The notes beneath the pieces are model-generated. The model had not been told where the DNA came from. It did no database searches and worked only from the letters and a program-made list of their open reading frames with translations. A program made the position numbers and the translations under genes. This document shows positions 1-58,004 of a stretch of DNA of 58,004 bases, piece by piece (positions within the stretch are counted from its first letter, which is position 1; each line of letters begins with the position of its first letter). Origin of the DNA: Nanobdellota archaeon. Lineage in GTDB: Archaea; Nanobdellota; Nanobdellia; SCGC-AAA011-G17; JAGVZF01. The DNA is taken from assembly GCA_038046405.1 (NCBI GenBank), contig JBBSWI010000003.1, forward strand, positions 1 through 58,004. Reading direction: 5' to 3'.

Positions 1-3000
1 TATAACCAAAATTATTGTTCTCTGTTGCTATTTTATTTTTGGTGTTAAAATCATAGATTACATATCCTGTATTGATTAATTGTTTGGTTTGTGATCCTTG
101 TGGCGTCAATACACCGTAAGGCTTGAATTTTAGTGTTCCAGAACTTACAGTTCCCTGATCTCTCACTGGTTTGTAACTTTTCTTAAGCTTTCCATTTTCG
201 TAATACTCATTATTCATGCGTATTGTTGATGAAGGGGATTCTATTACTGCAGCCTGTTTGATTTTTCCAAGACCATCGCTGAAACTTCTTGATTCTACTG
301 AAACAAGGTCGTTCAAAACGTTTGTTGTGCTAACATAATTTAAGTTCGGAAAACTATTGTCGCAATTAGGATTACTATCGAGGGCATAGCAGTAAGATAT
401 CTTTTGTGAAGGCAACAGGTCATAAGGTTTTATGACTTCTGTAAGTCTTCCTAGAGCATCATAATTGTAGCTTGTTGTTTTTTGGTTTATTTCGGTGATT
501 GCTTTAATATTCCCTGATTCATCATAAGTGCTCTTCTGGATAGGATTAGCGCTGCTTCCAAGGAATTCATTCCATATTTTCTCTGGATATTTATTCAGAT
601 AGTATGTTGTATGATATTCTGTGCCTATCGGATCTGTGTACTTCAACAAGTTTCCATGAGTATCATATTGATCAAAATTCACATATACATATTCATTATC
701 TGGGGGGTATATGTTTTCAGGGTCTATCTGCTGGTTTTTATTTTTGTCAAGCCAGGTTTTTTTGGCTGCAGGATAAACCTGATCATTATTGAATGTAAGC
801 CATATTGTATCTGTGTATGACAAAGGTTTTCTTGATGATGCCATACCATAAGAATCATAAGAGGTTTCCATTAAAGTGACGCTTCCTTCTTGGCCCTTCA
901 TATTCTTCTGCAAGAAAAGCCCAGGTTGATTTTGGAACGCAAAATTGTAATTAATCTCTCTTGCTTTTATAGGAATGCAACTATAATAAGAAACTGATCC
1001 GAGCATGCCTAATGCAGGTAAACTAGGCAATGTATAGGCATAACAATTTTTATACAAAAGGTATTCTATTACCTTCTTTGGCATACCATTGAAATTAGAG
1101 TAGCTATAAATGTTTCCCGGGTTGAATGAAGAGCCATAGCTGCTGTCCGGGATATCATTCCCAGCAGAGTAATAAGAAAATGCCTTTGAACTTATTATAT
1201 TCGGGACAGATGAACCTGCAGAGTATTCAACTTCTTGTTGCCTCATCAAGAAATTCCCTGAAGATGAATAAGCATAAGCATCTTTGCCGGTAAATGTATC
1301 TGGAACAACCCTTGCATAGGGTATGGGTATTCCTTTTTCTTCGTCTAAATGGTCCCAGTCAAGAAGTGGTACTTTGTATATATGCTTTGACCATGTATTA
1401 AACCAATCGCTGTAACTAACGTCATCCATTTTAAGATCGTTACCGTCAAGATTATATGAATAGAAAGTTTCTCTGAACAAAGTATAATCAGATTTGGAAA
1501 GTCTTGTCCTGATTGGCCGCCCATATTGATAATCAAATGACGTGATACAATTACCATTTCCACTGCACGCACTAGGATAATCTCTTGCAGTTATATAGTA
1601 ATCTACCATGGCTCCGGAGTCTGAACCTCCAGATTTCCCGATTATTCTTGTTGCTACACTTGTATATGCAACTTTATTTACATTAGATCGGCCAATATCA
1701 CTTTCTGAATAAGAATATCCAGCACTCACACTTCCTTTGCAGCCAATAAATTCAGATGGCCAGTATTGGGTTGCAGTTGTTTTTATTTTTCTGCAAAAAG
1801 GATCGCTTTCTATTACGCCCATTCCATATTGATAATATGTCGAGGTTATTTCTCCAGAGCCATCATCTGCTTCTATTCTAGATAGCCTTGTTCCAAGCCC
1901 ATTAAACGGATTAAAATTTGCCGGGCATGTACTCCAAAAAGGAACAGTGCCTATATTATCTTGTAAACATCTTAGCGTACCAATCTCTTGAACATCTTGT
2001 AGATAATAAACATTATCTGGTTGAAAAACATACTTTACGTTGCCGCCAGTAGGATAAGTTATTGTGCTAATCAAGAAATCTGTGGGGTCATTGGCACATA
2101 GGCCATATTTATTTTCGGCGCTGCATGGAATGTTCTTGTATTCAAATTTTGTCGGTGGCAATGAAGCAGATTCTGATATTCCATACTCCTTTATCTGCCT
2201 TAAGGTCAGTTTGCCATTAATTCTGCTGGAGTCTGTATAATAATCAAAGGCTACCTTCTTCAATAATTCTTGAGATGCTCCAGGCACCCCAGGATTCTGC
2301 TTTAATGATATGAAGTTCAGTCTCTTTAATCCGGGCCTTACAGAGTCATATATGCCTCTTGTTGGACTATAGTCTAAATTTACTTCATACAAAGGGGTTG
2401 TTATCTTTATTAACCTATAATCTACTATTGTTGAGGAGCTTGTTATTCTTGCTTGCTTGAACAAATGTGATCCTTCATTCCCATAGAAAACAGAGCTTGA
2501 GTAAAGATAGCTTGGAGAGTTTTCTATAGTAATTGTTGGACCGGTTTCATAATCAAATTTCACCCAGCTTCCTTTATCATTCTGGCTTGGTCCAGGAATC
2601 GAGTCAGAATCTACATAATCAGCGCTTTCTATGTAAGCAAGTGGCCATGAATAAGTATATGGCTTATTGGCGGGGCTTATAACTAAGTTTCTTATAGAGC
2701 ATGCATAATTTAAGAACTTAATTTGTTCATCAGTACTTGTGATAAGCTCCGGATCATTGTCACATATTGTTTGTGTTGTTCTTGTGTTTATGACAAGATC
2801 TTTGAATATGTACCTAGTCCCATCTTGCACAGTAACAACAAATTCGCTAATGCCGTTTACGCCACCAGCATCGTATGAATAAGATATTTTCCATGGTTTT
2901 ACATTGCCAAAAATAAATTGCCTATTGCTATTGAGCATCATTCCGCTGCCTTCACCATTAACACTAATGTAGAAATTATCCGGATTGCCTCTATTCACTC

Positions 3001-3601
3001 CCTTGATATAATCATATAATTTATTGTTGCTATTACTATTCTTGCATAATCCGTCAAAAGTATCCCAATAGCAGCCACTTATAGCTAGGCAGTCATTAGA
3101 TGGGTTAGGGCGGCAATCTACAGCACTAGGGCATATATTAACTCCGGGAATGTCTTTTTCTGAGTATTTTGATCCATATCCACCAGGCCTATCAAAAAGC
3201 CATCCTGTCTCTTCTACATTAACAGTATTGCCATTACAATCGCTGTCAATACGGTCATTTACATGGATATATTCGTCAGGGACCCCATTAACAGATCTTG
3301 TAATTGCACTTGATGCTCCAAGGCTAAATCCAAATCCGACATCAGTTGAATCTTTTCTTAATGTATTGTCAGAAGAACTGTAAATAATGTTTACGGGAAT
3401 GTCAAGGCCGCCTAACCCAGGAACATTAAACAATTGTATCGGCAATATCAGGTCTCCTCCAGATCCTGAAGACCCTTTGTCAACATTTGCAAAAGAAGCT
3501 GCCTGCGGATTTGCTGCATTCATATCTGCGTTAGCATAGTCTACATAGAATGAGGTAAGCAAAAAGACTAGAGCTAGTAATAGAAAAGCTGCTTTATTCA
3601 C
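1..3601 (-). CDS. Large secreted YD-repeat/RHS-family protein, partial (>=1200 aa, runs off the window start)
   Basis: Not in the ORF track because it has no stop in the window. GTG at 3601 follows an AGAGGGGG SD-like run. It reads MNKAAFLLLALVFLLTSFYVDYANA (signal peptide), then GGDLILPIQLFNVPGLGGLDIPVNIIYSS...VGFGFSLGASSAITRSVNGVPD (typical RHS N-terminus), LISTITYPTGGNVKY (~2080) and YDALGRLTEVIKPY (~463). The frame was spot-checked as identical at 3601, 2080, 463 and 61. Confidence 0.85.
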   Translation of the reverse strand, partial: MNKAAFLLLALVFLLTSFYVDYANADMNAANPQAASFANVDKGSSGSGGDLILPIQLFNVPGLGGLDIPVNIIYSSSDNTLRKDSTDVGFGFSLGASSAITRSVNGVPDEYIHVNDRIDSDCNGNTVNVEETGWLFDRPGGYGSKYSEKDIPGVNICPSAVDCRPNPSNDCLAISGCYWDTFDGLCKNSNSNNKLYDYIKGVNRGNPDNFYISVNGEGSGMMLNSNRQFIFGNVKPWKISYSYDAGGVNGISEFVVTVQDGTRYIFKDLVINTRTTQTICDNDPELITSTDEQIKFLNYACSIRNLVISPANKPYTYSWPLAYIESADYVDSDSIPGPSQNDKGSWVKFDYETGPTITIENSPSYLYSSSVFYGNEGSHLFKQARITSSSTIVDYRLIKITTPLYEVNLDYSPTRGIYDSVRPGLKRLNFISLKQNPGVPGASQELLKKVAFDYYTDSSRINGKLTLRQIKEYGISESASLPPTKFEYKNIPCSAENKYGLCANDPTDFLISTITYPTGGNVKYVFQPDNVYYLQDVQEIGTLRCLQDNIGTVPFWSTCPANFNPFNGLGTRLSRIEADDGSGEITSTYYQYGMGVIESDPFCRKIKTTATQYWPSEFIGCKGSVSAGYSYSESDIGRSNVNKVAYTSVATRIIGKSGGSDSGAMVDYYITARDYPSACSGNGNCITSFDYQYGRPIRTRLSKSDYTLFRETFYSYNLDGNDLKMDDVSYSDWFNTWSKHIYKVPLLDWDHLDEEKGIPIPYARVVPDTFTGKDAYAYSSSGNFLMRQQEVEYSAGSSVPNIISSKAFSYYSAGNDIPDSSYGSSFNPGNIYSYSNFNGMPKKVIEYLLYKNCYAYTLPSLPALGMLGSVSYYSCIPIKAREINYNFAFQNQPGLFLQKNMKGQEGSVTLMETSYDSYGMASSRKPLSYTDTIWLTFNNDQVYPAAKKTWLDKNKNQQIDPENIYPPDNEYVYVNFDQYDTHGNLLKYTDPIGTEYHTTYYLNKYPEKIWNEFLGSSANPIQKSTYDESGNIKAITEINQKTTSYNYDALGRLTEVIKPYDLLPSQKISYCYALDSNPNCDNSFPNLNYVSTTNVLNDLVSVESRSFSDGLGKIKQAAVIESPSSTIRMNNEYYENGKLKKSYKPVRDQGTVSSGTLKFKPYGVLTPQGSQTKQLINTGYVIYDFNTKNKIATENNNFGY

Positions 3602-3710
3602 AATATCAACACCCCCTCTAATAAGTTGCTAATGTCGAGATATATAAATTTTATTATTCCCATCTTCATTGAGTTTTAATAAATCTTCTAGTATATTTTA
3701 ATGAACAATA

Positions 3711-4256
3711 TTACTTGCCCTTTATATAAAAACCAACAGCATATGCAGTATTATTTCTTTTGTCAATGACCCTGCCTACTAAATCACAGTCATTCGAAAG
3801 CGCTTCCTGCTTATCTCTGCTATGGCGTGCTATGTCAAGGTTTTTACATGCATAATAAAGATATAGCAATCCTGCTTCAAGATTTTTAGCTTGTTCTTCT
3901 AAACCCCTCCCAGAAATGTCCTCTATGTCTTCTATGCAGGCATGGTTCTTTAGTCTTGGATAATCAAAAATTCCCATATCCATCTGATCTGGAGTGAGGT
4001 TTGCTTTTTTTAAATAGTCCTTTACTATTTTTGACCCGAGAATGGCTGTTTTATAGTCGCTTCTTGAGCCATCAACATAAATGGGCCTAGTAAAAACGTC
4101 AATGCTTAAATCCTTTGGGCTTTGTATATGGTATGAAGCATAATCTTCTGGTCTTATGTCCGGAGTGAGAGTTTTTACTTCATTTCCACAGCCAGATGCC
4201 GAAATCCCAAGTAGCAAAGCTGCAATTCCTCTTAAGCTTGTCCTGTATTTTGTCAT
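3711..4256 (-). CDS. Predicted lipoprotein, unknown function (possible RHS immunity or accessory protein)
   Basis: 181 aa with basic N-terminus, hydrophobic stretch and lipobox-like ISASGC; lies between two RHS genes on the same strand. Confidence 0.65.
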   Translation of the reverse strand: MTKYRTSLRGIAALLLGISASGCGNEVKTLTPDIRPEDYASYHIQSPKDLSIDVFTRPIYVDGSRSDYKTAILGSKIVKDYLKKANLTPDQMDMGIFDYPRLKNHACIEDIEDISGRGLEEQAKNLEAGLLYLYYACKNLDIARHSRDKQEALSNDCDLVGRVIDKRNNTAYAVGFYIKGK

Positions 4257-4301
4257 TTTTACTACTTAAGTGTAATTATATTGGTATATAAGCATTTTGA
4301 T

Positions 4302-5954
4302 TTATTCAACCCTCGTCAAGTCTGGCTCCGCAATAATAGGAATCCTTTGCCGATTTACTTCTTTTTTTGGTTTTGAACGAGCATAGTCAGGAAGTTTCTT
4401 GCTATGCACTCTTTTTATCATCTGCAAGAATAATGCTTTTTGTTCTTCGCTTAGCGGTTTTTTTCTGAAATTATTGAAATATATTCTATTGGCATTTTCA
4501 CTAAAATCCACATATCTTAAGAGCGATATGTAATCTCGTTCATTATTTATTTTTGTCATGGTATATTCTACATCAGACATGGTTACAAGATATTTATATG
4601 GCCTCAAAGCATTTTGGGTTTGAATGCCTGTGAACGGATTCTCCCAGGAGCTTGGTGAATTGTCTCGTATAGCAAAAGTGTTCGCCATAGGTATAAAATT
4701 AATCCAGAAATTATTCCACCCAATAGTTTCGATGTCTTCTCCAATGGCTATTGCATCTTTTGTAGCAATCTGAACATTCCTTAAGAAAGCTACACCTTCG
4801 CTGAATCCTGCAATACCGCCAGATATTAGCCCTGCACTTGATGTCGGGATTAAATTATTCCGGCTATTTACTTTTGAAACATAAACGTTATTAATGTTAT
4901 AATATGCATCATGCGGGCCCTTTACTATCAAATCGGGGGCCTTATTGTTGGATACTTTTGCTTGTCCGTCAGGATCATTATATGCTAGGGGATTATTGCT
5001 TACATAAGCATAACCAGACTCTCTAGTATCAAAAACAGGATCATTTGAATTAAATCTCCCTATTTCTGCATCATAATAACGAGCACCGAAATAAACAAGG
5101 TTTGAGTTATCAGTCTCTTTCTCAGAGTATCTCCTGTCATTGTACATATCATTTTTTGTGGAGAAACCATTCCCGAATGGCTCAAAATGATTGCTTTGCA
5201 CTACATTGCCATTAGTATCGGTGGCAATTATTATATTTTTCTGCAGGTCTTCATGGTAGTATATTTCATCATTATTTGGCCCGGATATCGCCAGAATTAA
5301 TCTTCCATTAAGATAGACAAAACTCTGGCTCTGCGGTTTGGGTTTGTTGTTTATAAACTTAAAGAAGTCAAATATAGAACCTCCAGTAATAATACTCAAA
5401 TTCTCATTTGTTTGGTTGTCTATTGGCAATGTTGTATTATCATTGTCAATTGGAAGAGGAAGGACTTCGATATTCAATGTTGCATTATTGTTGGACTCAT
5501 TGTCTTCATCTATGTTATTATCCTTATCAAGGATTAAATTTAAAGTATAATTCCCCTCTTTATCAAATTTAATTGGCGATATTTTATATTTGCCGGACTT
5601 GTTTAGATAAAATTCTTCAATATAATCTGAATTAGACAATTCCAAGATTCCGCGAAATTCAACGCCACCTAGATTTTCTGTTTTTACTTCAAAGCTGCCC
5701 TCTATTGTTTCATTAGAAAGAATTTGATCTTTTTCTATATAGAACTTTTTTAATACAATGTCTCGGGGTTTATCCTCATCAACAGGAGTTTTTACTGGTT
5801 CTGGAACAATCTCAATCTGCTTTTTTATCTTTGTTGCAGAGCCAGGAACATTAGAAGTGTTATCTGTAACTGCGAAAGATAAAGTTAACAACAATATGAC
5901 TATTGCAAACATCACGGCATATACAAATAATTTTCTTCCGAAGTTAAACACCAT
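4302..5954 (-). CDS. CARDB-like domain + RHS repeat-associated core + unknown C-terminal tip domain
   Basis: N-terminal TM/signal; GNYTLNLILDKDNNIDEDNESNN (CARDB signature); YYHEDLQKN...YFGARYYDAEIGRFNSNDP...YAYVSNNPLAYNDPDG (RHS core ending in DPxG); about 220-aa variable tail. Confidence 0.85.
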   Translation of the reverse strand: MVFNFGRKLFVYAVMFAIVILLLTLSFAVTDNTSNVPGSATKIKKQIEIVPEPVKTPVDEDKPRDIVLKKFYIEKDQILSNETIEGSFEVKTENLGGVEFRGILELSNSDYIEEFYLNKSGKYKISPIKFDKEGNYTLNLILDKDNNIDEDNESNNNATLNIEVLPLPIDNDNTTLPIDNQTNENLSIITGGSIFDFFKFINNKPKPQSQSFVYLNGRLILAISGPNNDEIYYHEDLQKNIIIATDTNGNVVQSNHFEPFGNGFSTKNDMYNDRRYSEKETDNSNLVYFGARYYDAEIGRFNSNDPVFDTRESGYAYVSNNPLAYNDPDGQAKVSNNKAPDLIVKGPHDAYYNINNVYVSKVNSRNNLIPTSSAGLISGGIAGFSEGVAFLRNVQIATKDAIAIGEDIETIGWNNFWINFIPMANTFAIRDNSPSSWENPFTGIQTQNALRPYKYLVTMSDVEYTMTKINNERDYISLLRYVDFSENANRIYFNNFRKKPLSEEQKALFLQMIKRVHSKKLPDYARSKPKKEVNRQRIPIIAEPDLTRVE

Positions 5955-6143
5955 AAACCCCCACTTCTTTTTGGTTTATGTAAATCTCACCTCAAAAAGA
6001 TAGCTAGACAATATGTGGGGAAACTATATAAACATTACTTAAACTTGCTGGTATGAACATAACAACTAGATGTTTTTTAACTCATATTTCCCACTTAACG
6101 TTCGATTAGATAAATTTTTATATTTATTTTTTATTGGTATATT

Positions 6144-6743
6144 ATGATTATTGTTGATGTTGAAACAACGGGGCTTGATCCAAAAAAACATTCTATTGTA
6201 AGTATAGGCGCCATTGATTTCTTTAATCCTGAAAATCAATTTTATGAAGAGTGCAGAATTTTTGATAATGCCGAGATAACACAAGAGGCGCTTGCAATAA
6301 ACGGATTCACAGAAGAACAAATAAAGAATCCAAATAAACGGCCTCAGAGAGAGGTTATAAAACAATTTTTAATATGGATAGTAAAGTTCAATTATAGGAC
6401 TATTGCTGGGCAAAATCCCTCCTTTGACAGAGATTTTTTAAAATCTGCTGCAGAAAGATTTAAATTATACTGGCCTTTGCACCATAGAACTGTTGATCTT
6501 CATTCATTATGTTATGCAAATTACCTCAAAAGAGGTTTATTGCCTCCAATCAAAGAAGGCATGAGCAATTTAAGCCCTTCTCAAATATACATTTATGTTG
6601 GATTGCCTGAAGAAAAAATTCCGCATAACGGACTTCTCGGCGCAAAAATGGAAGCGGAAGCCTTCAGCAGATTAGTTTATGGTAAAAATTTACTGCAGGA
6701 ATTCAAACAGTATGAAATTCCAAAATATTTAAATCAAAATTAG
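6144..6743 (+). CDS. DEDDh 3'-5' exonuclease (DnaQ/oligoribonuclease-like)
   Basis: IVDVETTG (ExoI), GQNPSFDRDF (ExoII), PHNGLLGA (ExoIII His; the last Asp appears replaced). Confidence 0.85.
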   Translation: MIIVDVETTGLDPKKHSIVSIGAIDFFNPENQFYEECRIFDNAEITQEALAINGFTEEQIKNPNKRPQREVIKQFLIWIVKFNYRTIAGQNPSFDRDFLKSAAERFKLYWPLHHRTVDLHSLCYANYLKRGLLPPIKEGMSNLSPSQIYIYVGLPEEKIPHNGLLGAKMEAEAFSRLVYGKNLLQEFKQYEIPKYLNQN

Positions 6744-6798
6744 TGTACTATAAACTGTGTTGAGTACAATAAAAAAATAAAATTGTGGCCTGTTTGTT

Positions 6799-7029
6799 CT
6801 ATACAATATCTTTCTCTAGGCCACCGCACAAATCTTGCAATTTTTTCTTTTCATATAAAACAGCACTTATCATCAATGCCCCACCACCAATACCAAAACC
6901 CAATGGCAAGCAATAATTATACATATTTATATTGTAATTCTCTTTTGTGAAATAATAGGGGATTGTAGACAACATGTATAATGTTGATGCATATAATATA
7001 AATTTGCCAGTCTTGAATAATATGTCCAT
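6799..7029 (-). CDS. Small hypothetical membrane protein
   Basis: 76 aa with two hydrophobic segments; TATA-like sequence upstream. Confidence 0.5.
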   Translation of the reverse strand: MDILFKTGKFILYASTLYMLSTIPYYFTKENYNINMYNYCLPLGFGIGGGALMISAVLYEKKKLQDLCGGLEKDIV

Positions 7030-7192
7030 TTAGATTTTCCATTTTGATTAAAATATCTTATGATAAAATTACTATATAAACATAACTTATACAACAAAAT
7101 TTTCAATAAGATTCCAGGCCATGCCCACTTATCTACATTCGGAACTATTTCTGAAATCTAAAGTATTATAAACTTAAAAATAGCCTTAATTT

Positions 7193-7547
7193 TGTAGGTA
7201 AGTGCCTAACTTACGGAACCTTGAAGGCGTAGCGTTTTTCGCGAATGCTCTTCTGAAATGGGTTCTGAGGAAAGTCCATCCACCGCAAAAAGGTTGCTTA
7301 TCGCAAGGTAAGTTTCAGAAATGGAAGGCAACTATTCAGAAACGATACAGCCTTTTGCTGCAAAAAATGTGGCTCGCGAAGTTTCTCGTGAGAGAAATGA
7401 GATAACCAGCTGAATAGGCAAAAGGAATTGGTGAAACGATAGACCCAACCGGTGCAAGTCTCCAAGAGACGCTCAGTAAAATGTTAGGACAGTTTATTCC
7501 TTTGCATAAAGGAAAACTGACAGAAGGTGGCTTATAGCTTACCTACA
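7193..7547 (+). ncRNA. rnpB: RNase P RNA (archaeal)
   Basis: Conserved CR-I GAGGAAAGTCC (~7267), CAGAAAC and TGAAACG elements, GTGCAAG, and CR-V ACAGAAGGTGGCTTAT (~7520). Terminal P1 helix TGTAGGTAAG (7193-7202) pairs with CTTACCTACA (7538-7547). TTTATAAA-like promoter just upstream; GC above background. Confidence 0.92.
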
Positions 7548-9628
7548 CTTTCATTTCTGCTCTTAAGATAGCTTCTTAAGTTTTTATGATGTTTTAATTC
7601 TGAAATCAGATGCTCACAGTATTCCCTTGAATCCCCAAACCTCTGGAAGAATGGCCATTCTTCCTTTAATCGAGAAAAAAAGAATTTCCTGTCATTCAAT
7701 AATCTTTGATCTTCTAGATATACTTCTTCAATGCGGGAATTTAATCTTTCTATAAATGGATCGTTGTTCGGAACTTTTATTATAGTGTATTCTTGGCTCT
7801 TATGCAATCCTTTCAGTATAGATGGATTTTTTTCAAGGTCTATTTCAAAAGGCCTGTTTATCAGTATTAAATAATAATTGTCTGGATTCAAAGACAATCC
7901 ATTTTTAATCCCTAAAGCATAGCTTAGTAATTGGTATTTATAGCCGAGCTTTGCATACGGAAATTTTCTTGACCTCTTTGCGTCCAAAACGACAATATCC
8001 GCCTCAGAGCCATTTTGCAATAGAAAAGAAGCATCAAAATGCCCAAGAACATTTATTCCATCATTAGTGTAAAGAACAGGCCTTTCACAGTATTCTTGCC
8101 TATTTGTTACTGGAAATCCTATTAGCTGCAATAATTCATTGTGTTTATAATTGATATCTGGTTGGGAGAACATAATTTTGTGCATTAATGTGCCGAACTC
8201 CGCAAACTCGTTCGGCTTTACAGTTATAGGAAACAAATATTTATACATGCCAATAAACCTTCCTATGACGCTGTCATTATAGAAACTGCTAGACCTAATG
8301 TCCAGTTGAGAAGGCACTTCAAATCTGGGAGTCAAAACAATCTGCTTGCCTTTTATTTCATTGCGCCATGAATAATGCCTTCTTGATGAATCCACAACAT
8401 CAAAGTCTTTCCCCGACATTAATTCGACCAATATTGTTTCTATGCCCTTAATGCCGAAATGCATATCTGCTGCCTGCTTTTTTAACAGCTCAACAGATTT
8501 TGCTTCTTTTTCAGAAAAAAAGTTGTTGTTGCAGCAGTCTTCTAGAGTATTCGCTTTTTTCTGGAAGGGGCATAGCATATAAGAATTGAACGGACATATC
8601 AATGATTCCAAATTAATGCCTTGCTCTTCCTTGATTGGCAAAGTTTTTGGAGTGATTATTGTCTTGTTTTTGTGGGCGTGCCTTGAAACCAAGAATCCAT
8701 TTAGTATGTTTATTGCGCTGATATCTGATTCTCCTTTGTCGCTTCTTTCTGTGTTGCGCATTGGACCTTCCATGCCGCCAATTATATGACAAGGAATTTT
8801 ATTTTCGGTGGAAGCCCTCCCAATAATGGGGAGAGCATAGCCTGTTTTCATTGAAAAGAGATTAATTTCAGTTAAACCAAGCAGTTTTATTATATTAGAA
8901 AATGCATTGATCATAATTAAGTTATTAAGCAGGACTTCATAGCCAATCCTTTCCTTTATCGCAGCAATATTCTCGCCCGGATTAAATTCTTGCGGGCTCT
9001 TTTTTAATTGGTATAGCCTTCTTTCGCTGCTGAAACATTCCTCATAGAACTCGTAATTTGCCGTGCTTCCCGAGCTTTCTAATGATTTCTCCAAAGAGCC
9101 GAATCCTTTTTTATTATGGTCAAGAAGCCAGTCATTAACACCGTAAACTATTTCTTTAGACGCATGGACTATTTTCCCATCTTTGAAAGTGAACGGAAAT
9201 ACTACAGGAGAGACTGGGACAACCAAAACATTTCTATATGCTTCCGGATTCTCCAAATACTTTTGAAGCATTTTACTTGTTAAAGCAAAGGATTCTGTAA
9301 ATGGATCAGTTGCAATCTTTTTAGGGATCCCAGACCCTTGATTTGTAAGATTTATGGAAACGCTTGTTGAGAATATAACAGTTTCAAAACATTCTTTTAG
9401 TTCTGGCAGTATTTCTTTCAAATCTGAATTGTATAGAAAAAATTTCTCGAAATTCCCATAATGCCTTTTGTCTCTGGTTTTCTCTTGCGCTTTTTCAAAC
9501 ATCTCTTCCAGAACTTTTGCCTTATACCTTCCGCGGTTTGTGAATTTAATATCAGTCAAAAAAGGCCTTGATACCTGGATTATATCTGCGGGATCATTGA
9601 TTAATTGTGTTGTATGAATATATGTCAT
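7532..9628 (-). CDS. Large protein with an unknown N-terminal region and a C-terminal Cas4-like PD-(D/E)xK nuclease domain
   Basis: C-terminal GTLMHK...YCE...VLGHFDA...VVLDAKRS...YKYQLLSYA matches the RecB/Cas4-family motifs (GxxxH, E, GxxD, D/ExK, QxxxY). Cys cluster ICPFNSYMLCPF...DCC in the middle. Confidence 0.75.
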   Translation of the reverse strand: MTYIHTTQLINDPADIIQVSRPFLTDIKFTNRGRYKAKVLEEMFEKAQEKTRDKRHYGNFEKFFLYNSDLKEILPELKECFETVIFSTSVSINLTNQGSGIPKKIATDPFTESFALTSKMLQKYLENPEAYRNVLVVPVSPVVFPFTFKDGKIVHASKEIVYGVNDWLLDHNKKGFGSLEKSLESSGSTANYEFYEECFSSERRLYQLKKSPQEFNPGENIAAIKERIGYEVLLNNLIMINAFSNIIKLLGLTEINLFSMKTGYALPIIGRASTENKIPCHIIGGMEGPMRNTERSDKGESDISAINILNGFLVSRHAHKNKTIITPKTLPIKEEQGINLESLICPFNSYMLCPFQKKANTLEDCCNNNFFSEKEAKSVELLKKQAADMHFGIKGIETILVELMSGKDFDVVDSSRRHYSWRNEIKGKQIVLTPRFEVPSQLDIRSSSFYNDSVIGRFIGMYKYLFPITVKPNEFAEFGTLMHKIMFSQPDINYKHNELLQLIGFPVTNRQEYCERPVLYTNDGINVLGHFDASFLLQNGSEADIVVLDAKRSRKFPYAKLGYKYQLLSYALGIKNGLSLNPDNYYLILINRPFEIDLEKNPSILKGLHKSQEYTIIKVPNNDPFIERLNSRIEEVYLEDQRLLNDRKFFFSRLKEEWPFFQRFGDSREYCEHLISELKHHKNLRSYLKSRNESVGKL

Positions 9629-9678
9629 ATTTTTAACATATTAAAAAGGCTTTTAAAAATATCTACAATAACAGAATA

Positions 9679-12123
9679 ATGGCTTTTTTAGTAGATGTGA
9701 AATTAAGAGGAAACAAACAATTATTGCAAGTAAGGTCTAAAGGGCGCTCATATCTAATAGAAGAGAATTTTGAGCATATAATTCCGACATGGAACATACA
9801 ACATGATGTGCTTCTCGAAAATCTTAGCGCAGTTGCAAGACCCGCTAAAAATAGCAGGAAGATTTTTGAAGTTCTTGATGGGAATTTAATAAGACTAAAT
9901 ACAAGAATCGAGCTATTCCCGTATGCAAGAACTGAAAAGGACCTAGACAAGTTCTCTGAAGATGATTTTGAATGGATAAAGAAACATGGAAAATTTGTGG
10001 CACATGCTATCGGAAATCCTAGTATGAAATATTGTCTGCCACATGATTTTATAGTTGGCAGCAAAAATGACCCTAGAAATAATGTGCTTAGGATGAGGCG
10101 ATGGCTTCTTAACATGCCTTTCCCTATATATCCAGAAAATGGCGCTAGATCAAGGCTTGAAGAACTGTTAAGAGAGAAGAAAGCTTCAATAGACCTAGAA
10201 GTCAGAGGCTGGAAGAAGAAAAACGACGAGATATTCCTCTGCCCTTTCATAACATTTGACGATAATTTTGGAAATTACTTGCTTGTCAGAGATGATATTG
10301 GAGAAGATAAAATTATTGTAGACAGTGATTTTGGGCAAGTCAAGTTTAACATCATAAACAATGTCAGGGATTTTGGAGAGGAGTTAAACAAATTATTTTA
10401 TGCATATGATCCTCTGTTCACTTTCATACATAATGCTAATTACGACCTGTCTAAATTAAAAAACCTTGAGAAAAATTTCAGGCCGGGATTAAGCCTTGAA
10501 GAAAGTGGCAAAATACCCATAATGACCGGCGGTTCAAGCACATACATAAAAAGATACAGCATCAATAGGGGCTATATAATAGACACTTATCCATTTTCCT
10601 TAAACTGGTTGTGGTTGCCAAACAACAAGTTGTTTACAGCTTATGATTACATGTTTGGGAAGAATCACGAAAAGGAAATTGAAAGTTATGACGAGCTTGA
10701 GGAATGGGCTGAAAAGTCCAAAACTAACCCCGAGTATACAAGAAAATGTTCTGTTTATGCGATTAAAGATGCTATACTTGGATTCAAGCTCGGAGAAAGA
10801 AGCTTAGAGGATATTTTAATTATGAGCTATTTGTTCAGGGAAAATCCAGATGTCATTGCAACAACTGCAAAAGATGAACTAGCATTAAAAGTGCATGAAA
10901 TGATACAGTTCAAGAGAACTAACACTTACGGCTATAGAACCAGTCAGGCAGAAGAAAAGCTCGATGAATTCTCCGTCAATGAAGAAAAAGTAAGACTCCT
11001 AGAATTAAATGAAAGTAAAAGAGGTTTGTTTAATGCTTCATTGGTATATTTTACGCCCTTTATTGAAGGCCTTGTTCAGATAATAAGCTCTGACCCGATT
11101 GCAATGGCCACGTATAGAAAATTCCAAAGTGCAAACAGCATCGACAAGGTTATCCTTGCAGAAGGGCTTGAAGCCTACTTGAGGAAGGCGTTATTCGACC
11201 TTAAGGTAAGACTTCCTGTAGAAGAGGGGGAGAAATTCAAAAGTAGATTGTTTGATGCGCCAGATACTAGGGAAGATTACACTTATGGAAAGATTTATGG
11301 AATAAAAAACGGCCCTTACCATTATTCAAGAAATATAACTACATTAAATAATAATGTTTTCGAAAGAATAAATGACCTACAAAGATTCTTGCAGGGGAAA
11401 GAAATAATAAATTTTTCGGATAAATTTGTTTTATTAAATGGTGATGTTGATGTTTCCGGATTAAATAGCCTTGCTATAAAATTAGGTTATGGAAATTCTT
11501 TGTCTTTGGAAAGAGGAAGGTTCTCTATAAACTTAGAAGGGCAGTTTATCAGTCAAGGCCTAGACTTAAGCTCGACAAGGGGAGATGCAACGTTTCTTCA
11601 ATACGAAATAAAAAGTGAAATTCTCACCAAGATATTAAAAAACAATTCCAAGACTGAAGTTCTTGACTACTTGGCAAGAAGGATAGCAGATTTTGAAAAT
11701 GAGCCACGAGAAAAATTTGCTTATTTGAGAGAGAGTGTATTAAGAGATTTTTTGGATTACAGCGATAGGGCGCACACAAGAGAAAAAGTACAAAACCTGA
11801 TTTATTACGGGAAAAGAGCGGGAGAAATTTTCAATGGTGGTTTCATAAAGGGAATAAAAACATTGGTAGTTGTTCCAGAGTTCTATAATAGAAGACTAGA
11901 AGTGGACTATGAAAGGTATAAATGCAGGTTTTTTGGTCCTTTGAATGAGGGAATTAGAAGTTTCTCCGAAGGAACTATAGGGAATGTGTTGTATTCTATT
12001 TTTTGTTTTGAACGTGGCGCTTTAAATTACAAAAAGGTTGCTTGTCTTTCCAGCATCGTAGAAGGAAAGAATATAGAAAAAGCAAGGGAAATCTTGCTTA
12101 CGGAACAAACAGCTTTATTTTAG
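9679..12123 (+). CDS. Divergent family-B DNA polymerase homolog: intact 3'-5' exonuclease, degenerate polymerase site, C-terminal PIP-like box
   Basis: ExoI SIDLEV, ExoII HNANYDL, ExoIII YAIKDA. Motif A region KRGLFNASLVYFTPF lacks DxxSLYPS; motif C region EIINFSDKFV lacks YxDTD. Thumb ISQGLDLSSTRGD...EILTKILK is recognisable; the protein ends EQTALF. Confidence 0.8.
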   Translation: MAFLVDVKLRGNKQLLQVRSKGRSYLIEENFEHIIPTWNIQHDVLLENLSAVARPAKNSRKIFEVLDGNLIRLNTRIELFPYARTEKDLDKFSEDDFEWIKKHGKFVAHAIGNPSMKYCLPHDFIVGSKNDPRNNVLRMRRWLLNMPFPIYPENGARSRLEELLREKKASIDLEVRGWKKKNDEIFLCPFITFDDNFGNYLLVRDDIGEDKIIVDSDFGQVKFNIINNVRDFGEELNKLFYAYDPLFTFIHNANYDLSKLKNLEKNFRPGLSLEESGKIPIMTGGSSTYIKRYSINRGYIIDTYPFSLNWLWLPNNKLFTAYDYMFGKNHEKEIESYDELEEWAEKSKTNPEYTRKCSVYAIKDAILGFKLGERSLEDILIMSYLFRENPDVIATTAKDELALKVHEMIQFKRTNTYGYRTSQAEEKLDEFSVNEEKVRLLELNESKRGLFNASLVYFTPFIEGLVQIISSDPIAMATYRKFQSANSIDKVILAEGLEAYLRKALFDLKVRLPVEEGEKFKSRLFDAPDTREDYTYGKIYGIKNGPYHYSRNITTLNNNVFERINDLQRFLQGKEIINFSDKFVLLNGDVDVSGLNSLAIKLGYGNSLSLERGRFSINLEGQFISQGLDLSSTRGDATFLQYEIKSEILTKILKNNSKTEVLDYLARRIADFENEPREKFAYLRESVLRDFLDYSDRAHTREKVQNLIYYGKRAGEIFNGGFIKGIKTLVVVPEFYNRRLEVDYERYKCRFFGPLNEGIRSFSEGTIGNVLYSIFCFERGALNYKKVACLSSIVEGKNIEKAREILLTEQTALF

Positions 12124-12157
12124 AAACATTTAAAAAATCCTTTTTTATTCTGCTAAT

Positions 12158-12319
12158 ATGGCAGAAGACAAAATACAGATGCCCTCTGGTATGGGCGGAT
12201 TAGTAAGATATTTCGATGACTACCAAAGTAAGCTAGAGTTCAGGCCTATAATCTTGGTCTTTGTTATTTTAGCAGTAATAATATTTGAATTATTGCTTCA
12301 TTACAAAGTTTTTGGCTGA
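12158..12319 (+). CDS. secG: Preprotein translocase subunit Sec61beta (archaeal SecG)
   Basis: Read manually: MAEDKIQMPSGMGGLVRYFDDYQSKLEFRPIILVFVILAVIIFELLLHYKVFG; GLVRYF motif plus C-terminal TM helix. Confidence 0.92.
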   Translation: MAEDKIQMPSGMGGLVRYFDDYQSKLEFRPIILVFVILAVIIFELLLHYKVFG

Positions 12320-12340
12320 TATTTTAGAGCAACAAACAAA

Positions 12341-13732
12341 ATGATCGTGATGAAGTTCGGGGGAAGCTGTATCAGCTCTAGGGAGAATTTAGAGAACTTA
12401 GTAGCCAAAGTAAAAGCCAATTTTGAAAGAAACCCTATTCTTGTTGTTTCTGCTGTTGAAGGTGTGACCTCAAGACTAAAAGATATAGCTTATAACTTAT
12501 TTGCAAAATATAATGACTTGTCCAAGGATTTTTCGTATGTTGACTTTGAAAAAAAACAAGCTAAAGCACTTCCCTATTATCATGAAATATTGGGTGTTTA
12601 TAATGGCCTAGCCTCTGATTCTGGAGTCAGATTTGAAGACACGGAATTGGATGTTGATTTTCTTGGTTCATTAACTGCGGATGGTACGGACCAGGAGAGA
12701 TTCACTGATGGAATATTGAGCATGGGCGAAAGATATTCTTCAAGATTGGTTGCGAAGTTATTAAATGATAATGGCATATTTTCCCGGCCATATGATTCTT
12801 ACAAATTAGGACTGATAACCAACAACAAACATGGCAGAGCTAGTTTAGAACTGGAATCATTTGGCCTTATTCCAAGAGAGCTTGAAAATACCCATGGGCT
12901 TCCAGTAATAACCGGATTTATTGGCATGGATAAAAAAGGCAATGTAACTACAATGGGAAGGGATTCTTCTGATTACAGCGCGGTTATATTTGGAGTTGCC
13001 TCCAAGTCAAAAGAAGTCCAAATGTACAAAACCGTAGAAGGCGTACTATCAAGCAACTCTATTATGGTTGAAGGACCGAGGACAATTCCCAAAATGAGTT
13101 ATGATGAAGCAATTGAATTGGCTGCTTATGGTGGGAATGTTTTAAGCTTGAAAGCTATTAAATTGGCTTCTCAACATAATCTGAAAATAAGAGTGATGAA
13201 TCTAAAATCAAATCACCCCGGAACATTAATTGCAAAACTTGAAGAACCGGATATAGGCTCTGTAAAGGCAATAATTAGCAAGAGGCATAACAATACAATT
13301 ATGATAAATTCCATTTCTATGATTGACCAAACTGGTTATGCTTCAAGGATTTTTAGAGGCATTGCGAGAAAGGAAGGTGTGATAGATGTTGTATGCAGCT
13401 CTGGATCTTCTATTTCTGCTACTATAAACCCATTTGTAAAAGACCACAAAAAAATGGACCAGCCGATAGATATGGTAGCCTTAAAAGAGTATATCAGAAG
13501 GTATGGTGAAACTGAAATTTGCGAGGATAAAGCAATAATCGCTGTTATTGGAGAAAAGATTATGCATCAGCCACAATTACTTGCCAGGGTATTTACAACA
13601 ATACCCAATAAAATAGGTATAGAAATGGCAAGCTTAGGGAACAATTCTAGCAATTTAACTTTTGTAGTTGACCAAAAATATGAGGATATTGTCGTTTCTT
13701 TATTGCATAAAGAATTTTTTGACAAAACATAA
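12341..13732 (+). CDS. lysC: Aspartate kinase (amino-acid kinase domain + ACT domains)
   Basis: VMKFGGS, LVVSA, SMGERYS, PVITGFIG...TTMGRDSSDYSA, MSYDEAIELA, C-terminal ACT repeats ending LHKEFF. Confidence 0.85.
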   Translation: MIVMKFGGSCISSRENLENLVAKVKANFERNPILVVSAVEGVTSRLKDIAYNLFAKYNDLSKDFSYVDFEKKQAKALPYYHEILGVYNGLASDSGVRFEDTELDVDFLGSLTADGTDQERFTDGILSMGERYSSRLVAKLLNDNGIFSRPYDSYKLGLITNNKHGRASLELESFGLIPRELENTHGLPVITGFIGMDKKGNVTTMGRDSSDYSAVIFGVASKSKEVQMYKTVEGVLSSNSIMVEGPRTIPKMSYDEAIELAAYGGNVLSLKAIKLASQHNLKIRVMNLKSNHPGTLIAKLEEPDIGSVKAIISKRHNNTIMINSISMIDQTGYASRIFRGIARKEGVIDVVCSSGSSISATINPFVKDHKKMDQPIDMVALKEYIRRYGETEICEDKAIIAVIGEKIMHQPQLLARVFTTIPNKIGIEMASLGNNSSNLTFVVDQKYEDIVVSLLHKEFFDKT

Positions 13733-13771
13733 TTAGTAAGGTTTTTATAATGGCTAAGACTCTGCATTTTT

Positions 13772-14101
13772 ATGATGCCGAAACTAAACCCCAGAGACAT
13801 GCAGAAAGCCATGCAAAGGCTTGGAATAAAGCAGCAGGAGATAGATGCAGAAGAAGTGATAATAAAGACTAGCAACAAGGAAATAATAATCAAGAATCCT
13901 GAAGTTCTTAAGGTAAATATGATGGGAAGGGACAGCTTTCAGATTTCTGGCAGCATTATAGAAAAAGAAATCTCCAAGATAAGCGAAGATGACATTAATA
14001 CTGTAATGGAACAGGCACAAGTTTCTAGGAATGAAGCATTGAAAGCATTGGAAGAAAGCAGGGGCGATTTGGCAGAGGCAATTCTTAGCTTAAAAAAATA
14101 A
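13772..14101 (+). CDS. nac: Nascent polypeptide-associated complex protein
   Basis: NPRDMQKAMQRLGI...FQISG...DINTVMEQA...GDLAEAILSL (NAC + UBA). Confidence 0.95.
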   Translation: MMPKLNPRDMQKAMQRLGIKQQEIDAEEVIIKTSNKEIIIKNPEVLKVNMMGRDSFQISGSIIEKEISKISEDDINTVMEQAQVSRNEALKALEESRGDLAEAILSLKK

Positions 14102-14182
14102 AAACAAAAAAGTATATAAATCAGCATACAATAATAATTCTCCCTTTTAGCAAGCTATAAAAAGTAGCTCGGCTATATACTA

Positions 14183-14677
14183 TTGATGGAAAATGTTATA
14201 GCCCTGCTCAAAGAGGCAAATACAAAATTAAACACGGCGGACCATTTAGCATATGTAACATATTCAGTAGTAAAGGAATCAAAATTGCTTCTAGCCACTG
14301 TTGAAAATCTATACTCTGCACTAACTCTGGTGATGGAAGCCTTGCTTCAATATGATAGATACTATAAAAGGATAAGCTACGTGCCAATTGACTTCCAAGG
14401 AAAATATGATATGTTCAAGAGAATATCAATGAAATATAATCTAGACCGAATGGCAATCGCTTCAATACTTGACATTAAAGGCTTGATTGATTTACATAAG
14501 AAAAGCTCCATGGTCTTTACCAGAGATCAAAAATTAGTTATCGCAGGCCATGGCTTCAGCGTGATGAAGACGTTGAACATAGATTCGGTGAAGCGCTATA
14601 TAGAACAAGCGAAGCCATTAATCATAAAAATAAACAAGATATTACAACCAAATGCAAATGATAGAAGATTTGCCTGA
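14183..14677 (+). CDS. Hypothetical helical protein (HEPN-like), paralog of the next gene
   Basis: 164 aa; ADHLAYVTY motif shared with 14652..15104. Confidence 0.7.
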   Translation: MMENVIALLKEANTKLNTADHLAYVTYSVVKESKLLLATVENLYSALTLVMEALLQYDRYYKRISYVPIDFQGKYDMFKRISMKYNLDRMAIASILDIKGLIDLHKKSSMVFTRDQKLVIAGHGFSVMKTLNIDSVKRYIEQAKPLIIKINKILQPNANDRRFA

Positions 14678-15104
14678 AATGGCTAGAGATGAGATTAAAA
14701 GAGCAGACCATCTAGTTTACGTAACCTTAAAATACACAAGGACGGTAGACGTGATAAAAAATATCATCAAGAGGCTATTGAATGCCTACGATTACATAAT
14801 CCTGGAAGCTCTTGAATATGCAAAGGAAACCAAGAAAATAAAGGAAATACCTGCTTCATCGCAAGACAGAGTAAGGCTGGTCAAGAAACTCTATAAGGAG
14901 AATATCATTAACCACATTAAGCTGTATGAGCTGCTTAAGGAGATTGACAAGGCAGATTATTCTGGAAGAGAAGAATACAGGAAGAACGTTGCACTGCTCG
15001 TAAAGGTAAACGGAAAGGCAATGCAAGTAGACATTCCTACATTAATGGACTATTTTGCCAGAACAAAAGAGTTTATTGAGCAAATTAATTCCTGGGTTGA
15101 ATAA
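14652..15104 (+). CDS. Hypothetical helical protein (HEPN-like), paralog of the previous gene
   Basis: 150 aa; ADHLVYVTL motif; overlaps the upstream gene. Confidence 0.7.
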   Translation: MQMIEDLPEMARDEIKRADHLVYVTLKYTRTVDVIKNIIKRLLNAYDYIILEALEYAKETKKIKEIPASSQDRVRLVKKLYKENIINHIKLYELLKEIDKADYSGREEYRKNVALLVKVNGKAMQVDIPTLMDYFARTKEFIEQINSWVE

Positions 15105-15107
15105 AAA

Positions 15108-15578
15108 ATGCCAGTTAGAAAAGCGAATGTGGAAGATTTAGCAAAAGTAGCCAACTTGATGAAGAAGCACTTTAAAGTGCATAATATATTCCAGCAGACA
15201 AGTCAAGAAGTATTAAAGTATTTGCACGAGCAGATGCAAGAAAATGAACTTCTTGTTTATGAAGATAAAAAGTCTATAACTGGAGCTTTGTTTTTAGTGA
15301 ATTTTCAGACAAGCCTTAATAAATATCACAGAGTGTGGAAATTCAGGCATTTTGCTTTCGAAACTGAAACTATTGCGTTAGAATTGTTATCCGAAGTAGA
15401 AAATATTGTGAGAAATTCTTCAAAGACATCAAAAATTGAATTGACTATAGCTGAAACTGAGCTAGGGATTGATTTTTATAAAAGATATAAGTATGAACAA
15501 GAAGCAGAATTAAAAAATCATTACAGATGGGGCGAAACTTGTTATGTTCTAGCGAAGTCTTTTAAAAGACAGGAATAG
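15108..15578 (+). CDS. GNAT-family acetyltransferase-like protein
   Basis: VRKANVEDL start; GIDFYKRYKYEQEAELKNHYRWGE resembles the RimI-like motif B tail. Confidence 0.7.
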   Translation: MPVRKANVEDLAKVANLMKKHFKVHNIFQQTSQEVLKYLHEQMQENELLVYEDKKSITGALFLVNFQTSLNKYHRVWKFRHFAFETETIALELLSEVENIVRNSSKTSKIELTIAETELGIDFYKRYKYEQEAELKNHYRWGETCYVLAKSFKRQE

Positions 15579-15620
15579 AAAACTTTATATATAATAAAGT
15601 TATACTTAAAGTTATATAAA

Positions 15621-15830
15621 ATGGAAGCTTTAACTAAAACTAGGAAGATTGGAGGATCTTTAGTAGTTACTATACCTAAGGAAATTGTTGAACAAGAGGG
15701 GCTTGTGGAAAACCAAGCAGTCAGGATAGATGTTAAGAAGATGAAAAAAAGTGGCTTCGGGATGTTTAAAAGCTTAGGCACTTTTACAAAAAAAGATAAA
15801 TTTGTAGGGCAGTTAGAGAATAATGAATAA
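15621..15830 (+). CDS. vapB: AbrB/MazE-type antitoxin (VapB)
   Basis: TRKIGGSLVVTIPKEIV swapped hairpin; overlaps the PIN gene by 8 nt. Confidence 0.88.
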   Translation: MEALTKTRKIGGSLVVTIPKEIVEQEGLVENQAVRIDVKKMKKSGFGMFKSLGTFTKKDKFVGQLENNE

Positions 15831-16212
15831 ATTTGTTATAGATGCTTACGCTTGGATTGAATATTTTAAGGGTACTGTTCCTGGCGAAAAGGTTAAAAAT
15901 ATTGTAGAAGATTCTAACAACTTAATTTATACTAATGTGATCACAATTGCGGAATTATCAAGCTTCTTTGAAAGAAAAGACTCTAGTTTTAAAGAGGCGA
16001 AGAAATTACTTATTTCATTATCTTCTCCCATTCCAATAAATACGGAGTTTGCAGACGAAGCAGGAAAATTACATGCAGAATTAAAGAAAAAAATCAGGCA
16101 TATCGGACTAGCAGACATATTAGTCCTATTAACTGCCAAAAAACTAAATGCTAAAGTCGTTACTGGTGATGAAGACTTCAGGGATTTAAAAGAAACCTAT
16201 ATGATTAAATAG
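15823..16212 (+). CDS. vapC: PIN-domain toxin (VapC)
   Basis: VIDAYAWIEY, ITIAEL, GLADILV, VVTGDEDF acidic tetrad. Confidence 0.92.
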   Translation: MNKFVIDAYAWIEYFKGTVPGEKVKNIVEDSNNLIYTNVITIAELSSFFERKDSSFKEAKKLLISLSSPIPINTEFADEAGKLHAELKKKIRHIGLADILVLLTAKKLNAKVVTGDEDFRDLKETYMIK

Positions 16213-16321
16213 AACTGATAGTATGTCCTAAGTGCAAAATCCCTTACTGGAATAAACCAAAAAAGAAAACTTAATTTTTTTTAAAGACTAGCACCCGCTA
16301 ATGTTACAATACAAGAGCGCA

Positions 16322-16351
16322 GAAAGTTTTATAAACTTCGGGTACCTAATA
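16322..16351 (+). repeat. 30-bp promoter/operator repeat, copy 1
   Basis: GAAAGTTTTATAAACTTCGGGTACCTAATA, 27/30 identical to 17717-17746; BRE/TATA followed by TTCGGGTRCC; ATG at 16358. Confidence 0.7.
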
Positions 16352-16357
16352 TACTTA

Positions 16358-16516
16358 ATGAAAATTATGAAAGTTTTTGATAAAAAGGTTAGTGATACTA
16401 CTTATTACAAGTATAGGATTAATTTACCAAAAAAAGTTGTGGAAAAATCTAACTTTCTTAATAAAGAATTAAAAGCCGAATTGTATAATAATAAAATCAT
16501 TATTTATACAGAATAA
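16358..16516 (+). CDS. Small AbrB-like DNA-binding protein
   Basis: 52 aa MKIMKVFDKKVSDTTYYKYRINLPKKVVEKSNF... The ATG at 16358 sits directly after a BRE/TATA promoter, so it is preferred over the track start at 16301. Confidence 0.6.
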   Translation: MKIMKVFDKKVSDTTYYKYRINLPKKVVEKSNFLNKELKAELYNNKIIIYTE

Positions 16517-16536
16517 ATTCTTTGCTTATCAGAATT

Positions 16537-17604
16537 TTAATATTTCTTTATGATTTTTTCCAAATGCCTCAAAAACTCTCCAGTATCTACAAAATAATTT
16601 GGATATGCTTTTTCCAGATCATTGATAGTATCTACCCCCACAAGAACAACATCATATTGTTTTTTTCCATTGTTTCTTTTCTCAGCATTAGAATAATCTT
16701 CAATTGCTTTTTTTTCTTGATTTTTTGTATAGGCAGTGATATTCAATTTTTCTCCTAGAATATCTAATTCCAATAAAAAAAATTGCACTTTTTGAGTAGG
16801 TTTAAATTCTTTTTTGAAAACATTAAATGCGGTAGCCCAACCTTTCATGATTTTTATAACATTTAGCTCTTTTTCTTTTATCTTAATTTGCTGATATAAT
16901 TCTTTTTCATCTTCGGGAGTGTTTGGAACACAAGGACAATCTTCCAATTTGGCAAAGGCGGAACTAACTAACTTAAAGAAGTCCATCCACTCTTTTTGTC
17001 CTTCACTAGATTTTATAGCTTGTCTAGTAAAAAAATCCACTGTTTCAATGGCAGTAGCCCAAAGATGTTGTAATTTTGACCTTATTTGAACTTCTATGAG
17101 TAATCCATTATATTCTTTTTTTTCTTTGTCACTATTATATTTATAAATTAAATGAATACCTCTATATCCATCATCTTTCGGATGAGTAATATAATCTTTT
17201 TCTCCAAGCTTTTTATGTTTTAAATCCCCCCTTATATAATAGTCCCTATATAATTTTCTCGCCAAAGAAACATTGGATAAAACCGCTCTACAACCCCCAA
17301 TATCTTGCATCTGCGAGAGCCTCATAGTAGGAGTTCGGCCATAATATTTCCTTTTAAGTTTTTTAACAATTGCAGGAACACGTTTAAGTCTTTGTGCAGT
17401 TAAAGAATCTTTATCTATAAGTTTAGATTTATTTTTTAATCTTATTTTAAAAATATGCATTGGGTAGCTATGAATCGCTCTCCAATTGTCTAATATATCA
17501 AGAGCTTTATCAAAATCATTTTCAGAGCTTTCATTATTAATTAAAATATCTCCAGATTTGTTAATTATACCTTTAGAAAACCCCTTTGGTTTTATCCATG
17601 TCAT
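16537..17604 (-). CDS. RelA/SpoT-domain protein (small alarmone synthetase-like nucleotidyltransferase)
   Basis: AQRLKR, MQDIGGCR, KDYITHPKDDGYRGIHLI, IEVQIRSKLQHLWATAIE. Confidence 0.9.
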   Translation of the reverse strand: MTWIKPKGFSKGIINKSGDILINNESSENDFDKALDILDNWRAIHSYPMHIFKIRLKNKSKLIDKDSLTAQRLKRVPAIVKKLKRKYYGRTPTMRLSQMQDIGGCRAVLSNVSLARKLYRDYYIRGDLKHKKLGEKDYITHPKDDGYRGIHLIYKYNSDKEKKEYNGLLIEVQIRSKLQHLWATAIETVDFFTRQAIKSSEGQKEWMDFFKLVSSAFAKLEDCPCVPNTPEDEKELYQQIKIKEKELNVIKIMKGWATAFNVFKKEFKPTQKVQFFLLELDILGEKLNITAYTKNQEKKAIEDYSNAEKRNNGKKQYDVVLVGVDTINDLEKAYPNYFVDTGEFLRHLEKIIKKY

Positions 17605-17636
17605 AATATTGAAAATGATTACCCTTATTTAAAGCC

Positions 17637-17704
17637 TCGTTTTGCGCGGTTATCAATAGGAGAGAATAATACAGATATTAAATAAAACATTCGTTTTGCG
17701 CGGT
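17637..17704 (+). repeat. Exact 14-bp direct repeat TCGTTTTGCGCGGT (17637-17650 and 17691-17704)
   Basis: Two identical GC-rich copies in the AT-rich region upstream of the RelA/SpoT gene. Confidence 0.7.
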
Positions 17705-17716
17705 ATTTCGGGCACC

Positions 17717-17746
17717 GAAAGATTTATATACTTCGGGTGCCTAATA
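17717..17746 (+). repeat. 30-bp promoter/operator repeat, copy 2
   Basis: GAAAGATTTATATACTTCGGGTGCCTAATA; the TATA is flanked by the imperfect inverted repeat GGCACCGAA...TTCGGGTGCC. Confidence 0.7.
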
Positions 17747-18160
17747 GTTCTATGGGAAAATAAGGACGAAAAGTGCCAGATCAGAGGTAAGATTGTTTTA
17801 CTTTGCTGTTTCTATGTTGCTTTTGTTGATATTGAATTTGTATCATAAAACAAAAATAACATTTAGGAATTTCATAAAATATGTTCATGAATCTATTGCT
17901 AAAGCAATAGATGTTGTTGCAGTTTAGATTTAGGAATAGCGAGAGCTATGTTAATAAGGGGGAAATTCATTGGAAATCAATCATAGACTGCGTTAAAGAG
18001 ATTGTAAGAACTTAGTTCTTACCAGACTAAGCACATTGCTTAGTCGTAAAATAAAAGTTATTCGGAGATACTGCGCAAACCGTAATGTTTATAAACAACT
18101 TATAGGGTTAAATTTATCAATTAAATATTAATATTTCTAAAAGACGTGGGGGACAATAAA

Positions 18161-19804
18161 ATGGCACAACAAGGAAGCAATCAACCTATATTCATTCTAG
18201 CTGATAATGTACAAAGAACCATGGGCAGAGATGCCCAAAGAAATAACATTATGGCAGCTAAGTTAGTTGCAGAAACTGTACGAACAACTTTAGGGCCTAA
18301 GGGCATGGACAAGATGCTAGTGGATTCTTTAGGCGATATCGTGGTTACGAATGACGGCGTTACTATACTCCAGGAAATGCAAATAGAGCATCCTGCAGCC
18401 AAGATGATTGTTGAAGTAGCAAAAACCCAGGAAAATGAAGTTGGAGATGGAACTACTACTGCCGTTATACTTGCAGGAGAATTATTAAAGAATGCAGAGC
18501 GTTTACTTGATCAAGAAATACATCCTACTGTCATAGCTAAGGGCTATAGGATAGCAGAAAAAAAAGCCCAGGAAATCCTTAATAAAATCGCGGTAGACAT
18601 TTCTGAAAAAGACACTGAAATTTTAAGAAAGGTTGCAATGACTGCCATAACAGGAAAAGGAGCAGAGTCAAACAAGGAAAGGCTTGCTGATCTTGCTGTT
18701 AGGTCTATTAAGCAAGTAATGGGCAATGAAAATGGAAAAGTAATAATTGAGATGGACACAATAAAAATAGAAAAAAAAGTGGGCGGTGGAGTAGAGGATT
18801 CTGAATTAATACAGGGAATAGTTCTAGACAAGGAAAGAGTTCATTCTGGAATGCCAAGAAGTGTTAAAAATGCGAGAATAGCATTACTCGATATAGCCCT
18901 GGAAATTAAAGATACAGAAACAGACGCCAAAATCGAGGTTAATGATCCTATGAAATTGCAGGCATTTATCGACCATGAGGAAAAAATGCTTAGAAATATG
19001 GCTGACAAGGTAATAAAATCTGGAGCTAATGTTGTTATTACACAAAAAGGCATTGATGATGTTGTGCAGCATTATTTAAGCAAGGCTGGAATTTATGCTG
19101 CCAGAAGAGTAAAGAAAAGCGACATGGACAATTTGGCAAAAGCAACGGGCGGAAATGTAATCAGCAACTTAAATGATATAACACAAGATGATTTAGGAAA
19201 GGCTGGATTGGTAGAAGAGATTAAACTTGGGGATGAGGCAATGACTTTTGTCAGGGAATGCAAGAATGCGAAATCTGTTACAATACTAATAAGGGGCGGC
19301 ACCAGTCATGTTGTTGACGAGGTTGAAAGGGCATTGAAGGATGCTCTAGGGGATGTTGCTGCTTCATTAAAAATTGGCAAGGTTGTTGCTGGCGGGGGAG
19401 CTCCTGAAATGGAAGTAAGCAAGGCCTTAAGGCAATATGCAAATAAAATGTCCGGCCGTGAACAACTAGCTGTTCTGGCTTTCGCGGATTCTTTTGAGAT
19501 TATCCCTAGAACTCTAGCAGAAAATGCAGGCCTGGATCCAATAGACATGCTCACTGAACTTAAAGTCCAGCATGACAGAGGCAATAAATGGGCTGGTTTG
19601 GATGTATTTAAGGGAAAAGTAACAGACACATGGAAGATGGGCGTAATCGAGCCCTTGAAGATCAAAACACAAGCCACAAAAAGCGCGACAGAAGTTTCTG
19701 AATTGATATTAAGGATAGATGACGTAATAGCGGCAAGCAACTTAAGCAAAGGCGGTGCTCCGGCAATGCCTTCTGGAATGGGCGGAATGCCTCCTGAATA
19801 TTGA
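18161..19804 (+). CDS. ths: Thermosome subunit (group II chaperonin)
   Basis: [36 protein letters not shown] and a GGM tail. ATG at 18161 preferred over GTG at 18146. Confidence 0.98.
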
Positions 19805-19855
19805 TTTTACAGTTTTTAGTAACATTTAAATTTTTATTCTTCTTAATTTTTATTT

Positions 19856-21949
19856 ATGAAAATAAAAAGAAAAGCGAGAGATTTAGTTTCTATAGTCCTG
19901 GCTACTTCTTTAAGCTTGGGTGCTATTAGTTGCGGGAAAAAAAGCAAGCCCCCCACTACACCAGCTCCAATACAAGAAATAATAGAGGTTACTACTACAA
20001 TAAAAGCTGCTGAAGGTGATACTATAACAACAACAGACATAGACGGAAAGACCTACAAAGTGATGATTCCTGCCAACTCCTTAAGCCAAGATGCTAAGGT
20101 TACATTAAAAAAATCCGATATAGACTTCAATATTTTCAATTTTAATTCTTCTTCTAGGCCATTAGAAATAAATTTGGGCAGTGCTAGGCTCGTTGATAGT
20201 GCATATGTTATATTGCCAATAAATGGAGATACATTGGTAGCTATATCAAACACAAACGGCTATTTTAGATATGAAAATCTTGCTGATCTTGGAAGTGGTC
20301 ATGTAAAAATACCTTTATTGAGAAATTCTACAGCCTTATCAACGAACGCTACAGCACAAATAAATGATATCACAACATGGGTCGGTGATTTGCCTTCTCA
20401 ACAACCAAAACTCAATAGAAACAATGCAGACTTTTCTAATCCTAACAGACCGGTAGTTTTATTGATTCATGGCCTAGGACAGAAAGCTTCAGATTTATCC
20501 AGCTTAGAAGATAGAATAAGACAAACTTTTCCTGTGGCGACATTTGAATATCCGACTACTGATTCACCGTATAGAAATGCCCTGAAATTAAAGGAAGAAC
20601 TAGGCAAAGTTGGCATCATAAATTCTCCACTCTACCTTGTCGGGTACAGTATGGGAAGCCTTGTGGCAAGGGACTTTATTGTATATAATGATTCCAATAA
20701 CAATGTTAAAAAGTTTTGTTCAGTGGCCGGCCCAAATAATGGATTCCAAACTTTAGGCGCTGTTAAAAGTTTATTGGATTATTTATTAAATTTATATCAG
20801 TATATCATTCCTATACAAAAGGGAGACGGTATTGCTTCTCTAGTTCAGGGAAGTGCAGAATTAAATGGAATTAATAGAACTAGGGGCCCTTTTAATGTCG
20901 ATTACTTTTTTATCGGGGGGATTTGCAATTGCGCGTTATCACAAAACATGGATCTCACAAATATTTTGCCAGTACCTCATGATGGGGCCGTCTATTTTAA
21001 CAGCTTAGACATGAATCAGTTTTCACCGCATGAATTAGCAAGATTAAACCAGGCTGCGAGATTAAATTTAAACCACCTACAATTGGCTCAAAACACTTCT
21101 GTTGCTGACTTAGTGGTCCAGTACTTTACAACACCAACATTAGAAGACAAGGTTTTAATTACCTCAACCATGGATGGAAATGATGAAATCTATGAGACTA
21201 ATCTAAATTTTTCCAATTTTTTAAGACGAACAAACAGCCCAAATCAAGACTGGCAAGTTTCTGTTAGCAAGGATAAATCTAAAGTAGCTTATAATTCTAG
21301 CTATAACCTATATGTTGCAAATATAGATTTTACAAATCCTAGGCCTTTAACAGCTAATACACATACTCCACAGTGGCATCCAAACAACAACACGATTGTA
21401 TTTGTTAGAATAGAAAATAGCATCAGCGATTTATATAAAATAAATTCCGACGGCTCTGGACTCATAAGGTTGACCAACGACTCTCACCAAGATGTTGATC
21501 CTTCATTTAGCAGCGATGGGAACAAGATAATTTTTGCATCTGACAGAGATGGCCCATATGGAGCAATGAGAGTTTATACGATGGACACTAATGGCAATAA
21601 CATTAGTTTATTACAACCCGGATATAGCTTCGGAACTCCTAGATATAGCCCAGATGGTTCAAAAATAGTCTACACATTTTTAGAACCCGGGCCAAGGCTA
21701 ACATTATGGACAAGCAACAGCAATGGTGCCAATCTACAAAGACTAACTAGCAGCACATACGACTCTGATTCGCCCGTCTGGAGCCCTGACGGAGATAAAA
21801 TCATGTTTTTATCTAACAAAGACAATCCAGGATCGGTATCTCCGATTATATTCATGCCCGATATTTACATCATTAATTCCGACGGGAGTAATTTGATTAG
21901 GAAAACAACCGATCATAGAGGATATAAATCACCTTTCTGGTACAGATAA
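19856..21949 (+). CDS. Secreted lipoprotein: alpha/beta hydrolase (lipase/PGAP1-like) fused to a TolB-like PD40 beta-propeller
   Basis: Lipobox GAISC; LLIHGL; nucleophile elbow GYSMG; PHDGAV and NHLQL catalytic Asp/His regions; repeats PSFSSDGNKIIFAS, RYSPDGSKIVY, VWSPDGDKIMF. Confidence 0.85.
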   Translation: MKIKRKARDLVSIVLATSLSLGAISCGKKSKPPTTPAPIQEIIEVTTTIKAAEGDTITTTDIDGKTYKVMIPANSLSQDAKVTLKKSDIDFNIFNFNSSSRPLEINLGSARLVDSAYVILPINGDTLVAISNTNGYFRYENLADLGSGHVKIPLLRNSTALSTNATAQINDITTWVGDLPSQQPKLNRNNADFSNPNRPVVLLIHGLGQKASDLSSLEDRIRQTFPVATFEYPTTDSPYRNALKLKEELGKVGIINSPLYLVGYSMGSLVARDFIVYNDSNNNVKKFCSVAGPNNGFQTLGAVKSLLDYLLNLYQYIIPIQKGDGIASLVQGSAELNGINRTRGPFNVDYFFIGGICNCALSQNMDLTNILPVPHDGAVYFNSLDMNQFSPHELARLNQAARLNLNHLQLAQNTSVADLVVQYFTTPTLEDKVLITSTMDGNDEIYETNLNFSNFLRRTNSPNQDWQVSVSKDKSKVAYNSSYNLYVANIDFTNPRPLTANTHTPQWHPNNNTIVFVRIENSISDLYKINSDGSGLIRLTNDSHQDVDPSFSSDGNKIIFASDRDGPYGAMRVYTMDTNGNNISLLQPGYSFGTPRYSPDGSKIVYTFLEPGPRLTLWTSNSNGANLQRLTSSTYDSDSPVWSPDGDKIMFLSNKDNPGSVSPIIFMPDIYIINSDGSNLIRKTTDHRGYKSPFWYR

Positions 21950-21979
21950 ATTTAAATAACAAAATTATTTCATAATCTT

Positions 21980-22759
21980 ATGGATGAAAATCTGAGCACT
22001 AGCCAGATGCTATTAAAAGCAACCAATTTGATTAACGATGCAAATTTTGAGGATGCATTGAAATATTATTATTATCTAGAAAGAGATGCAGCCAAAGATC
22101 TGATTGACAAGAGCTTAACCGAAACTTATGAATTATACAAAAACTGTATAATATTGTACTTAGTGATGGAAGAATGCCTCATATTGGCAAGAAAAAATGA
22201 ATTGGAGAAATTAAAGGAAAAGCTTGACTTTTTGTATTACGAGAAAAGTTCATTATTGCCGAGAATAAGCTCTGAAAAGCTAGCGAGCTTCATTGAAAGA
22301 AACTATCACTATTTAGTCGGTTATTACATGTACAATTTCTACAAGACCAAATTCCTGAGGGAATATGAGAACATTTACTATTTCATGCATGCTGGCTGGA
22401 CTGAAAAGGCCACAAACCACTATAATAACCATCTCTTAAGATATTATACCCATCTTGCTAAATACGGCGATTTTAGGGTTAGGAATATCTTATACAATGC
22501 AGTTATAAACTTGAACAGGGAAATAAAACTTAATTCTCTAAAACAACAGGCATATTCTGAAATTGCCATGTATAATTTTGCAAGAATAAAGAAGGAAAAG
22601 ACAAGAGAAAAGGTTGAAAGAACCCCAAGAAACATCAAGACAACAGAAACAATAAGGTTTGAGAAAAAACCGTTCAAGAGATTGCATGAATTAATACGAG
22701 AAAATAAAGCCGATGATGCCTTGAATTTGTATAACGAGCTGCTGCAGCAAAACATTTAA
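21980..22759 (+). CDS. Hypothetical helical protein
   Basis: 259-aa ORF collinear with its neighbours; no motif recognised. Confidence 0.65.
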   Translation: MDENLSTSQMLLKATNLINDANFEDALKYYYYLERDAAKDLIDKSLTETYELYKNCIILYLVMEECLILARKNELEKLKEKLDFLYYEKSSLLPRISSEKLASFIERNYHYLVGYYMYNFYKTKFLREYENIYYFMHAGWTEKATNHYNNHLLRYYTHLAKYGDFRVRNILYNAVINLNREIKLNSLKQQAYSEIAMYNFARIKKEKTREKVERTPRNIKTTETIRFEKKPFKRLHELIRENKADDALNLYNELLQQNI

Positions 22760-22783
22760 AAGCGCTTTCCATAGCTAATTTTT

Positions 22784-24058
22784 ATGTTTAAATTTCTAAA
22801 GGAAAAGCTGAAGGGTGTAATAGAGAAGATTTCCAAAAAAGTAGAGGAAGAAGCGCCCATAAAGGAAGTTGAAGTAGAAGAGCCTATTTCTCAAGAAGCT
22901 TTTGAAACTAAAGAAGAAGCAAAGGAAAAACCAGGAAAAAAAGAAAAGAAGAAAAAGAAAGAGAAGAAAAAAGAAGAAATAATGGCTGAAGAGCCGGCAA
23001 AAGAAGAGCCTGAATCAGAAACAAAAGAAGAAGTTAAGGCTGTAGAAGAAAAATCTCTTTCAGAACAAGAAGAGAAGCATGGATTTTTCGATTTTCTAAA
23101 AAGGAAAAAGGAAGATAAAGAAGAATTAAAAGAACAAGTTAAGGAAGAAGAAATAAAGATAGAATCGAAAGAAGAGAAGAAAGGCCTTTTCCAGACAATA
23201 AAGGAAAAAGTAACTACAAAGATAATCAGCGAAAAGCAATTTGATGATATTTTCTGGGACTTGGAAATAACATTGCTGGAAAATAATGTTGCACTTGAAG
23301 TCATAGAAAAGATAAAAAATGACCTAAAAAATGATCTGACAAGCAGGCCAATAAAAAGAGATAGAGTTGAAGATGAAATTAAAAACAGCTTGAAGAACAG
23401 TATTGAGAATCTTTTTTACATAGAACCCATAGACATAATAAAAAGAATAGAGGAAAAAAAAGAGAAACCGTTTGTTATAGTCTTCTTTGGGGTTAATGGC
23501 GGAGGAAAGACAACAACAATCGCAAAGCTCGCATATATTCTCAAGAAAATAGGCTTATCTTCTGTTATTTCAGCTTCAGATACTTTCAGAGCTGCCGCAA
23601 TCCAACAACTTGAGGAGCATGCAAGCAAAATAGGGATAAGAATCATTAAGCATGACTATGGCAGCGATCCTGCAGCTGTTGCTTTTGATGCTATAAAGCA
23701 TGCCCAATCTAAATCGATAGATGTTGTTCTAATAGACACAGCAGGAAGACTTCACTCGAACGTAAATTTAATAGATGAAATGAAAAAGATAGTTAGGGTT
23801 GCTAATCCTGACTTGAAAATTTTTGTGGGCGAGTCAATTACTGGAAATGATGCAGTGGAGCAGGCAAAGAGATTTAACGAATCTGTAGGGATAGATGGAA
23901 TTATCTTAACCAAGGCAGATGTTGACGAGAAAGGTGGAGCAATTATTTCTGTCAGCTATGTTACGCATAAACCAATTATTTATTTGGGGAATGGGCAGAA
24001 TTATGATAACCTAGAAAAATTCGATAAATATAAATTAATAACCAATTTAGGTTTATAA
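22784..24058 (+). CDS. ftsY: SRP receptor FtsY
   Basis: GVNGGGKTTTIAK, DTFRAAA, DTAGR, TKAD; long E/K-rich N-terminus. Confidence 0.97.
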   Translation: MFKFLKEKLKGVIEKISKKVEEEAPIKEVEVEEPISQEAFETKEEAKEKPGKKEKKKKKEKKKEEIMAEEPAKEEPESETKEEVKAVEEKSLSEQEEKHGFFDFLKRKKEDKEELKEQVKEEEIKIESKEEKKGLFQTIKEKVTTKIISEKQFDDIFWDLEITLLENNVALEVIEKIKNDLKNDLTSRPIKRDRVEDEIKNSLKNSIENLFYIEPIDIIKRIEEKKEKPFVIVFFGVNGGGKTTTIAKLAYILKKIGLSSVISASDTFRAAAIQQLEEHASKIGIRIIKHDYGSDPAAVAFDAIKHAQSKSIDVVLIDTAGRLHSNVNLIDEMKKIVRVANPDLKIFVGESITGNDAVEQAKRFNESVGIDGIILTKADVDEKGGAIISVSYVTHKPIIYLGNGQNYDNLEKFDKYKLITNLGL

Positions 24059-24059
24059 T

Positions 24060-24338
24060 ATGGAATTAGCGGTTAATCGCTCAAAAAACCTGAAACTTGT
24101 GGAATTGATAAGAGAGCATGAAAGGATTGAGCTAGACACAGACGAACCAACAATAGTGGATTGCTTTATTAGTTATATAAAATATCCGGATTCTTATCAA
24201 ACCACCGGCCACTTCATATATGATGTCTTGGAAGACAGATTTTTATGTAGGGCCCTAAAAATAAATTATAATAACCCTGGTTTAATTGACTTGTTCAAAG
24301 CATATGAATACTTCAATTACCTGAAAGGTTTATACTAG
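24060..24338 (+). CDS. Hypothetical protein
   Basis: 92-aa ORF starting 1 nt after the ftsY stop. Confidence 0.55.
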   Translation: MELAVNRSKNLKLVELIREHERIELDTDEPTIVDCFISYIKYPDSYQTTGHFIYDVLEDRFLCRALKINYNNPGLIDLFKAYEYFNYLKGLY

Positions 24339-24451
24339 GTTATCACTCTAAAATATATATTATAGAACAACAAATAAATTTAAAAACACTTCTAGCGGTA
24401 CATTTTCTACATATTTGAAAAATTATTGTAGAAAAAGTGGAGGGATTTTAA

Positions 24452-24598
24452 ATGGTAGAAGGCAGATGTATGCGTTGTAAAGAACAGAGACAAATGAAAA
24501 ATGAAAAAGAAGTGGTAATGAAGAATGGCATGAAAGCTATGTCTGGAGTTTGCACAAACTGCGGGACAAAGATGTTTAAGATAATAGGAAAGAAATAA
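24452..24598 (+). CDS. Small zinc-ribbon protein (DUF5679-like)
   Basis: Read manually: MVEGRCMRCKEQRQMKNEKEVVMKNGMKAMSGVCTNCGTKMFKIIGKK; GGAGGG SD upstream; two CxxC pairs. Confidence 0.85.
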   Translation: MVEGRCMRCKEQRQMKNEKEVVMKNGMKAMSGVCTNCGTKMFKIIGKK

Positions 24599-24608
24599 AT
24601 TCTTTCCT

Positions 24609-25583
24609 TCAGTTTACTATTTCCGATGCAGCCTTCCTAAGGCGATTCATTATTGCTGTTCCAATATTTTTTTCTTCTACAGACTCTATTATTATCAAAT
24701 CGAAATTTCTTGAATCATACTCGTGAAATTTATCGAAAATATTATGCGCCATAATTTCGAGATTCTTGCAGTAAAAAGACTCTATATTTTTAGGAATCTT
24801 GATCTTTGAAGTATGAATGACTGCAATCTTATCATTAGCATGCCTTTTGATCAACATAGGTATCTTCTTAGGATTGGACAATATCACTTTGGATTCTGGA
24901 GAATAATGCCGATACTTCATGCCCGGAGATTTGACTTTTGATTTGGGATTAGCCATTCTGATATTGGGAATTATCATCCTTAGTTCTTCCAAAGATATCT
25001 TGCCGGGCCTCAATACTGTAGGAATTTTAGAAGCTAAGTCCAGCACTGTAGACTCTAAGCCTATGTCTGTTGGCCCACCATCAATTATTAGGTCTACCTT
25101 TTTATCGAGATATTTTATTACGTGGAGAGCCTTTGTTGGACTCGGTTTTCCTGAAAGATTCGCGCTTGGAGCTGCTATGGGCACTTTAGATTCCCTAATC
25201 AATGAAAGAGCAATTTTATTATTTGGAATTCTAACTGCTACTGTATCCAGCCCGGCGGTTACATTTTCTGGAACTATCGAAGATTTTTTTAGGACTAAAG
25301 TCAATGGGCCAGGCCAATACCTAGATGCCAGCTTATATGCTATTCCTGGAACATCTACGCATAATTTAGATATCCAATCTATCTTATCAATGTGAACTAT
25401 CAATGGATTGTCTGATGGGCGGCCCTTGGCCTTGAATATCCTGTTAACTGCTTTTGGATCTAGAGCATTTGCCCCAATGCCATAAACAGTCTCTGTAGGA
25501 AAAACAACTAAACCCCCTGATTTAATTATTTGAGAGGCCTCTTTTATGCCATAAATATTTCCAGGCTTTATTACTTTAGCCAT
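24609..25583 (-). CDS. sua5: Threonylcarbamoyl-AMP synthase Sua5
   Basis: FPTETVYGIG, KGRPSDNPLIVH, PSANLSG, SPGMKYRHYSP, AIMNRLRKAA. Confidence 0.97.
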   Translation of the reverse strand: MAKVIKPGNIYGIKEASQIIKSGGLVVFPTETVYGIGANALDPKAVNRIFKAKGRPSDNPLIVHIDKIDWISKLCVDVPGIAYKLASRYWPGPLTLVLKKSSIVPENVTAGLDTVAVRIPNNKIALSLIRESKVPIAAPSANLSGKPSPTKALHVIKYLDKKVDLIIDGGPTDIGLESTVLDLASKIPTVLRPGKISLEELRMIIPNIRMANPKSKVKSPGMKYRHYSPESKVILSNPKKIPMLIKRHANDKIAVIHTSKIKIPKNIESFYCKNLEIMAHNIFDKFHEYDSRNFDLIIIESVEEKNIGTAIMNRLRKAASEIVN

Positions 25584-25632
25584 AACTATGGATAAAGATA
25601 AAGTTTTATAAAAATTTGGATATTTCTAAAGA

Positions 25633-26469
25633 CTATACATCATATAAGCCAAATGATTTCTCGGATTCTATTATGTGTTTGTACATATCTTCATTAAAAT
25701 CTAATTCGTTCTGAACAGCTAATGAAGTCAACATTAATAAATCAAAAATGTCTTTAGATGCTGTATATTCTCTTATCTTTGGTATGAATACATCTAATCC
25801 ATGATCAAAATAGGCAGGCAGCATTTCTTTTTGTTTTTTAAGGTCACTTGTCCATGTGTTTATATCTATTCCGGACAAAGAAATCCAATCCATCTTTGAA
25901 AGTTTCCTGTATATTTTTTCTAATTCTCTTGGAATATGCCCTTCTTTTTCTATTATTCTTAGTCTATGCATTTTATGATAAAAAATTTCCTCTGGTATTT
26001 GAACTCTTACAGTCTTTTCTGAATTTGGTATTCTAAACTCTAAAGAGCTTGATACTTGTCTTTCTAAGCTTCCCTTTAATCTCCCATATCTTTTTCTCGA
26101 AAGATTGGGAAAATGTATCATAAAACCCCTATGACTGTCTTCTTCAAGCAAGATTTCATAAACTCTTTGTGCTTGCTTATGCTGAGGATTATAGCCGTTA
26201 AGTTGGGATTCTATCCTTGGAGCTAGAACATCTCTAAATGTGGGATATCCTACAAAAGAGTCCGTTAATATATCAAGATCAGCAGTAGGTCTTATAAGAT
26301 GAGGATAATTAGAATGGCAATAAAGTTGATTTGCAATACCGCCAATTAATAATAGTTTTGTTGGATTGTCAACTTCTTGACCTTCATTGGTTCTTTCATG
26401 AACTTGTGTAGCTATGGCCTCCAAAGATTTTATAACTACTTGCTCATCTAAAGTATATTTATCTGCCAT
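25633..26469 (-). CDS. Nucleotidyltransferase, AbiEii/MenT-like
   Basis: LLIGGIA...RPTADLDIL (GG...RxTxDxD), EEIFYHK, SKDIFDL. Confidence 0.7.
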   Translation of the reverse strand: MADKYTLDEQVVIKSLEAIATQVHERTNEGQEVDNPTKLLLIGGIANQLYCHSNYPHLIRPTADLDILTDSFVGYPTFRDVLAPRIESQLNGYNPQHKQAQRVYEILLEEDSHRGFMIHFPNLSRKRYGRLKGSLERQVSSSLEFRIPNSEKTVRVQIPEEIFYHKMHRLRIIEKEGHIPRELEKIYRKLSKMDWISLSGIDINTWTSDLKKQKEMLPAYFDHGLDVFIPKIREYTASKDIFDLLMLTSLAVQNELDFNEDMYKHIIESEKSFGLYDV

Positions 26470-26510
26470 AGCATAATAATAAGTTAAGCTATTTATAAAG
26501 CTTTCTACTT

Positions 26511-26532
26511 GTTACCTTTTTATGGTGGTTAC
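26511..26532. promoter_or_regulatory. GTWAC-N12-GTWAC operator-like site
   Basis: GTTAC CTTTTTATGGTG GTTAC, between divergent promoters and just upstream of the minus-strand BRE/TATA. Confidence 0.6.
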
Positions 26533-26573
26533 AAATCAAAAGATTTTTAAAGTTCAAGTACATCCATAAAAAT

Positions 26574-27215
26574 ATGGCTAGAGAAAAATATCTAGGCTCT
26601 TCTACAAATATTAGCCCGGAAAGAGCTTATACCCTGATTACAAGGGAATTAAGGAAAGAAAGGAACGAAAGGAACAAGATAAGATTGCCCACTATAAAAT
26701 TAGACATAACAACAAACGGGTTTAACTGTTATGTGGATCTGGGCTTTCATATAAATATTCATGAGTTTGGGAATTCTCTTGACAAGATTTATGGCATAGA
26801 AAGAGTAATGAGGCTTCCAGCACACCTTATAGGAAGAGAATATCTAGAAGGCGGAGGGATAACTAGAGCATATAAATTCAGGGATCTTGAAAAAAACATC
26901 CATCAGGTATGGACAACTTTCTATAAAAAAGACCGAGAAGACATTGTGAATATTTTCGTAAAGGCTCATGAAGAAGCGCATGTAGCATATGAACTTGGGG
27001 CAAAAAATGAAATTGTGCGAGAGTTAAAATCCATGTTCAGAAAATTGAGCTTTTTCCCATTGGAAGATGAAAGCGATGAACTTTTATCAACACTCTCTGG
27101 GTTTATGCCATTGATTGAAATGGGTGTAGAGCCAAGAAGACTTGTATCAAGCCTGAACAATTATGATAATACTATCGAAAGAGAATTGAAAAGATCGCTT
27201 GAACTTATAAGTTAA
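26574..27215 (+). CDS. Hypothetical protein with a HExxH zincin-like motif
   Basis: KAHEEAH followed by a downstream acidic DE. Confidence 0.6.
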   Translation: MAREKYLGSSTNISPERAYTLITRELRKERNERNKIRLPTIKLDITTNGFNCYVDLGFHINIHEFGNSLDKIYGIERVMRLPAHLIGREYLEGGGITRAYKFRDLEKNIHQVWTTFYKKDREDIVNIFVKAHEEAHVAYELGAKNEIVRELKSMFRKLSFFPLEDESDELLSTLSGFMPLIEMGVEPRRLVSSLNNYDNTIERELKRSLELIS

Positions 27216-27692
27216 TCACCCTCTGAAAAGAATATATCTGAGACTTGACGTTGCAAAATCAGATATCTTGATTCTATTCTTTTCCACAGCCTGCCAAAAG
27301 GTCCTTAATGTATTAATTGAGTATTCAACTGGATTAACTTTGTCCCTGTAATGACCTGATTCTGCTATTGCCTCTAATACTTCACCACTAACTAGGTCTG
27401 CCTGGCCTGCACCAATAACCGGGCCCCCTTTAGTAAGAGTTGGGTGGGGCATATAAAAAACTTCGGCTGGAAATACCTTAGCTAATCTAAGATTTAAATC
27501 ATCTCGCACTATGAACTGAGAGATTCCATTATATGGAACATTGTTATAGTCAACTATTGTTCTATCTTTAACATAGAGCTGTAATCCTTCAGGGACACCC
27601 CTAGAATAATCAATGCCTATTCTACGGTCCATCACAATAAATCTTGTGTCGGGAACATATTTTCTATGCTGTTTTTTTCTCATAGCTTGCAT
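27216..27692 (-). CDS. Hypothetical protein with an H...AG...SGHY toxin-like motif
   Basis: HPTLTKGGPVIGAGQADLVSGEVLEAIAESGHYR. Confidence 0.6.
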   Translation of the reverse strand: MQAMRKKQHRKYVPDTRFIVMDRRIGIDYSRGVPEGLQLYVKDRTIVDYNNVPYNGISQFIVRDDLNLRLAKVFPAEVFYMPHPTLTKGGPVIGAGQADLVSGEVLEAIAESGHYRDKVNPVEYSINTLRTFWQAVEKNRIKISDFATSSLRYILFRG

Positions 27693-27726
27693 AAAGCAAA
27701 AATCCTTTTATAAATATTTCTATTAT

Positions 27727-27748
27727 GTTACTTTTTTTAGGTGGTCAC
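27727..27748. promoter_or_regulatory. GTWAC-N12-GTWAC operator-like site
   Basis: GTTAC TTTTTTTAGGTG GTCAC, upstream of the minus-strand BRE/TATA. Confidence 0.55.
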
Positions 27749-27809
27749 ATATAAGCTTTATAAATCACCAATAAAAATACTTATATACAAATTAAATCGC
27801 TTATAAAAT

Positions 27810-29174
27810 ATGGTGCTTGATAAATTAGGGGGTAGCTTAAAAGCTACCTTAAGAAAAATAACCGGAAGCTTGTTTGTAGATGAAAAACTGATAGATGAAT
27901 TAGTAAAAGACTTACAGAGGGCATTACTGCAGGCAGATGTAAATGTACAGCTAGTCTTTGACTTGAGCAAGGAAATCAAAAGAAGGGCTCTGGATGAGAA
28001 AGATATCAAAGGAATAAATCAGAGAGATCACTTAATCAAGATTGTCTATGAAGAGCTTGTTAAATTTCTTGGGAAAGAAAAACAAGGCATTAAGATTCTA
28101 GATAAAAAACCATTCAAGATTATGATGGTGGGAATTTATGGAACTGGCAAGACGACAAATATCGGAAAATTATCAAAATATTACTCAAAAAGAGGATATA
28201 AAATAGCTACTCTCGCTTTAGATGTCCATAGACCTGCTGCAATAGACCAATTAGAGCAGCTAAGCGAGCAGGTGAAAGTAAAATGTTTTTTAGACAAAAA
28301 AGAAAAAGACCCTATAAAAATATATAAGAAATTCAAAGATGAATACAAGAATTATGATATTTTGATTATTGATACTGCCGGAAGGCATGACCTTGACAAA
28401 GAACTAATTGAAGAATTAAAGCAATTAAATAAAGAAATACAACCTGATGAAAAGCTATTAGTGATCTCAGCCGATATAGGGCAAGCAGCTTCTAAACTGG
28501 CGAAAGGTTTTCTGGATGCTTGCGGAATAACAGGAGTAGTAATCACAAAACTTGATGGAACTGCTAAAGCAGGTGGAGCTCTAACTGCAACTGCCGTTAC
28601 AAATGCCCCTGTAAAATTTATTGGAGTTGGGGAAAAGATAGATGACCTTGAAGAATTTGATCCTGAAGGCTTTGTTTCTAGGCTCCTTGGCATGGGAGAC
28701 ATAAAAGCTTTACTGGAAAAAGCAGAAGAAGCAATTGACAAGGAAAAAGCAGAAGATCTCGGAAAAAGATTCTTGAAAGGTGAGTTTAATCTAATTGACC
28801 TTTATGAGCAGATGGAAGCCATGTCAAAGATGGGGCCTTTAAGCAAGATTATGGAATTAGTTCCTGGAATGGGCAACATGAACATCCCTAAGGAAATGCT
28901 ACAAGTTCAGGAAAGCAAGCTAAAAAAGTGGAAATTTATGATGCAGAGCATGACAAAACAAGAACTTGAAGACCCTGAAACAATAACAAGAACAAGAATA
29001 GACAGAATAGCAAAGGGCTCTGGGACTAGCGCGGGCGATGTCAGAGAATTACTAAAGCAATACAAGCAAAGCAAGAAGATGGCTAAATTAATGAAAGGCA
29101 TGGAAAAAGAGCAGGACATGAACAAACTGATGAAAAAATTCAGCAGGAAAATGCCAAAAGGCTTTGGAATGTAA
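27810..29174 (+). CDS. srp54: Signal recognition particle protein SRP54
   Basis: LQRALLQADVN, GIYGTGKTT, DTAGR, TKLDGTAKAGGA and M-domain RIAKGSG. Confidence 0.98.
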   Translation: MVLDKLGGSLKATLRKITGSLFVDEKLIDELVKDLQRALLQADVNVQLVFDLSKEIKRRALDEKDIKGINQRDHLIKIVYEELVKFLGKEKQGIKILDKKPFKIMMVGIYGTGKTTNIGKLSKYYSKRGYKIATLALDVHRPAAIDQLEQLSEQVKVKCFLDKKEKDPIKIYKKFKDEYKNYDILIIDTAGRHDLDKELIEELKQLNKEIQPDEKLLVISADIGQAASKLAKGFLDACGITGVVITKLDGTAKAGGALTATAVTNAPVKFIGVGEKIDDLEEFDPEGFVSRLLGMGDIKALLEKAEEAIDKEKAEDLGKRFLKGEFNLIDLYEQMEAMSKMGPLSKIMELVPGMGNMNIPKEMLQVQESKLKKWKFMMQSMTKQELEDPETITRTRIDRIAKGSGTSAGDVRELLKQYKQSKKMAKLMKGMEKEQDMNKLMKKFSRKMPKGFGM

Positions 29175-29175
29175 C

Positions 29176-30177
29176 ATGAATAAAATAAATAAATATATTT
29201 TTGCATTATTATTATTTTCAGTCTTAATAATAGCTTCCTGCACAAATAACCAAAAATCGGACAAAGAAAAAGACACTGCCAGCTATCAATCTAAAACACC
29301 AAAAGGAATTACTCTAACACCAAAAAGTTTCGGCCAGGAAGAATTCACTTATTTCTTTGAGAAATCGAGAAATTTCAATATTGTTGCGTGGTATGGTGAC
29401 TGGAATGAACTATCAAATTTAGAGAAAGGGGGCCCGGTTGTAGTTAATGGCCTATCCAGCAAGTATGATTACATGCCCTTAATCATAGTGCAGTTCTTCA
29501 CTCAAGATAATGGAAAATTGTTAAGACCTTTAGATGAAACCACTATAGACAATTACAAGAATTATCTTGGCAATTTTGCAGAAAAATACAAGCCGGAATA
29601 TCTAGGAATAGGTATTGAAATAAATGTTTTATATGAAAAGTCTCCAGCAGACTTTGAAAGATTTGTGAAATTATTTGATGAATCATATGACCTAATAAAA
29701 ACAAAATCTCCAGATACAAAAGTCTTCACAGTATTCCAATTAGAGAAAATGAAGGGCTTAAATGGCGGGCTTTTCGGCGGAACAAATGACCAAACAAAAA
29801 ACCAATGGAGTTTAATAGGCCAGTTCCAAAAATCGGACATTATTGCATTCACTACATACCCGGACTTAGTATACAAAAATCCAGAAGAAATACCGGCAGA
29901 TTATTACGATGAGATAAAAATGTATGCTTCAAAGCCGATTGTGTTTACAGAAATAGGCTGGCACACTGCAAATAGCCCAAAAGGCTGGGAAAGCAGTGAG
30001 GATGAACAAGCAGAATTCGTAAAAAAATTCTTTGATCTAACAAAGGATTTAAACAAAGAATTTATTATATGGAGTTTTATGTACGACCAAAAGACAATTG
30101 AGCCGTTTAACAGCATGGGATTAATAGACAGCAATACCGGCAATGATAAAAAATCATTTAATGAATGGGCAAATTGA
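29176..30177 (+). CDS. Secreted lipoprotein, glycoside hydrolase clan-A-like TIM barrel
   Basis: Lipobox IIASC; LGIGIEIN (acid/base Glu) and KPIVFTEIGW (nucleophile Glu); SEDEQAEF; WSFMYD. Confidence 0.7.
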   Translation: MNKINKYIFALLLFSVLIIASCTNNQKSDKEKDTASYQSKTPKGITLTPKSFGQEEFTYFFEKSRNFNIVAWYGDWNELSNLEKGGPVVVNGLSSKYDYMPLIIVQFFTQDNGKLLRPLDETTIDNYKNYLGNFAEKYKPEYLGIGIEINVLYEKSPADFERFVKLFDESYDLIKTKSPDTKVFTVFQLEKMKGLNGGLFGGTNDQTKNQWSLIGQFQKSDIIAFTTYPDLVYKNPEEIPADYYDEIKMYASKPIVFTEIGWHTANSPKGWESSEDEQAEFVKKFFDLTKDLNKEFIIWSFMYDQKTIEPFNSMGLIDSNTGNDKKSFNEWAN

Positions 30178-30199
30178 TGGTAAGAGCAAAAGTGTAGTA

Positions 30200-30526
30200 T
30201 TATATTTCTATACTTAATTCATTAGAACTTTTAGGTACTATCCTTACTTCCTTTTCCTTTTTCAGTTTTAAGAATTCTGCTATCTCTTTTGGGATTCTTA
30301 TTGCAAGGCTGTTTCCAACTTTTGCAACTCTTGTTTTCTTAGAAAGTCCAAATAATCCCAACTCCTTTGATTTTTCTTGAATTTTCTTTGCTATATCACT
30401 ATCAAAGAAGGTTTCCCCACAAGATTTACATACACCGGCCTTAAATTTGCCCAATGAAACTCCAAATTCTTTATAATCAACTATTTTTTCTTCCACCCGT
30501 CCTTTTCCGCACATAACACATTTCAT
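30200..30526 (-). CDS. YgiT/MqsA-type zinc finger + AbrB antitoxin
   Basis: KCVMC...VCKSCGETFF and C-terminal KVGNSLAIRIPKEI. Confidence 0.85.
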   Translation of the reverse strand: MKCVMCGKGRVEEKIVDYKEFGVSLGKFKAGVCKSCGETFFDSDIAKKIQEKSKELGLFGLSKKTRVAKVGNSLAIRIPKEIAEFLKLKKEKEVRIVPKSSNELSIEI

Positions 30527-30528
30527 TT

Positions 30529-30735
30529 TTAAACACCTGCCTTATAAACGGTTATTACAAATATATAATTTTTGTCTTTGGTAAAAACACATTCTAATCC
30601 TGCAAAACTGGCATGCCACTTATCATTTGAATTTTTCCATTTCATTCCTTTTTTTAGAACCATATTTGCTTCTTCTATATCTATACCATAATTATCAATT
30701 TTTCCTATAGCATGTTTGCTAAAAAATATTTTAAT
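30529..30735 (-). CDS. DUF4258/RelE-like toxin, apparently initiating at ATT
   Basis: Read manually: IKIFFSKHAIGKIDNYGIDIEEANMVLKKG...KNYIFVITVYKAGV (SxHA...VITVY signature). GGTGA SD lies 6 nt before ATT, with an in-frame TGA directly upstream. Confidence 0.75.
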   Translation of the reverse strand: MKIFFSKHAIGKIDNYGIDIEEANMVLKKGMKWKNSNDKWHASFAGLECVFTKDKNYIFVITVYKAGV

Positions 30736-30829
30736 TGGTAATCACCAAGATATATAAGGATATACCAGTATATAAATATAGCTATTTGTTAAAAGCAACT
30801 CTTAAAAACTATAATAATAGGACAAAAAT

Positions 30830-31126
30830 ATGGAATATAATCTTGATTTGGAAAAAGCAGTAAAAATAATAAAGAAAGAAAAAGCTAAATTAGTTTGCAT
30901 CCAACTGCCTGACGGCTTGAAGCCGAGGGCAACTGAAATAACAGACTATCTAGAGAAGAATACAAAAGCTAAAATAATAATATGGCTTAACTCAAACTGG
31001 GGCGCATGCGATGTCCCTGTTGGCCTGGAAACAATCAATGTAGACTTACTGATAAATTTCGGGCATAATAGCTTTGGATTTAAGGAAAAGATTGCAAAAA
31101 AGGGCTACATAGAAATAGAGAAATAA
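30830..31126 (+). CDS. dph2: Diphthamide synthesis Dph2, N-terminal domain only (split or truncated)
   Basis: VCIQLPDGLK, WGACDV, LINFGH; only 98 aa. Confidence 0.85.
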   Translation: MEYNLDLEKAVKIIKKEKAKLVCIQLPDGLKPRATEITDYLEKNTKAKIIIWLNSNWGACDVPVGLETINVDLLINFGHNSFGFKEKIAKKGYIEIEK

Positions 31127-31138
31127 GGGGGTGTTATA

Positions 31139-31660
31139 TTGGGATTGCTAATAGCCATTTCCGGCAAGCAAGGATCTGGAAAGACAACTGCCGCAAATTA
31201 CTTGGTTGAAAACTTCAATTTCAAGATAATCAGCTTTTCTGACAAGATAAAAGAAGTTGCAATGGACTTATTTGGGGCAAGCTATGAAGAATCTTATGGC
31301 AAATCAAAGAATCGGCTATTGTTGCAGAAAATCGGCTATCATATGAGAGAAATAAACTATAATGTATGGACAAATTAGTTAACAGGAAAAATTTCTGACT
31401 CTGGCGAAGATATCGTAGTTGATGATTTACGGCTTAAATCAGAGTTTGATGCATTAAAAAAACTTGGATTCAAGATAATCAGGATTAATGCAGACAATGA
31501 AACAAGAAAATCTAGAATACCTTATTACTCTGGAGAGCAGGATATTACAGAAACAGACCTTGATACTATAGACGGCTGGAATTTGGTTTTAGAAAATAAT
31601 TCTGGAAAAGACAATCTTCATAAACAATTGCATGATTTTATGAAGAATTTTAAAGATTAA
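31139..31660 (+). pseudogene. Deoxynucleoside-monophosphate kinase-like P-loop gene interrupted by an in-frame TAG (31376-31378)
   Basis: ISGKQGSGKTT...RLLLQKIG...NVWTN*LTGKISDSGEDIVVDDLRLKSEFDALKKLGFKIIRI...TETDLD...LVLENN; the same frame continues to TAA at 31660. Confidence 0.85.
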
Positions 31661-31674
31661 CAATAACAATTACT

Positions 31675-31696
31675 GTTACTACTTTAAAGAAGTATA
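31675..31696. promoter_or_regulatory. Degenerate GTWAC-N12-GTWAC site upstream of trmB
   Basis: GTTAC TACTTTAAAGAA GTATA, 17/22 identical to the 47473 copy and just upstream of CGAAAGACTTATATA (BRE/TATA). Confidence 0.45.
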
Positions 31697-31755
31697 AAAG
31701 CGAAAGACTTATATACCCTTTCTTTATTATGAATTGGTAGTAATATGGAGTAAAA

Positions 31756-32565
31756 ATGATAGTAAACGATGAATTTTTAAAAAAGCTGAGAAGCGCATTT
31801 GATTTGAATATTTATGAAGTCAAGATATGGACTGCTTTATTGAGCAAGGGAATTGCGGCAGCCGGCGAATTAAGCGATATTTCTGACGTCCCAAGATCAA
31901 GATGCTATGATGTTCTCGAGTCTCTTGAAAAACGCGGATTTGTGATAATGAAGCTTGGAAAGCCAATAAAATACATTGCGGTCAAGCCTGAAGAGGTAAC
32001 GAAAAGGGTCAAGAAGACATTCCAAGAACATGCAGACTACCAAGTAAAAAGTCTTGAAAACGTTGAAAAAGACGATTTCTTTAATGAACTTAATTTATTG
32101 TACAAAAATGGGATAAGCCATATCGATCATGCAACAATAACCGGAGCCATAAAGGGCAGAAGAAACATCTATGATCAAATAAGCTCAATGCTTGAAACAG
32201 CGCAGAAAGAAGTTTTAATAGTAACATCAATGCAAGAGCTCAGCAGAAAATATGAAAATTTCGGTTCCATATTAAAAAAATTAAGCAACAAGGGCGTTAA
32301 AATAAAAGTTGCGGTTCCAGTAAAGGAAAATAACAAAGACAACAAATTCCTTAAGGATCTAGGCCAATTAGCAGAGATAAAAAAGATAGACTCAGTGCAG
32401 GGAAGGTTTGTTATAGTAGATGGAAAACAAATGGTGTTCATGCTTAATTCTGACGAAAATGTTCATGAAAGCTATGACACTGCAGTATGGGTTAATAGCC
32501 CTTTCTTCTCAAATGCCGTGAACAGCTTGTTTGATTTAACTTGGAAGAATCTAGAAAAGATTTAA
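31756..32565 (+). CDS. trmB: TrmB-family transcriptional regulator
   Basis: LNIYEVKIWTALL...SDVPRSRCYDVLESLEKRGFV...PIKYIAVKPEE wHTH; C-terminal RFVIVDGK effector domain. Confidence 0.92.
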   Translation: MIVNDEFLKKLRSAFDLNIYEVKIWTALLSKGIAAAGELSDISDVPRSRCYDVLESLEKRGFVIMKLGKPIKYIAVKPEEVTKRVKKTFQEHADYQVKSLENVEKDDFFNELNLLYKNGISHIDHATITGAIKGRRNIYDQISSMLETAQKEVLIVTSMQELSRKYENFGSILKKLSNKGVKIKVAVPVKENNKDNKFLKDLGQLAEIKKIDSVQGRFVIVDGKQMVFMLNSDENVHESYDTAVWVNSPFFSNAVNSLFDLTWKNLEKI

Positions 32566-32640
32566 CTCTTTTATTTTTTATCAGCCTTAAATATTACAGA
32601 GCCTTTAATAAAAAGATTTAAAAATAACATAGCATAATTT

Positions 32641-34188
32641 ATGGCTATGGATTTAACTAGGCTAGCCCATTCCTTACACACTCTAGAAAGAAAAATTCTT
32701 CCTTTTTTGCATGACAACATCAGCATTACCGAAATTTCCGCTAAGTCAAAACTTAAAGAAGATGAGATTATGCATGCATTGAAATGGATGCAGAACAAAA
32801 AACTTCTTGAAATAAAAGCCAGTTCTTATGAAATAATCTCATTGGATAAAAACGGATTATACTATCTTAAGCATGGCCTTCCAGAAAGGAATCTCATAAA
32901 TCTAATCAAAGATAAGATACTAACTCTAGAGCAGATAAGGCACAATTACAAAGACAAAAAAGAAGACATCAATCCCGGAATCGGAGCTTTAAGGCAGAAG
33001 AACTTAATGTCCATACAAAAAGATGGAAAGGCCGTCGTCGTAAAGTTTAAGCTGAACAGTGATGGCCTAAATTACATAAGTCAGCCACTTCCTGAAGAGA
33101 TTTTTCTGAAGAGAATAAGCGAAAGAATCCATACAGTGAATGATTTTAGCACATTTGACAAGAAACTGCTTGATTCTTTAAAGAGAAGGAAGGAATTCAT
33201 AAAAACAGAATCTCAAAAGTCTAAGCATGTAATCTTGACTGACTTGTGCAAGCAGCTTTTAAGCCAAAAAATAGAAATTGATTTAATCGAAGCCATAACT
33301 CCGGATATAATAAAAAACAAGGAATATAAATCTAGGGCAATCAGAAGATATGATGTTGAAGTTCAAGTGCCCAGAGTCTTTGCCGGAAGAAAGCACTTCA
33401 TTAATGAGGCTGTAAGTTATATAAGAAGAATATGGCTCGACATGGGCTTCAAGGAAATGAAAGGCAGCTTAATTCAGCCGAGTTTCTGGAATTTTGACGC
33501 TTTATTCACACCGCAGGACCATCCTGCCCGTGAATTACAGGACACATTATTTGTTGAGGGCATGGGAAAATTGCCTAGCAAGGAACTTGTCAACAAGATA
33601 AAAAATGTGCATGAAAATGGCTCTGATACAGGAAGCAAGGGATGGAATTATAAATGGAACCCTGAAAAAGCAAAAGAATTAGTGCTAAGGACCCATACAA
33701 CGGTTTTAAGCGCACTTACAATATCATCTTTAAAAAAAGAGCAATTGCCATGCAAATATTTTTCAATTGGAAGGTGCTTCAGAAATGAAACGGTAGATTG
33801 GAAGCATGGATTTGAATTTACCCAAGTTGAGGGCATAGTGGTTGATGAAAACGCAAACTTCAGGAACTTGCTTGGGCATTTAAAGAGATATTACATGAAA
33901 CTAGGATTTAATGATATAAGATTCAGACCAAGTTACTTTCCATACACTGAGATGAGCGTCGAAGTTGAAGTGTATCATAAAGAGAGAAAGGAATGGCTCG
34001 AATTAGGCGGAGCTGGAATGTTCAGGCCAGAAGTCGTAAAGCCGTTACTTGGCAAGGATGTTCCTGTACTAGCTTGGGGGCAGGGGATGGAAAGGAGCAT
34101 TATGAACTATTACAACATAGATGATTTCCGCGATTTGTATAAAAATGATCTAAAACTGCTGAGGGAGGTCAAACCATGGTTGAAGTAA
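32641..34188 (+). CDS. pheS: Phenylalanine-tRNA ligase alpha subunit
   Basis: FWNFDALFTPQDHPARELQDT, LRTHTT, FRNE, FPYTEMS, ELGGAGMFRPEV. Confidence 0.98.
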   Translation: MAMDLTRLAHSLHTLERKILPFLHDNISITEISAKSKLKEDEIMHALKWMQNKKLLEIKASSYEIISLDKNGLYYLKHGLPERNLINLIKDKILTLEQIRHNYKDKKEDINPGIGALRQKNLMSIQKDGKAVVVKFKLNSDGLNYISQPLPEEIFLKRISERIHTVNDFSTFDKKLLDSLKRRKEFIKTESQKSKHVILTDLCKQLLSQKIEIDLIEAITPDIIKNKEYKSRAIRRYDVEVQVPRVFAGRKHFINEAVSYIRRIWLDMGFKEMKGSLIQPSFWNFDALFTPQDHPARELQDTLFVEGMGKLPSKELVNKIKNVHENGSDTGSKGWNYKWNPEKAKELVLRTHTTVLSALTISSLKKEQLPCKYFSIGRCFRNETVDWKHGFEFTQVEGIVVDENANFRNLLGHLKRYYMKLGFNDIRFRPSYFPYTEMSVEVEVYHKERKEWLELGGAGMFRPEVVKPLLGKDVPVLAWGQGMERSIMNYYNIDDFRDLYKNDLKLLREVKPWLK

Positions 34189-34391
34189 ACAATATGATAA
34201 AGAAAGATACGATAATGGTATGCCCAAAGTGCGGAAGTGTCAACTTAAAGCAGACTCCAAAAGTCTGGGAACAGAAACCAGGAGAGGTAGTTGTGGCGGA
34301 GTGCATGCTTTGCGGCTATAAAGGCAGAGATTTTCCTGTGATAAAAAAGACCACCGTGAACTTATTCAGGCAAAAACTAAACAAGAGATAA
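34176..34391 (+). CDS. Small zinc-finger protein between pheS and pheT
   Basis: CPKCGS...ECMLCGY; overlaps the pheS stop. Confidence 0.7.
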   Translation: MVEVNNMIKKDTIMVCPKCGSVNLKQTPKVWEQKPGEVVVAECMLCGYKGRDFPVIKKTTVNLFRQKLNKR

Positions 34392-34392
34392 T

Positions 34393-36033
34393 ATGGCATC
34401 AGTTGAAGTAAGCAAGACAGAATTAAGTAGATTGATTAAACGAGACATTAGGCTCGATTACTTGGTCAATCGAATAGGGATGCTAGGCATGCCTGTAGAG
34501 AATGTTAAAGAAGACAATCTGGCTCTTGAGGTATTTCCAAACAGGCCTGATTACTTGAGCCAGTACGGAATTGCGAGAGCATTAAGAGGTTTTCTCGGAA
34601 TTAAAAAAGGCCTTGTCAACTATGAAACAAGAAAATCTGGATATAAAGTTATAGTCGATAGCAACTTAAAGAACATAAGGCCTTTTACTTCATGTTGCGT
34701 AATAAAGAACATTAAGTTTAGCGACGAAAAAATACGCGACATAATACAATTCCAGGAAAAATTGCATATTACATTATGCAGGAATAGGAGAAAAGCAGCT
34801 ATCGGCATTTATCCTTTAGACAAAATAAAATTCCCTATAAGGTTCATGGCTATAGCAAGGGAAGCTATAAAGTTCAAACCACTAGAACATGGGACTGAAT
34901 TAAGCGCAGATGAAATACTGAAGGATATTGATGCTGGCAAGAAATATGGCCATTTGATTAATAACCTTAAATTTTATCCAGTTTTCATTGATGCTAAAGA
35001 TAATATACTATCCATGCCGCCAGTTATAAACTCAGATAGTGTTGGAAAAATAACTAGCAAGACAACTGATGTTTTTATAGAAGTAAGCGGTTTTGATTTG
35101 AACTTCTTAAATCAGGTGTTGAATATAATCGCAACAAACATGGCCGAGATGGGCGGAAAAATCTATTCTGTTAATGCAGTTTATTCTGGAAAAGGCCATT
35201 TGATGCCTGACTTAACGCCTTCCAAAATGAAGATTAACATTAATTATGTGAATAAACTTCTTGGATTAAGACTTAAAGAAACCCAATTGAAGGGCTTCCT
35301 TGAGAAAATGGGTTATTCTTATAGCAGAGGAATTGTTTCAATACCTGCGTATAGACAAGACATATTGCATGAGTTTGATTTAGTTGAAGATATAGCGATT
35401 GCCTATGGTTATGAAAATTTCAGTCCTTTATTAGACAGCTTTTATTCCATTGCAGAAGAGGACAAAATTGAGATTTTTAAGGAAAAAATGAATGATCTTC
35501 TGATTGGCCTTGAGTTTATTGAGGTAAGCATGCCGCATCTAAGCAATAAATCCAGTTTAAATGAAAAAATGAACACGGGCAAGGGCCTAATTGCACTAAA
35601 AAATTCTGTAAACCAAGAATATAATGTTCTGAGGAACTGGCTGTTGCCTGGACTGATGGAAATTTTAAGCAGCAACAAACATAATGAATACCCGCAGAAG
35701 ATTTTCGAGATTGGTACTGTTTTCCTGCAAAAAAATCATGAGGAAAAGATTAGCTTTGGCGGATTGATAAGCCATAGCAAGGCTAACTTCACTGAAGCAA
35801 AACAAGTAATAGACTGCTTGCTTACAACCTTGAACATAAAATACGAAATAAAAGAAAGTGATGATGAAATGTGCTTCATTCCCGGGAGGGCTGCAAAAAT
35901 TATGGCAAAGGGGAAGGAACTAGGTTTTCTCGGAGAGATAAATCCTGAAGTCCTTGAAAAATGGAATCTAGAGCAGCCAACAGCTGGATTTGAAATTAAT
36001 TTTGGTGAGCTAGTCGAAATTATAAAGATTTAA
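34393..36033 (+). CDS. pheT: Phenylalanine-tRNA ligase beta subunit
   Basis: EVFPNRPDYLS, QEKLH, SMPPVINS, PAYRQDILHEFDLVEDIAIAYGY. Confidence 0.98.
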   Translation: MASVEVSKTELSRLIKRDIRLDYLVNRIGMLGMPVENVKEDNLALEVFPNRPDYLSQYGIARALRGFLGIKKGLVNYETRKSGYKVIVDSNLKNIRPFTSCCVIKNIKFSDEKIRDIIQFQEKLHITLCRNRRKAAIGIYPLDKIKFPIRFMAIAREAIKFKPLEHGTELSADEILKDIDAGKKYGHLINNLKFYPVFIDAKDNILSMPPVINSDSVGKITSKTTDVFIEVSGFDLNFLNQVLNIIATNMAEMGGKIYSVNAVYSGKGHLMPDLTPSKMKININYVNKLLGLRLKETQLKGFLEKMGYSYSRGIVSIPAYRQDILHEFDLVEDIAIAYGYENFSPLLDSFYSIAEEDKIEIFKEKMNDLLIGLEFIEVSMPHLSNKSSLNEKMNTGKGLIALKNSVNQEYNVLRNWLLPGLMEILSSNKHNEYPQKIFEIGTVFLQKNHEEKISFGGLISHSKANFTEAKQVIDCLLTTLNIKYEIKESDDEMCFIPGRAAKIMAKGKELGFLGEINPEVLEKWNLEQPTAGFEINFGELVEIIKI

Positions 36034-36058
36034 AAATTATTCTTACTACAAATTACTT

Positions 36059-36460
36059 ATGGAAACTGTCCCTGATTATGGATTATATAAAATAACTCAG
36101 TATTTATTTGACCATATTCATAATAAATTGCCTGAAGTGCTTCATAATTTACCAATTGAAGTTACGTTAGAAGGATTTTTAGGAGGCTATTTATTAACTA
36201 AATTTTTGCAGTTTAGTTCTAAGAGTGTATTTACTAGAATTATTCCAAATTTTGATAGTAAAACACTTCCTAAATTAGAGAGGCTGTGCGAATTTGGAAT
36301 TCCCGGGACTTTTTTAGTATACAGTTGTATTAATCCAAATGGGGCAAGAGATTTAGTTTACAATAAACCTATGGATAATTTAGGCATATTTATGGCATAT
36401 TTAGGGGGCATAGCGGCTACGGAGCAAGGTTTAAATAAAAGAAAAAAAACATTTCAGTAA
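36059..36460 (+). CDS. Hypothetical membrane protein
   Basis: 133-aa ORF with hydrophobic segments. Confidence 0.55.
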   Translation: METVPDYGLYKITQYLFDHIHNKLPEVLHNLPIEVTLEGFLGGYLLTKFLQFSSKSVFTRIIPNFDSKTLPKLERLCEFGIPGTFLVYSCINPNGARDLVYNKPMDNLGIFMAYLGGIAATEQGLNKRKKTFQ

Positions 36461-36472
36461 AAGAGGTACTAT

Positions 36473-37297
36473 ATGTTTAAAAAATACGGCATAGTCGGAA
36501 TTTTATTAATAGTTTTTGTACAAATAAATTTCTTTTTAAAAATACAGCCTTTTGCTAACTGGTATTTTCCAATTGTGTGGTTTGGATATATTTTAACTAT
36601 AGATGCGTTAATTTATAAGTTAAAAGGAAATTCATTGATAAGCAATAGATTTTCTCAATTTTTAGGGATGGTTATAATCTCTTCCTTATTCTGGTGGATT
36701 TTTGAATTTGTTAATATAATAATAAAAAATTGGCAGTATCATGGCCTGGAAGGCTTGGGCATTTGGAGCAATTTAATGGGAACTATTGCCTTTAGCACTG
36801 TGTTGCCTGCTTTTTTTGAAATTGTTGAACTAATAAGATGCATACATTTATTTGACAACAAAAAATTAAAAAAGGGCCATAAAATAACAAAAACATTCTT
36901 GCATTCTATGACTGTTATTGGGGTTTTATGTTTTATATTGCCAATATTTCTTCCAAAGTTCACATTTCCATTAGTGTGGATGGCTTTCTTTTTTATATTA
37001 GATCCAATAAATTTCTTACACAAACAACCGAGCATAATAGGACATTTAAAAGACAGAAATTTAACCATCCCTCTATCATTGCTTGTAGCTGGCATAATTA
37101 TGGGATTCTTTTGGGAATTCTGGAACTACTGGGCAATTCCAAAATGGACTTATGACGTTCCTTTCGTTGGATTCTTTAAGGTTTTTGAGATGCCTTTGTT
37201 GGGATATTTTGGATATTTTCCATTCGCTTTCGAGCTTTATGCGATGTACTGGTTTGTGAGAAGCTTGTTTTTACATAAAGAGCATTTATTAGAGTAA
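36473..37297 (+). CDS. Conserved-looking integral membrane protein
   Basis: About 7 TM segments; WWIFE...NWQY and GFFWEFWNYW...KWTY...FEMPLLGYFGY internal repeat. Confidence 0.75.
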   Translation: MFKKYGIVGILLIVFVQINFFLKIQPFANWYFPIVWFGYILTIDALIYKLKGNSLISNRFSQFLGMVIISSLFWWIFEFVNIIIKNWQYHGLEGLGIWSNLMGTIAFSTVLPAFFEIVELIRCIHLFDNKKLKKGHKITKTFLHSMTVIGVLCFILPIFLPKFTFPLVWMAFFFILDPINFLHKQPSIIGHLKDRNLTIPLSLLVAGIIMGFFWEFWNYWAIPKWTYDVPFVGFFKVFEMPLLGYFGYFPFAFELYAMYWFVRSLFLHKEHLLE

Positions 37298-37374
37298 TTT
37301 TGTTACGTATGCACCTTCTTTTATAATCCAATTGTTTATAATTTCTATATACTACAATACCCGAAATTATATAA

Positions 37375-38826
37375 ATGAGTAATACTTTAATTTATATGAT
37401 AAAAGAAGATTATTCTGTATTGTTAGAGAAAGATTTTAGATTAAAGTTTTTTGATGCTGCAATATCAAAATTCGGAAGCCAGGCTGCTCTTGCAGAGTAT
37501 CTTAGCAATAAAATTAAAAATCGTAAGATAACCAGAGAAAACATCAAAGAATGGTTAAAGGGTAAACATAGATACGGGTGGGATATACTTACTCCCGTGA
37601 ATGTTATTAGACGCTTAGGTTCTATTAATTCCATCTCTTTTGATGATATAATGTCTCATGCAGTAAAATTTAATCCTGAATGGGAAGACCCAAGGAAACA
37701 ATGTTTATTAGTTCAAAAAAGGAGGATTTTAATTATAAAAAAATTTGATGGTTTATACTTGGATTTGGCTACAATTTTACCAGTAAAATCTTTGGAGGCT
37801 ATGCGATCAAGAAAAAGTTTGCCTTTATTTGTAAAGATAGATAATAATTTTATTAAGTTATGGTCGGGAGCTTCATGGAAAAAATCAGAAATTAATTTAG
37901 TTAGGCACTTAAGGTTAGATGATCTATTTTTTAAAGGATGCGCGATTTATATAAGCGAAGGGGTTAATAAAATAAATAGGGGTGCTTGTAATAGTTTTAT
38001 TGGTTTGGGGAATTCAGAACCTTCAATAATAAATTTATTTTTAAAATGGTTAAATTCTTATCTGATAAATTATAAACTTTCTTACCGTCTTGAGTATAAT
38101 GGGGTTCGTGTTAATGGAATCAAATTAAAAGAGTTTTGGTCTAAGAAAATTGATATTGAAAGCGAGTTCATAAAAATATACCTAAGAAAAAATTATAAAA
38201 GCAGTTTGATAAATAATTTTGGAACTCTTAACATAAGAATAGACAATACGGTATTAAAATCTTTTGTAATAAACTTACTAAAAGTTTCTAGAAGATTAAC
38301 CTTAAATAACAAGGGATGGCAAATTTCATATATTAAAGGTCTGCTTGCCTCTGAAGGTTCAGTTAATAATTATAATCACACATTGAAGGCAGTAACAATA
38401 GGCTCAACAAATCCAGATGAAAGGATTTTTATAAAAGCTTTGTTAAAAAAACTTGGCTTGAAATATTGCGAAGGCAAAAATCAATTAAATATTATAAATT
38501 GGAATTCATTCTATAAATTATTTACCTATGACGCATTTGAAATAGAACAAATAAATAACTATTCGAAGAAAGCTAGATTTATAATCGCATTTAAAAATCA
38601 TCAAAAAACTAAAAAATTGATTAAGTTATTTCCATTTAAACATAAGATATTTACTGCATATGATTGGCAGAAATACTATGGTCTGAAATACTATATTTCG
38701 GCTCATAAATTTTTAAATTCTCTTGTCAAAGAAGATTTATTGAAAACTAAGTTACTAAAAAACAAGAAATACTATTCTATAAATAAGTACAGACTAAAGG
38801 AATTAGAAAAAATTTGGAGTTTATAA
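37375..38826 (+). CDS. Free-standing LAGLIDADG endonuclease-like protein with HTH domains
   Basis: Two LAGLIDADG-like helices (GCAIYISEG, YIKGLLASEG), LGNSEP and KEFW motifs, N-terminal HTH (SQAALAEYL...ITRENIKEWLKG), C-terminal wHTH-like segment; very AT-rich. Confidence 0.7.
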   Translation: MSNTLIYMIKEDYSVLLEKDFRLKFFDAAISKFGSQAALAEYLSNKIKNRKITRENIKEWLKGKHRYGWDILTPVNVIRRLGSINSISFDDIMSHAVKFNPEWEDPRKQCLLVQKRRILIIKKFDGLYLDLATILPVKSLEAMRSRKSLPLFVKIDNNFIKLWSGASWKKSEINLVRHLRLDDLFFKGCAIYISEGVNKINRGACNSFIGLGNSEPSIINLFLKWLNSYLINYKLSYRLEYNGVRVNGIKLKEFWSKKIDIESEFIKIYLRKNYKSSLINNFGTLNIRIDNTVLKSFVINLLKVSRRLTLNNKGWQISYIKGLLASEGSVNNYNHTLKAVTIGSTNPDERIFIKALLKKLGLKYCEGKNQLNIINWNSFYKLFTYDAFEIEQINNYSKKARFIIAFKNHQKTKKLIKLFPFKHKIFTAYDWQKYYGLKYYISAHKFLNSLVKEDLLKTKLLKNKKYYSINKYRLKELEKIWSL

Positions 38827-40500
38827 TTCTTTAGACATATATGGACCATCTTTATTGTAATTAAGTGAATAATAATATTTGCGTACTCCAATACCAGAAA
38901 TAATTAACAACTTATCTTTCTCGTGTTTCCTGCATATATCTTCTGCCTTCTCAATCAATTTTTTTCCTATACCCTGGTGCTGTACAATGCCTTTTTCTCC
39001 GATAGGCGTTGCTTGGCCATAGACATGAAGCTCTCTTATGATCGCACTATTTTTTGTTATTTCTTTCCTTAAATTTTGGCTTGGAAATCTTAACCTGCAA
39101 AATCCAAGTATTAAATTTTTTTCTTTATTATCTGCTGAAATAAAAAATTCAGTTCCTTGGGAAGCATTATATCTTTCAACTAAGATTTCATAATCTTTAA
39201 CAATCTCATTTTTTGGCTCTCGGCAGCGTATGCAGTTACAGATTATTCCTTTTTCCTTTAATTTTTCTTGGACATATTGCCTTAAATTAGTCCGATCAAC
39301 GCCGGCAATGGTCATCTTAGTCGGAATGTCGCGCTGAACTCTCATTATGCGCAAATATTTTGGCACATTTCTTTTGAATTCAGATATTATCTCTGACGCT
39401 TCTTCTGTTGTAATCTCTTTGTACATGCCTTTTTTCCATAACTCATACAATGGAGTGCCAGGCATAACTAAACATGGATAAATCTTAAGCATATCTGGCC
39501 TAAAATCTTGATTTCTGAATAATTCTTTTAGTCCTTCGAGATCTTCTTTTCCATATTTATACAGTCCTAGCATGTAATGCGCATTAATCTTAAACCCGAG
39601 ATCCTTTAGAATGCGTATTGAGTTTATTGTATCTTTTATCGTATGGCCGCGATTGGTCTTTTTTAGAACTTCATTATATACTGACTGGATTCCTAGCTCG
39701 ATTCTTGTGCATCCAAGTGTGAGCATTTCATTTCCGTGCTCTAGAAGACCCCAATCTGGTTTTGTTTCTATAGTAAGTCCAATGCATCTTATCTTTGAAA
39801 TCTCGTTTCTTAATTGTTCTTTTTCTAGAGAGCATTCTTTCTTTGACTTTAATATCTTTTCTTGTATACTTTTTGTTCTTTCTGCATTTTCTATACTACC
39901 TGGAAGCTCAAAAAATTTCTTGAACTTGCTAAAGTTTAATTTTTCTCCTATGAAAAATATCTCAGAGAAGTCATTCATTGCCTTGAAGATATATTTGACA
40001 ATTTCCTCTTGGTATTCCTTAGGAAAACTTGGAAATGTGCCGCCCTGGATTATAACCTCTGCTTTTTCCGGAACCTGATTTAATAAGATGTATTGCTCTA
40101 ACCTGTTAAAAACAATCAAATAAGGATCATAATGGGCTCTTATAGCCCGCATAGTGCTTGGCTCATTTCCAGTGTATGACATCGGCATATCTCCGAAGTA
40201 AGATCCGGGGCCGCCCGGGCAGAAAGTGCATTTGCCGTGCTTACAAGAAATAGGCTTTGTCATTACTGCTATGGGTGCGACTCCTGAGATTGTCCTTACT
40301 GGCTTGGTTTTTATCAGTTCCGAAAATTTTGACTTTTGTTTTTCGCTTAAGTGCTCTAGAATTTCTATATTGGTGGGTATTTTTTTTAGTTTATATTTTT
40401 TAGAAACCTTGAGTTTTATTGAGTTAAAACTATCTTTGTCGTTTTTATTATCTTTCGTGGCAGTTTCTAAAATTTCGAGGCATGCCTGCTTCATTGTCAT
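38821..40500 (-). CDS. elp3: Elp3 tRNA uridine(34) acetyltransferase (radical SAM + GNAT)
   Basis: RTISGVAPIAV, CKHGKCTFCPGG, ETKPDW, RVQRDIP, CIRCRE, RELHVYG, QHQGIG. Likely start is ATG 40500 rather than 40608. Confidence 0.96.
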   Translation of the reverse strand: MTMKQACLEILETATKDNKNDKDSFNSIKLKVSKKYKLKKIPTNIEILEHLSEKQKSKFSELIKTKPVRTISGVAPIAVMTKPISCKHGKCTFCPGGPGSYFGDMPMSYTGNEPSTMRAIRAHYDPYLIVFNRLEQYILLNQVPEKAEVIIQGGTFPSFPKEYQEEIVKYIFKAMNDFSEIFFIGEKLNFSKFKKFFELPGSIENAERTKSIQEKILKSKKECSLEKEQLRNEISKIRCIGLTIETKPDWGLLEHGNEMLTLGCTRIELGIQSVYNEVLKKTNRGHTIKDTINSIRILKDLGFKINAHYMLGLYKYGKEDLEGLKELFRNQDFRPDMLKIYPCLVMPGTPLYELWKKGMYKEITTEEASEIISEFKRNVPKYLRIMRVQRDIPTKMTIAGVDRTNLRQYVQEKLKEKGIICNCIRCREPKNEIVKDYEILVERYNASQGTEFFISADNKEKNLILGFCRLRFPSQNLRKEITKNSAIIRELHVYGQATPIGEKGIVQHQGIGKKLIEKAEDICRKHEKDKLLIISGIGVRKYYYSLNYNKDGPYMSKEL

Positions 40501-40687
40501 AGAGATAACACAAAAAAAGTTATTTTTAAGTTTAACTATTAGAGTATTGTTAACTCTAAGGGGGCTGAAAGTCTTTAAAAGGCTTTCCACAGAAGTGTAT
40601 TGTTGCATTAAAGGGAGTTAAAGAAATTGATTATAATAATAAATATAAATAAAGAATTTATTTGTATTTCTTAACTAAATTTTCTAA

Positions 40688-40951
40688 TTAGTCTCTTTCT
40701 GCTCTTGCTTCTGCTTTTTGAACAGATTTAAGTGATTTATAGCTACCATCTGGTTGACCTAAAAATATATATTCATTTTTTTGTTTATCATAAATTATTA
40801 AATCTTTATACCCATCTCTGTTTATATCTAACTGAACGATTTTCGTTGGTTGTGCTGGTCTTGTTGTTGTATTAACTAGAGTTGTAACATTTAAACCAAG
40901 AGTAGTTCCTAATAATACTCCCCATAAATAATCACTTTTACTATATGTCAT
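40688..40951 (-). CDS. Small membrane-anchored protein with a Dx[DN]xDG Ca-binding/FG-GAP-like loop
   Basis: N-terminal TM; LDINRDGYKDLII...IFLGQPDGSY. Confidence 0.65.
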   Translation of the reverse strand: MTYSKSDYLWGVLLGTTLGLNVTTLVNTTTRPAQPTKIVQLDINRDGYKDLIIYDKQKNEYIFLGQPDGSYKSLKSVQKAEARAERD

Positions 40952-41024
40952 TGTGCTTTACCCCATATTTGTTAAATTTATATATAGAAGTGGAATATTT
41001 ACTCATTTATAAACCTTTCTATTT

Positions 41025-41046
41025 GTAACTACTTATAAAAAGTAAC
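41025..41046. promoter_or_regulatory. GTWAC-N12-GTWAC operator-like site
   Basis: GTAAC TACTTATAAAAA GTAAC, between two back-to-back BRE/TATA promoters. Confidence 0.65.
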
Positions 41047-41108
41047 AAACCGAAACATTTATATATATCTAAATCTAACATTTCTTAGAGATTTAGAGGT
41101 TTTTTAAG

Positions 41109-42410
41109 ATGAAAAAGATACTTATATTGATTATTGTATTCATGGCATTAAGCTTACTAGTTGCGAGTGTAGTTGTTAGTGCCAATGTCAAGGAAGACAA
41201 AAAAGTGGCTTATTTTAAAGTTCTGAATAGTGAAGGGAAAAATCTGGTTAAGAAATACCAAAGGTTTGAATTTGACAATAATATTGTAAGCATAGAAGCG
41301 CAAAAAAAAGACTTTGACAGATTAAAGAAAAACAAGAACATCAAGTTCATTGAAGACGTACAAGTCTATGAACCATTATCTTTTGCTGTAGATCCTTTAA
41401 CAATGAAGATTCCTGGGAGTGAAGATACTGGAATTACTGACACAAAAAGAGGCTGCAAACTATCAGATTATGGCCTGCCGCAGATAAACTACGGAATCAA
41501 GTATATGTATGAAGACATGAACTTAGTAAGGCCTAGCGGCGGTAGAAATGTCAGAGTAGCAGTCATTGACACCGGGGCAAATATATCACATGCTGACATA
41601 AGCAGAAGGGTAGTGTTGTGCAAAGACCTTACTGTTTTTCCTGCTGTAGACACTTGTGCAGACAGTTTGGCGCCTTACGGGCATGGAACTTTAGTTGCAT
41701 CAATTATAGCTGCCGATGGCGGTGCCGATGATATAGGGATGTATGGCATGGCACCAGAAGCACAGCTTTTGATATACAAGGTCTGCAACGGGAATTACTG
41801 CAGTGATGATTCTATTGCAAGGGGAATAACCGATGCCGTAAACAACAACGCAAATATAATAAGCATAAGTCTGGGCGGGAGCGCATTGACCAGCAACATA
41901 AAAAATGCCGTAGATTACGCAGCAGACAATAATGTGCTTGTTATTGCAGCAGCCGGAAATTATTTTGGAAACAATAACGTTAATACCATCATGTACCCTG
42001 GCGCATATTATAGAATTGCTTCAGTTGGTGCGATAGACTCAAATTACAATCCATGGGTCAATTCTGCAGCAGGGACTAATGATGGCGATTACATAAGAGA
42101 AGAGCGCGAAGTAGAATTAGCTGCTCCGGGAGTTCTGATAGTAGCTGCAAACAGCCAGGGCTGCTATGGATATGCAACGGGAACTAGCGTTGCAGCACCG
42201 CATGTCTCTGGACTGGCTGCAAAATTATGGGATGGAAATGCTGCAAATACAAGAGTCAATATGTGGAAGAGCGCTTATATGCATGATTTGTACATTGCAG
42301 GAGATGACACAATCACAGGCTTTGGAATGCCTACAATCAATATTCGAGATGCCGAATTTCCATTTGAAAAGACAATAAACACAAAAAACACACTGCCTAG
42401 GCGAAGGTAA
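41109..42410 (+). CDS. Secreted subtilisin-like S8 serine protease
   Basis: Signal peptide; VAVIDTG (D), GHGTLVAS (H), AAAGN, GTSVAAPHVSG (S). Confidence 0.95.
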   Translation: MKKILILIIVFMALSLLVASVVVSANVKEDKKVAYFKVLNSEGKNLVKKYQRFEFDNNIVSIEAQKKDFDRLKKNKNIKFIEDVQVYEPLSFAVDPLTMKIPGSEDTGITDTKRGCKLSDYGLPQINYGIKYMYEDMNLVRPSGGRNVRVAVIDTGANISHADISRRVVLCKDLTVFPAVDTCADSLAPYGHGTLVASIIAADGGADDIGMYGMAPEAQLLIYKVCNGNYCSDDSIARGITDAVNNNANIISISLGGSALTSNIKNAVDYAADNNVLVIAAAGNYFGNNNVNTIMYPGAYYRIASVGAIDSNYNPWVNSAAGTNDGDYIREEREVELAAPGVLIVAANSQGCYGYATGTSVAAPHVSGLAAKLWDGNAANTRVNMWKSAYMHDLYIAGDDTITGFGMPTINIRDAEFPFEKTINTKNTLPRRR

Positions 42411-42434
42411 TCTCTAATTTTATTTTAACTCCAT

Positions 42435-43728
42435 AGGCGAGAAGTCCCCTTTCGTAAGATAAGGGATGAAAGCCGTTATAGTTGCCATTGTATTCCTATC
42501 AAGTACAGAAAACTTTATAATGTTCTAAAAAGCTATGCTGACAGGCAAGGAATTCACTAATGACAACAGCATATAAATTTAGATTGTATCCAAAGAAAGA
42601 ACAGCAAGACAAGTTAGATTTATCTTTAGAAATTTGCAGACAAACTTATAATCATTTGCTATCAGGGTTTGATGAAAGATTTACAAAAAATGAGTTACAA
42701 AATTATATTCTTGATTTGAAAGTTGTAAATCCTCAAATGGATAATGTTCATTCTAAAGTTTTACAGATGGAAAATCAAAGATTGTTTGGAAATCTATCAT
42801 CGCTTTCACAATTAAAAAAGAAAGGCAGAAAAGTTGGAAGATTAAGATTCAAAGGAAAAAACTGGTTCAAAACTTTCACCTATAACCAATCTGGTTTCAA
42901 ACTAACACACATAAAAAATAAGAAAGGAATATTATTTCTTTCAAAGATTGGAGATATACCTATAAAATTACATAGACAGGTGGATGGAAAGATTAAAAGC
43001 ATTACGGTTAAAAAATCTCTTGGAAAATGGTATTGTTCTATTGTAACTGATGCTGTCATCAAAAGAGAATGTGGAACTGGAGAAATAGGGATTGATGTCG
43101 GAATTGAGAATTATATTTATGACAGCAATGGAAATGCTTATGAAAATCCAAAACATTTTGACAATTATCATCAAGAACTAAAGATTGCCCAACAATCTTT
43201 ATCAAAGAAAGTTAAAGGTTCAAATTCAAGAAAGAAAGCAAGATTGAAAGTTGCTAAAATTCACGAGAAAATGGCAAATGCAAGAAATGATTTTATTCAC
43301 AAGCTTTCTACAAAGCTTATCAAAGAGAATAAGTTTATTGCCATTGAAAAATTGAACATAAAAAATCTAATCGGAATTTCTTATAATGCTAAAAATATTG
43401 CTGATGCAAGTTGGGGAAAACTCTCTATGTATCTGCACTACAAAGCTGAAAACGCTGGTTGTGCAGTTATAGATGTAGACCCTGCTTACACAACAAGGAA
43501 TTGTAGTTTCTGTGGATACAGAAATAACAAATTAGAAATTTCTCAAAGAAAGTTTGTTTGTAAAAAATGCAACACAGAGCTTCCAAGAGATTACAATTCT
43601 GCGCTAAACATATTCGTTTGTGGCAAGGAACTTGCCATGATGGAGAAATCTTCCAATACTTATCATTCTGATAAGCAAGAAGTATCTATGAAGTCAGAAG
43701 CCCCACCTGTAAGGGTGGGGTAGTTCAC
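42435..43728 (+). mobile_element. IS200/IS605-family element, tnpB-only (IS1341-like)
   Basis: Left end AGGCGAGAAGTCCCCT...AAGGGA hairpin after CCAT; right end GAAGCCCCACCTGTAAGGGTGGGGTAGTTCAC hairpin ending in TCAC; no tnpA. The left boundary is approximate. Confidence 0.8.
42560..43723 (+). CDS. tnpB: TnpB RNA-guided endonuclease
   Basis: AYKFRLYP; RuvC IGIDVG, IAIEKLN, RDYNSALNI; zinc finger CSFC...CKKC. Confidence 0.96.
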   Translation: MTTAYKFRLYPKKEQQDKLDLSLEICRQTYNHLLSGFDERFTKNELQNYILDLKVVNPQMDNVHSKVLQMENQRLFGNLSSLSQLKKKGRKVGRLRFKGKNWFKTFTYNQSGFKLTHIKNKKGILFLSKIGDIPIKLHRQVDGKIKSITVKKSLGKWYCSIVTDAVIKRECGTGEIGIDVGIENYIYDSNGNAYENPKHFDNYHQELKIAQQSLSKKVKGSNSRKKARLKVAKIHEKMANARNDFIHKLSTKLIKENKFIAIEKLNIKNLIGISYNAKNIADASWGKLSMYLHYKAENAGCAVIDVDPAYTTRNCSFCGYRNNKLEISQRKFVCKKCNTELPRDYNSALNIFVCGKELAMMEKSSNTYHSDKQEVSMKSEAPPVRVG

Positions 43729-43762
43729 GAAATATTTATATAATTGTCATACAGCCCAGTCT

Positions 43763-44248
43763 TTGATGGTTAAAAGAGTCACAATAGAGAAAAGGCCTGC
43801 TCCTCTGTTAAAAAGAGGTTTCGCCTATATAATCGATGTTCTAATAATAGATTTAGTGATAGTGCTGCCTTTCAATAAGATAATCAAGAACATCCAAGGA
43901 AATGATGCCGGATTTTTTTACAATTATAAATTTTTACTGAATAATCCAGAAAAAACGTCACAATTACTTCTGATAAGCCTTGTAATAGGGGCCTTAAGCT
44001 TAGCGTACTGGACTATCCTAGAGTTTAAGCTTAGACAAAGCATAGGAAAGATAATAATGAACATCAAGGTGATGTCAAAAAAGAAAAATTTTTCTGCGAT
44101 GCAATGTTTCGTAAGAAATATAAGCAAGGTTATCACACTGCTTTTATTGATAGACATAATTTATCTCTTAATAAAAAGAAAGAATTCGCAGAGATATTTC
44201 GAAAAAATCTCTGACACGATAGTAACAGAAGAGGTGCTTAAGACATGA
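43763..44248 (+). CDS. RDD family membrane protein
   Basis: KRGFAYIID, QSIGK, RN, QRYFEKISDTIV. Confidence 0.85.
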   Translation: MMVKRVTIEKRPAPLLKRGFAYIIDVLIIDLVIVLPFNKIIKNIQGNDAGFFYNYKFLLNNPEKTSQLLLISLVIGALSLAYWTILEFKLRQSIGKIIMNIKVMSKKKNFSAMQCFVRNISKVITLLLLIDIIYLLIKRKNSQRYFEKISDTIVTEEVLKT

Positions 44249-45159
44249 ACAAATGGAAAATTGTTGTTATAGTACTAATTGCCTTGGGGATTATTAGCTA
44301 CTTACTATCTTTCTTAGTCAATGACTTCTCTACCGAGAAGATAGGGAATAAAATAGCGATAATACCTATATACGGAGCAATTACTCTAAATGAAAACAGC
44401 AATTTTTTTGACATTTCTGGCACTTCAACAAATAACATAATAGACGCCTTAAAAAAAGCAGAAGAAGATCCGAGCATTAAGGGAATTATTCTTGAAATAA
44501 ACAGCCCTGGCGGAACAGTAGTTGCAAGCGAAGAGATTGCAAATGCTGTAAAAAAGGCAAAAAAACCCGTAGTTTCATGGATAAGGGAAGAGGGGGCCTC
44601 TGGAGCATACTGGATTGCGTCAAGCAGCAAATATGTTGTAGCAGACCCTTTTAGCATTACAGGAAGCATTGGAGTCATAGGCAGTTATTTAGAATTTTCT
44701 GATTTGATGAAGAAATACGGCATTTCCTATGAGCAATTAACTTCTGGAGAATACAAAGACACAGGAAGCCCTTTTAAGAAACTAAATGACAAGGAAAAAG
44801 AACTTTTACAGAGCAAAATAAATAAGATACATGATTATTTTGTAGATGAAATTGCAAAAAACAGAAATATGGAGAAGGAAAAAGTAAAGGAGATTGCCAA
44901 CGGCGCTTTTTATCTAGGAATAGAAGCGAAAGAACTAGGATTAGTCGATGAACTTGGAAGCAAAGATGAAGCAGTAAACAAAGCGAAAGAACTAGCAGAT
45001 ATAAAAGACGCTTATCTTGTCACGTACCGAAGAAAAGCTTCGTTTTTTGATCTATTCAGCAATTCAATCGCCTATGGTTCATTTTATGTCGGAAAGGGCA
45101 TTTCATACGGGTTGAATGAGCAATTAAACAATAATAATTTTGACTTCAAAGCAATATAG
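44245..45159 (+). CDS. sppA: Signal peptide peptidase SppA (S49)
   Basis: INSPGG, GASGAYWIAS, TGSIGV, SGEYKD, GLVDELG. Confidence 0.96.
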   Translation: MNKWKIVVIVLIALGIISYLLSFLVNDFSTEKIGNKIAIIPIYGAITLNENSNFFDISGTSTNNIIDALKKAEEDPSIKGIILEINSPGGTVVASEEIANAVKKAKKPVVSWIREEGASGAYWIASSSKYVVADPFSITGSIGVIGSYLEFSDLMKKYGISYEQLTSGEYKDTGSPFKKLNDKEKELLQSKINKIHDYFVDEIAKNRNMEKEKVKEIANGAFYLGIEAKELGLVDELGSKDEAVNKAKELADIKDAYLVTYRRKASFFDLFSNSIAYGSFYVGKGISYGLNEQLNNNNFDFKAI

Positions 45160-45161
45160 AG

Positions 45162-46697
45162 ATGGCAAGCCGACTTGAGATTGTGCAAAAGTGCAAGAAT
45201 TTCTATGAAGAACTGTGCAAGGAAAATTATACCCATCTTATCGGATTGAAGGATGAGCTTAATGAAACTGAAGTATACCAAAAATACAGTTATATGTTTA
45301 CAAAAGACAACATAAAATTCATCAAGAGTCTGAATGAAAACTCTTCTGGACTTGAAAGAAGAAAAAACAATTTCCTGCTTAGCTTTATGATAGGCAATTT
45401 CATAGGGCTTAAATTAAGCAAGATAAGTGACGAAGCTGCGTTATTCTCGGCAAGAGCAACCATAGACTTTAACGGCAAGAAAATTCCTTATAGGGGTACA
45501 AGAAAATTAGTTTCTGAAGAGTCCCTTAAAGAAAACAGAGATTTAGTCTATGAATTAGAAAAACCAATAAAACAGAAACTTTTGAAATACAGCTCTGTTT
45601 TACTGAAGAAAGAATTAAGTATTTTAAAAGATTTTGGCTACAAAAATTATATAGAATATGTTTCAATCATAAAGGACATGGATTACTATAAGTTTAGGGA
45701 TGAATTAGCCCCATTCCTGAAGGAAACAGATTATGAATACTCCCAATTAATAAACAATTCACTAAAGAATATTGGCCTGGAAATTGGAAAGGCAACGCAT
45801 TACGACTACATTTTCCTAGCGAGAAACAAGAAATTTGACAAGTATTTTCCAAAAGAGAAAGTAGTAGAGACCCTAAAAAAAACACTTCTTGGCATGGGTT
45901 TTAATCTAGATAAACAGAAAAACATCGAACTAGACATAGAAGACAGGGAGAAAAAAGTTTCGAGGGCATTTGTGATGCACATTAAAGTTCCTGAAGAAAT
46001 TAAGCTGGTAATAAAGCCGCAGGGCGGCTATGACGATTATCATGCAATATTGCATGAGGCAGGCCATTGTGAGCATTATGCCAATGTGGATCCAGATTTG
46101 GACTTTGAGTTCAAGAATTTAGGAGACCATGCAGTCTCGGAAATATTTTCATTCTTGTTCGATTTCCTGCTCCAGGACGAGAACTGGCTAAAAACATACA
46201 CAAAAATGAATAGTCAGGAAAGAAAAGAATTTCTGGAATTTATTTATTTAAACGACCTTTATTTGTTCAGAAGATATATTGCAAAATTAATATACGAACT
46301 GAAATTATTCGGAAATGACTTAAGGAAATTAGACAACGGCTTCAATATAACCAAAGGGAAGTACAAGAACTTCGGAGAATGTTATAGTGATATTCTGACT
46401 AAAGCTACTAAATTCAAGTTTCCGATGAACTCTTATTTACTGGATGTTGACGGCGACTTTTATGTTGCCGATTACTTAAGGGCGTGGATTGCGGAAAGGC
46501 AACTAAGGCACAAGCTAAGACAGGAATATGGCCTGGAATGGTTCAAAAACAAAAAGGCCGGTGAATTTTTAAAGAAGCTTTACTTTTATGGAAACAGCAA
46601 AAATATCTATGAGTTAATGCAAGAATCAGGATTTGATGGGCTTGACACAACTTACATCTTTAAGGAGTTCAAGGATTTCTTAAACAAGCATTCTTAA
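45162..46697 (+). CDS. M3/M2-like zinc metallopeptidase
   Basis: ILHEAGHCEH with downstream VSEIFS; FYVADYLRAW. Confidence 0.75.
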   Translation: MASRLEIVQKCKNFYEELCKENYTHLIGLKDELNETEVYQKYSYMFTKDNIKFIKSLNENSSGLERRKNNFLLSFMIGNFIGLKLSKISDEAALFSARATIDFNGKKIPYRGTRKLVSEESLKENRDLVYELEKPIKQKLLKYSSVLLKKELSILKDFGYKNYIEYVSIIKDMDYYKFRDELAPFLKETDYEYSQLINNSLKNIGLEIGKATHYDYIFLARNKKFDKYFPKEKVVETLKKTLLGMGFNLDKQKNIELDIEDREKKVSRAFVMHIKVPEEIKLVIKPQGGYDDYHAILHEAGHCEHYANVDPDLDFEFKNLGDHAVSEIFSFLFDFLLQDENWLKTYTKMNSQERKEFLEFIYLNDLYLFRRYIAKLIYELKLFGNDLRKLDNGFNITKGKYKNFGECYSDILTKATKFKFPMNSYLLDVDGDFYVADYLRAWIAERQLRHKLRQEYGLEWFKNKKAGEFLKKLYFYGNSKNIYELMQESGFDGLDTTYIFKEFKDFLNKHS

Positions 46698-46715
46698 TTT
46701 ACTAAAATCTTCCAA

Positions 46716-47432
46716 CTATTCTAGGGTATATTCAAATCTTTTTAGCTTTGACAGATCAACTTTAGAAAATCCTTGTTTTGCCAGTGTTACTAAATCCGCC
46801 CTATAGAAACCTGTCCTGTTAATTCTATCAATGAGCTCTTCATCATTGGGTCCATCAAATTCATTGGGCCCATAGATTTCTATGCCTAGGTCTCTTAATA
46901 TAGAATCTGGGAGCATTATGTTAGATCTTTGTTGCAATAACAGCATTTTAACATTCTGTTTGTTTTTTAAACAAATAGTCTCTAAACGCCTATTTTTGTA
47001 TGTATACGTTGTTGCTCCGTCTACGCCATCCTTGCAGTCTATTGTCAAGTCGCTGGCCATGGCTATATTCAGATTACTAAGATCACCCATATGGCTATCA
47101 TCAATCGTGCTTGGGCATAAAGAATCATCATGAGAATGCAGCCCCATTATAATACAATAATTTCCGTTAAGATATCTGTGGTCATCCTTTGGAGAAAAAT
47201 TACCCCCATTTATTGATACCCCATCCTTATTTCCTTTCACGACATGTCCTACAAAATATTCATCTGAGAAAAAATCTTTGTAAACATTAAAACCCGATTC
47301 TATACCAAAATTGTTTAACCTTACCAAGCTGCGTAGATTTCTTTGAAATTCCCGCTCTTTAAATACTCTGGTAAGCAATTCTAATGTAATTGGAGTTATC
47401 TTTCTCTGCAATTTTTGAACATCAGATTTCAT
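46716..47432 (-). CDS. Hypothetical protein with a JAB/MPN(JAMM)-like motif
   Basis: IESGF...GLHSHDDSLCPSTIDDSHMGDL (E...HxH-x6-S-x2-D). Confidence 0.55.
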   Translation of the reverse strand: MKSDVQKLQRKITPITLELLTRVFKEREFQRNLRSLVRLNNFGIESGFNVYKDFFSDEYFVGHVVKGNKDGVSINGGNFSPKDDHRYLNGNYCIIMGLHSHDDSLCPSTIDDSHMGDLSNLNIAMASDLTIDCKDGVDGATTYTYKNRRLETICLKNKQNVKMLLLQQRSNIMLPDSILRDLGIEIYGPNEFDGPNDEELIDRINRTGFYRADLVTLAKQGFSKVDLSKLKRFEYTLE

Positions 47433-47472
47433 AAGAATGAAAACTCACGCTTGTTTATAAATATTCCTATTT

Positions 47473-47494
47473 GTAACTACTTTATAAAAGTAAC
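47473..47494. promoter_or_regulatory. GTWAC-N12-GTWAC operator-like site
   Basis: GTAAC TACTTTATAAAA GTAAC; the flanks are nearly identical to the 41025 copy (CTATTTGTAACTACTT). Confidence 0.65.
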
Positions 47495-47556
47495 CAAACG
47501 ATAGATTTATATACTTTATTATATGTTTATTTTACATAATAATTGGAAACATAGCA

Positions 47557-48039
47557 ATGAAAAAGATTTTCAGTTTTTTAATCATAGCGTCGATATTTGC
47601 ATTCGGAATAGTCGCAAGTATAGTCTATAGTGACATTATAAAAAGCGGAAAGGAATTGCCTCTTGGAAGCATAAAGAAAGACGGCCCTCAAGACTATATA
47701 AAAGAAAATCAAATACTGATCTCTGATGAAGGTGTTATGATAAACATAAAAAATGCTGAGTGGAGCAGATACGCTGACACACATTCTATGGAGCCTGTAA
47801 TAAATGCAAATGCAAACGGCATCGAGATAGTTCCGAAATGCGAGAATTTAAGGAAGGGTGATATAGTTGTTTATGAAAGCAAACAGGCAAACGGACTAAT
47901 TGTTCATAGAATAGTTGACCTAGCACAAGACGAAGAAGGAGCTTATTTCATCTTAAAGGGTGACAATAATCCTATGGCTGACCCTGAAAAGGTAAGATGT
48001 TCGCAAATCAAATACCAAGTCATAGGAATTATATACTAA
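47557..48039 (+). CDS. Signal peptidase I-like (S26, archaeal Ser/His type)
   Basis: N-terminal TM, DTHSMEP, GDIVVY, IVHR, LKGDNN...D. Confidence 0.85.
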   Translation: MKKIFSFLIIASIFAFGIVASIVYSDIIKSGKELPLGSIKKDGPQDYIKENQILISDEGVMINIKNAEWSRYADTHSMEPVINANANGIEIVPKCENLRKGDIVVYESKQANGLIVHRIVDLAQDEEGAYFILKGDNNPMADPEKVRCSQIKYQVIGIIY

Positions 48040-48154
48040 GAAAAATAGTTCTTTAGCGCAAAATCTTTATAAACAAGCTACTTATTGACTCTTTCGCAAT
48101 GCATATTAAAATAGTGATGGAATTATGCAGAACCATTTCTATAGGTGAGTATTT

Positions 48155-50950
48155 ATGGACATAAAAGAAGGATTGACATTTGACGATGTTTTATTAGTCC
48201 CGAAGAAAACTCCTGTAATGTCGAGAAAAGAAGTAAGCGTTCAAAGCATCTTAACAAAAAGAATCCAGTTGAATGTACCTTTAGTATCTGCAAATATGGA
48301 CACTGTGACTGAGAGTGCTATGGCTATAGCGATGGCTAGACAAGGAGGTATAGGAATAATACATAGATTCCTGCCAATCGAAAAACAAGTTGAAGAAGTC
48401 CAGAGAGTAAAAAGATCAGAATCATTCATAATAGAAAAGCCTGTAACTATAGATCAGAATAAGACATTGAAGGAAGCTAAAATCTTAATGACTGTTAATG
48501 ATATTGGGGGGATCTTAGTAATTGATGACAATAATGATTTAAGTGGAATATTGACTAATAGAGACATATTATTTCAGGATAATCCAAGAACAAAGATATC
48601 TGAATTGATGACTCCCAGAAATGAGATGATAACTGCTCCTTATGGAATAAGTATAGACGAAGCAAAGAAGATTCTTTATGATCATAGAATAGAAAAACTA
48701 CCTTTATTAGACAAAGATGGAAAGATTCATGGATTAATAACTACTAAAGACATTAGTAAGAAAGAGAAATATCCAAATGCATCAAAAGATCTCAAAGGAC
48801 GATTATTAGTTGGTGGGGCAGTTGGTGTGAAAGAGGATTATATTGAAAGAGCAACTGAGATTTATAGAGCTGGTTGTGATGTCTTAGTTATTGACATAGC
48901 TCATGGTCATAGTGATATTGCAATAAAATCAATAAAAGAGATTCGCAAAAATCTTGGGTCTGTTGATCTAATCGCTGGAAATGTAGCTACAGCAGAAGGA
49001 TGTAAAGAATTAATTAAAGCTGGTGTAGACTGTGTTAAAATTGGAGTTGGCCCGGGAGCCGTTTGTCTGGAAGGAGACACACCAATATTAATGAATGACT
49101 ATACTGTTAAAAATATAAGGGATATAAAACCTGGTGAAAAAGTAATAACCCACAAAGGGAGATCAAAAAGAGTAACTAAAACATATAAAAGACATTATAA
49201 AGGCGAAATTCTAAAATTAAATGTAGGTGGAAGTCCTGGAACAATAAAAATGACTCCAGAACACCCCATTCTAAGCATTAATTTTAAAATTGATCCTAAA
49301 AAAATGAAAAAGAATGGATCAAAATATTATTTTTATAAAAAGAAATATACAAAAAATCTTAATTGGATTGAGGCTGGATCGTTAAAATCTGGAGATGTAG
49401 TTGTAATACCTAAAAATAAACCTGTTTTGAATAAAATTTCTTTTGATTTAGCTAAATTGATGCCAGAATATAATCACGACGATAAATATATCTGGTCTAA
49501 TAAAATTGGATTCAATCCAAACATAGAATCTCATGGGAATATTGCAAAAAGATTTAACACAACTCATAGAATTATTGAAAATATAGTGCATGGCAATAAA
49601 TCTCTGAATATGGAATTAAACGGGCAAGTTAATCAATATTTAGATATTTCTAATTATACCCGAGAAATTCAATCACTTAAAATTAATAGAAATATAGGGC
49701 TAAATAAAGATTTTATGAGAATAATTGGATATTATTTAGCAGAAGGATTTATCGGTGGTTATGAGAAGAATAAACATTTATGTTTTGCATTCTCAAGCAA
49801 AGAATTGGAATATCATGAAGACATAAAAAGATTAATTAATAATATATTTGAATATAAAAACTCAAAAATTCTTTTTAAAAAAGATAGGAATTCAGCTACT
49901 GTTCAAATTTCTAATAATATAATAGCAAGATTTTTCAAATCTTTAATACCTGGAGTTGCTCATACCAAAAAAATACCCTTGTTTATAATTAACCAAGATA
50001 ATGAACTATTAAGAGAGTTGCTAATAGGAGCTATTAGGGGTGATGGTTCAATAAAGGAACCTAGACGAGTTAGTTATTTTACAACTTCCAGAAATCTAGC
50101 TTTCCAAATAGCTGAAATATTTGTTAGATTTGGTTATATGCCAAGCATAAACGTTGGGAAGAGTCATAATCCTAATTGGAATGATAAATGGAGAGTATCA
50201 ATATCTGGTGCCCAATATGAAAAATTTGCATTAGAATTCCCAGAATTTAATATTCCAAGAAATGAAATCAAAGGAAAACAACAATTATGGGAAGATAATG
50301 ATTATATCTATCTAAGTATTGACAATATAAAAAGTGTAGATGATGAATTAGATGTGTATAATATAGAAGTAGAAGAAGATAATTCCTATATTGCAAATAG
50401 AATCGCTGTACATAATTGTTCAACAAGAATTGTAACTGGTGTGGGAGTTCCTCAATTAACTGCAATAATGAATTGCGCAAAAATTGCAAATAAGGAGAAT
50501 ATTCCAATAATGGCTGATGGAGGCATAAAAAATTCTGGAGATATATCTAAAGCAATAGCCGCTGGAGCTTCTACAGTTATGCTTGGAAGTTTATTGGCTG
50601 GAACAGAAGAAAGCCCTGGAGCAATAATAATGAGGCATGGAAGACGTTTTAAGATATATAGGGGAATGGCATCTTTTGGTGCAAATCTCGGAAGGAAACA
50701 AAGAATAAACAACAATAATGATATTGATACTGATTTATTAGACATGACTCCTGAAGGCATAGAAAGCTTAGTTGAATATAAAGGATATGCCTCTGAGGTA
50801 ATAACTCAGTTAGTTAATGGATTAAAGTCTGGAGTTTCATATTGTGGATCAAAAGATATCAAGGGGATGCAAAAAAATGCAGAGTTCATCAAGATGTCAA
50901 TAGCTGGATTAAAAGAAAGTCATCCTCATGATGTAGAAGTTTTAAAGTGA
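48155..50950 (+). CDS. guaB: IMP dehydrogenase/GMP reductase family enzyme with a CBS pair, intein-containing (about 480 aa after splicing)
   Basis: [37 protein letters not shown]|C STR, ADGGI, YRGMAS, PEG, ESHPH. Confidence 0.9.
49064..50416 (+). mobile_element. Intein (451 aa) with LAGLIDADG homing endonuclease
   Basis: Starts [10 protein letters not shown]; block B MTPEHP; endonuclease helices IIGYYLAEG and LIGAIRGDG; ends [21 protein letters not shown], followed by Cys. Confidence 0.96.
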
Positions 50951-51913
50951 ATCTTTTTTCTTTTTCATTAAGATATACAACACAAGCAGCACTATTATTA
51001 TCAAAGTAACCAATCCAACAGTGTTGAATAAAACCAAATTCTGGGTGAGTATTCTCTGCACACTATAGAAATACTGTGTTGTTCTAAGGAAATCAAAAGC
51101 GTTTATTATATAAGTTCCTCTATAGACAATCATCAATCCACCGGCAGCCAATATCAACAAGCCTGCAATCAAGTTGGTTGAGTGAATCTTTAATTTTCCT
51201 ACGCTGAATTCTTTTCCCCTCAAAAATCTCGATTCTGCCAAATTATATTTGTCCCAGAAAAAAGATAATAAGAACAGCGGCACAAAAACACCTATGGAAT
51301 AAGCAAACATCAGCAATGCTGCATTAAAATAGTTCCCGAGAACAGATGCTATTGTAAGTATGCCTGCAAGTATAGGGCCTGCACATACATTCCAGCCCAA
51401 GCCAAAAAATATTCCATAGGTATAGACCCCAAAAACATCATGCTTGAATTTCCTGTTTAGTCTTATAAAGCTGAAACCCTTTCCAAGTATTGTAAGAATC
51501 CCGAACGATATCAAGAAAAATCCTGCTATCAAAGCAAGATTAGGGTTCTCATACTGGAATTGCGTTAGGGTGTTGCCTAGTTTGGCCGCAATCAGCCCAA
51601 GTATTACAAAAATTGTTGTGAAGCCCAGGAAAAATATCAGTGTCATCTTTGTAATTTCTCTCTTTTCTTTGAATGTGTAGGAAAAAAAGGCAGGTACAGA
51701 AACATAGCTGCATGGACTTAAAATTGCTAGAACTCCTGCTAAGAAAGCAATCAAGAAACTTAAGCTTCCTAGGAACTGCTTTGCACTCTCTTTTTCATAT
51801 TGCTGGCCGGCTATTATGGCGGGAGGCAAATCTAATTGAGAAAGAACTATTGAGGAAAGGAAAATAAAAACAATTAAAAAAATAAAGAGTTTCTTCATAT
51901 CATTATGAAACAA
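50942..51913 (-). CDS. ccdA: CcdA/DsbD-family transmembrane thiol-disulfide transporter
   Basis: FLAGVLAILSPC...P and GLGWNVCAGPILAGIL; multiple TM helices. Alternative start at 51898. Confidence 0.9.
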   Translation of the reverse strand: MFHNDMKKLFIFLIVFIFLSSIVLSQLDLPPAIIAGQQYEKESAKQFLGSLSFLIAFLAGVLAILSPCSYVSVPAFFSYTFKEKREITKMTLIFFLGFTTIFVILGLIAAKLGNTLTQFQYENPNLALIAGFFLISFGILTILGKGFSFIRLNRKFKHDVFGVYTYGIFFGLGWNVCAGPILAGILTIASVLGNYFNAALLMFAYSIGVFVPLFLLSFFWDKYNLAESRFLRGKEFSVGKLKIHSTNLIAGLLILAAGGLMIVYRGTYIINAFDFLRTTQYFYSVQRILTQNLVLFNTVGLVTLIIIVLLVLYILMKKKKDSL

Positions 51914-52307
51914 TCACTTTTCCTTTCACGTCTTTATGGCCCGGGCCGCATGGCACTGTGCATATGAAATTGAAAGTTCCCTTCTGATCCGCCACAAACT
52001 GAACTTCTATCGTCTCTCCAGCAGCTATTTCTTTATTTATGTTATATCCAGAAAGGCCAAATCCATGGATCTTTGTGTCTACATTCTTAATCCTTAATAT
52101 TACAATTGTGCCTTCATTCACATTTATAATGCTGGGAGTGTATTTAAAGCTGGTTACTTCTATATTGAATATTTTTGTATCCCCGGTAGGCACTGGCGGC
52201 GGACCATCGTCTTGGTTGTTTTTATTTCTGCTGTCAGTATTAGAATTTGCGCAAGATGCAATTAACACAAGCGCAATTGCTAAAATTGCAACTACGCTTT
52301 TTTTCAT
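51903..52307 (-). CDS. Cupredoxin-domain lipoprotein (COX2/CuA-like motif)
   Basis: Lipobox LIASC; FKYTPSII; IHGF; FICTVPCGPGHKDVKG. Start at 52307 (MKKSV) preferred. Confidence 0.85.
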   Translation of the reverse strand: MKKSVVAILAIALVLIASCANSNTDSRNKNNQDDGPPPVPTGDTKIFNIEVTSFKYTPSIINVNEGTIVILRIKNVDTKIHGFGLSGYNINKEIAAGETIEVQFVADQKGTFNFICTVPCGPGHKDVKGKVIVS

Positions 52308-52308
52308 T

Positions 52309-53520
52309 TTAAGAACCCCCACCGGTGTCTTGTACTGGCTTAGGCTCAATAACAGAGTTTGTTGTCAAGTCTTTGTATGGAACATTAAGCACTTCAAAAG
52401 TCCTGAATATAAACACATTATCACTTTCTATAGTACCTACCTGGTTCCATAGCTCAATGAACGATTCGTAATCCTTAGCTTCTTTGCTTAATACAATTGT
52501 TGGCACTTTATTTATTTTATATTTCGAAACAAGATTATTGCCTTCTGTTGAGCCGATATCAATACTCTTTTCTGAATTTAAAAACAATCCGAATCTTGCC
52601 AAGATTAATTTATGGAGTGTTACATTATAGCATTGCGTGCATAAATTATCTGTCAAATAAATTAAATCAACAAGTCCTTTTATACTGTTTGTATCTAAAT
52701 CTTTATATGGTGGAGGAACAGCCCTTAAGATGTATGAGCCGTCGTATTCTATCGAGCCTATCTTGCTCCAGCTCGCAAGTATTTGATTTCCTAAATAGGC
52801 ATTTAAATCGCTTGAAAATATAACAGTAGGAATTTTTGTGATGTTGTACTTTGTTATATACTCTTGTGCCTGTGCAATGTCAAGAGTTTTTTCATCTGTG
52901 ATTATCACACCAGCCCTTATTAATTGCGTCGGCAACGAGCTCAAATCAGTACAGTTTTTGCAGCTTGAATCCTTGATGTTTATCAGCGTTACCTTTCCAA
53001 TTTCCTTGTTTAATGCAAGGTCATAGTAAATGGGGGTTAATTGCTCAAATAATAATACATTGTCTTTTAAGGCAAGACCCATGTTGCCCGTTTTATTTAT
53101 CTCGCCAGTTATAATTATAGTTGGCAGTTTTTTTATGTTATTCTGCATAATCAGATTTTTTGCTTCTTGATCGGAAAACTCCAGAGTTCTTTCGCTTGTA
53201 ACATTTACGTTATTTTCCTTAACTGCGGAAACAACTTTGTTTATGTCATAGCATTCCTTGCAGTTAGAGTTTTTGATTATAACCATGCTTATTAAAGCAG
53301 GTTTGTTTCTTTCAATTTCTTCTGCAAGCACTTTCTTATAAGATTGGTGCAGGGAAAAAATAAGGATTAAATTTATTATTAAGATTGCAGCAAGGCTTAT
53401 CCCCAAAATCAATGTGTAGTTTATCTTTTTTTTCGGATTATTTTGTTGGGAATGAGAATGTGTTTCAGAAACATGATTCTCTGTTGGGTGTGTAGGCTCA
53501 TTATGTTCTTTGGTGTCCAT
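52309..53520 (-). CDS. Membrane-anchored protein with three thioredoxin-like CxxC repeats
   Basis: His-rich N-terminus and TM helix, then three repeats with CKEC, CKNC and CTQC, each followed by an I-x-K-[LIV]-P-T cis-Pro motif. Start at 53520 preferred. Confidence 0.8.
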   Translation of the reverse strand: MDTKEHNEPTHPTENHVSETHSHSQQNNPKKKINYTLILGISLAAILIINLILIFSLHQSYKKVLAEEIERNKPALISMVIIKNSNCKECYDINKVVSAVKENNVNVTSERTLEFSDQEAKNLIMQNNIKKLPTIIITGEINKTGNMGLALKDNVLLFEQLTPIYYDLALNKEIGKVTLINIKDSSCKNCTDLSSLPTQLIRAGVIITDEKTLDIAQAQEYITKYNITKIPTVIFSSDLNAYLGNQILASWSKIGSIEYDGSYILRAVPPPYKDLDTNSIKGLVDLIYLTDNLCTQCYNVTLHKLILARFGLFLNSEKSIDIGSTEGNNLVSKYKINKVPTIVLSKEAKDYESFIELWNQVGTIESDNVFIFRTFEVLNVPYKDLTTNSVIEPKPVQDTGGGS

Positions 53521-53591
53521 GAAATCAACTCTTTTGTGTTTTAAAAGTCTCCCTGAAAAAATGAAATTTAGGTGTTTATAAATCTTATTGA

Positions 53592-53813
53592 TTAACACCC
53601 GCCAACCATTTCAGGCAGCTCATTAGTCGAGCTTGGAAAAGCTGATTCGCCTGTTGAAACACTAGTGCTTCTTGAAGCTGAACCGATACTTACTTTTCCG
53701 GCACTCATGTCTGTCTTTAATTTTATCAGCTCATAGGCTTGCACAGCAGATATCACTACTAAAACACTTAAAACAACTATTATTACGATGTTCTTGTTCA
53801 TTTTGTTTAACAA
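53592..53813 (-). CDS. Small membrane-anchored protein ending in PEMVGGC
   Basis: TM helix, S/T-rich linker, C-terminus LPEMVGGC-TAA. Confidence 0.8.
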   Translation of the reverse strand: MLNKMNKNIVIIVVLSVLVVISAVQAYELIKLKTDMSAGKVSIGSASRSTSVSTGESAFPSSTNELPEMVGGC

Positions 53814-54502
53814 CCTCCAACCATTTCTGGTATGTCTTCTAATTGTCCTACAGAACCTTTCTGTCCAGATTTTAGTTTCTGCATTAAGGCGCGATCATTT
53901 AAAACACTGGGGCTTAATTCAAGCCCATTCTGATTTGCCAACAATGCTTTCTCTACCATGTTTCTCGGATAGTATATAGATTTCCATTTTGTCAATTCCA
54001 AAAGTATCTGATCATTAGACATTTCTGGATAATTTTGAATAATATATTTAGCAAGTCCGCGGAATGACAATGCGTGGCTGCAGCCACATAAATCTCGACC
54101 TTGGCTGTCTATAACAGATGGTGCGCTGCAGCAGAATTCGCAGCTTATTTTTGTCCCTATTTCAATATATCTCTGCTTTTGTTCTTGGGTCAATGATTTT
54201 GTTGGAATCTTGGTGTCTAAAGCGGCCAGTTTAGAAAGGCTTTTTACTGGATCATCGTAGCTTACGCCTAATTCAGAACCGTAAACTTCCGGATCCCCTT
54301 TCGGAATTAATTTGTTTATTACCTCATTCACATCGGCATTAGAGCTTAGTTTTATCGATGTGCTGCTTGAACCAAAAGAAAATTTGTTTCCTGACAAAGA
54401 AAGTATTTGAAACTGGTTAAATAACACTAGAATTGTGGTGAGCGCCAATAAAATATAAGGAATGTATTCAAGTGTTTTGCTCTTTTTGTTGTGATGTTCC
54501 AT
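53807..54502 (-). CDS. Membrane-anchored Cys-rich protein ending in PEMVGGC
   Basis: TM helix; ISCEFCC...LCGCSH; C-terminus IPEMVGGC-TAA. Confidence 0.8.
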   Translation of the reverse strand: MEHHNKKSKTLEYIPYILLALTTILVLFNQFQILSLSGNKFSFGSSSTSIKLSSNADVNEVINKLIPKGDPEVYGSELGVSYDDPVKSLSKLAALDTKIPTKSLTQEQKQRYIEIGTKISCEFCCSAPSVIDSQGRDLCGCSHALSFRGLAKYIIQNYPEMSNDQILLELTKWKSIYYPRNMVEKALLANQNGLELSPSVLNDRALMQKLKSGQKGSVGQLEDIPEMVGGC

Positions 54503-54663
54503 TTGCTAATTATTAGTTTTACAAGTTTTGTAAATCTTGCAAATCAAACTAATATTTAAACCTTTCTTTTTATTTTTTAAATTCAAAAAAAATCTCAATT
54601 ATTACTATAAAGTAATCCGATAGTATTAAAAATGTAATAATGATAAAAATCCCCTGTGAGAAA

Positions 54664-54903
54664 ATGGCAAAATCAGTGAAGATTTACACGACCAAGACAT
54701 GTCCTTATTGCAACATAGCAAAGGAATTTTTAAAAGCAAATAATGTGAAATACCAAGAGATTGATGTCAGCAGTGATAGAAAGGCGGCAGAAGATATGAT
54801 AAAGAAGTCAGGCCAAATGGGCGTTCCGGTTATTGATGTTGATAGCACAATAATAGTGGGTTATAACAAAGAAGCGCTGAAGAAAGCCTTGGGCATTAAA
54901 TAA
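54664..54903 (+). CDS. Glutaredoxin/NrdH-redoxin
   Basis: IYTTKTCPYC, SGQMGVPVI, IVGYN. Start at 54664 preferred. Confidence 0.93.
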   Translation: MAKSVKIYTTKTCPYCNIAKEFLKANNVKYQEIDVSSDRKAAEDMIKKSGQMGVPVIDVDSTIIVGYNKEALKKALGIK

Positions 54904-54922
54904 AAATTGAATTGTTTTTGGA

Positions 54923-55138
54923 ATGAAAAAACATCATGTTTATGTATGCGGAAGATGCGGCTATAGATCTCATTCTAAAATAGTCTGCCCTACATGCAAT
55001 ATACATCTTGAAGAGCAATGCAAGAAATGCCTAAATGCTGAGGGAAACTGCATCTGTAGGATTCATGGACCATTTAAGCACGGAAAACAATTACGCAAAG
55101 GCAAAAGACAAAAAAAGTCCAAGAAAAGGGTGAGATAA
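54923..55138 (+). CDS. Small Cys-rich zinc-binding protein with a basic tail
   Basis: CGRC, CPTC, CKKC, CIC; translationally coupled to trxB. Confidence 0.65.
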   Translation: MKKHHVYVCGRCGYRSHSKIVCPTCNIHLEEQCKKCLNAEGNCICRIHGPFKHGKQLRKGKRQKKSKKRVR

Positions 55139-56052
55139 TGTATGATATAATTATTATAGGAGGTGGCCCTAGCGCATTAGCTGCTTCCATTTACGCTGCA
55201 AGGCAGAAAGTAAATTTTATTTTAATTACGGAAAACATAGGCGGCCAGGTTCTTTTAAGCTCCGACATAGAGAATTATCTTGGATTTAAGTCGATAAGCG
55301 GCATCGAATTAGTCCCAAAGTTTATTGAGCAGCTTGAGCATAATAAAGTGCAGATAAAGGAAGAAAAAGTCAGTTTCATAGAAAAGAAATCCAAAAACTT
55401 TGCTATAACAACCAACAAAAAAAATAACTACAAAACAAAAACTATCCTAATGGCATCGGGGAAAGGGCCGAGAAGATTAAATATCCCTGGCGAGGACGAA
55501 TTTATAGGCAAAGGTGTTTCTTATTGCGCATTGTGCGATGCAGCATTATTTCGTGAAAAAATTGTCGCTGTTGTTGGCGGAGGAAATGCCGCAATGGACG
55601 CAGCATTACTACTTGAGAAATACGCAAACAAAATTTTTATTATCACAATCAATACAGATTTGATGGGTGAACCATTTATGATGGCTAAAATAAAAAAAAG
55701 CAAGAAAATAGAAGTAATAACAAATGCCAAAACCAACATGATTGCTGGAGAGAAGTTTGTCAATGGAATCTCCATTGAGATAAACGAAGCCAAAAAAACT
55801 CTGCCTGTTGAGGGGGTCTTTATTGAGATTGGATCAATCCCTAGCGTAGATTTTGACAATCTGACAAAAAAGAACCAGTATAATGAAATTATTCTTTACA
55901 ATAATGAAACAATGTCAAACATGACTTCAGTTAGAGGTATTTTTGCTGCCGGCGATGTAACAAATGTACAAGAAAAACAACTGATAGTTGCTGCCGGCGA
56001 AGGCGTTAAAGCTGTTCTTAGTATTTTTAAATATCTCCAATCATTGAAGTAA
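55138..56052 (+). CDS. trxB: Thioredoxin reductase (TrxB/AhpF-like)
   Basis: IIGGGPS, GVSYCALCD, VVGGGNAA, IFAAGDVT. Confidence 0.95.
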   Translation: MYDIIIIGGGPSALAASIYAARQKVNFILITENIGGQVLLSSDIENYLGFKSISGIELVPKFIEQLEHNKVQIKEEKVSFIEKKSKNFAITTNKKNNYKTKTILMASGKGPRRLNIPGEDEFIGKGVSYCALCDAALFREKIVAVVGGGNAAMDAALLLEKYANKIFIITINTDLMGEPFMMAKIKKSKKIEVITNAKTNMIAGEKFVNGISIEINEAKKTLPVEGVFIEIGSIPSVDFDNLTKKNQYNEIILYNNETMSNMTSVRGIFAAGDVTNVQEKQLIVAAGEGVKAVLSIFKYLQSLK

Positions 56053-56070
56053 GCAACTTTTTTTGATTAA

Positions 56071-57261
56071 TTACTTAGATGTCACTATTTCGATAACATC
56101 AAGATTTTTTAGAACATGTTCCTTTCCGATTATTTTTTTATTCTTCACATCAACAGCTTTAATGAATTTTTTTCCTAAATCAGTATGAATCTTATATGCA
56201 AAATCCAATGCAGTTGAATTTTCAGATATTAAGAAACAGTCTGGCAATATATTCCCATATTGGTCAGTAAGCTTGTTCATGCCTCCAGGAAAAATAGCGA
56301 TTTGCTTGCCTAATCTGAATACAGAGATGTCAAGCACATCTTGAACTCCAGTGCTTTTATACCTGTCAAGGACATTTTCCTTGATGAAATTTAATGCATT
56401 TAACTGCTTGTCATTAAGACTGCCTTTAATTTCTAAATTATCGCTGCCTGGAACATAGCTTATCAGATTATTTTTAGCTGCCTCTCTTAAGGCGAGTTCT
56501 GAATCTCCAGAGCAGGGAATAATTATTAAATGGGAAAATTGTTTTTTTACTCTTTCGTAATTTTCAAAGGCTCCTTTAATGTCTATCTTATTCGCTGCGA
56601 TAATCATGGGTTTGCTCAAAATTCTTAGTTCTCTAGAAAGCTGTTTTAATTGTTCCTCATTCCATGTTTCCGGGTTTGCATGAAGGTTTAGTTTTTTTAT
56701 TACAGTTTCAACCATTTGTTCAGTAACCTTCAACCCTGAAAGCTGCTTGAACAATGCTTTTGATATTTCCTGTTTTTCTTGCTGCACTTGCCTTGCAAAT
56801 TTTTCCCAGCCCTTTCTTAATATGCCGAAATACCACATGTCTAGCTCAATTTCAAGAATTTCAATGTACCTTGCTGGATATATGGAGTTCATTTGTACTT
56901 GTTCCCCGTTTTCATTTATAGAACCTGAAATATCTACAATGTGTATCAGCACATCTGCTTGCGCCAGGTCATTAAGAAATTGATTCCCTCGGCCCCTCCC
57001 CATATAAGCTCCTGGAACCAAACCAGCAACGTCAATTAATTGTACTGGCACAAATCTTGTTCCTTCAATGCAATACCCAAATCTCGGATTGCATTTGACA
57101 TTAAAAAATTTCTCGGCGCATTCAACTCTTACAAAAGCTATCCCTTCATTTTTTTCTATTGTGGTGAATGGATAGTTGGCAATAGCTACGTCTGCAAGTG
57201 TAGCTGCTTTAAAAAAAGTTGATTTTCCAGATGAGGGCAATCCTACCAAGCCGATTATCAT
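56071..57261 (-). CDS. ychF: Obg-family ATPase/GTPase YchF with TGS domain
   Basis: GLPSSGKST, ANYPFTTI, DVAGLV, ANKID, AYKIHTDL. Confidence 0.94.
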   Translation of the reverse strand: MIIGLVGLPSSGKSTFFKAATLADVAIANYPFTTIEKNEGIAFVRVECAEKFFNVKCNPRFGYCIEGTRFVPVQLIDVAGLVPGAYMGRGRGNQFLNDLAQADVLIHIVDISGSINENGEQVQMNSIYPARYIEILEIELDMWYFGILRKGWEKFARQVQQEKQEISKALFKQLSGLKVTEQMVETVIKKLNLHANPETWNEEQLKQLSRELRILSKPMIIAANKIDIKGAFENYERVKKQFSHLIIIPCSGDSELALREAAKNNLISYVPGSDNLEIKGSLNDKQLNALNFIKENVLDRYKSTGVQDVLDISVFRLGKQIAIFPGGMNKLTDQYGNILPDCFLISENSTALDFAYKIHTDLGKKFIKAVDVKNKKIIGKEHVLKNLDVIEIVTSK

Positions 57262-57359
57262 AATATTACCTTTTTGTGTTTATAACAAATGTCTGCAAAA
57301 GATATCTTTATAAATACTCAGTATATACTACGAAATATATATTTGATAGGGCATATAAA

Positions 57360-58004
57360 ATGACTTTAGAGGAAATAATAAAAAAATCCATTAATAGTGT
57401 AAAAAAATCTCTTATACCCATTATATTGAGTAATTCTATGCTACTATCTGCTGTGCAAATTTCCTTTTCAGATATCGGAAGCGTAAAATTTGATGATTAT
57501 ACAAGAGAGCAATTTAAGAATAGGATAAAAGGAAAAAAGATTGTATTGACAAATAAGGATGTAATGCTGATATATGACACCAAAACAAGCACCATAGAAT
57601 ACAATGCACAAAATGTTTCTATAACAAGGTGTATAAACAAAGATTTCTTGCTCGAAATTTATACCAACAGACATCACTTTGATTGGAAGATATTTGGAGA
57701 TACTGAAATAGAGGCACATTCCAAAGATATAGAATTTATTAATTATGGAAACTGCAATATTGGTATAATGCCAAGGCTATTTGACACTTCAATAAGCAAA
57801 GTTATTGGTGGGAGATTAAGCGAACGACAATATACTGCATTGAAAGAGCCTTCTAGAGAAAATCGTGCAGGATATCCACAAGCTGCTACAATAAGAGAAG
57901 AAAATAATCTCGAGGAAGAACGAGGAAAAAACGCGCATAACCTCCCCACCAAAGAGGGTTCATACGCAGAAAAAAAGACTAATTCTAGAACAAAGCAAAA
58001 AAAA
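57360..58004 (+). CDS. Hypothetical protein, partial (runs off the window end)
   Basis: ATG at 57360; open for 215 codons (MTLEEIIKKSINSVKKSLIPIILSNSMLLSAVQISFS...); promoter-like TTTATAAATA upstream. Confidence 0.6.
   Translation, partial: MTLEEIIKKSINSVKKSLIPIILSNSMLLSAVQISFSDIGSVKFDDYTREQFKNRIKGKKIVLTNKDVMLIYDTKTSTIEYNAQNVSITRCINKDFLLEIYTNRHHFDWKIFGDTEIEAHSKDIEFINYGNCNIGIMPRLFDTSISKVIGGRLSERQYTALKEPSRENRAGYPQAATIREENNLEEERGKNAHNLPTKEGSYAEKKTNSRTKQKK

Follow-up and report, generated by a model that had tools for sequence, protein, structure and literature searches.

Casposons bring together an active family B DNA polymerase (PolB), a Cas1 integrase and terminal inverted repeats, and Cas4 nucleases are typically 5'-3' single-strand exo- or endonucleases. 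Several inactivated PolBs have been described (PolB2, Pol epsilon C, Pol alpha, Pol zeta), and in the accessible text of these studies the exonuclease is missing in each case, with or without concurrent loss of the polymerase (PMC7544198, PMC4104785, PMC2669801, PMC12926913). [quoted passage not shown] Although the motifs of PolB2 had led to its classification as inactive, Dpo2 polymerises and extends mismatches (PMC8764526, PMC7544198). The PolB of casposons is active and belongs to the PolB_CDTDS group (PMC7544198). Concerning the nucleases, DPANN genomes carry solo-Cas4 (PMC5704561), and the word "polymerase" is absent from the main text of that study. In the available text of the literature, neither a PolB group with a dead polymerase and an intact exonuclease nor a pairing of PolB and Cas4 genes was found to be described, and supplementary tables could list such sequences.

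A gene pair of this kind is proposed here in a stretch of 58,004 nucleotides (the window) from a Nanobdellota archaeon (assembly GCA_038046405.1, contig JBBSWI010000003.1). An earlier reading of the window, made from the sequence alone (the sequence-only reading), had described two large genes that diverge from a 50-bp intergenic region, and this layout was found as described (Table 1). The spacer is a putative promoter region for both genes. In general, the observations of that reading were confirmed and its interpretation is partly supported.

Table 1. Position and content of the two divergent genes, their spacer and their domains in the window.
Feature	Position	Strand	Description
PolB homologue gene (P0001)	9679..12123	+	814 aa; exonuclease site predicted to be intact, polymerase catalytic residues apparently absent
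DEDDy 3'-5' exonuclease domain of the PolB homologue	10069..10878	+	~aa 131-400; D172/E174, N252/Y255/D256, Y360/D364; alignable with the exonuclease domain of Pfu PolB
Degenerate palm and fingers of the PolB homologue	10879..11538	+	~aa 401-620
Thumb and C-terminal region of the PolB homologue	11539..12102	+	~aa 621-808; profile alignment extends to residue 731 of Pfu PolB
C-terminal tail E-Q-T-A-L-F	12103..12120	+	aa 809-814; short clamp-binding-type peptide
Divergent spacer	9629..9678	.	50 bp, A/T-rich; TATA-like runs toward both genes (sequence read)
Partner gene (P0002)	7532..9628	-	698 aa
Partner N-terminal alpha/beta domain	8624..9628	-	~aa 1-335; motif G/A-x-D108-P-F-x-x-S
Partner C-terminal Cas4-type PD-(D/E)xK nuclease domain	7583..8314	-	aa 439-682

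Searched as single sequences, neither protein had a match in Pfam, NCBIfam, PADLOC or PDB, and 21 chosen proteins of the PolB-homologue family were also below the Pfam threshold. The profile built from 84 relatives matched Thermococcales PolB in the PDB with an E-value of 6.7e-42, aligning profile positions 166-749 (584 positions) with chain residues 124-731. Moreover, the AlphaFold model of the PolB homologue (pLDDT 94.8) was matched by Foldseek to Thermococcales PolB over its full length (E 2e-23, ~850 columns), and hhalign against the intact PolB of the same genome gave a probability of 98.3%. Regarding this common fold and a profile that covers exonuclease, palm and thumb, the protein is a family B DNA polymerase by homology.

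The three proofreading motifs, which the sequence-only reading had considered to be kept, are the signature of a DEDDy 3'-5' exonuclease: the catalytic residues D172 and E174 of ExoI (DxE), D256 of ExoII (Nx2-3(F/Y)D), and Y360 and D364 of ExoIII (Yx3D) are each invariant in 84/84 relatives, and the other ExoII positions are N252 in 77/84 and Y/F255 in 81/84. The same reading had claimed the loss of both catalytic motifs of the palm, and the motifs of an active family B polymerase (motif A Dx2SLYPS, motif C DTD, motif B Kx3NSxYG) are indeed missing. The motif A remnant is VYFTPF (456-461), and its Asp column is T459, occupied in the 84 relatives by T (39), F (10), A (9) or S (8) and never by D. 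Motif C reads I-I-N578-F-S580-D-K (576-582), N-F-S taking the place of DTD, with N in 78/84 and D in 1/84 at position 578 and S in 45/84 at 580. Motif B is reduced to a Lys/Arg at 490 (K490 in the window copy; 75/84 relatives), its N, Y and G being gone, and KxY is represented by S609..G613-R-F. In the structure model, the palm region comprises a strand (449-458) and a hairpin (576-579/584-587). The palm motifs were placed by a local PDB-profile alignment and by hhalign, whose placements of motif C are two positions apart and give a conserved Asp in neither case; one of the two sets D581, present in 20/84 relatives only, opposite the first Asp of DTD. Furthermore, among the 84 relatives no column between 440 and 620 is acidic in at least half of the family. 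The fingers, which had been thought to be shortened, are not: in the model, residues 487-511 and 552-571 each form a long helix, the two being separated by an insertion of ~40 residues, and motif B is what was lost. Hence, the motif comparison supports a PolB homologue whose palm carboxylates are gone and whose DEDDy exonuclease site is intact. As a sign of a dead polymerase, this motif loss is strong evidence, short of proof, and the name dead PolB is used below in this sense.

The PolB homologue ends in EQTALF, where QTALF starts at Q810. The canonical PIP box has the consensus Qxx[LIMV]xx[FY][FY], and Q810-T-A-L-F-COOH deviates from it in the lack of the distal aromatic pair, whereas the intact PolB of the genome has QSNLKSFF. 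PIP-box ligands dock in the PCNA pocket below the interdomain connector loop. In a co-fold with PCNA from the same genome, the tail was placed in the peptide pocket, with residues 807-814 against PCNA residues 42-46, 125, 225, 241 and 243-249. The score was 0.71 versus 0.00 for the best of three controls, the co-fold mark being one that 58/80 solved complexes and 2/110 mismatched pairs reach; contacts were at least 96% concordant between runs, and the pLDDT of the co-fold partner is at least 64. Solved PIP-PCNA complexes exist, including the PolB-PCNA entry 3a2f, so this result may reflect likeness to those structures. PCNA binding via the tail in this genome is therefore stated as a prediction that the modelling supports. 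QxxLF-type tails are present in 26/84 representatives and 6/42 genome loci, and in 0/210 background ORFs. With only about a quarter of the family carrying such a tail, PCNA tethering cannot define it: the earlier proposal of a PCNA-interacting tail is supported by modelling for docking in this genome, but not as a family-wide property.

Cas4 was the best structural match of the C-terminal domain of the partner, and ACE1 structures were also among the matches. This domain presents the catalytic D, the DxK form of (D/E)xK and the QxxxY of Cas4/RecB-like nucleases on a restriction-endonuclease-like fold, in agreement with the RecB/Cas4-type PD-(D/E)xK domain recognised from the sequence. In Cas4, the Fe-S cluster pattern Cx(n)CxxCx(5-8)C brackets the domain. 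The four cysteines are kept in 27/29 relatives of the partner; the window copy keeps one of four and therefore lacks the four-cysteine set, and its closest relative, P0007, keeps none. The cas1/cas2 linkage of a CRISPR-adaptation Cas4 was not found either, as no Cas1 or Cas2 family was present among the 43 window ORFs scanned and the sole conserved neighbour is the PolB homologue.

The N-terminal alpha/beta domain has the UDG-like fold as its best match, and it carries the motif given in Table 1. The UDG superfamily is characterised by an alpha/beta fold, a water-activating loop of the GQDPY type and an HPS-type motif 2. By sequence, the profile of the partner family had no match in the PDB. 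Other candidates were discarded: a sub-threshold match of the partner to a toxin subunit family was disregarded as chance, and glycosyltransferase-like Rossmann folds for residues 1-450 (ESM Atlas) reached a TM of 0.25-0.32 only, with a poor Atlas model. The partner was also considered as a UDG replacement and rejected, Pfam UDG being found in 28/38 partner-bearing genomes versus 183/363 genomes without the partner; a PF03167 search of the organism's own genome gave no match. No fused form of both proteins was found among proteins of 1646-4700 aa, which is weak evidence because a fusion of ~1500 aa lies outside that range. The partner itself also occurs in naturally split versions.

The sequence-only reading treated the two genes as one module, and the divergent pair is conserved across distant genomes. 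A partner-family ORF adjoins the dead PolB in 36/43 fetched loci (34 divergent and two co-directional), and the two families are the only clusters present in more than six of these 43 loci. In a sample of 401 genomes, a strong dead-PolB match was obtained in 44 and the partner in 38, of which 37 also have the dead PolB. Clustered at 50% identity, the dead-PolB family comprises at least 112 clusters, and the pairing is retained at 23% identity in genome G006 and at 22-30% in G003. For both window genes, the nearest relatives in the tree come from G094, a genome of another taxonomic family, which suggests that the pair travels together. On the other hand, the partner gene is absent from 8/44 genomes with a strong dead-PolB match, it stands beside the dead PolB in 0/19 fetched loci of a divergent branch, and it was not found anywhere in the genome in the 10 partner-less dead-PolB genomes searched. 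This indicates that the exonuclease can work alone. A phage collection contained no match for either protein, and one pattern scan of IMG/VR matched 11 stretches, with zero relatives among them. Altogether, the two genes make up a conserved module on the chromosome of DPANN (Nanoarchaeota-type) archaea, whose probable function is given below.

The genes next to the pairs include TopA, EF-1alpha, aspartokinase and NAC, and those next to partner-less copies topoisomerase VI, a DnaG-like Toprim protein and RIO kinase. PADLOC had no match for 96/110 neighbouring genes, and its matches were mostly to generic domains. A PADLOC candidate, PDC-S33 (E 3e-118), is located 4.4 kb from the pair in the window and is not conserved beside it in other loci. 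The DEDDh gene at 6144-6743, which had been suggested as a third nuclease, is real (RNase_T, E 4e-13), but it clustered with no gene in at least three of the other 42 loci, and so it was dropped from the module. The organism's own genome is small (0.93 Mb). It encodes an intact PolB with DFQSLYPS and YSDTDS as well as PolD (DP2) and PCNA, so that intact replicases exist separately from the dead PolB, a point that the sequence-only reading had left to be checked; NurA was not found in it. Within the same taxonomic order, a small Cas4-family nuclease gene precedes the intact PolB in 8/8 genomes with both coordinates listed. A PolB-fold protein beside a Cas4-family nuclease is thus a recurring arrangement in the lineage.

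Considering the above, the pair is probably a replication- or repair-associated two-nuclease unit, formed by a PolB-derived exonuclease and a Cas4-family nuclease. An archaeal family-B replicase would have been duplicated, and one copy would have lost the polymerase carboxylates and the nucleotide-binding motif B and kept the fold and the DEDDy site. Since fold and site are kept and the polymerase residues are lost, the dead PolB should act only as a 3'-5' exonuclease; it would be structure-specific and could grip a primer-template or a DNA end as in editing mode. The dead polymerase fold might in this way serve as a primer-template sensor, as the sequence-only reading had it. In this genome, the short C-terminal peptide would dock the protein on PCNA. 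The partner would consist of three parts, namely the UDG-like-fold N-terminal alpha/beta domain, a small middle region and the Cas4-family nuclease, and both proteins may cooperate at DNA ends, gaps or flaps that arise in replication or repair, where strands of both polarities would be trimmed. We infer the enzymatic activities and, likewise, the substrate, the pathway and a physical contact of the two proteins. A more specific version, replication-coupled excision, is a doubtful one: an editing-only PolB riding on PCNA would find an abnormal primer-template or a template lesion by means of its polymerase scaffold and pass the DNA to the partner, whose UDG-fold domain, with its G-x-D-P-[FY]-S loop, would probe or remove the base, the Cas4 domain would cut, and the replicases would refill the patch.

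Anti-mobile-element defence, which the sequence-only reading had also put forward, would have both nucleases degrade invading linear or replicating DNA, like ACE1-pAgo or RecBCD-like systems. Cas4-family nucleases do act in defence, ACE1 structures appear among the structural matches of the partner, the distribution is patchy (38/401 genomes), the tree suggests transfer between taxonomic families, and PDC-S33 lies close by in the window. Nevertheless, PADLOC recognises neither protein and leaves most of the neighbouring genes without a match, the neighbourhoods consist of housekeeping genes and not of defence islands, PDC-S33 is not a conserved neighbour, and neither the phage collection nor the single IMG/VR pattern scan yielded relatives. 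The genomic context gives this reading no support and a PCNA-binding tail fits chromosome replication or repair better, so defence is considered unlikely. The small genome could also fit nucleotide salvage, where the pair would break scavenged DNA down to mononucleotides in a biosynthesis-poor DPANN organism. The opposite nuclease polarities expected from the two families and the nearby DEDDh exonuclease gene are in line with this, but the DEDDh neighbour is not conserved. A tail predicted to dock on PCNA and a polymerase-like scaffold for DNA binding that is still complete speak for structure-specific activity on DNA of the cell itself, which makes salvage very improbable.

Even less credit is given to a PolB homologue that still polymerises via non-canonical residues such as D581, as a specialised translesion or extender enzyme like PolB2/Dpo2. 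The case of PolB2, predicted inactive while Dpo2 extends mismatches (PMC8764526, PMC7544198), invites caution, and the Lys/Arg of motif B and, in one of two alignments, the position of D581 opposite the first Asp of DTD are in line with such an activity. However, D581 occurs in less than a quarter of the relatives, the motif A column never holds an Asp, the N, Y and G of motif B are gone, and none of the columns in 440-620 is acidic in at least half of the family. Moreover, translesion PolBs lose the exonuclease, and here the exonuclease is the best-conserved part.

The two-nuclease unit remains the preferred reading, and with it two unannotated protein families receive a testable assignment. 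If enzymology agrees, it would mean that polymerase scaffolds can be reused as structure-specific nucleases; in that case, a cellular role could also be assigned to the solo-Cas4-type nucleases that are widespread in small-genome archaea, and a new client of PCNA would be added in DPANN archaea, a group with poorly understood DNA repair. If the excision version were true, selection would for the first time be seen to have favoured, in a PolB lineage, the loss of synthesis with retention of proofreading.

Compared with described systems, Pyrococcus/Thermococcus PolB is the closest solved relative by profile and structure. The Thermococcales PolB3-type replicase (3a2f, 2jgu, 4fly) has the same fold, with an N-terminal domain, DEDDy exonuclease, palm, fingers and thumb, and both carry a C-terminal peptide of the clamp-binding type. 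The dead-PolB family differs from it in the absence of the motif A and C carboxylates and of the N, Y and G of motif B, in the finger-helix insertion, in the nuclease partner gene and in a tail that is a short QxxLF instead of Qxx[LIM]xx[FY][FY]. On the nuclease side, the partner shares D, DxK and QxxxY with Cas4/solo-Cas4, AddB and AdnAB, and the C...CxxC...C pattern is found in 27/29 of its relatives. It is 3-4 times larger than Cas4, with ~440 extra N-terminal residues, no Cas1/Cas2 context and no PF01930 match, and it departs from solo-Cas4 in its linkage to a PolB homologue and, in the window copy, in having lost three of the four cysteines. With casposons, the pair shares a PolB-family gene that adjoins a CRISPR-related nuclease family. 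It is not a casposon, as the sequence-only reading had argued, since the PolB homologue is without catalytic residues and there is zero Cas1 among the 43 window ORFs.

Like PolB2/Dpo2, the dead PolB is a PolB paralogue found alongside the replicases; its polymerase motifs are degenerate, a repair role is presumed, and it is encoded with conserved partner genes. In contrast to PolB2, the dead PolB has invariant ExoI and ExoIII, no conserved motif C Asp and a Cas4-like nuclease as neighbour in place of arCOG07300 and RadA, so the separation from PolB2 that had been drawn from the sequence holds. The inactive C-terminal PolB module of eukaryotic Pol epsilon is likewise a non-polymerising PolB scaffold, but in the dead PolB the exonuclease is conserved. 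An exonuclease kept under selection without its polymerase is the opposite of the described inactivated PolBs.

The genes of the PolB homologue P0001 (814 aa) and of its partner P0002 (698 aa) diverge from an A/T-rich spacer of 50 bp. The genome to which the window belongs (0.93 Mb, 40 contigs, completeness of 96.6%; the window is contig C3) carries housekeeping genes around this pair, namely thermosome, SRP54/FtsY, PheRS, Sua5, aspartokinase, and NAC. Candidatus Woesearchaeota archaeon is the source named by NCBI for a close relative of P0001. The archaeal RNase P RNA gene and the 3' end of the P0002 gene are convergent and overlap by 11 nt.

Features of the window and of the intact PolB locus (contig C8, locus L104)
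Feature	Location	Strand	Remarks
Open frame	2-3601	-	at least 1200 aa; runs off window start
Stand-alone DEDDh (RNase_T/DnaQ-like) exonuclease	6144-6743	+	199 aa
Archaeal RNase P RNA	7198-7542	+	141 bits, E 1e-39
P0002 gene	7532-9628	-	ORF, 698 aa
P0001 gene	9679-12123	+	ORF, 814 aa
PIN-domain gene	15823-16212	+	adjoins RelA/SpoT-domain gene
RelA/SpoT-domain protein	16537-17604	-	full-length match to PADLOC candidate defence family PDC-S33, E 3e-118
TnpB/IS605 OrfB-type gene	42560-43723	+	OrfB_IS605 and Cas12f1-like TNB domains
IMP dehydrogenase gene	48155-50950	+	split by intein with LAGLIDADG homing endonuclease
PF12705 (Cas4-family) nuclease	C8, L104:1126-1818	+	230 aa; 47 bp upstream of intact PolB, same strand
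Intact PolB	C8, L104:1866 onward	+	820 aa; DFQSLYPS, KTIMNATYG, YSDTDS; C-terminal QSNLKSFF

Single-sequence searches with P0001 and P0002 gave no match in Pfam, NCBIfam, PADLOC, or PDB. An exhaustive HMMER search with P0001 found 112 cluster representatives at E<=1e-3 (15 at E<=1e-30), and 84 of the 112 were taken into the alignment A1. The A1 profile matched Pyrococcus and Thermococcus PolB in the PDB at E 6.7e-42 (profile positions 166-749, chain residues 124-731), the next matches being far weaker (Pol delta, 1e-17; E. coli Pol II, 1e-13). The AlphaFold model of P0001 built from A1 (pLDDT 94.8, pTM 0.94) aligned over about 850 columns with the Pyrococcus/Thermococcus polymerases (Foldseek E 2e-23). 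The top TM values (0.58/0.62-0.64) corresponded to P. abyssi PolB in editing mode and to Tgo PolB on deaminated-base DNA, although the latter detail should carry little weight. P0001 was also related to the PolB of its own genome (hhalign probability of 98.3%, 536 columns).

The proofreading site is the most conserved region of the P0001 family. The sequence-only reading had considered all three PolB proofreading motifs to be kept, and A1 bears this out, with D172, E174, D256, Y360, and D364 each present in 84/84 sequences, N252 in 77/84, and Y/F255 in 81/84. The polymerase site, on the other hand, is gone, in line with the proposed loss of both catalytic palm motifs. In the local alignment, the motif A Asp of Pfu PolB faces T459, in a column of A1 occupied by T (39), F (10), A (9), and S (8) and never by D, while motif C (YIDTDG) aligns with I-I-N578-F-S580-D, where N is found in 78/84 and D in 1/84. 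With hhalign, motif C is placed two residues off and D581, present in only 20/84, faces the first Asp. A basic residue at 490 (K45, R30) is the sole remnant of motif B, and nowhere from residue 440 to 620 does a column hold acidic residues in half of the sequences. In the model, motif A still forms its strand (449-458) and motif C its hairpin (576-579/584-587). The fingers had been described as shortened, but in the model they comprise two long helices, 487-511 and 552-571, separated by an insertion, so this description does not hold.

The fetched loci were searched iteratively with profiles to define the partner family, and 29 of its full-length members form the alignment A2. Residues G311, R445, S447, G479, H483, E515, D532, D549, K551, Q566, and Y570 are invariant (29/29), and the last seven make up the H/E...D...DxK...QxxxY signature of RecB/Cas4-type nucleases. 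PF12705 matches 7/29 members (best E 1.4e-5). The nuclease domain recognized from the sequence alone is thereby supported. The model of the partner reached a pLDDT of 86.6 and a pTM of 0.86. Four cysteines (C...CxxC...C) are found in 27/29 members; P0002 has one and its closest relative none. In at least six genomes the partner is split into two adjacent genes, one for an N-terminal domain of about 330 aa and the other for the remainder (about 360-430 aa). Split partners were recorded in loci L044, L073, L074, L078, and L079 and also in genomes G126, G344, G402, G404, G123, and G364; in these, one gene (about 315-390 aa) holds the N-terminal alpha/beta domain and the other (about 355-440 aa) the middle region and the Cas4 nuclease. 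The split point is constant (profile position about 337/355) and marks a natural domain boundary.

After a beta strand, P0002 presents a loop, G-x-D-P-[FY]-S (D108 25/29, P109 18/29, F/Y110 24/29), which we take to resemble the GQDPY loop of family-1 UDGs, and a UDG-like fold for the N-terminal domain is a lead. No match to UDG (PF03167) or NurA (PF09376) was found over all contigs of this 96.6% complete genome, and UDG is present in 211/401 sampled genomes of the phylum. The module as a substitute for a missing uracil glycosylase was rejected, given that PF03167 is found in 28/38 partner-bearing genomes versus 183/363 of the others.

What was first noticed is real, well beyond chance, and the module is conserved. 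It is present in another genome of the same genus (G001), interrupted by contig ends, and in genus g3 (G006 and G003), where a partner of 797/787 aa and a dead PolB of 883 aa are divergent, 53 and 52 bp apart; this PolB homologue is only 23% identical to P0001, and local segments of the partner are 22-30% identical to P0002. Forty further loci were fetched around the best profile matches among 401 sampled genomes of the phylum, giving 43 with the window, L010, and L011. A partner-family ORF adjoins the PolB homologue, or lies one small ORF apart, in 36/43 loci (34 divergent, mostly with gaps <100 bp, and 2 co-directional); the partner is missing from seven, one of them cut at the contig start. 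All-against-all clustering revealed no other gene family present in over 6 of the 43 loci. The DEDDh gene, pointed out as a third nuclease nearby, is real but clusters with none of the genes that flank the pair elsewhere, and the PDC-S33 match is likewise not conserved next to the pair.

The partner profile was positive in 38 genomes of the sample, and 36 of them fall among the 44 with a strong dead-PolB match (E<=1.9e-41). G129 has a weaker match on the same contig, adjoining the partner. Hence, the partner is practically always accompanied by the dead PolB, the exception being G339, with only the C-terminal half of a partner near a contig start. Co-occurrence, which the sequence-only reading had proposed to test, is found in 37/38 partner genomes of this sample (without the unpublished genome G364, there are 43 strong dead-PolB genomes and 37 partner genomes). 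The converse fails, since 8/44 strong dead-PolB genomes have no partner.

A more divergent dead-PolB branch was also analyzed (20 loci fetched, L083-L102, 19 with an HMM match; ORFs of 870-1020 aa). Motifs A, B, and C are absent in 19/19, the partner is beside 0/19, and an ...LF ending is seen in many members. Whole-genome searches of 10 partner-less genomes with the partner profile were negative. Partner-less copies of taxonomic family f40 adjoin topoisomerase VI A/B, a DnaG-like Toprim protein, a RIO kinase, and a KH-domain protein, and another partner-less group adjoins RNase J; some members of the divergent branch are found in one or the other of these two settings. A rough FastTree (hmmalign match columns, 62 rows, one long outgroup) needed three changes for the paired state, one of them being a contig-cut locus. 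In this tree P0001 clusters with the protein of G094, a genome of another taxonomic family (44% identity), rather than with that of G006, a member of its own, and P0002 shows 33% identity to the G094 partner versus about 20% to others. Both genes therefore move and diverge jointly.

P0001 ends in EQTALF. QxxLF within three residues of the C-terminus is carried by 26/84 representatives and 6/42 genome loci, against 0/210 other ORFs >=200 aa in the same loci and 0/41 partner ORFs. The 249-aa PCNA encoded on C29 was co-folded with P0001 residues 755-814, scoring 0.71, 0.69, and 0.71 versus 0.00 in all three controls, with a contact agreement between runs >=96% and a partner pLDDT >=64; the mark is reached by 58/80 solved complexes and 2/110 mismatched pairs. 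In the co-fold, tail residues 807-814 contact PCNA 42-46, 125, 225, 241, and 243-249. The suggested PCNA-type tail may thus dock on PCNA, but it is not family-wide; it deviates from the canonical PIP consensus and looks closer to the bacterial clamp pentapeptide. The existence of solved PIP-PCNA complexes, including the PolB-PCNA entry 3a2f, means that the pass may be due to likeness with them.

A separate active polymerase was also looked for, and the genome encodes an intact-motif PolB on C8 and PolD DP2 on C18. The small PF12705 nuclease upstream of this PolB is found in 45/61 related genomes (best matches of 46-77% identity), immediately upstream of the intact PolB in 8/8 genomes with both coordinates listed (G000, G002, G007, G013, G016, G032, G042, G053), and is distantly related to the P0002 nuclease domain (hhalign probability of 70%, E 4e-5). 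A PolB-fold protein adjoining a Cas4-family nuclease is therefore a recurring theme in the lineage, which favours a role in replication or repair. Regarding defence, the neighbours of the pair vary by locus and, where identified, are housekeeping genes (TopA, EF-1alpha, and oligopeptidase F, besides aspartokinase and NAC of the window). PADLOC gave no match for 96 of 110 neighbouring genes, taken from the window and 23 paired loci; the matches obtained were mostly to generic domains, the PDC-S33 match (16540-17604) being a strong one. Neither a phage collection nor one IMG/VR scan yielded relatives of P0001 or P0002.

We read P0001 as a PolB scaffold that has been retained to bind DNA junctions and trim 3'-5', and that in this organism would dock on PCNA. 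We read P0002 as a Cas4-type nuclease that has gained a recognition or catalytic domain. The two would form a two-polarity DNA-processing unit, whose activities, physical complex, substrate, and pathway we infer.

Among known systems, PolB2 is described with a degraded exonuclease, one motif C Asp kept, and links to arCOG07300 and an inactivated RadA (PMC7544198, PMC4104785). Both features that define PolB2 in these descriptions fail in the P0001 family, which has an intact exonuclease, no conserved motif C Asp, and a Cas4-type partner, so PolB2 identity does not fit, as had been anticipated. PolB2 is also a warning that inactivity called from motifs may prove wrong (PMC8764526). Six new archaeal PolB groups have been proposed, with B7 and B9 in Woesearchaeota, and the parts of that source consulted do not describe them as polymerase-dead (PMC7544198). 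Solo-Cas4 is found in most DPANN genomes, in a study whose main text does not use the word "polymerase" (PMC5704561). No account of the P0001 family or of a dead PolB/Cas4-family gene pair was found in the literature, and the supplements of PMC7544198 could list members. PolB homologues and Cas4-family nucleases are known as kinds, but the variant and the pairing appear to be undescribed. Moreover, in bacterial polymerases conservation is generally lower at the exonuclease site than at the polymerase site (PMC12926913), which makes the reverse pattern in the P0001 family unusual.

Follow-up and report, generated by a model that had tools for sequence, protein, structure and literature searches.

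Why do two adjacent membrane proteins of a tiny groundwater archaeon finish on the same seven residues? The question arises near one end of the window analysed here, the whole 58,004-nucleotide stretch at positions 1 to 58,004 of contig JBBSWI010000003.1 from a Nanobdellota archaeon (assembly GCA_038046405.1; genome of 931 kb, 96.6% complete), in which no tRNA was found. As an earlier note on this DNA had pointed out, both neighbouring genes terminate in codons for PEMVGGC directly ahead of a stop, which the ORF translations bear out. The large protein (231 aa; positions 53,807 to 54,502, minus strand) ends in EDIPEMVGGC followed by TAA, with its tag codons at 53,810 to 53,830 and its stop codon at 53,807 to 53,809, while the small protein (53,592 to 53,801, minus strand) ends in NELPEMVGGC followed by TAA, with its tag codons at 53,595 to 53,615 and its stop codon at 53,592 to 53,594. 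The ORF list begins the small gene at a TTG at position 53,813 (53,592 to 53,813, 73 aa), but the ATG at 53,801, which yields 69 aa, is more likely to be the start, given its likeness to 78 homologs beginning with M-[NK]-K. Each protein reads as having one N-terminal hydrophobic helix after basic residues, again in keeping with the earlier description. In the large protein, a short basic N-terminus and this helix are followed by a low-confidence linker, a helical ectodomain of about 175 aa, and the tail. The small protein consists of a membrane helix or signal peptide, with an A-x-A site near the signal-like N-terminus, a Ser/Gly/Ala-rich linker of about 45 residues (S 23%, G 17%, A 13%), and the same tail. 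The pair had been called otherwise dissimilar, which is only partly right: besides the tail, the two proteins share a polar motif, N/Q-x-x-Q-[IL], where the membrane helix reaches its outer end. The small protein thus looks like the large protein without its domain.

Coincidence is a poor explanation for the shared ending. Among the 13,169 stop-to-stop ORFs of at least 30 aa in all six frames of the whole genome, just four end in GGC, and all of these belong to two pairs, that of the window and a paralogous pair on contig C6 with the tails [LI]PSQVGGC, so a chance origin can be excluded. It could also be argued that the peptide has no function and that the likeness resides in the DNA, whether through a recent duplication, through gene conversion, or because the GGAGG-like Gly codons contain a nucleotide signal, for example a ribosome-binding site. 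The GGAGGT of the large-protein tag does lie 11 bases 5' of the ATG of the small gene and the tag DNA is identical in 7/81 pairs, but otherwise the codons tell a different story. As previously reported, they read CCA GAA ATG GTT GGA GGT TGT in the large gene versus CCT GAA ATG GTT GGC GGG TGT in the small one, and at least one synonymous codon difference separates the two tags in 74/81 pairs, with the Gly codons spread over GGA, GGC, GGT, and GGG, which upholds the proposal of selection on the peptide. Furthermore, no fixed gene lies 3' of the tag of the small gene, the gap between the two genes varies from an overlap to more than 1 kb, and homologs from different phyla retain the tail at domain identities of 30-40%. 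A peptide without function is therefore almost inconceivable, and both a ribosome-binding site inside the tag and gene conversion were ruled out by the codon differences and variable spacing. Recoding of the stop codon was likewise rejected, since all three stop codons are used after the tag Cys.

Conservation of the tail among homologs, on which the earlier note had staked its reading, is extensive: 116/120 homologs end in VGGC and 245/261 family members end in G-x-C, that is, a terminal Cys with a Gly at position -3. Across 80 related DPANN loci, a partner of about 70 aa ending in [LV]Px[MQ]VGGC is always located 3' of the ~230-aa protein wherever downstream DNA exists. The tail had been described as a Met/Cys motif, but its Met is not invariant, as Gln takes its place in 8/79 pairs and always does so in both partners (M/M 71, Q/Q 8, mixed 0). 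This co-variation spans 3-4 switches between Met and Gln on the tree but has only 2-3 independent switches behind it (sign test p 0.5), and the domain columns that best track the state of the tail (137, 57, 108, 147, and 130) yield a weak signal that is confounded by descent. A few members bear further residues of this kind: Y-[DE]-x-M-M-x-x-[MH]-H is found in the linker of 4/81 small proteins and again at loci L083-L085, the N-terminus is His-rich in 14/81 large proteins, and the small proteins of L084 and L085 have a cytoplasmic CC motif. CC and CxC motifs, runs of Met and His, and exchange of Met for Gln are all typical of copper sites.

The cysteines follow an equally strict pattern. In the alignment, the invariant residues of the large protein are C121, C124, C125, C139, C141, H143, and C231, which gives the ectodomain its signature C-x-x-C-C ... 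C-x-C-x-H, and those of the small protein are P63, V66, G67, G68, and C69. All 81 large proteins have exactly six ectodomain Cys including the terminal one and all 81 small proteins have exactly one Cys. At L084 and L085, the large protein ends ahead of the tail and has five Cys, with the tail only on the small protein that follows, which suggests from the gene layout that the arm can be supplied in trans by the small protein alone. These counts invite an interpretation in which the tail is an assembly tag, a docking and locking peptide of non-catalytic nature whose Cys, as the sixth, closes a structural disulfide with the odd Cys of the domain, and the tail of the small protein competes for that site or is exchanged into it to create a covalent heterodimer. 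The constancy of the counts and the tail-less large proteins accompanied by a tailed small protein agree with such a lock, as does the confident placement of the tail in both AlphaFold2 models (pLDDT about 82-84 after a weaker linker), and the polar motif at the end of both membrane helices suggests pairing in the membrane. However, with both tails present one Cys would be left without a partner, a flexible linker of the length found in the small protein would be unnecessary for a lock, and the dedicated reducing pathway encoded next door argues for cycling thiols. On balance, we consider a purely structural tag to be improbable.

An identical tail on two proteins also has the appearance of a common recognition signal, and a Gly-Gly ahead of the last residue recalls processing sites. 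Were this its role, a single enzyme would cleave, lipidate, or cross-link both proteins at the C-terminal Cys. CGP-CTERM, MYXO-CTERM, and PGF-CTERM are C-terminal sorting signals bearing Cys and they similarly place a short conserved motif with Gly and Cys on unrelated proteins. Yet those signals precede a membrane helix and basic residues and are found on many proteins per genome, whereas the tagged pair has Cys as the last residue and comprises two families only. No membrane helix or basic tail can follow the motif, as the stop codon comes directly after the Cys in 81/81 cases. The tail is limited to the two families in this genome (4/4 of the GGC-ending ORFs). A pattern search of 151 genomes gave tag matches in 42, and in 35 of these the matches are adjacent. 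Of ten stray sites that were inspected, six are further members of the two families, while four are chance hits, three of them without a tagged ORF and one in a 26-codon frame. Among the conserved neighbours there is no sortase, archaeosortase, or similar peptidase; an M48/M56 peptidase does occur nearby, but it is paired with a BlaI-like repressor in the layout of a regulator. The NCBIfam models, including those for C-terminal sorting, gave no match to the tagged pair at E≤1. A sorting or modification signal is accordingly a very remote prospect.

The earlier note knew of no characterised family with this tag, and none was encountered in Pfam, NCBIfam, or the literature, the search of which stopped short of subscription journals and bioRxiv supplements; within the same bounds, nothing was found on an MVGGC or VGGC C-terminal protein motif or on a CcdA-disulfide system in DPANN archaea. 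A Pfam family is absent from all 144 large-protein homologs, with no match for the large protein itself at E≤0.01 or for 25 family members at E≤10, and Pfam is equally blank for the membrane domains that are fused to or adjoin the family (GCPxCG, HCPLC, and CCAHH types). A profile search of the PDB had a best E of 1.2, the ESM Atlas contained unnamed clusters only, and Foldseek found no PDB match at E≤0.001 for either model.

The predicted structure of the large protein is confident (AlphaFold2 pLDDT 86.5 overall and 93.6 within the ectodomain) and its ectodomain is all-helical. CcmH (PDB 2HL7) ranked first in three VIA-align searches on two models (Z 5.8, rmsd 2.8 over 75/82 residues; Z 5.7 twice, rmsd 3.4 over 78/82) and was the only structural match at Z≥5, the next rows having Z 4.2, 4.0, and 2.6, although according to the notes of the tool, a Z below 8 may reflect a mere common helical arrangement. 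Foldseek aligned CcmH with an E of 1.7, a probability of 0.69, and a TM of 0.56 normalised by target. With hhalign, the C-x-x-C of the family and then its S-[IV]-x-D-S were set on the LRCPKC site of CcmH at probabilities of 0.39% (E 0.16) and 0.92% (E 0.059), using a CcmH profile of only 13 enterobacterial sequences from the 120 among the matches listed. Across the genome, the Pfam model of CcmH (PF03918) had no match at E≤10, although it did in control genomes. The models hence indicate, at most, a weak resemblance between the large-protein domain and CcmH. In common with CcmH, the tagged family has a single-helix membrane anchor, and its C-x-x-C may be placed as in the three-helix bundle of CcmH, where the redox C-x-x-C follows the first helix. 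In its pathway, CcmH works after a transporter of the CcdA/DsbD type and a thioredoxin-like protein, as the tagged family may do. The LRCPKC site of CcmH sits in the loop joining helices 1 and 2, next to a surface pocket that PMC3884852 proposes as the binding place of a Cys-bearing peptide. There are also clear distinctions. No significant sequence likeness exists, and the domain of the tagged family is double the size of that of CcmH, partly through an additional conserved region at its N-terminus (P-x-G-x-P-x-x-Y-G ... S-x-D-x-P). It has five Cys and a His plus a C-terminal Cys tail as opposed to two Cys in CcmH, and the genome has no cytochrome c maturation match (Cytochrom_C_asm, PF01578, at E≤1).

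The genes around the pair belong to thiol and copper chemistry, the association that the earlier note had predicted. Downstream on the minus strand lies a membrane-anchored triple thioredoxin-like protein (52,309 to 53,520; Pfam Thioredoxin_3, Thioredoxin, and Thioredoxin_2) with one CxxC per domain (CKEC, CKNC, and CTQC); its likely start is the ATG at 53,520, the ORF list giving a GTG at 53,598, and 56/61 members have six Cys. It is followed on the same strand by a CuA-type cupredoxin with a lipoprotein-like N-terminus (51,903 to 52,307, started at 52,349 in the ORF list; Cupredoxin_1, E 1.5e-15) and a CcdA-type membrane thiol-disulfide transporter (50,942 to 51,913; DsbD_TM, E 1.4e-12, and DsbD_2). 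The cupredoxin has the motif C-x3-C-x3-H-x2-V, with M in the final position in its relatives, and a phmmer search of the PDB matched it to the CuA domain of subunit II of the Thermus thermophilus ba3 oxidase (E 8e-13). Divergent from the pair, the plus strand encodes a cytoplasmic glutaredoxin-like protein (CPYC; 54,640 to 54,903; Glutaredoxin, E 1.3e-18), a Cys-rich 71-aa protein (54,923 to 55,138) that has no Pfam or NCBIfam match and by its position may belong to the system, and a thioredoxin-reductase-like flavoprotein (55,138 to 56,052; Pyr_redox_2, E 1.1e-38), which from its position is likely the cytoplasmic source of electrons. The triple thioredoxin lies no more than 5 kb from the pair at 60/81 loci, as do CcdA at 56/81 and a thiol partner of any kind at 75/81. 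The cupredoxin is found in this range at 16/81 loci by family and 23/82 by its own HMM, with C-x3-C-x3-H-x2-[M/V] in 15 ORFs of the 23 loci, and it is present in 34/35 pair-bearing genomes versus 60/116 others, an association overstated by the relatedness of the genomes. In several relatives, the CcdA and cupredoxin matches fall in a single open frame. A P-type ATPase lies within 5 kb of the pair at only 7/81 loci.

From these features, we propose that the tails are probably an undescribed flexible cysteine arm for copper or disulfide handling at the cell surface. The earlier note had named copper delivery, a redox shuttle, and a covalent-modification tag as roles for a swinging arm and had not decided among the three. 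The more specific version that we favour, tentatively and with a probability of about 40%, is that they are reduced Cys arms moving Cu(I) to or from the Cys5-His centre and serviced by CcdA and thioredoxin. The pair would form the core of an envelope module in DPANN archaea and some CPR-labelled bacterial members. Its large protein, anchored in the membrane, would display the CcmH-like helical domain with the Cys5-His centre on what we infer to be the outer face, and both proteins would present a free -[LV]-P-x-[M/Q]-V-G-G-Cys-COOH end. The terminal thiolate, aided by the Met or Gln four residues earlier, may then serve as the ligand on a mobile arm whose thiophilic cargo is most likely Cu(I). 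Such an arm would collect the ion at the membrane surface and exchange it, either giving or taking, with the Cys5-His centre as the presumed docking place of the tail, or alternatively deliver it to the CuA-type cupredoxin of the same operon. Electrons would pass from the cytoplasmic reductase and glutaredoxin to CcdA and on to the triple thioredoxin, keeping all seven thiols reduced, and the small protein would serve as a second arm with a longer reach and, in some lineages, as the only one.

Several observations speak for this Cu(I) arm. They include the conservation of the tail, the matching Met or Gln of its two copies, its presence on the small protein alone at L084 and L085, its confident placement in both models, and the Met/His, His-rich, and CC features described above. 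The operon encodes a CuA-domain homolog in a genome without a match to COX1, or to SCO1/SenC and PCuAC at E≤0.1. Next to the C6 pair lie an HMA P-type ATPase, an ArsR-type regulator, and a Met/His-rich protein. In the part of PMC6696091 that deals with CuA assembly, the CuA cysteines must be reduced by a thiol reductase before a chaperone inserts the two coppers in turn. By analogy, the reducing partners found at most pair loci could satisfy a comparable need. The known CuA assembly module consists of Sco, PCuAC, and the membrane-anchored thioredoxin TlpA, with Cox17 in mitochondria. In the window, one operon encodes the CuA-type cupredoxin together with CcdA, a membrane-anchored reductant of the thioredoxin type, and small proteins that bear Cys. 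A functional analogy with Sco and PCuAC can thus be drawn for the minority of loci that have a CuA protein and thioredoxin-type reductant alongside the pair. Unlike Sco (PF02630) and PCuAC (PF04314), however, the tagged pair has no Pfam match and contains neither CxxxC with His nor H(M)X10MX21HXM, the genome lacks an oxidase subunit I, and most pair loci have no cupredoxin within 5 kb. SCO1/SenC showed no distribution complementary to that of the pair, a comparison that says little, as it exceeded the cut-off in only 14/151 genomes and mostly through partial thioredoxin-like matches. The Cu(I) arm is further weakened by the frequency of cupredoxins in members of the phylum without the pair, by a sole fold likeness to a thiol reductase instead of a copper protein, by the small number of pair loci with a P-type ATPase nearby, and by the lone thiolate of each arm, which on its own makes a poor Cu(I) site.

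The main rival accounts for some of these difficulties, although we judge it somewhat unlikely. In a disulfide relay, the CcmH-like domain would be a thiol-disulfide reductase and the single-Cys tails its electron-shuttle arms, forming mixed disulfides with the C-x-x-C-C site and with oxidised surface targets, which the triple thioredoxin, fed by CcdA, would resolve as part of a reductive or repair pathway. CcdA-Etrx-Msr and DsbD-DsbG are reductive or repair pathways of a comparable kind. The first rank of CcmH in the three VIA-align searches, the alignment of the C-x-x-C on its LRCPKC site, the frequency of the triple thioredoxin and CcdA at pair loci, and the divergently encoded reductase and glutaredoxin are all expected of such a relay. 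In addition, a single-domain gene for a monothiol WCxYT thioredoxin-like protein adjoins the pair and one family member is fused to an FKBP foldase, both of which fit a disulfide relay better than a Cu(I) arm. Set against this, the likeness to CcmH is weak and insignificant by sequence, a reductase requires two Cys rather than five and a His, and a relay leaves the Met/His-rich linkers, the His-rich N-termini, the M/Q position, and the copper neighbours unexplained.

A third use for the same parts is known from sulfur oxidation. SoxY binds its substrates on the Cys of a C-terminal GGCGG swinging arm (PMC6067878, PMC5336275), and in the same system a periplasmic thioredoxin is reduced by SoxV, an orthologue of CcdA (a title cited in PMC10451225). 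The tagged pair would likewise present one reactive Cys outside the cytoplasm on a flexible Gly-Gly-Cys peptide, with a CcdA-type transporter (SoxV in the Sox system) and a thioredoxin (SoxW/SoxS) to service the arm. By this precedent, the terminal Cys of the tagged pair could bear sulfane sulfur or thiosulfonate adducts between enzymes, with CcdA and thioredoxin rescuing a wrongly oxidised arm. A class V aminotransferase resembling cysteine desulfurases does lie 3' of the C6 pair, but the enzyme is cytoplasmic and occurs at that one locus only. There is no SoxZ partner or sulfur-oxidation enzyme among the 40 commonest neighbour families, and no Sox, Dsr, or rhodanese-type enzyme among the conserved neighbours. 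The tails also end in GGC-COOH and not GGCGG, the same tail is found on two proteins, and the domain is helical, whereas SoxY has a beta-sandwich fold. A SoxY-like sulfur carrier is hence highly improbable.

Returning to the Cu(I) arm, it is conceivable, if unlikely, that the small protein is a ribosomally made "peptide cofactor", tethered to the membrane or released if the A-x-A site is cut, with the same working end as the enzyme-like protein by which it is serviced. The terminal Cys would be the only working part of its long flexible linker arm, and the resulting two-armed device would load both coppers of a CuA centre or buffer Cu(I) and thiols in the pseudo-periplasm of organisms without Sco, PCuAC, and glutathione. 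Such a device would be an invention of ultra-small DPANN and CPR cells, a protein-encoded counterpart of the lipoyl and phosphopantetheinyl swinging arms.

The genomes of DPANN archaea and CPR bacteria are tiny and rich in unnamed genes, and the cell surface is where they meet hosts, metals, and oxidants. The two-gene module occurs in 35/151 sampled genomes of the phylum, or about a quarter, with two copies in the genome studied here, and its retention in such small genomes implies that it does something valued at the surface. If Cys arms do dock on a Cys5-His centre, they would be a novel way of handling copper or thiols outside the cytoplasm and hint at a missing assembly route for the orphan CuA cupredoxins that are common in these organisms. 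Within the databases and literature searched, the paired-tail module of this archaeon and scores of related genomes appears to be undescribed. It can now be defined as a family by its domain plus tail and annotated by the motif [LV]-P-x-[MQ]-V-G-G-C at the C-terminus of adjacent pairs.

The two tagged genes lie side by side on the minus strand of the window. The large gene (53807-54502) encodes a 231-aa membrane-anchored, Cys-rich protein ending in P-E-M-V-G-G-C before a TAA stop, and the small gene directly after it has the same ending and the same stop; its product is 69 aa long if translation starts at the ATG at 53801 and 73 aa if it starts at a TTG further upstream. An earlier note had drawn attention to this ending and its different codons in the two genes, and both observations hold, with three synonymous positions differing. 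Both proteins have a short basic start followed by a single hydrophobic helix, so the remainder of each probably resides outside the cell. Among the 13,169 open reading frames of at least 30 aa in all six frames of the entire genome (931 kb, 40 contigs, 35% G+C, rated 96.6% complete), only four end in GGC: the window pair and, on contig C6, another pair built alike that ends in [LI]-P-S-Q-V-G-G-C. The shared ending cannot be chance.

The large protein has 144 relatives in a collection of 5.8 billion proteins, none with a Pfam domain, and those that are named are labelled Woesearchaeota or Aenigmarchaeota. VGGC terminates 116 of the 120 relatives listed. Searching 1.84 billion cluster representatives with a profile returned 317 at E<=0.001, one of the clusters including a MAG with the bin label Desulfobacterales. 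A G-x-C end is found in 245 of 261 family members, and 244 of those 245 have exactly six cysteines from C-x-x-C-C onward. Among remote members, the tail drifts to MVGSC, MVGAC, WVGEC or QQGEC, with the last Cys and the Gly at -3 being kept. When one genome per species was scanned, 80 loci were recovered from many DPANN lineages. Together with the two loci of the window's genome, this gives 82 loci, and in 79 of them a script found the large gene followed by a gene of 64-118 aa on the same strand with the same tail. At two of the three exceptions the contig ends 114 and 17 bases past the large gene's stop, while at the third the ORF call is broken by a masked run of N, the DNA still reading L-P-T-M-V-G-G-C-stop. 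Thus, the partner is present at every locus with downstream DNA. Furthermore, a DNA pattern for the tag matched 42 of 151 genomes in a high-quality sample of the phylum, 35 of them with two or three adjacent matches on the same strand. Of ten stray sites, four are due to chance (three without any tagged ORF, one a 26-codon frame), and six add members to the two families, namely a third pair, two loci where a tailed small gene follows a tail-less large one, and a large and a small gene that each lie at the end of a contig. At two loci, additional ORFs of 39-50 aa ending in P-S-G-P-[VI]-G-G-G-C occur between the large and small genes (L071:8674-8826 and L076:8491-8610, both plus strand), which may be either a third, minimal arm or chance ORFs.

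Selection on the tag at the peptide level, as the earlier note had proposed, is borne out by these loci. Of 81 large-small pairs, 74 differ in the codon of at least one shared tag residue; all four codons are in use for Gly, and the final Cys may be followed by TAA, TGA or TAG. The spacing between the two genes ranges from an overlap to >1 kb. Since codons, stops and spacing all vary, gene conversion, a ribosome-binding site hidden within the Gly codons and stop recoding are each ruled out.

Invariant in the ectodomain of the large protein are, in order, P-x-G-x-P-x-x-Y-G ... S-x-D-x-P, C-x-x-C-C, C-x-C-x-H and W-K ... P, from which a variable linker leads to the tail. The ectodomain has exactly six cysteines at all 81 of 81 loci, against a single one in the small protein. 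The latter is indeed an anchor, a flexible linker and a tag, the linker comprising a median of 47 residues after the helix (Ser 23%, Gly 17%, Ala 13%). Where the helix ends on the outer side, both proteins have the polar motif N/Q-x-x-Q-[IL], which points to pairing within the membrane and to the small protein being a version of the large one that lacks the domain. At the fourth position before the Cys, the two partners always have the same residue, either Met or Gln (71 M/M, 8 Q/Q, none mixed). This co-variation is suggestive, the 3-4 switches on the tree providing only 2-3 independent comparisons, which is not significant. In two genomes, the large protein ends before the tail with five cysteines left and only the following small protein carries the tail, so the arm can come wholly in trans; these small proteins also have a cytoplasmic CC motif and a Met/His-rich linker stretch (G-G-E-T-Y-x-x-M-M-A-R-M-H-P-E-Q). 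This variant module spans L084:1125-2588 (plus strand) and L085:1028-2481 (minus strand); its third gene codes for a membrane protein of 173-176 aa that contains H-C-P-L-C and matches no Pfam family. In 14 of 81 large proteins, including those of L013, L015, L017, L033, L034, L062, L066, L067, L069, L070, L074 and L076, the cytoplasmic N-terminus is extended by a His-rich segment (>=6 His among the first 70 residues), and the window's triple thioredoxin, an operon protein with three CxxC domains, likewise starts with a His-rich stretch. The family domain also occurs in fusions. In seven (P0199, P0215, P0218, P0219, P0252, P0266, P0264 and P0247 being the eight fused forms), it follows a polytopic membrane domain, six of these having G-C-P-x-C-G and no Pfam family and P0264, which bears the bin label of the CPR bacterium Candidatus Magasanikbacteria, having C-P-V-C-P; the other is fused to an exported FKBP-type isomerase, a foldase.

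AlphaFold2 models the large protein confidently, with a pLDDT of 86.5 overall and 93.6 (pTM 0.90) for the ectodomain; the tail reaches about 82-84 after a weaker linker. Foldseek found no PDB match at E<=0.001, although it lists a chain of 2HL7, the periplasmic domain of Pseudomonas CcmH, with probability 0.69. The same structure came first in three VIA-align runs on two models and was alone above Z 5 (Z 5.8 over 75 of 82 residues; Z 5.7 over 78 of 82, twice), the next rows scoring 4.2, 4.0 and 2.6. CcmH is a single-pass, non-thioredoxin thiol reductase. Its C-x-x-C occupies the loop that follows helix 1, next to a pocket proposed to bind the Cys-bearing motif of apocytochrome c (PMC3884852). 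However, hhalign lays the family C-x-x-C on the LRCPKC of CcmH with a probability <1%, the Pfam CcmH model finds no match, and Cytochrom_C_asm (PF01578) has none in the window's genome. CcmH therefore appears to be the nearest known shape, as judged from the models, rather than the family to which the large protein would be assigned.

Swinging arms with a cysteine, thioredoxin lines fed by CcdA and reductases resembling CcmH are all of known kinds. An identical tail with a free terminal Cys both on an enzyme-like protein and on an adjacently encoded bare tether is a variant that we could not find described. This pairing is conserved across DPANN, and the tether can replace the arm in cis. The statement that no characterised family carries the tag agrees with our searches, as neither protein has a name in Pfam, NCBIfam, PDB or Atlas and we found no mention of the tag or system in the literature searched.

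The window operon encodes, in order, the large and small proteins, the triple thioredoxin, a cupredoxin and CcdA, with a glutaredoxin, a 71-aa Cys-rich protein and a thioredoxin-reductase-like flavoprotein transcribed oppositely. The 71-aa protein (54923-55138, plus strand), whose gene lies between the other two, belongs to no family; its tail is rich in Lys and Arg, and it has several CxxC-like pairs. Within 5 kb of the large gene at 81 loci, only 66 of which have 3 kb of downstream DNA, the families include the triple thioredoxin (60) and CcdA (56), a BlaI-like repressor and an M48/M56 peptidase (39 each), a single thioredoxin-like protein (27), a cupredoxin (16) and a P-type ATPase (7); at least one thiol partner occurs at 75. 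By genome, CcdA is present in 30 of 35 pair-bearing genomes vs 49 of 116 others and lies within 5 kb of the pair in 22, a contrast that was read from tables of the 151 genomes and is overstated by kinship among them. The repressor (PF03965) and the short membrane peptidase, which has two conserved cysteines, lie divergently upstream of the pair (e.g. L016:6013-6759 and L022:7469-7840, both minus strand) and are absent at the window's own locus. The anchored thioredoxin-like protein encoded immediately after the pair (e.g. L020:9140-9616, L071:8827-9246 and L075:8903-9355, plus strand) is a monothiol WCxYT form with three cysteines, while paralogs elsewhere in those loci keep WCPHC. The working parts would be reduced thiols outside the cell, namely the Cys5-His centre (C-x-x-C-C ... 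C-x-C-x-H) on its CcmH-like domain and one or two flexible free-Cys tails, with electrons passing from the reductase and glutaredoxin inside through CcdA to the triple thioredoxin outside. The main rival to a metal cargo is a disulfide relay that involves no metal, the arms passing electrons on through mixed disulfides. The only fold match (CcmH), the monothiol thioredoxin and the FKBP fusion are all in its favor, whereas five cysteines plus a histidine and the metal-like features are not, and we consider it possible, at about one chance in four.

Our preferred reading, to which we give a probability of roughly 0.4, is that the arms carry Cu(I) or another thiophilic metal. CC and CxC motifs and Met/Gln exchange are typical of copper sites; the centre consists of the former, and Met and Gln alternate in the tail. 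Subfamilies also have Met/His-rich inserts, His-rich N-termini and cytoplasmic CC motifs. In addition, the cupredoxin of the operon is clearly related to the CuA domain in subunit II of Thermus ba3 oxidase (E 8e-13) and lacks every known assembly factor, with no match to COX1, SCO1/SenC or PCuAC in the window's genome. Cupredoxin_1 is matched in 34 of 35 pair-bearing genomes vs 60 of 116 others, a contrast that was likewise read from the tables of these genomes and is overstated by their kinship. According to PMC6696091, the known CuA pathway depends on a thiol reductase acting on the cysteines of the site and on a chaperone by which two coppers are inserted one after the other, a need that two arms and a thioredoxin line would suit by analogy. 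Against copper, cupredoxins and copper pumps occur at only a minority of loci, cupredoxins are common in genomes without the pair, the domain resembles no copper protein, and an arm that offers one thiolate is in itself a poor site. Alternatively, the tail could be a covalent assembly tag, which seems unlikely, a SoxY-like sulfur carrier, which is more doubtful still, or a sorting or modification signal, the least probable of all.

With our own HMM, a cupredoxin-like ORF was found within 5 kb at 23 of 82 loci, and 15 ORFs of cupredoxin-bearing loci display C-x3-C-x3-H-x2-[M/V]. The window's orphan CuA-type protein (51903-52307, minus strand) has Val where relatives have the axial Met. In several relatives, DsbD_TM (CcdA) and Cupredoxin_1 matches share one open frame of 458-634 aa (G111:C3:475245-476579, G142:C32:44313-45299, G135:C22:11571-12899 and G112:C1:587650-588618), which suggests that CcdA-cupredoxin fusion proteins exist in the phylum. 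The second pair of the window's genome (L082, G000:C6:12001-28565), with its Q-type tails, is located in an island encoding a MarR-like anchored regulator, a Met/His-rich 100-aa protein, a class V aminotransferase, a VKOR homolog, an ArsR-type regulator and an HMA P-type ATPase, as well as small Cys-rich proteins and a Pyr_redox_2 flavoprotein.
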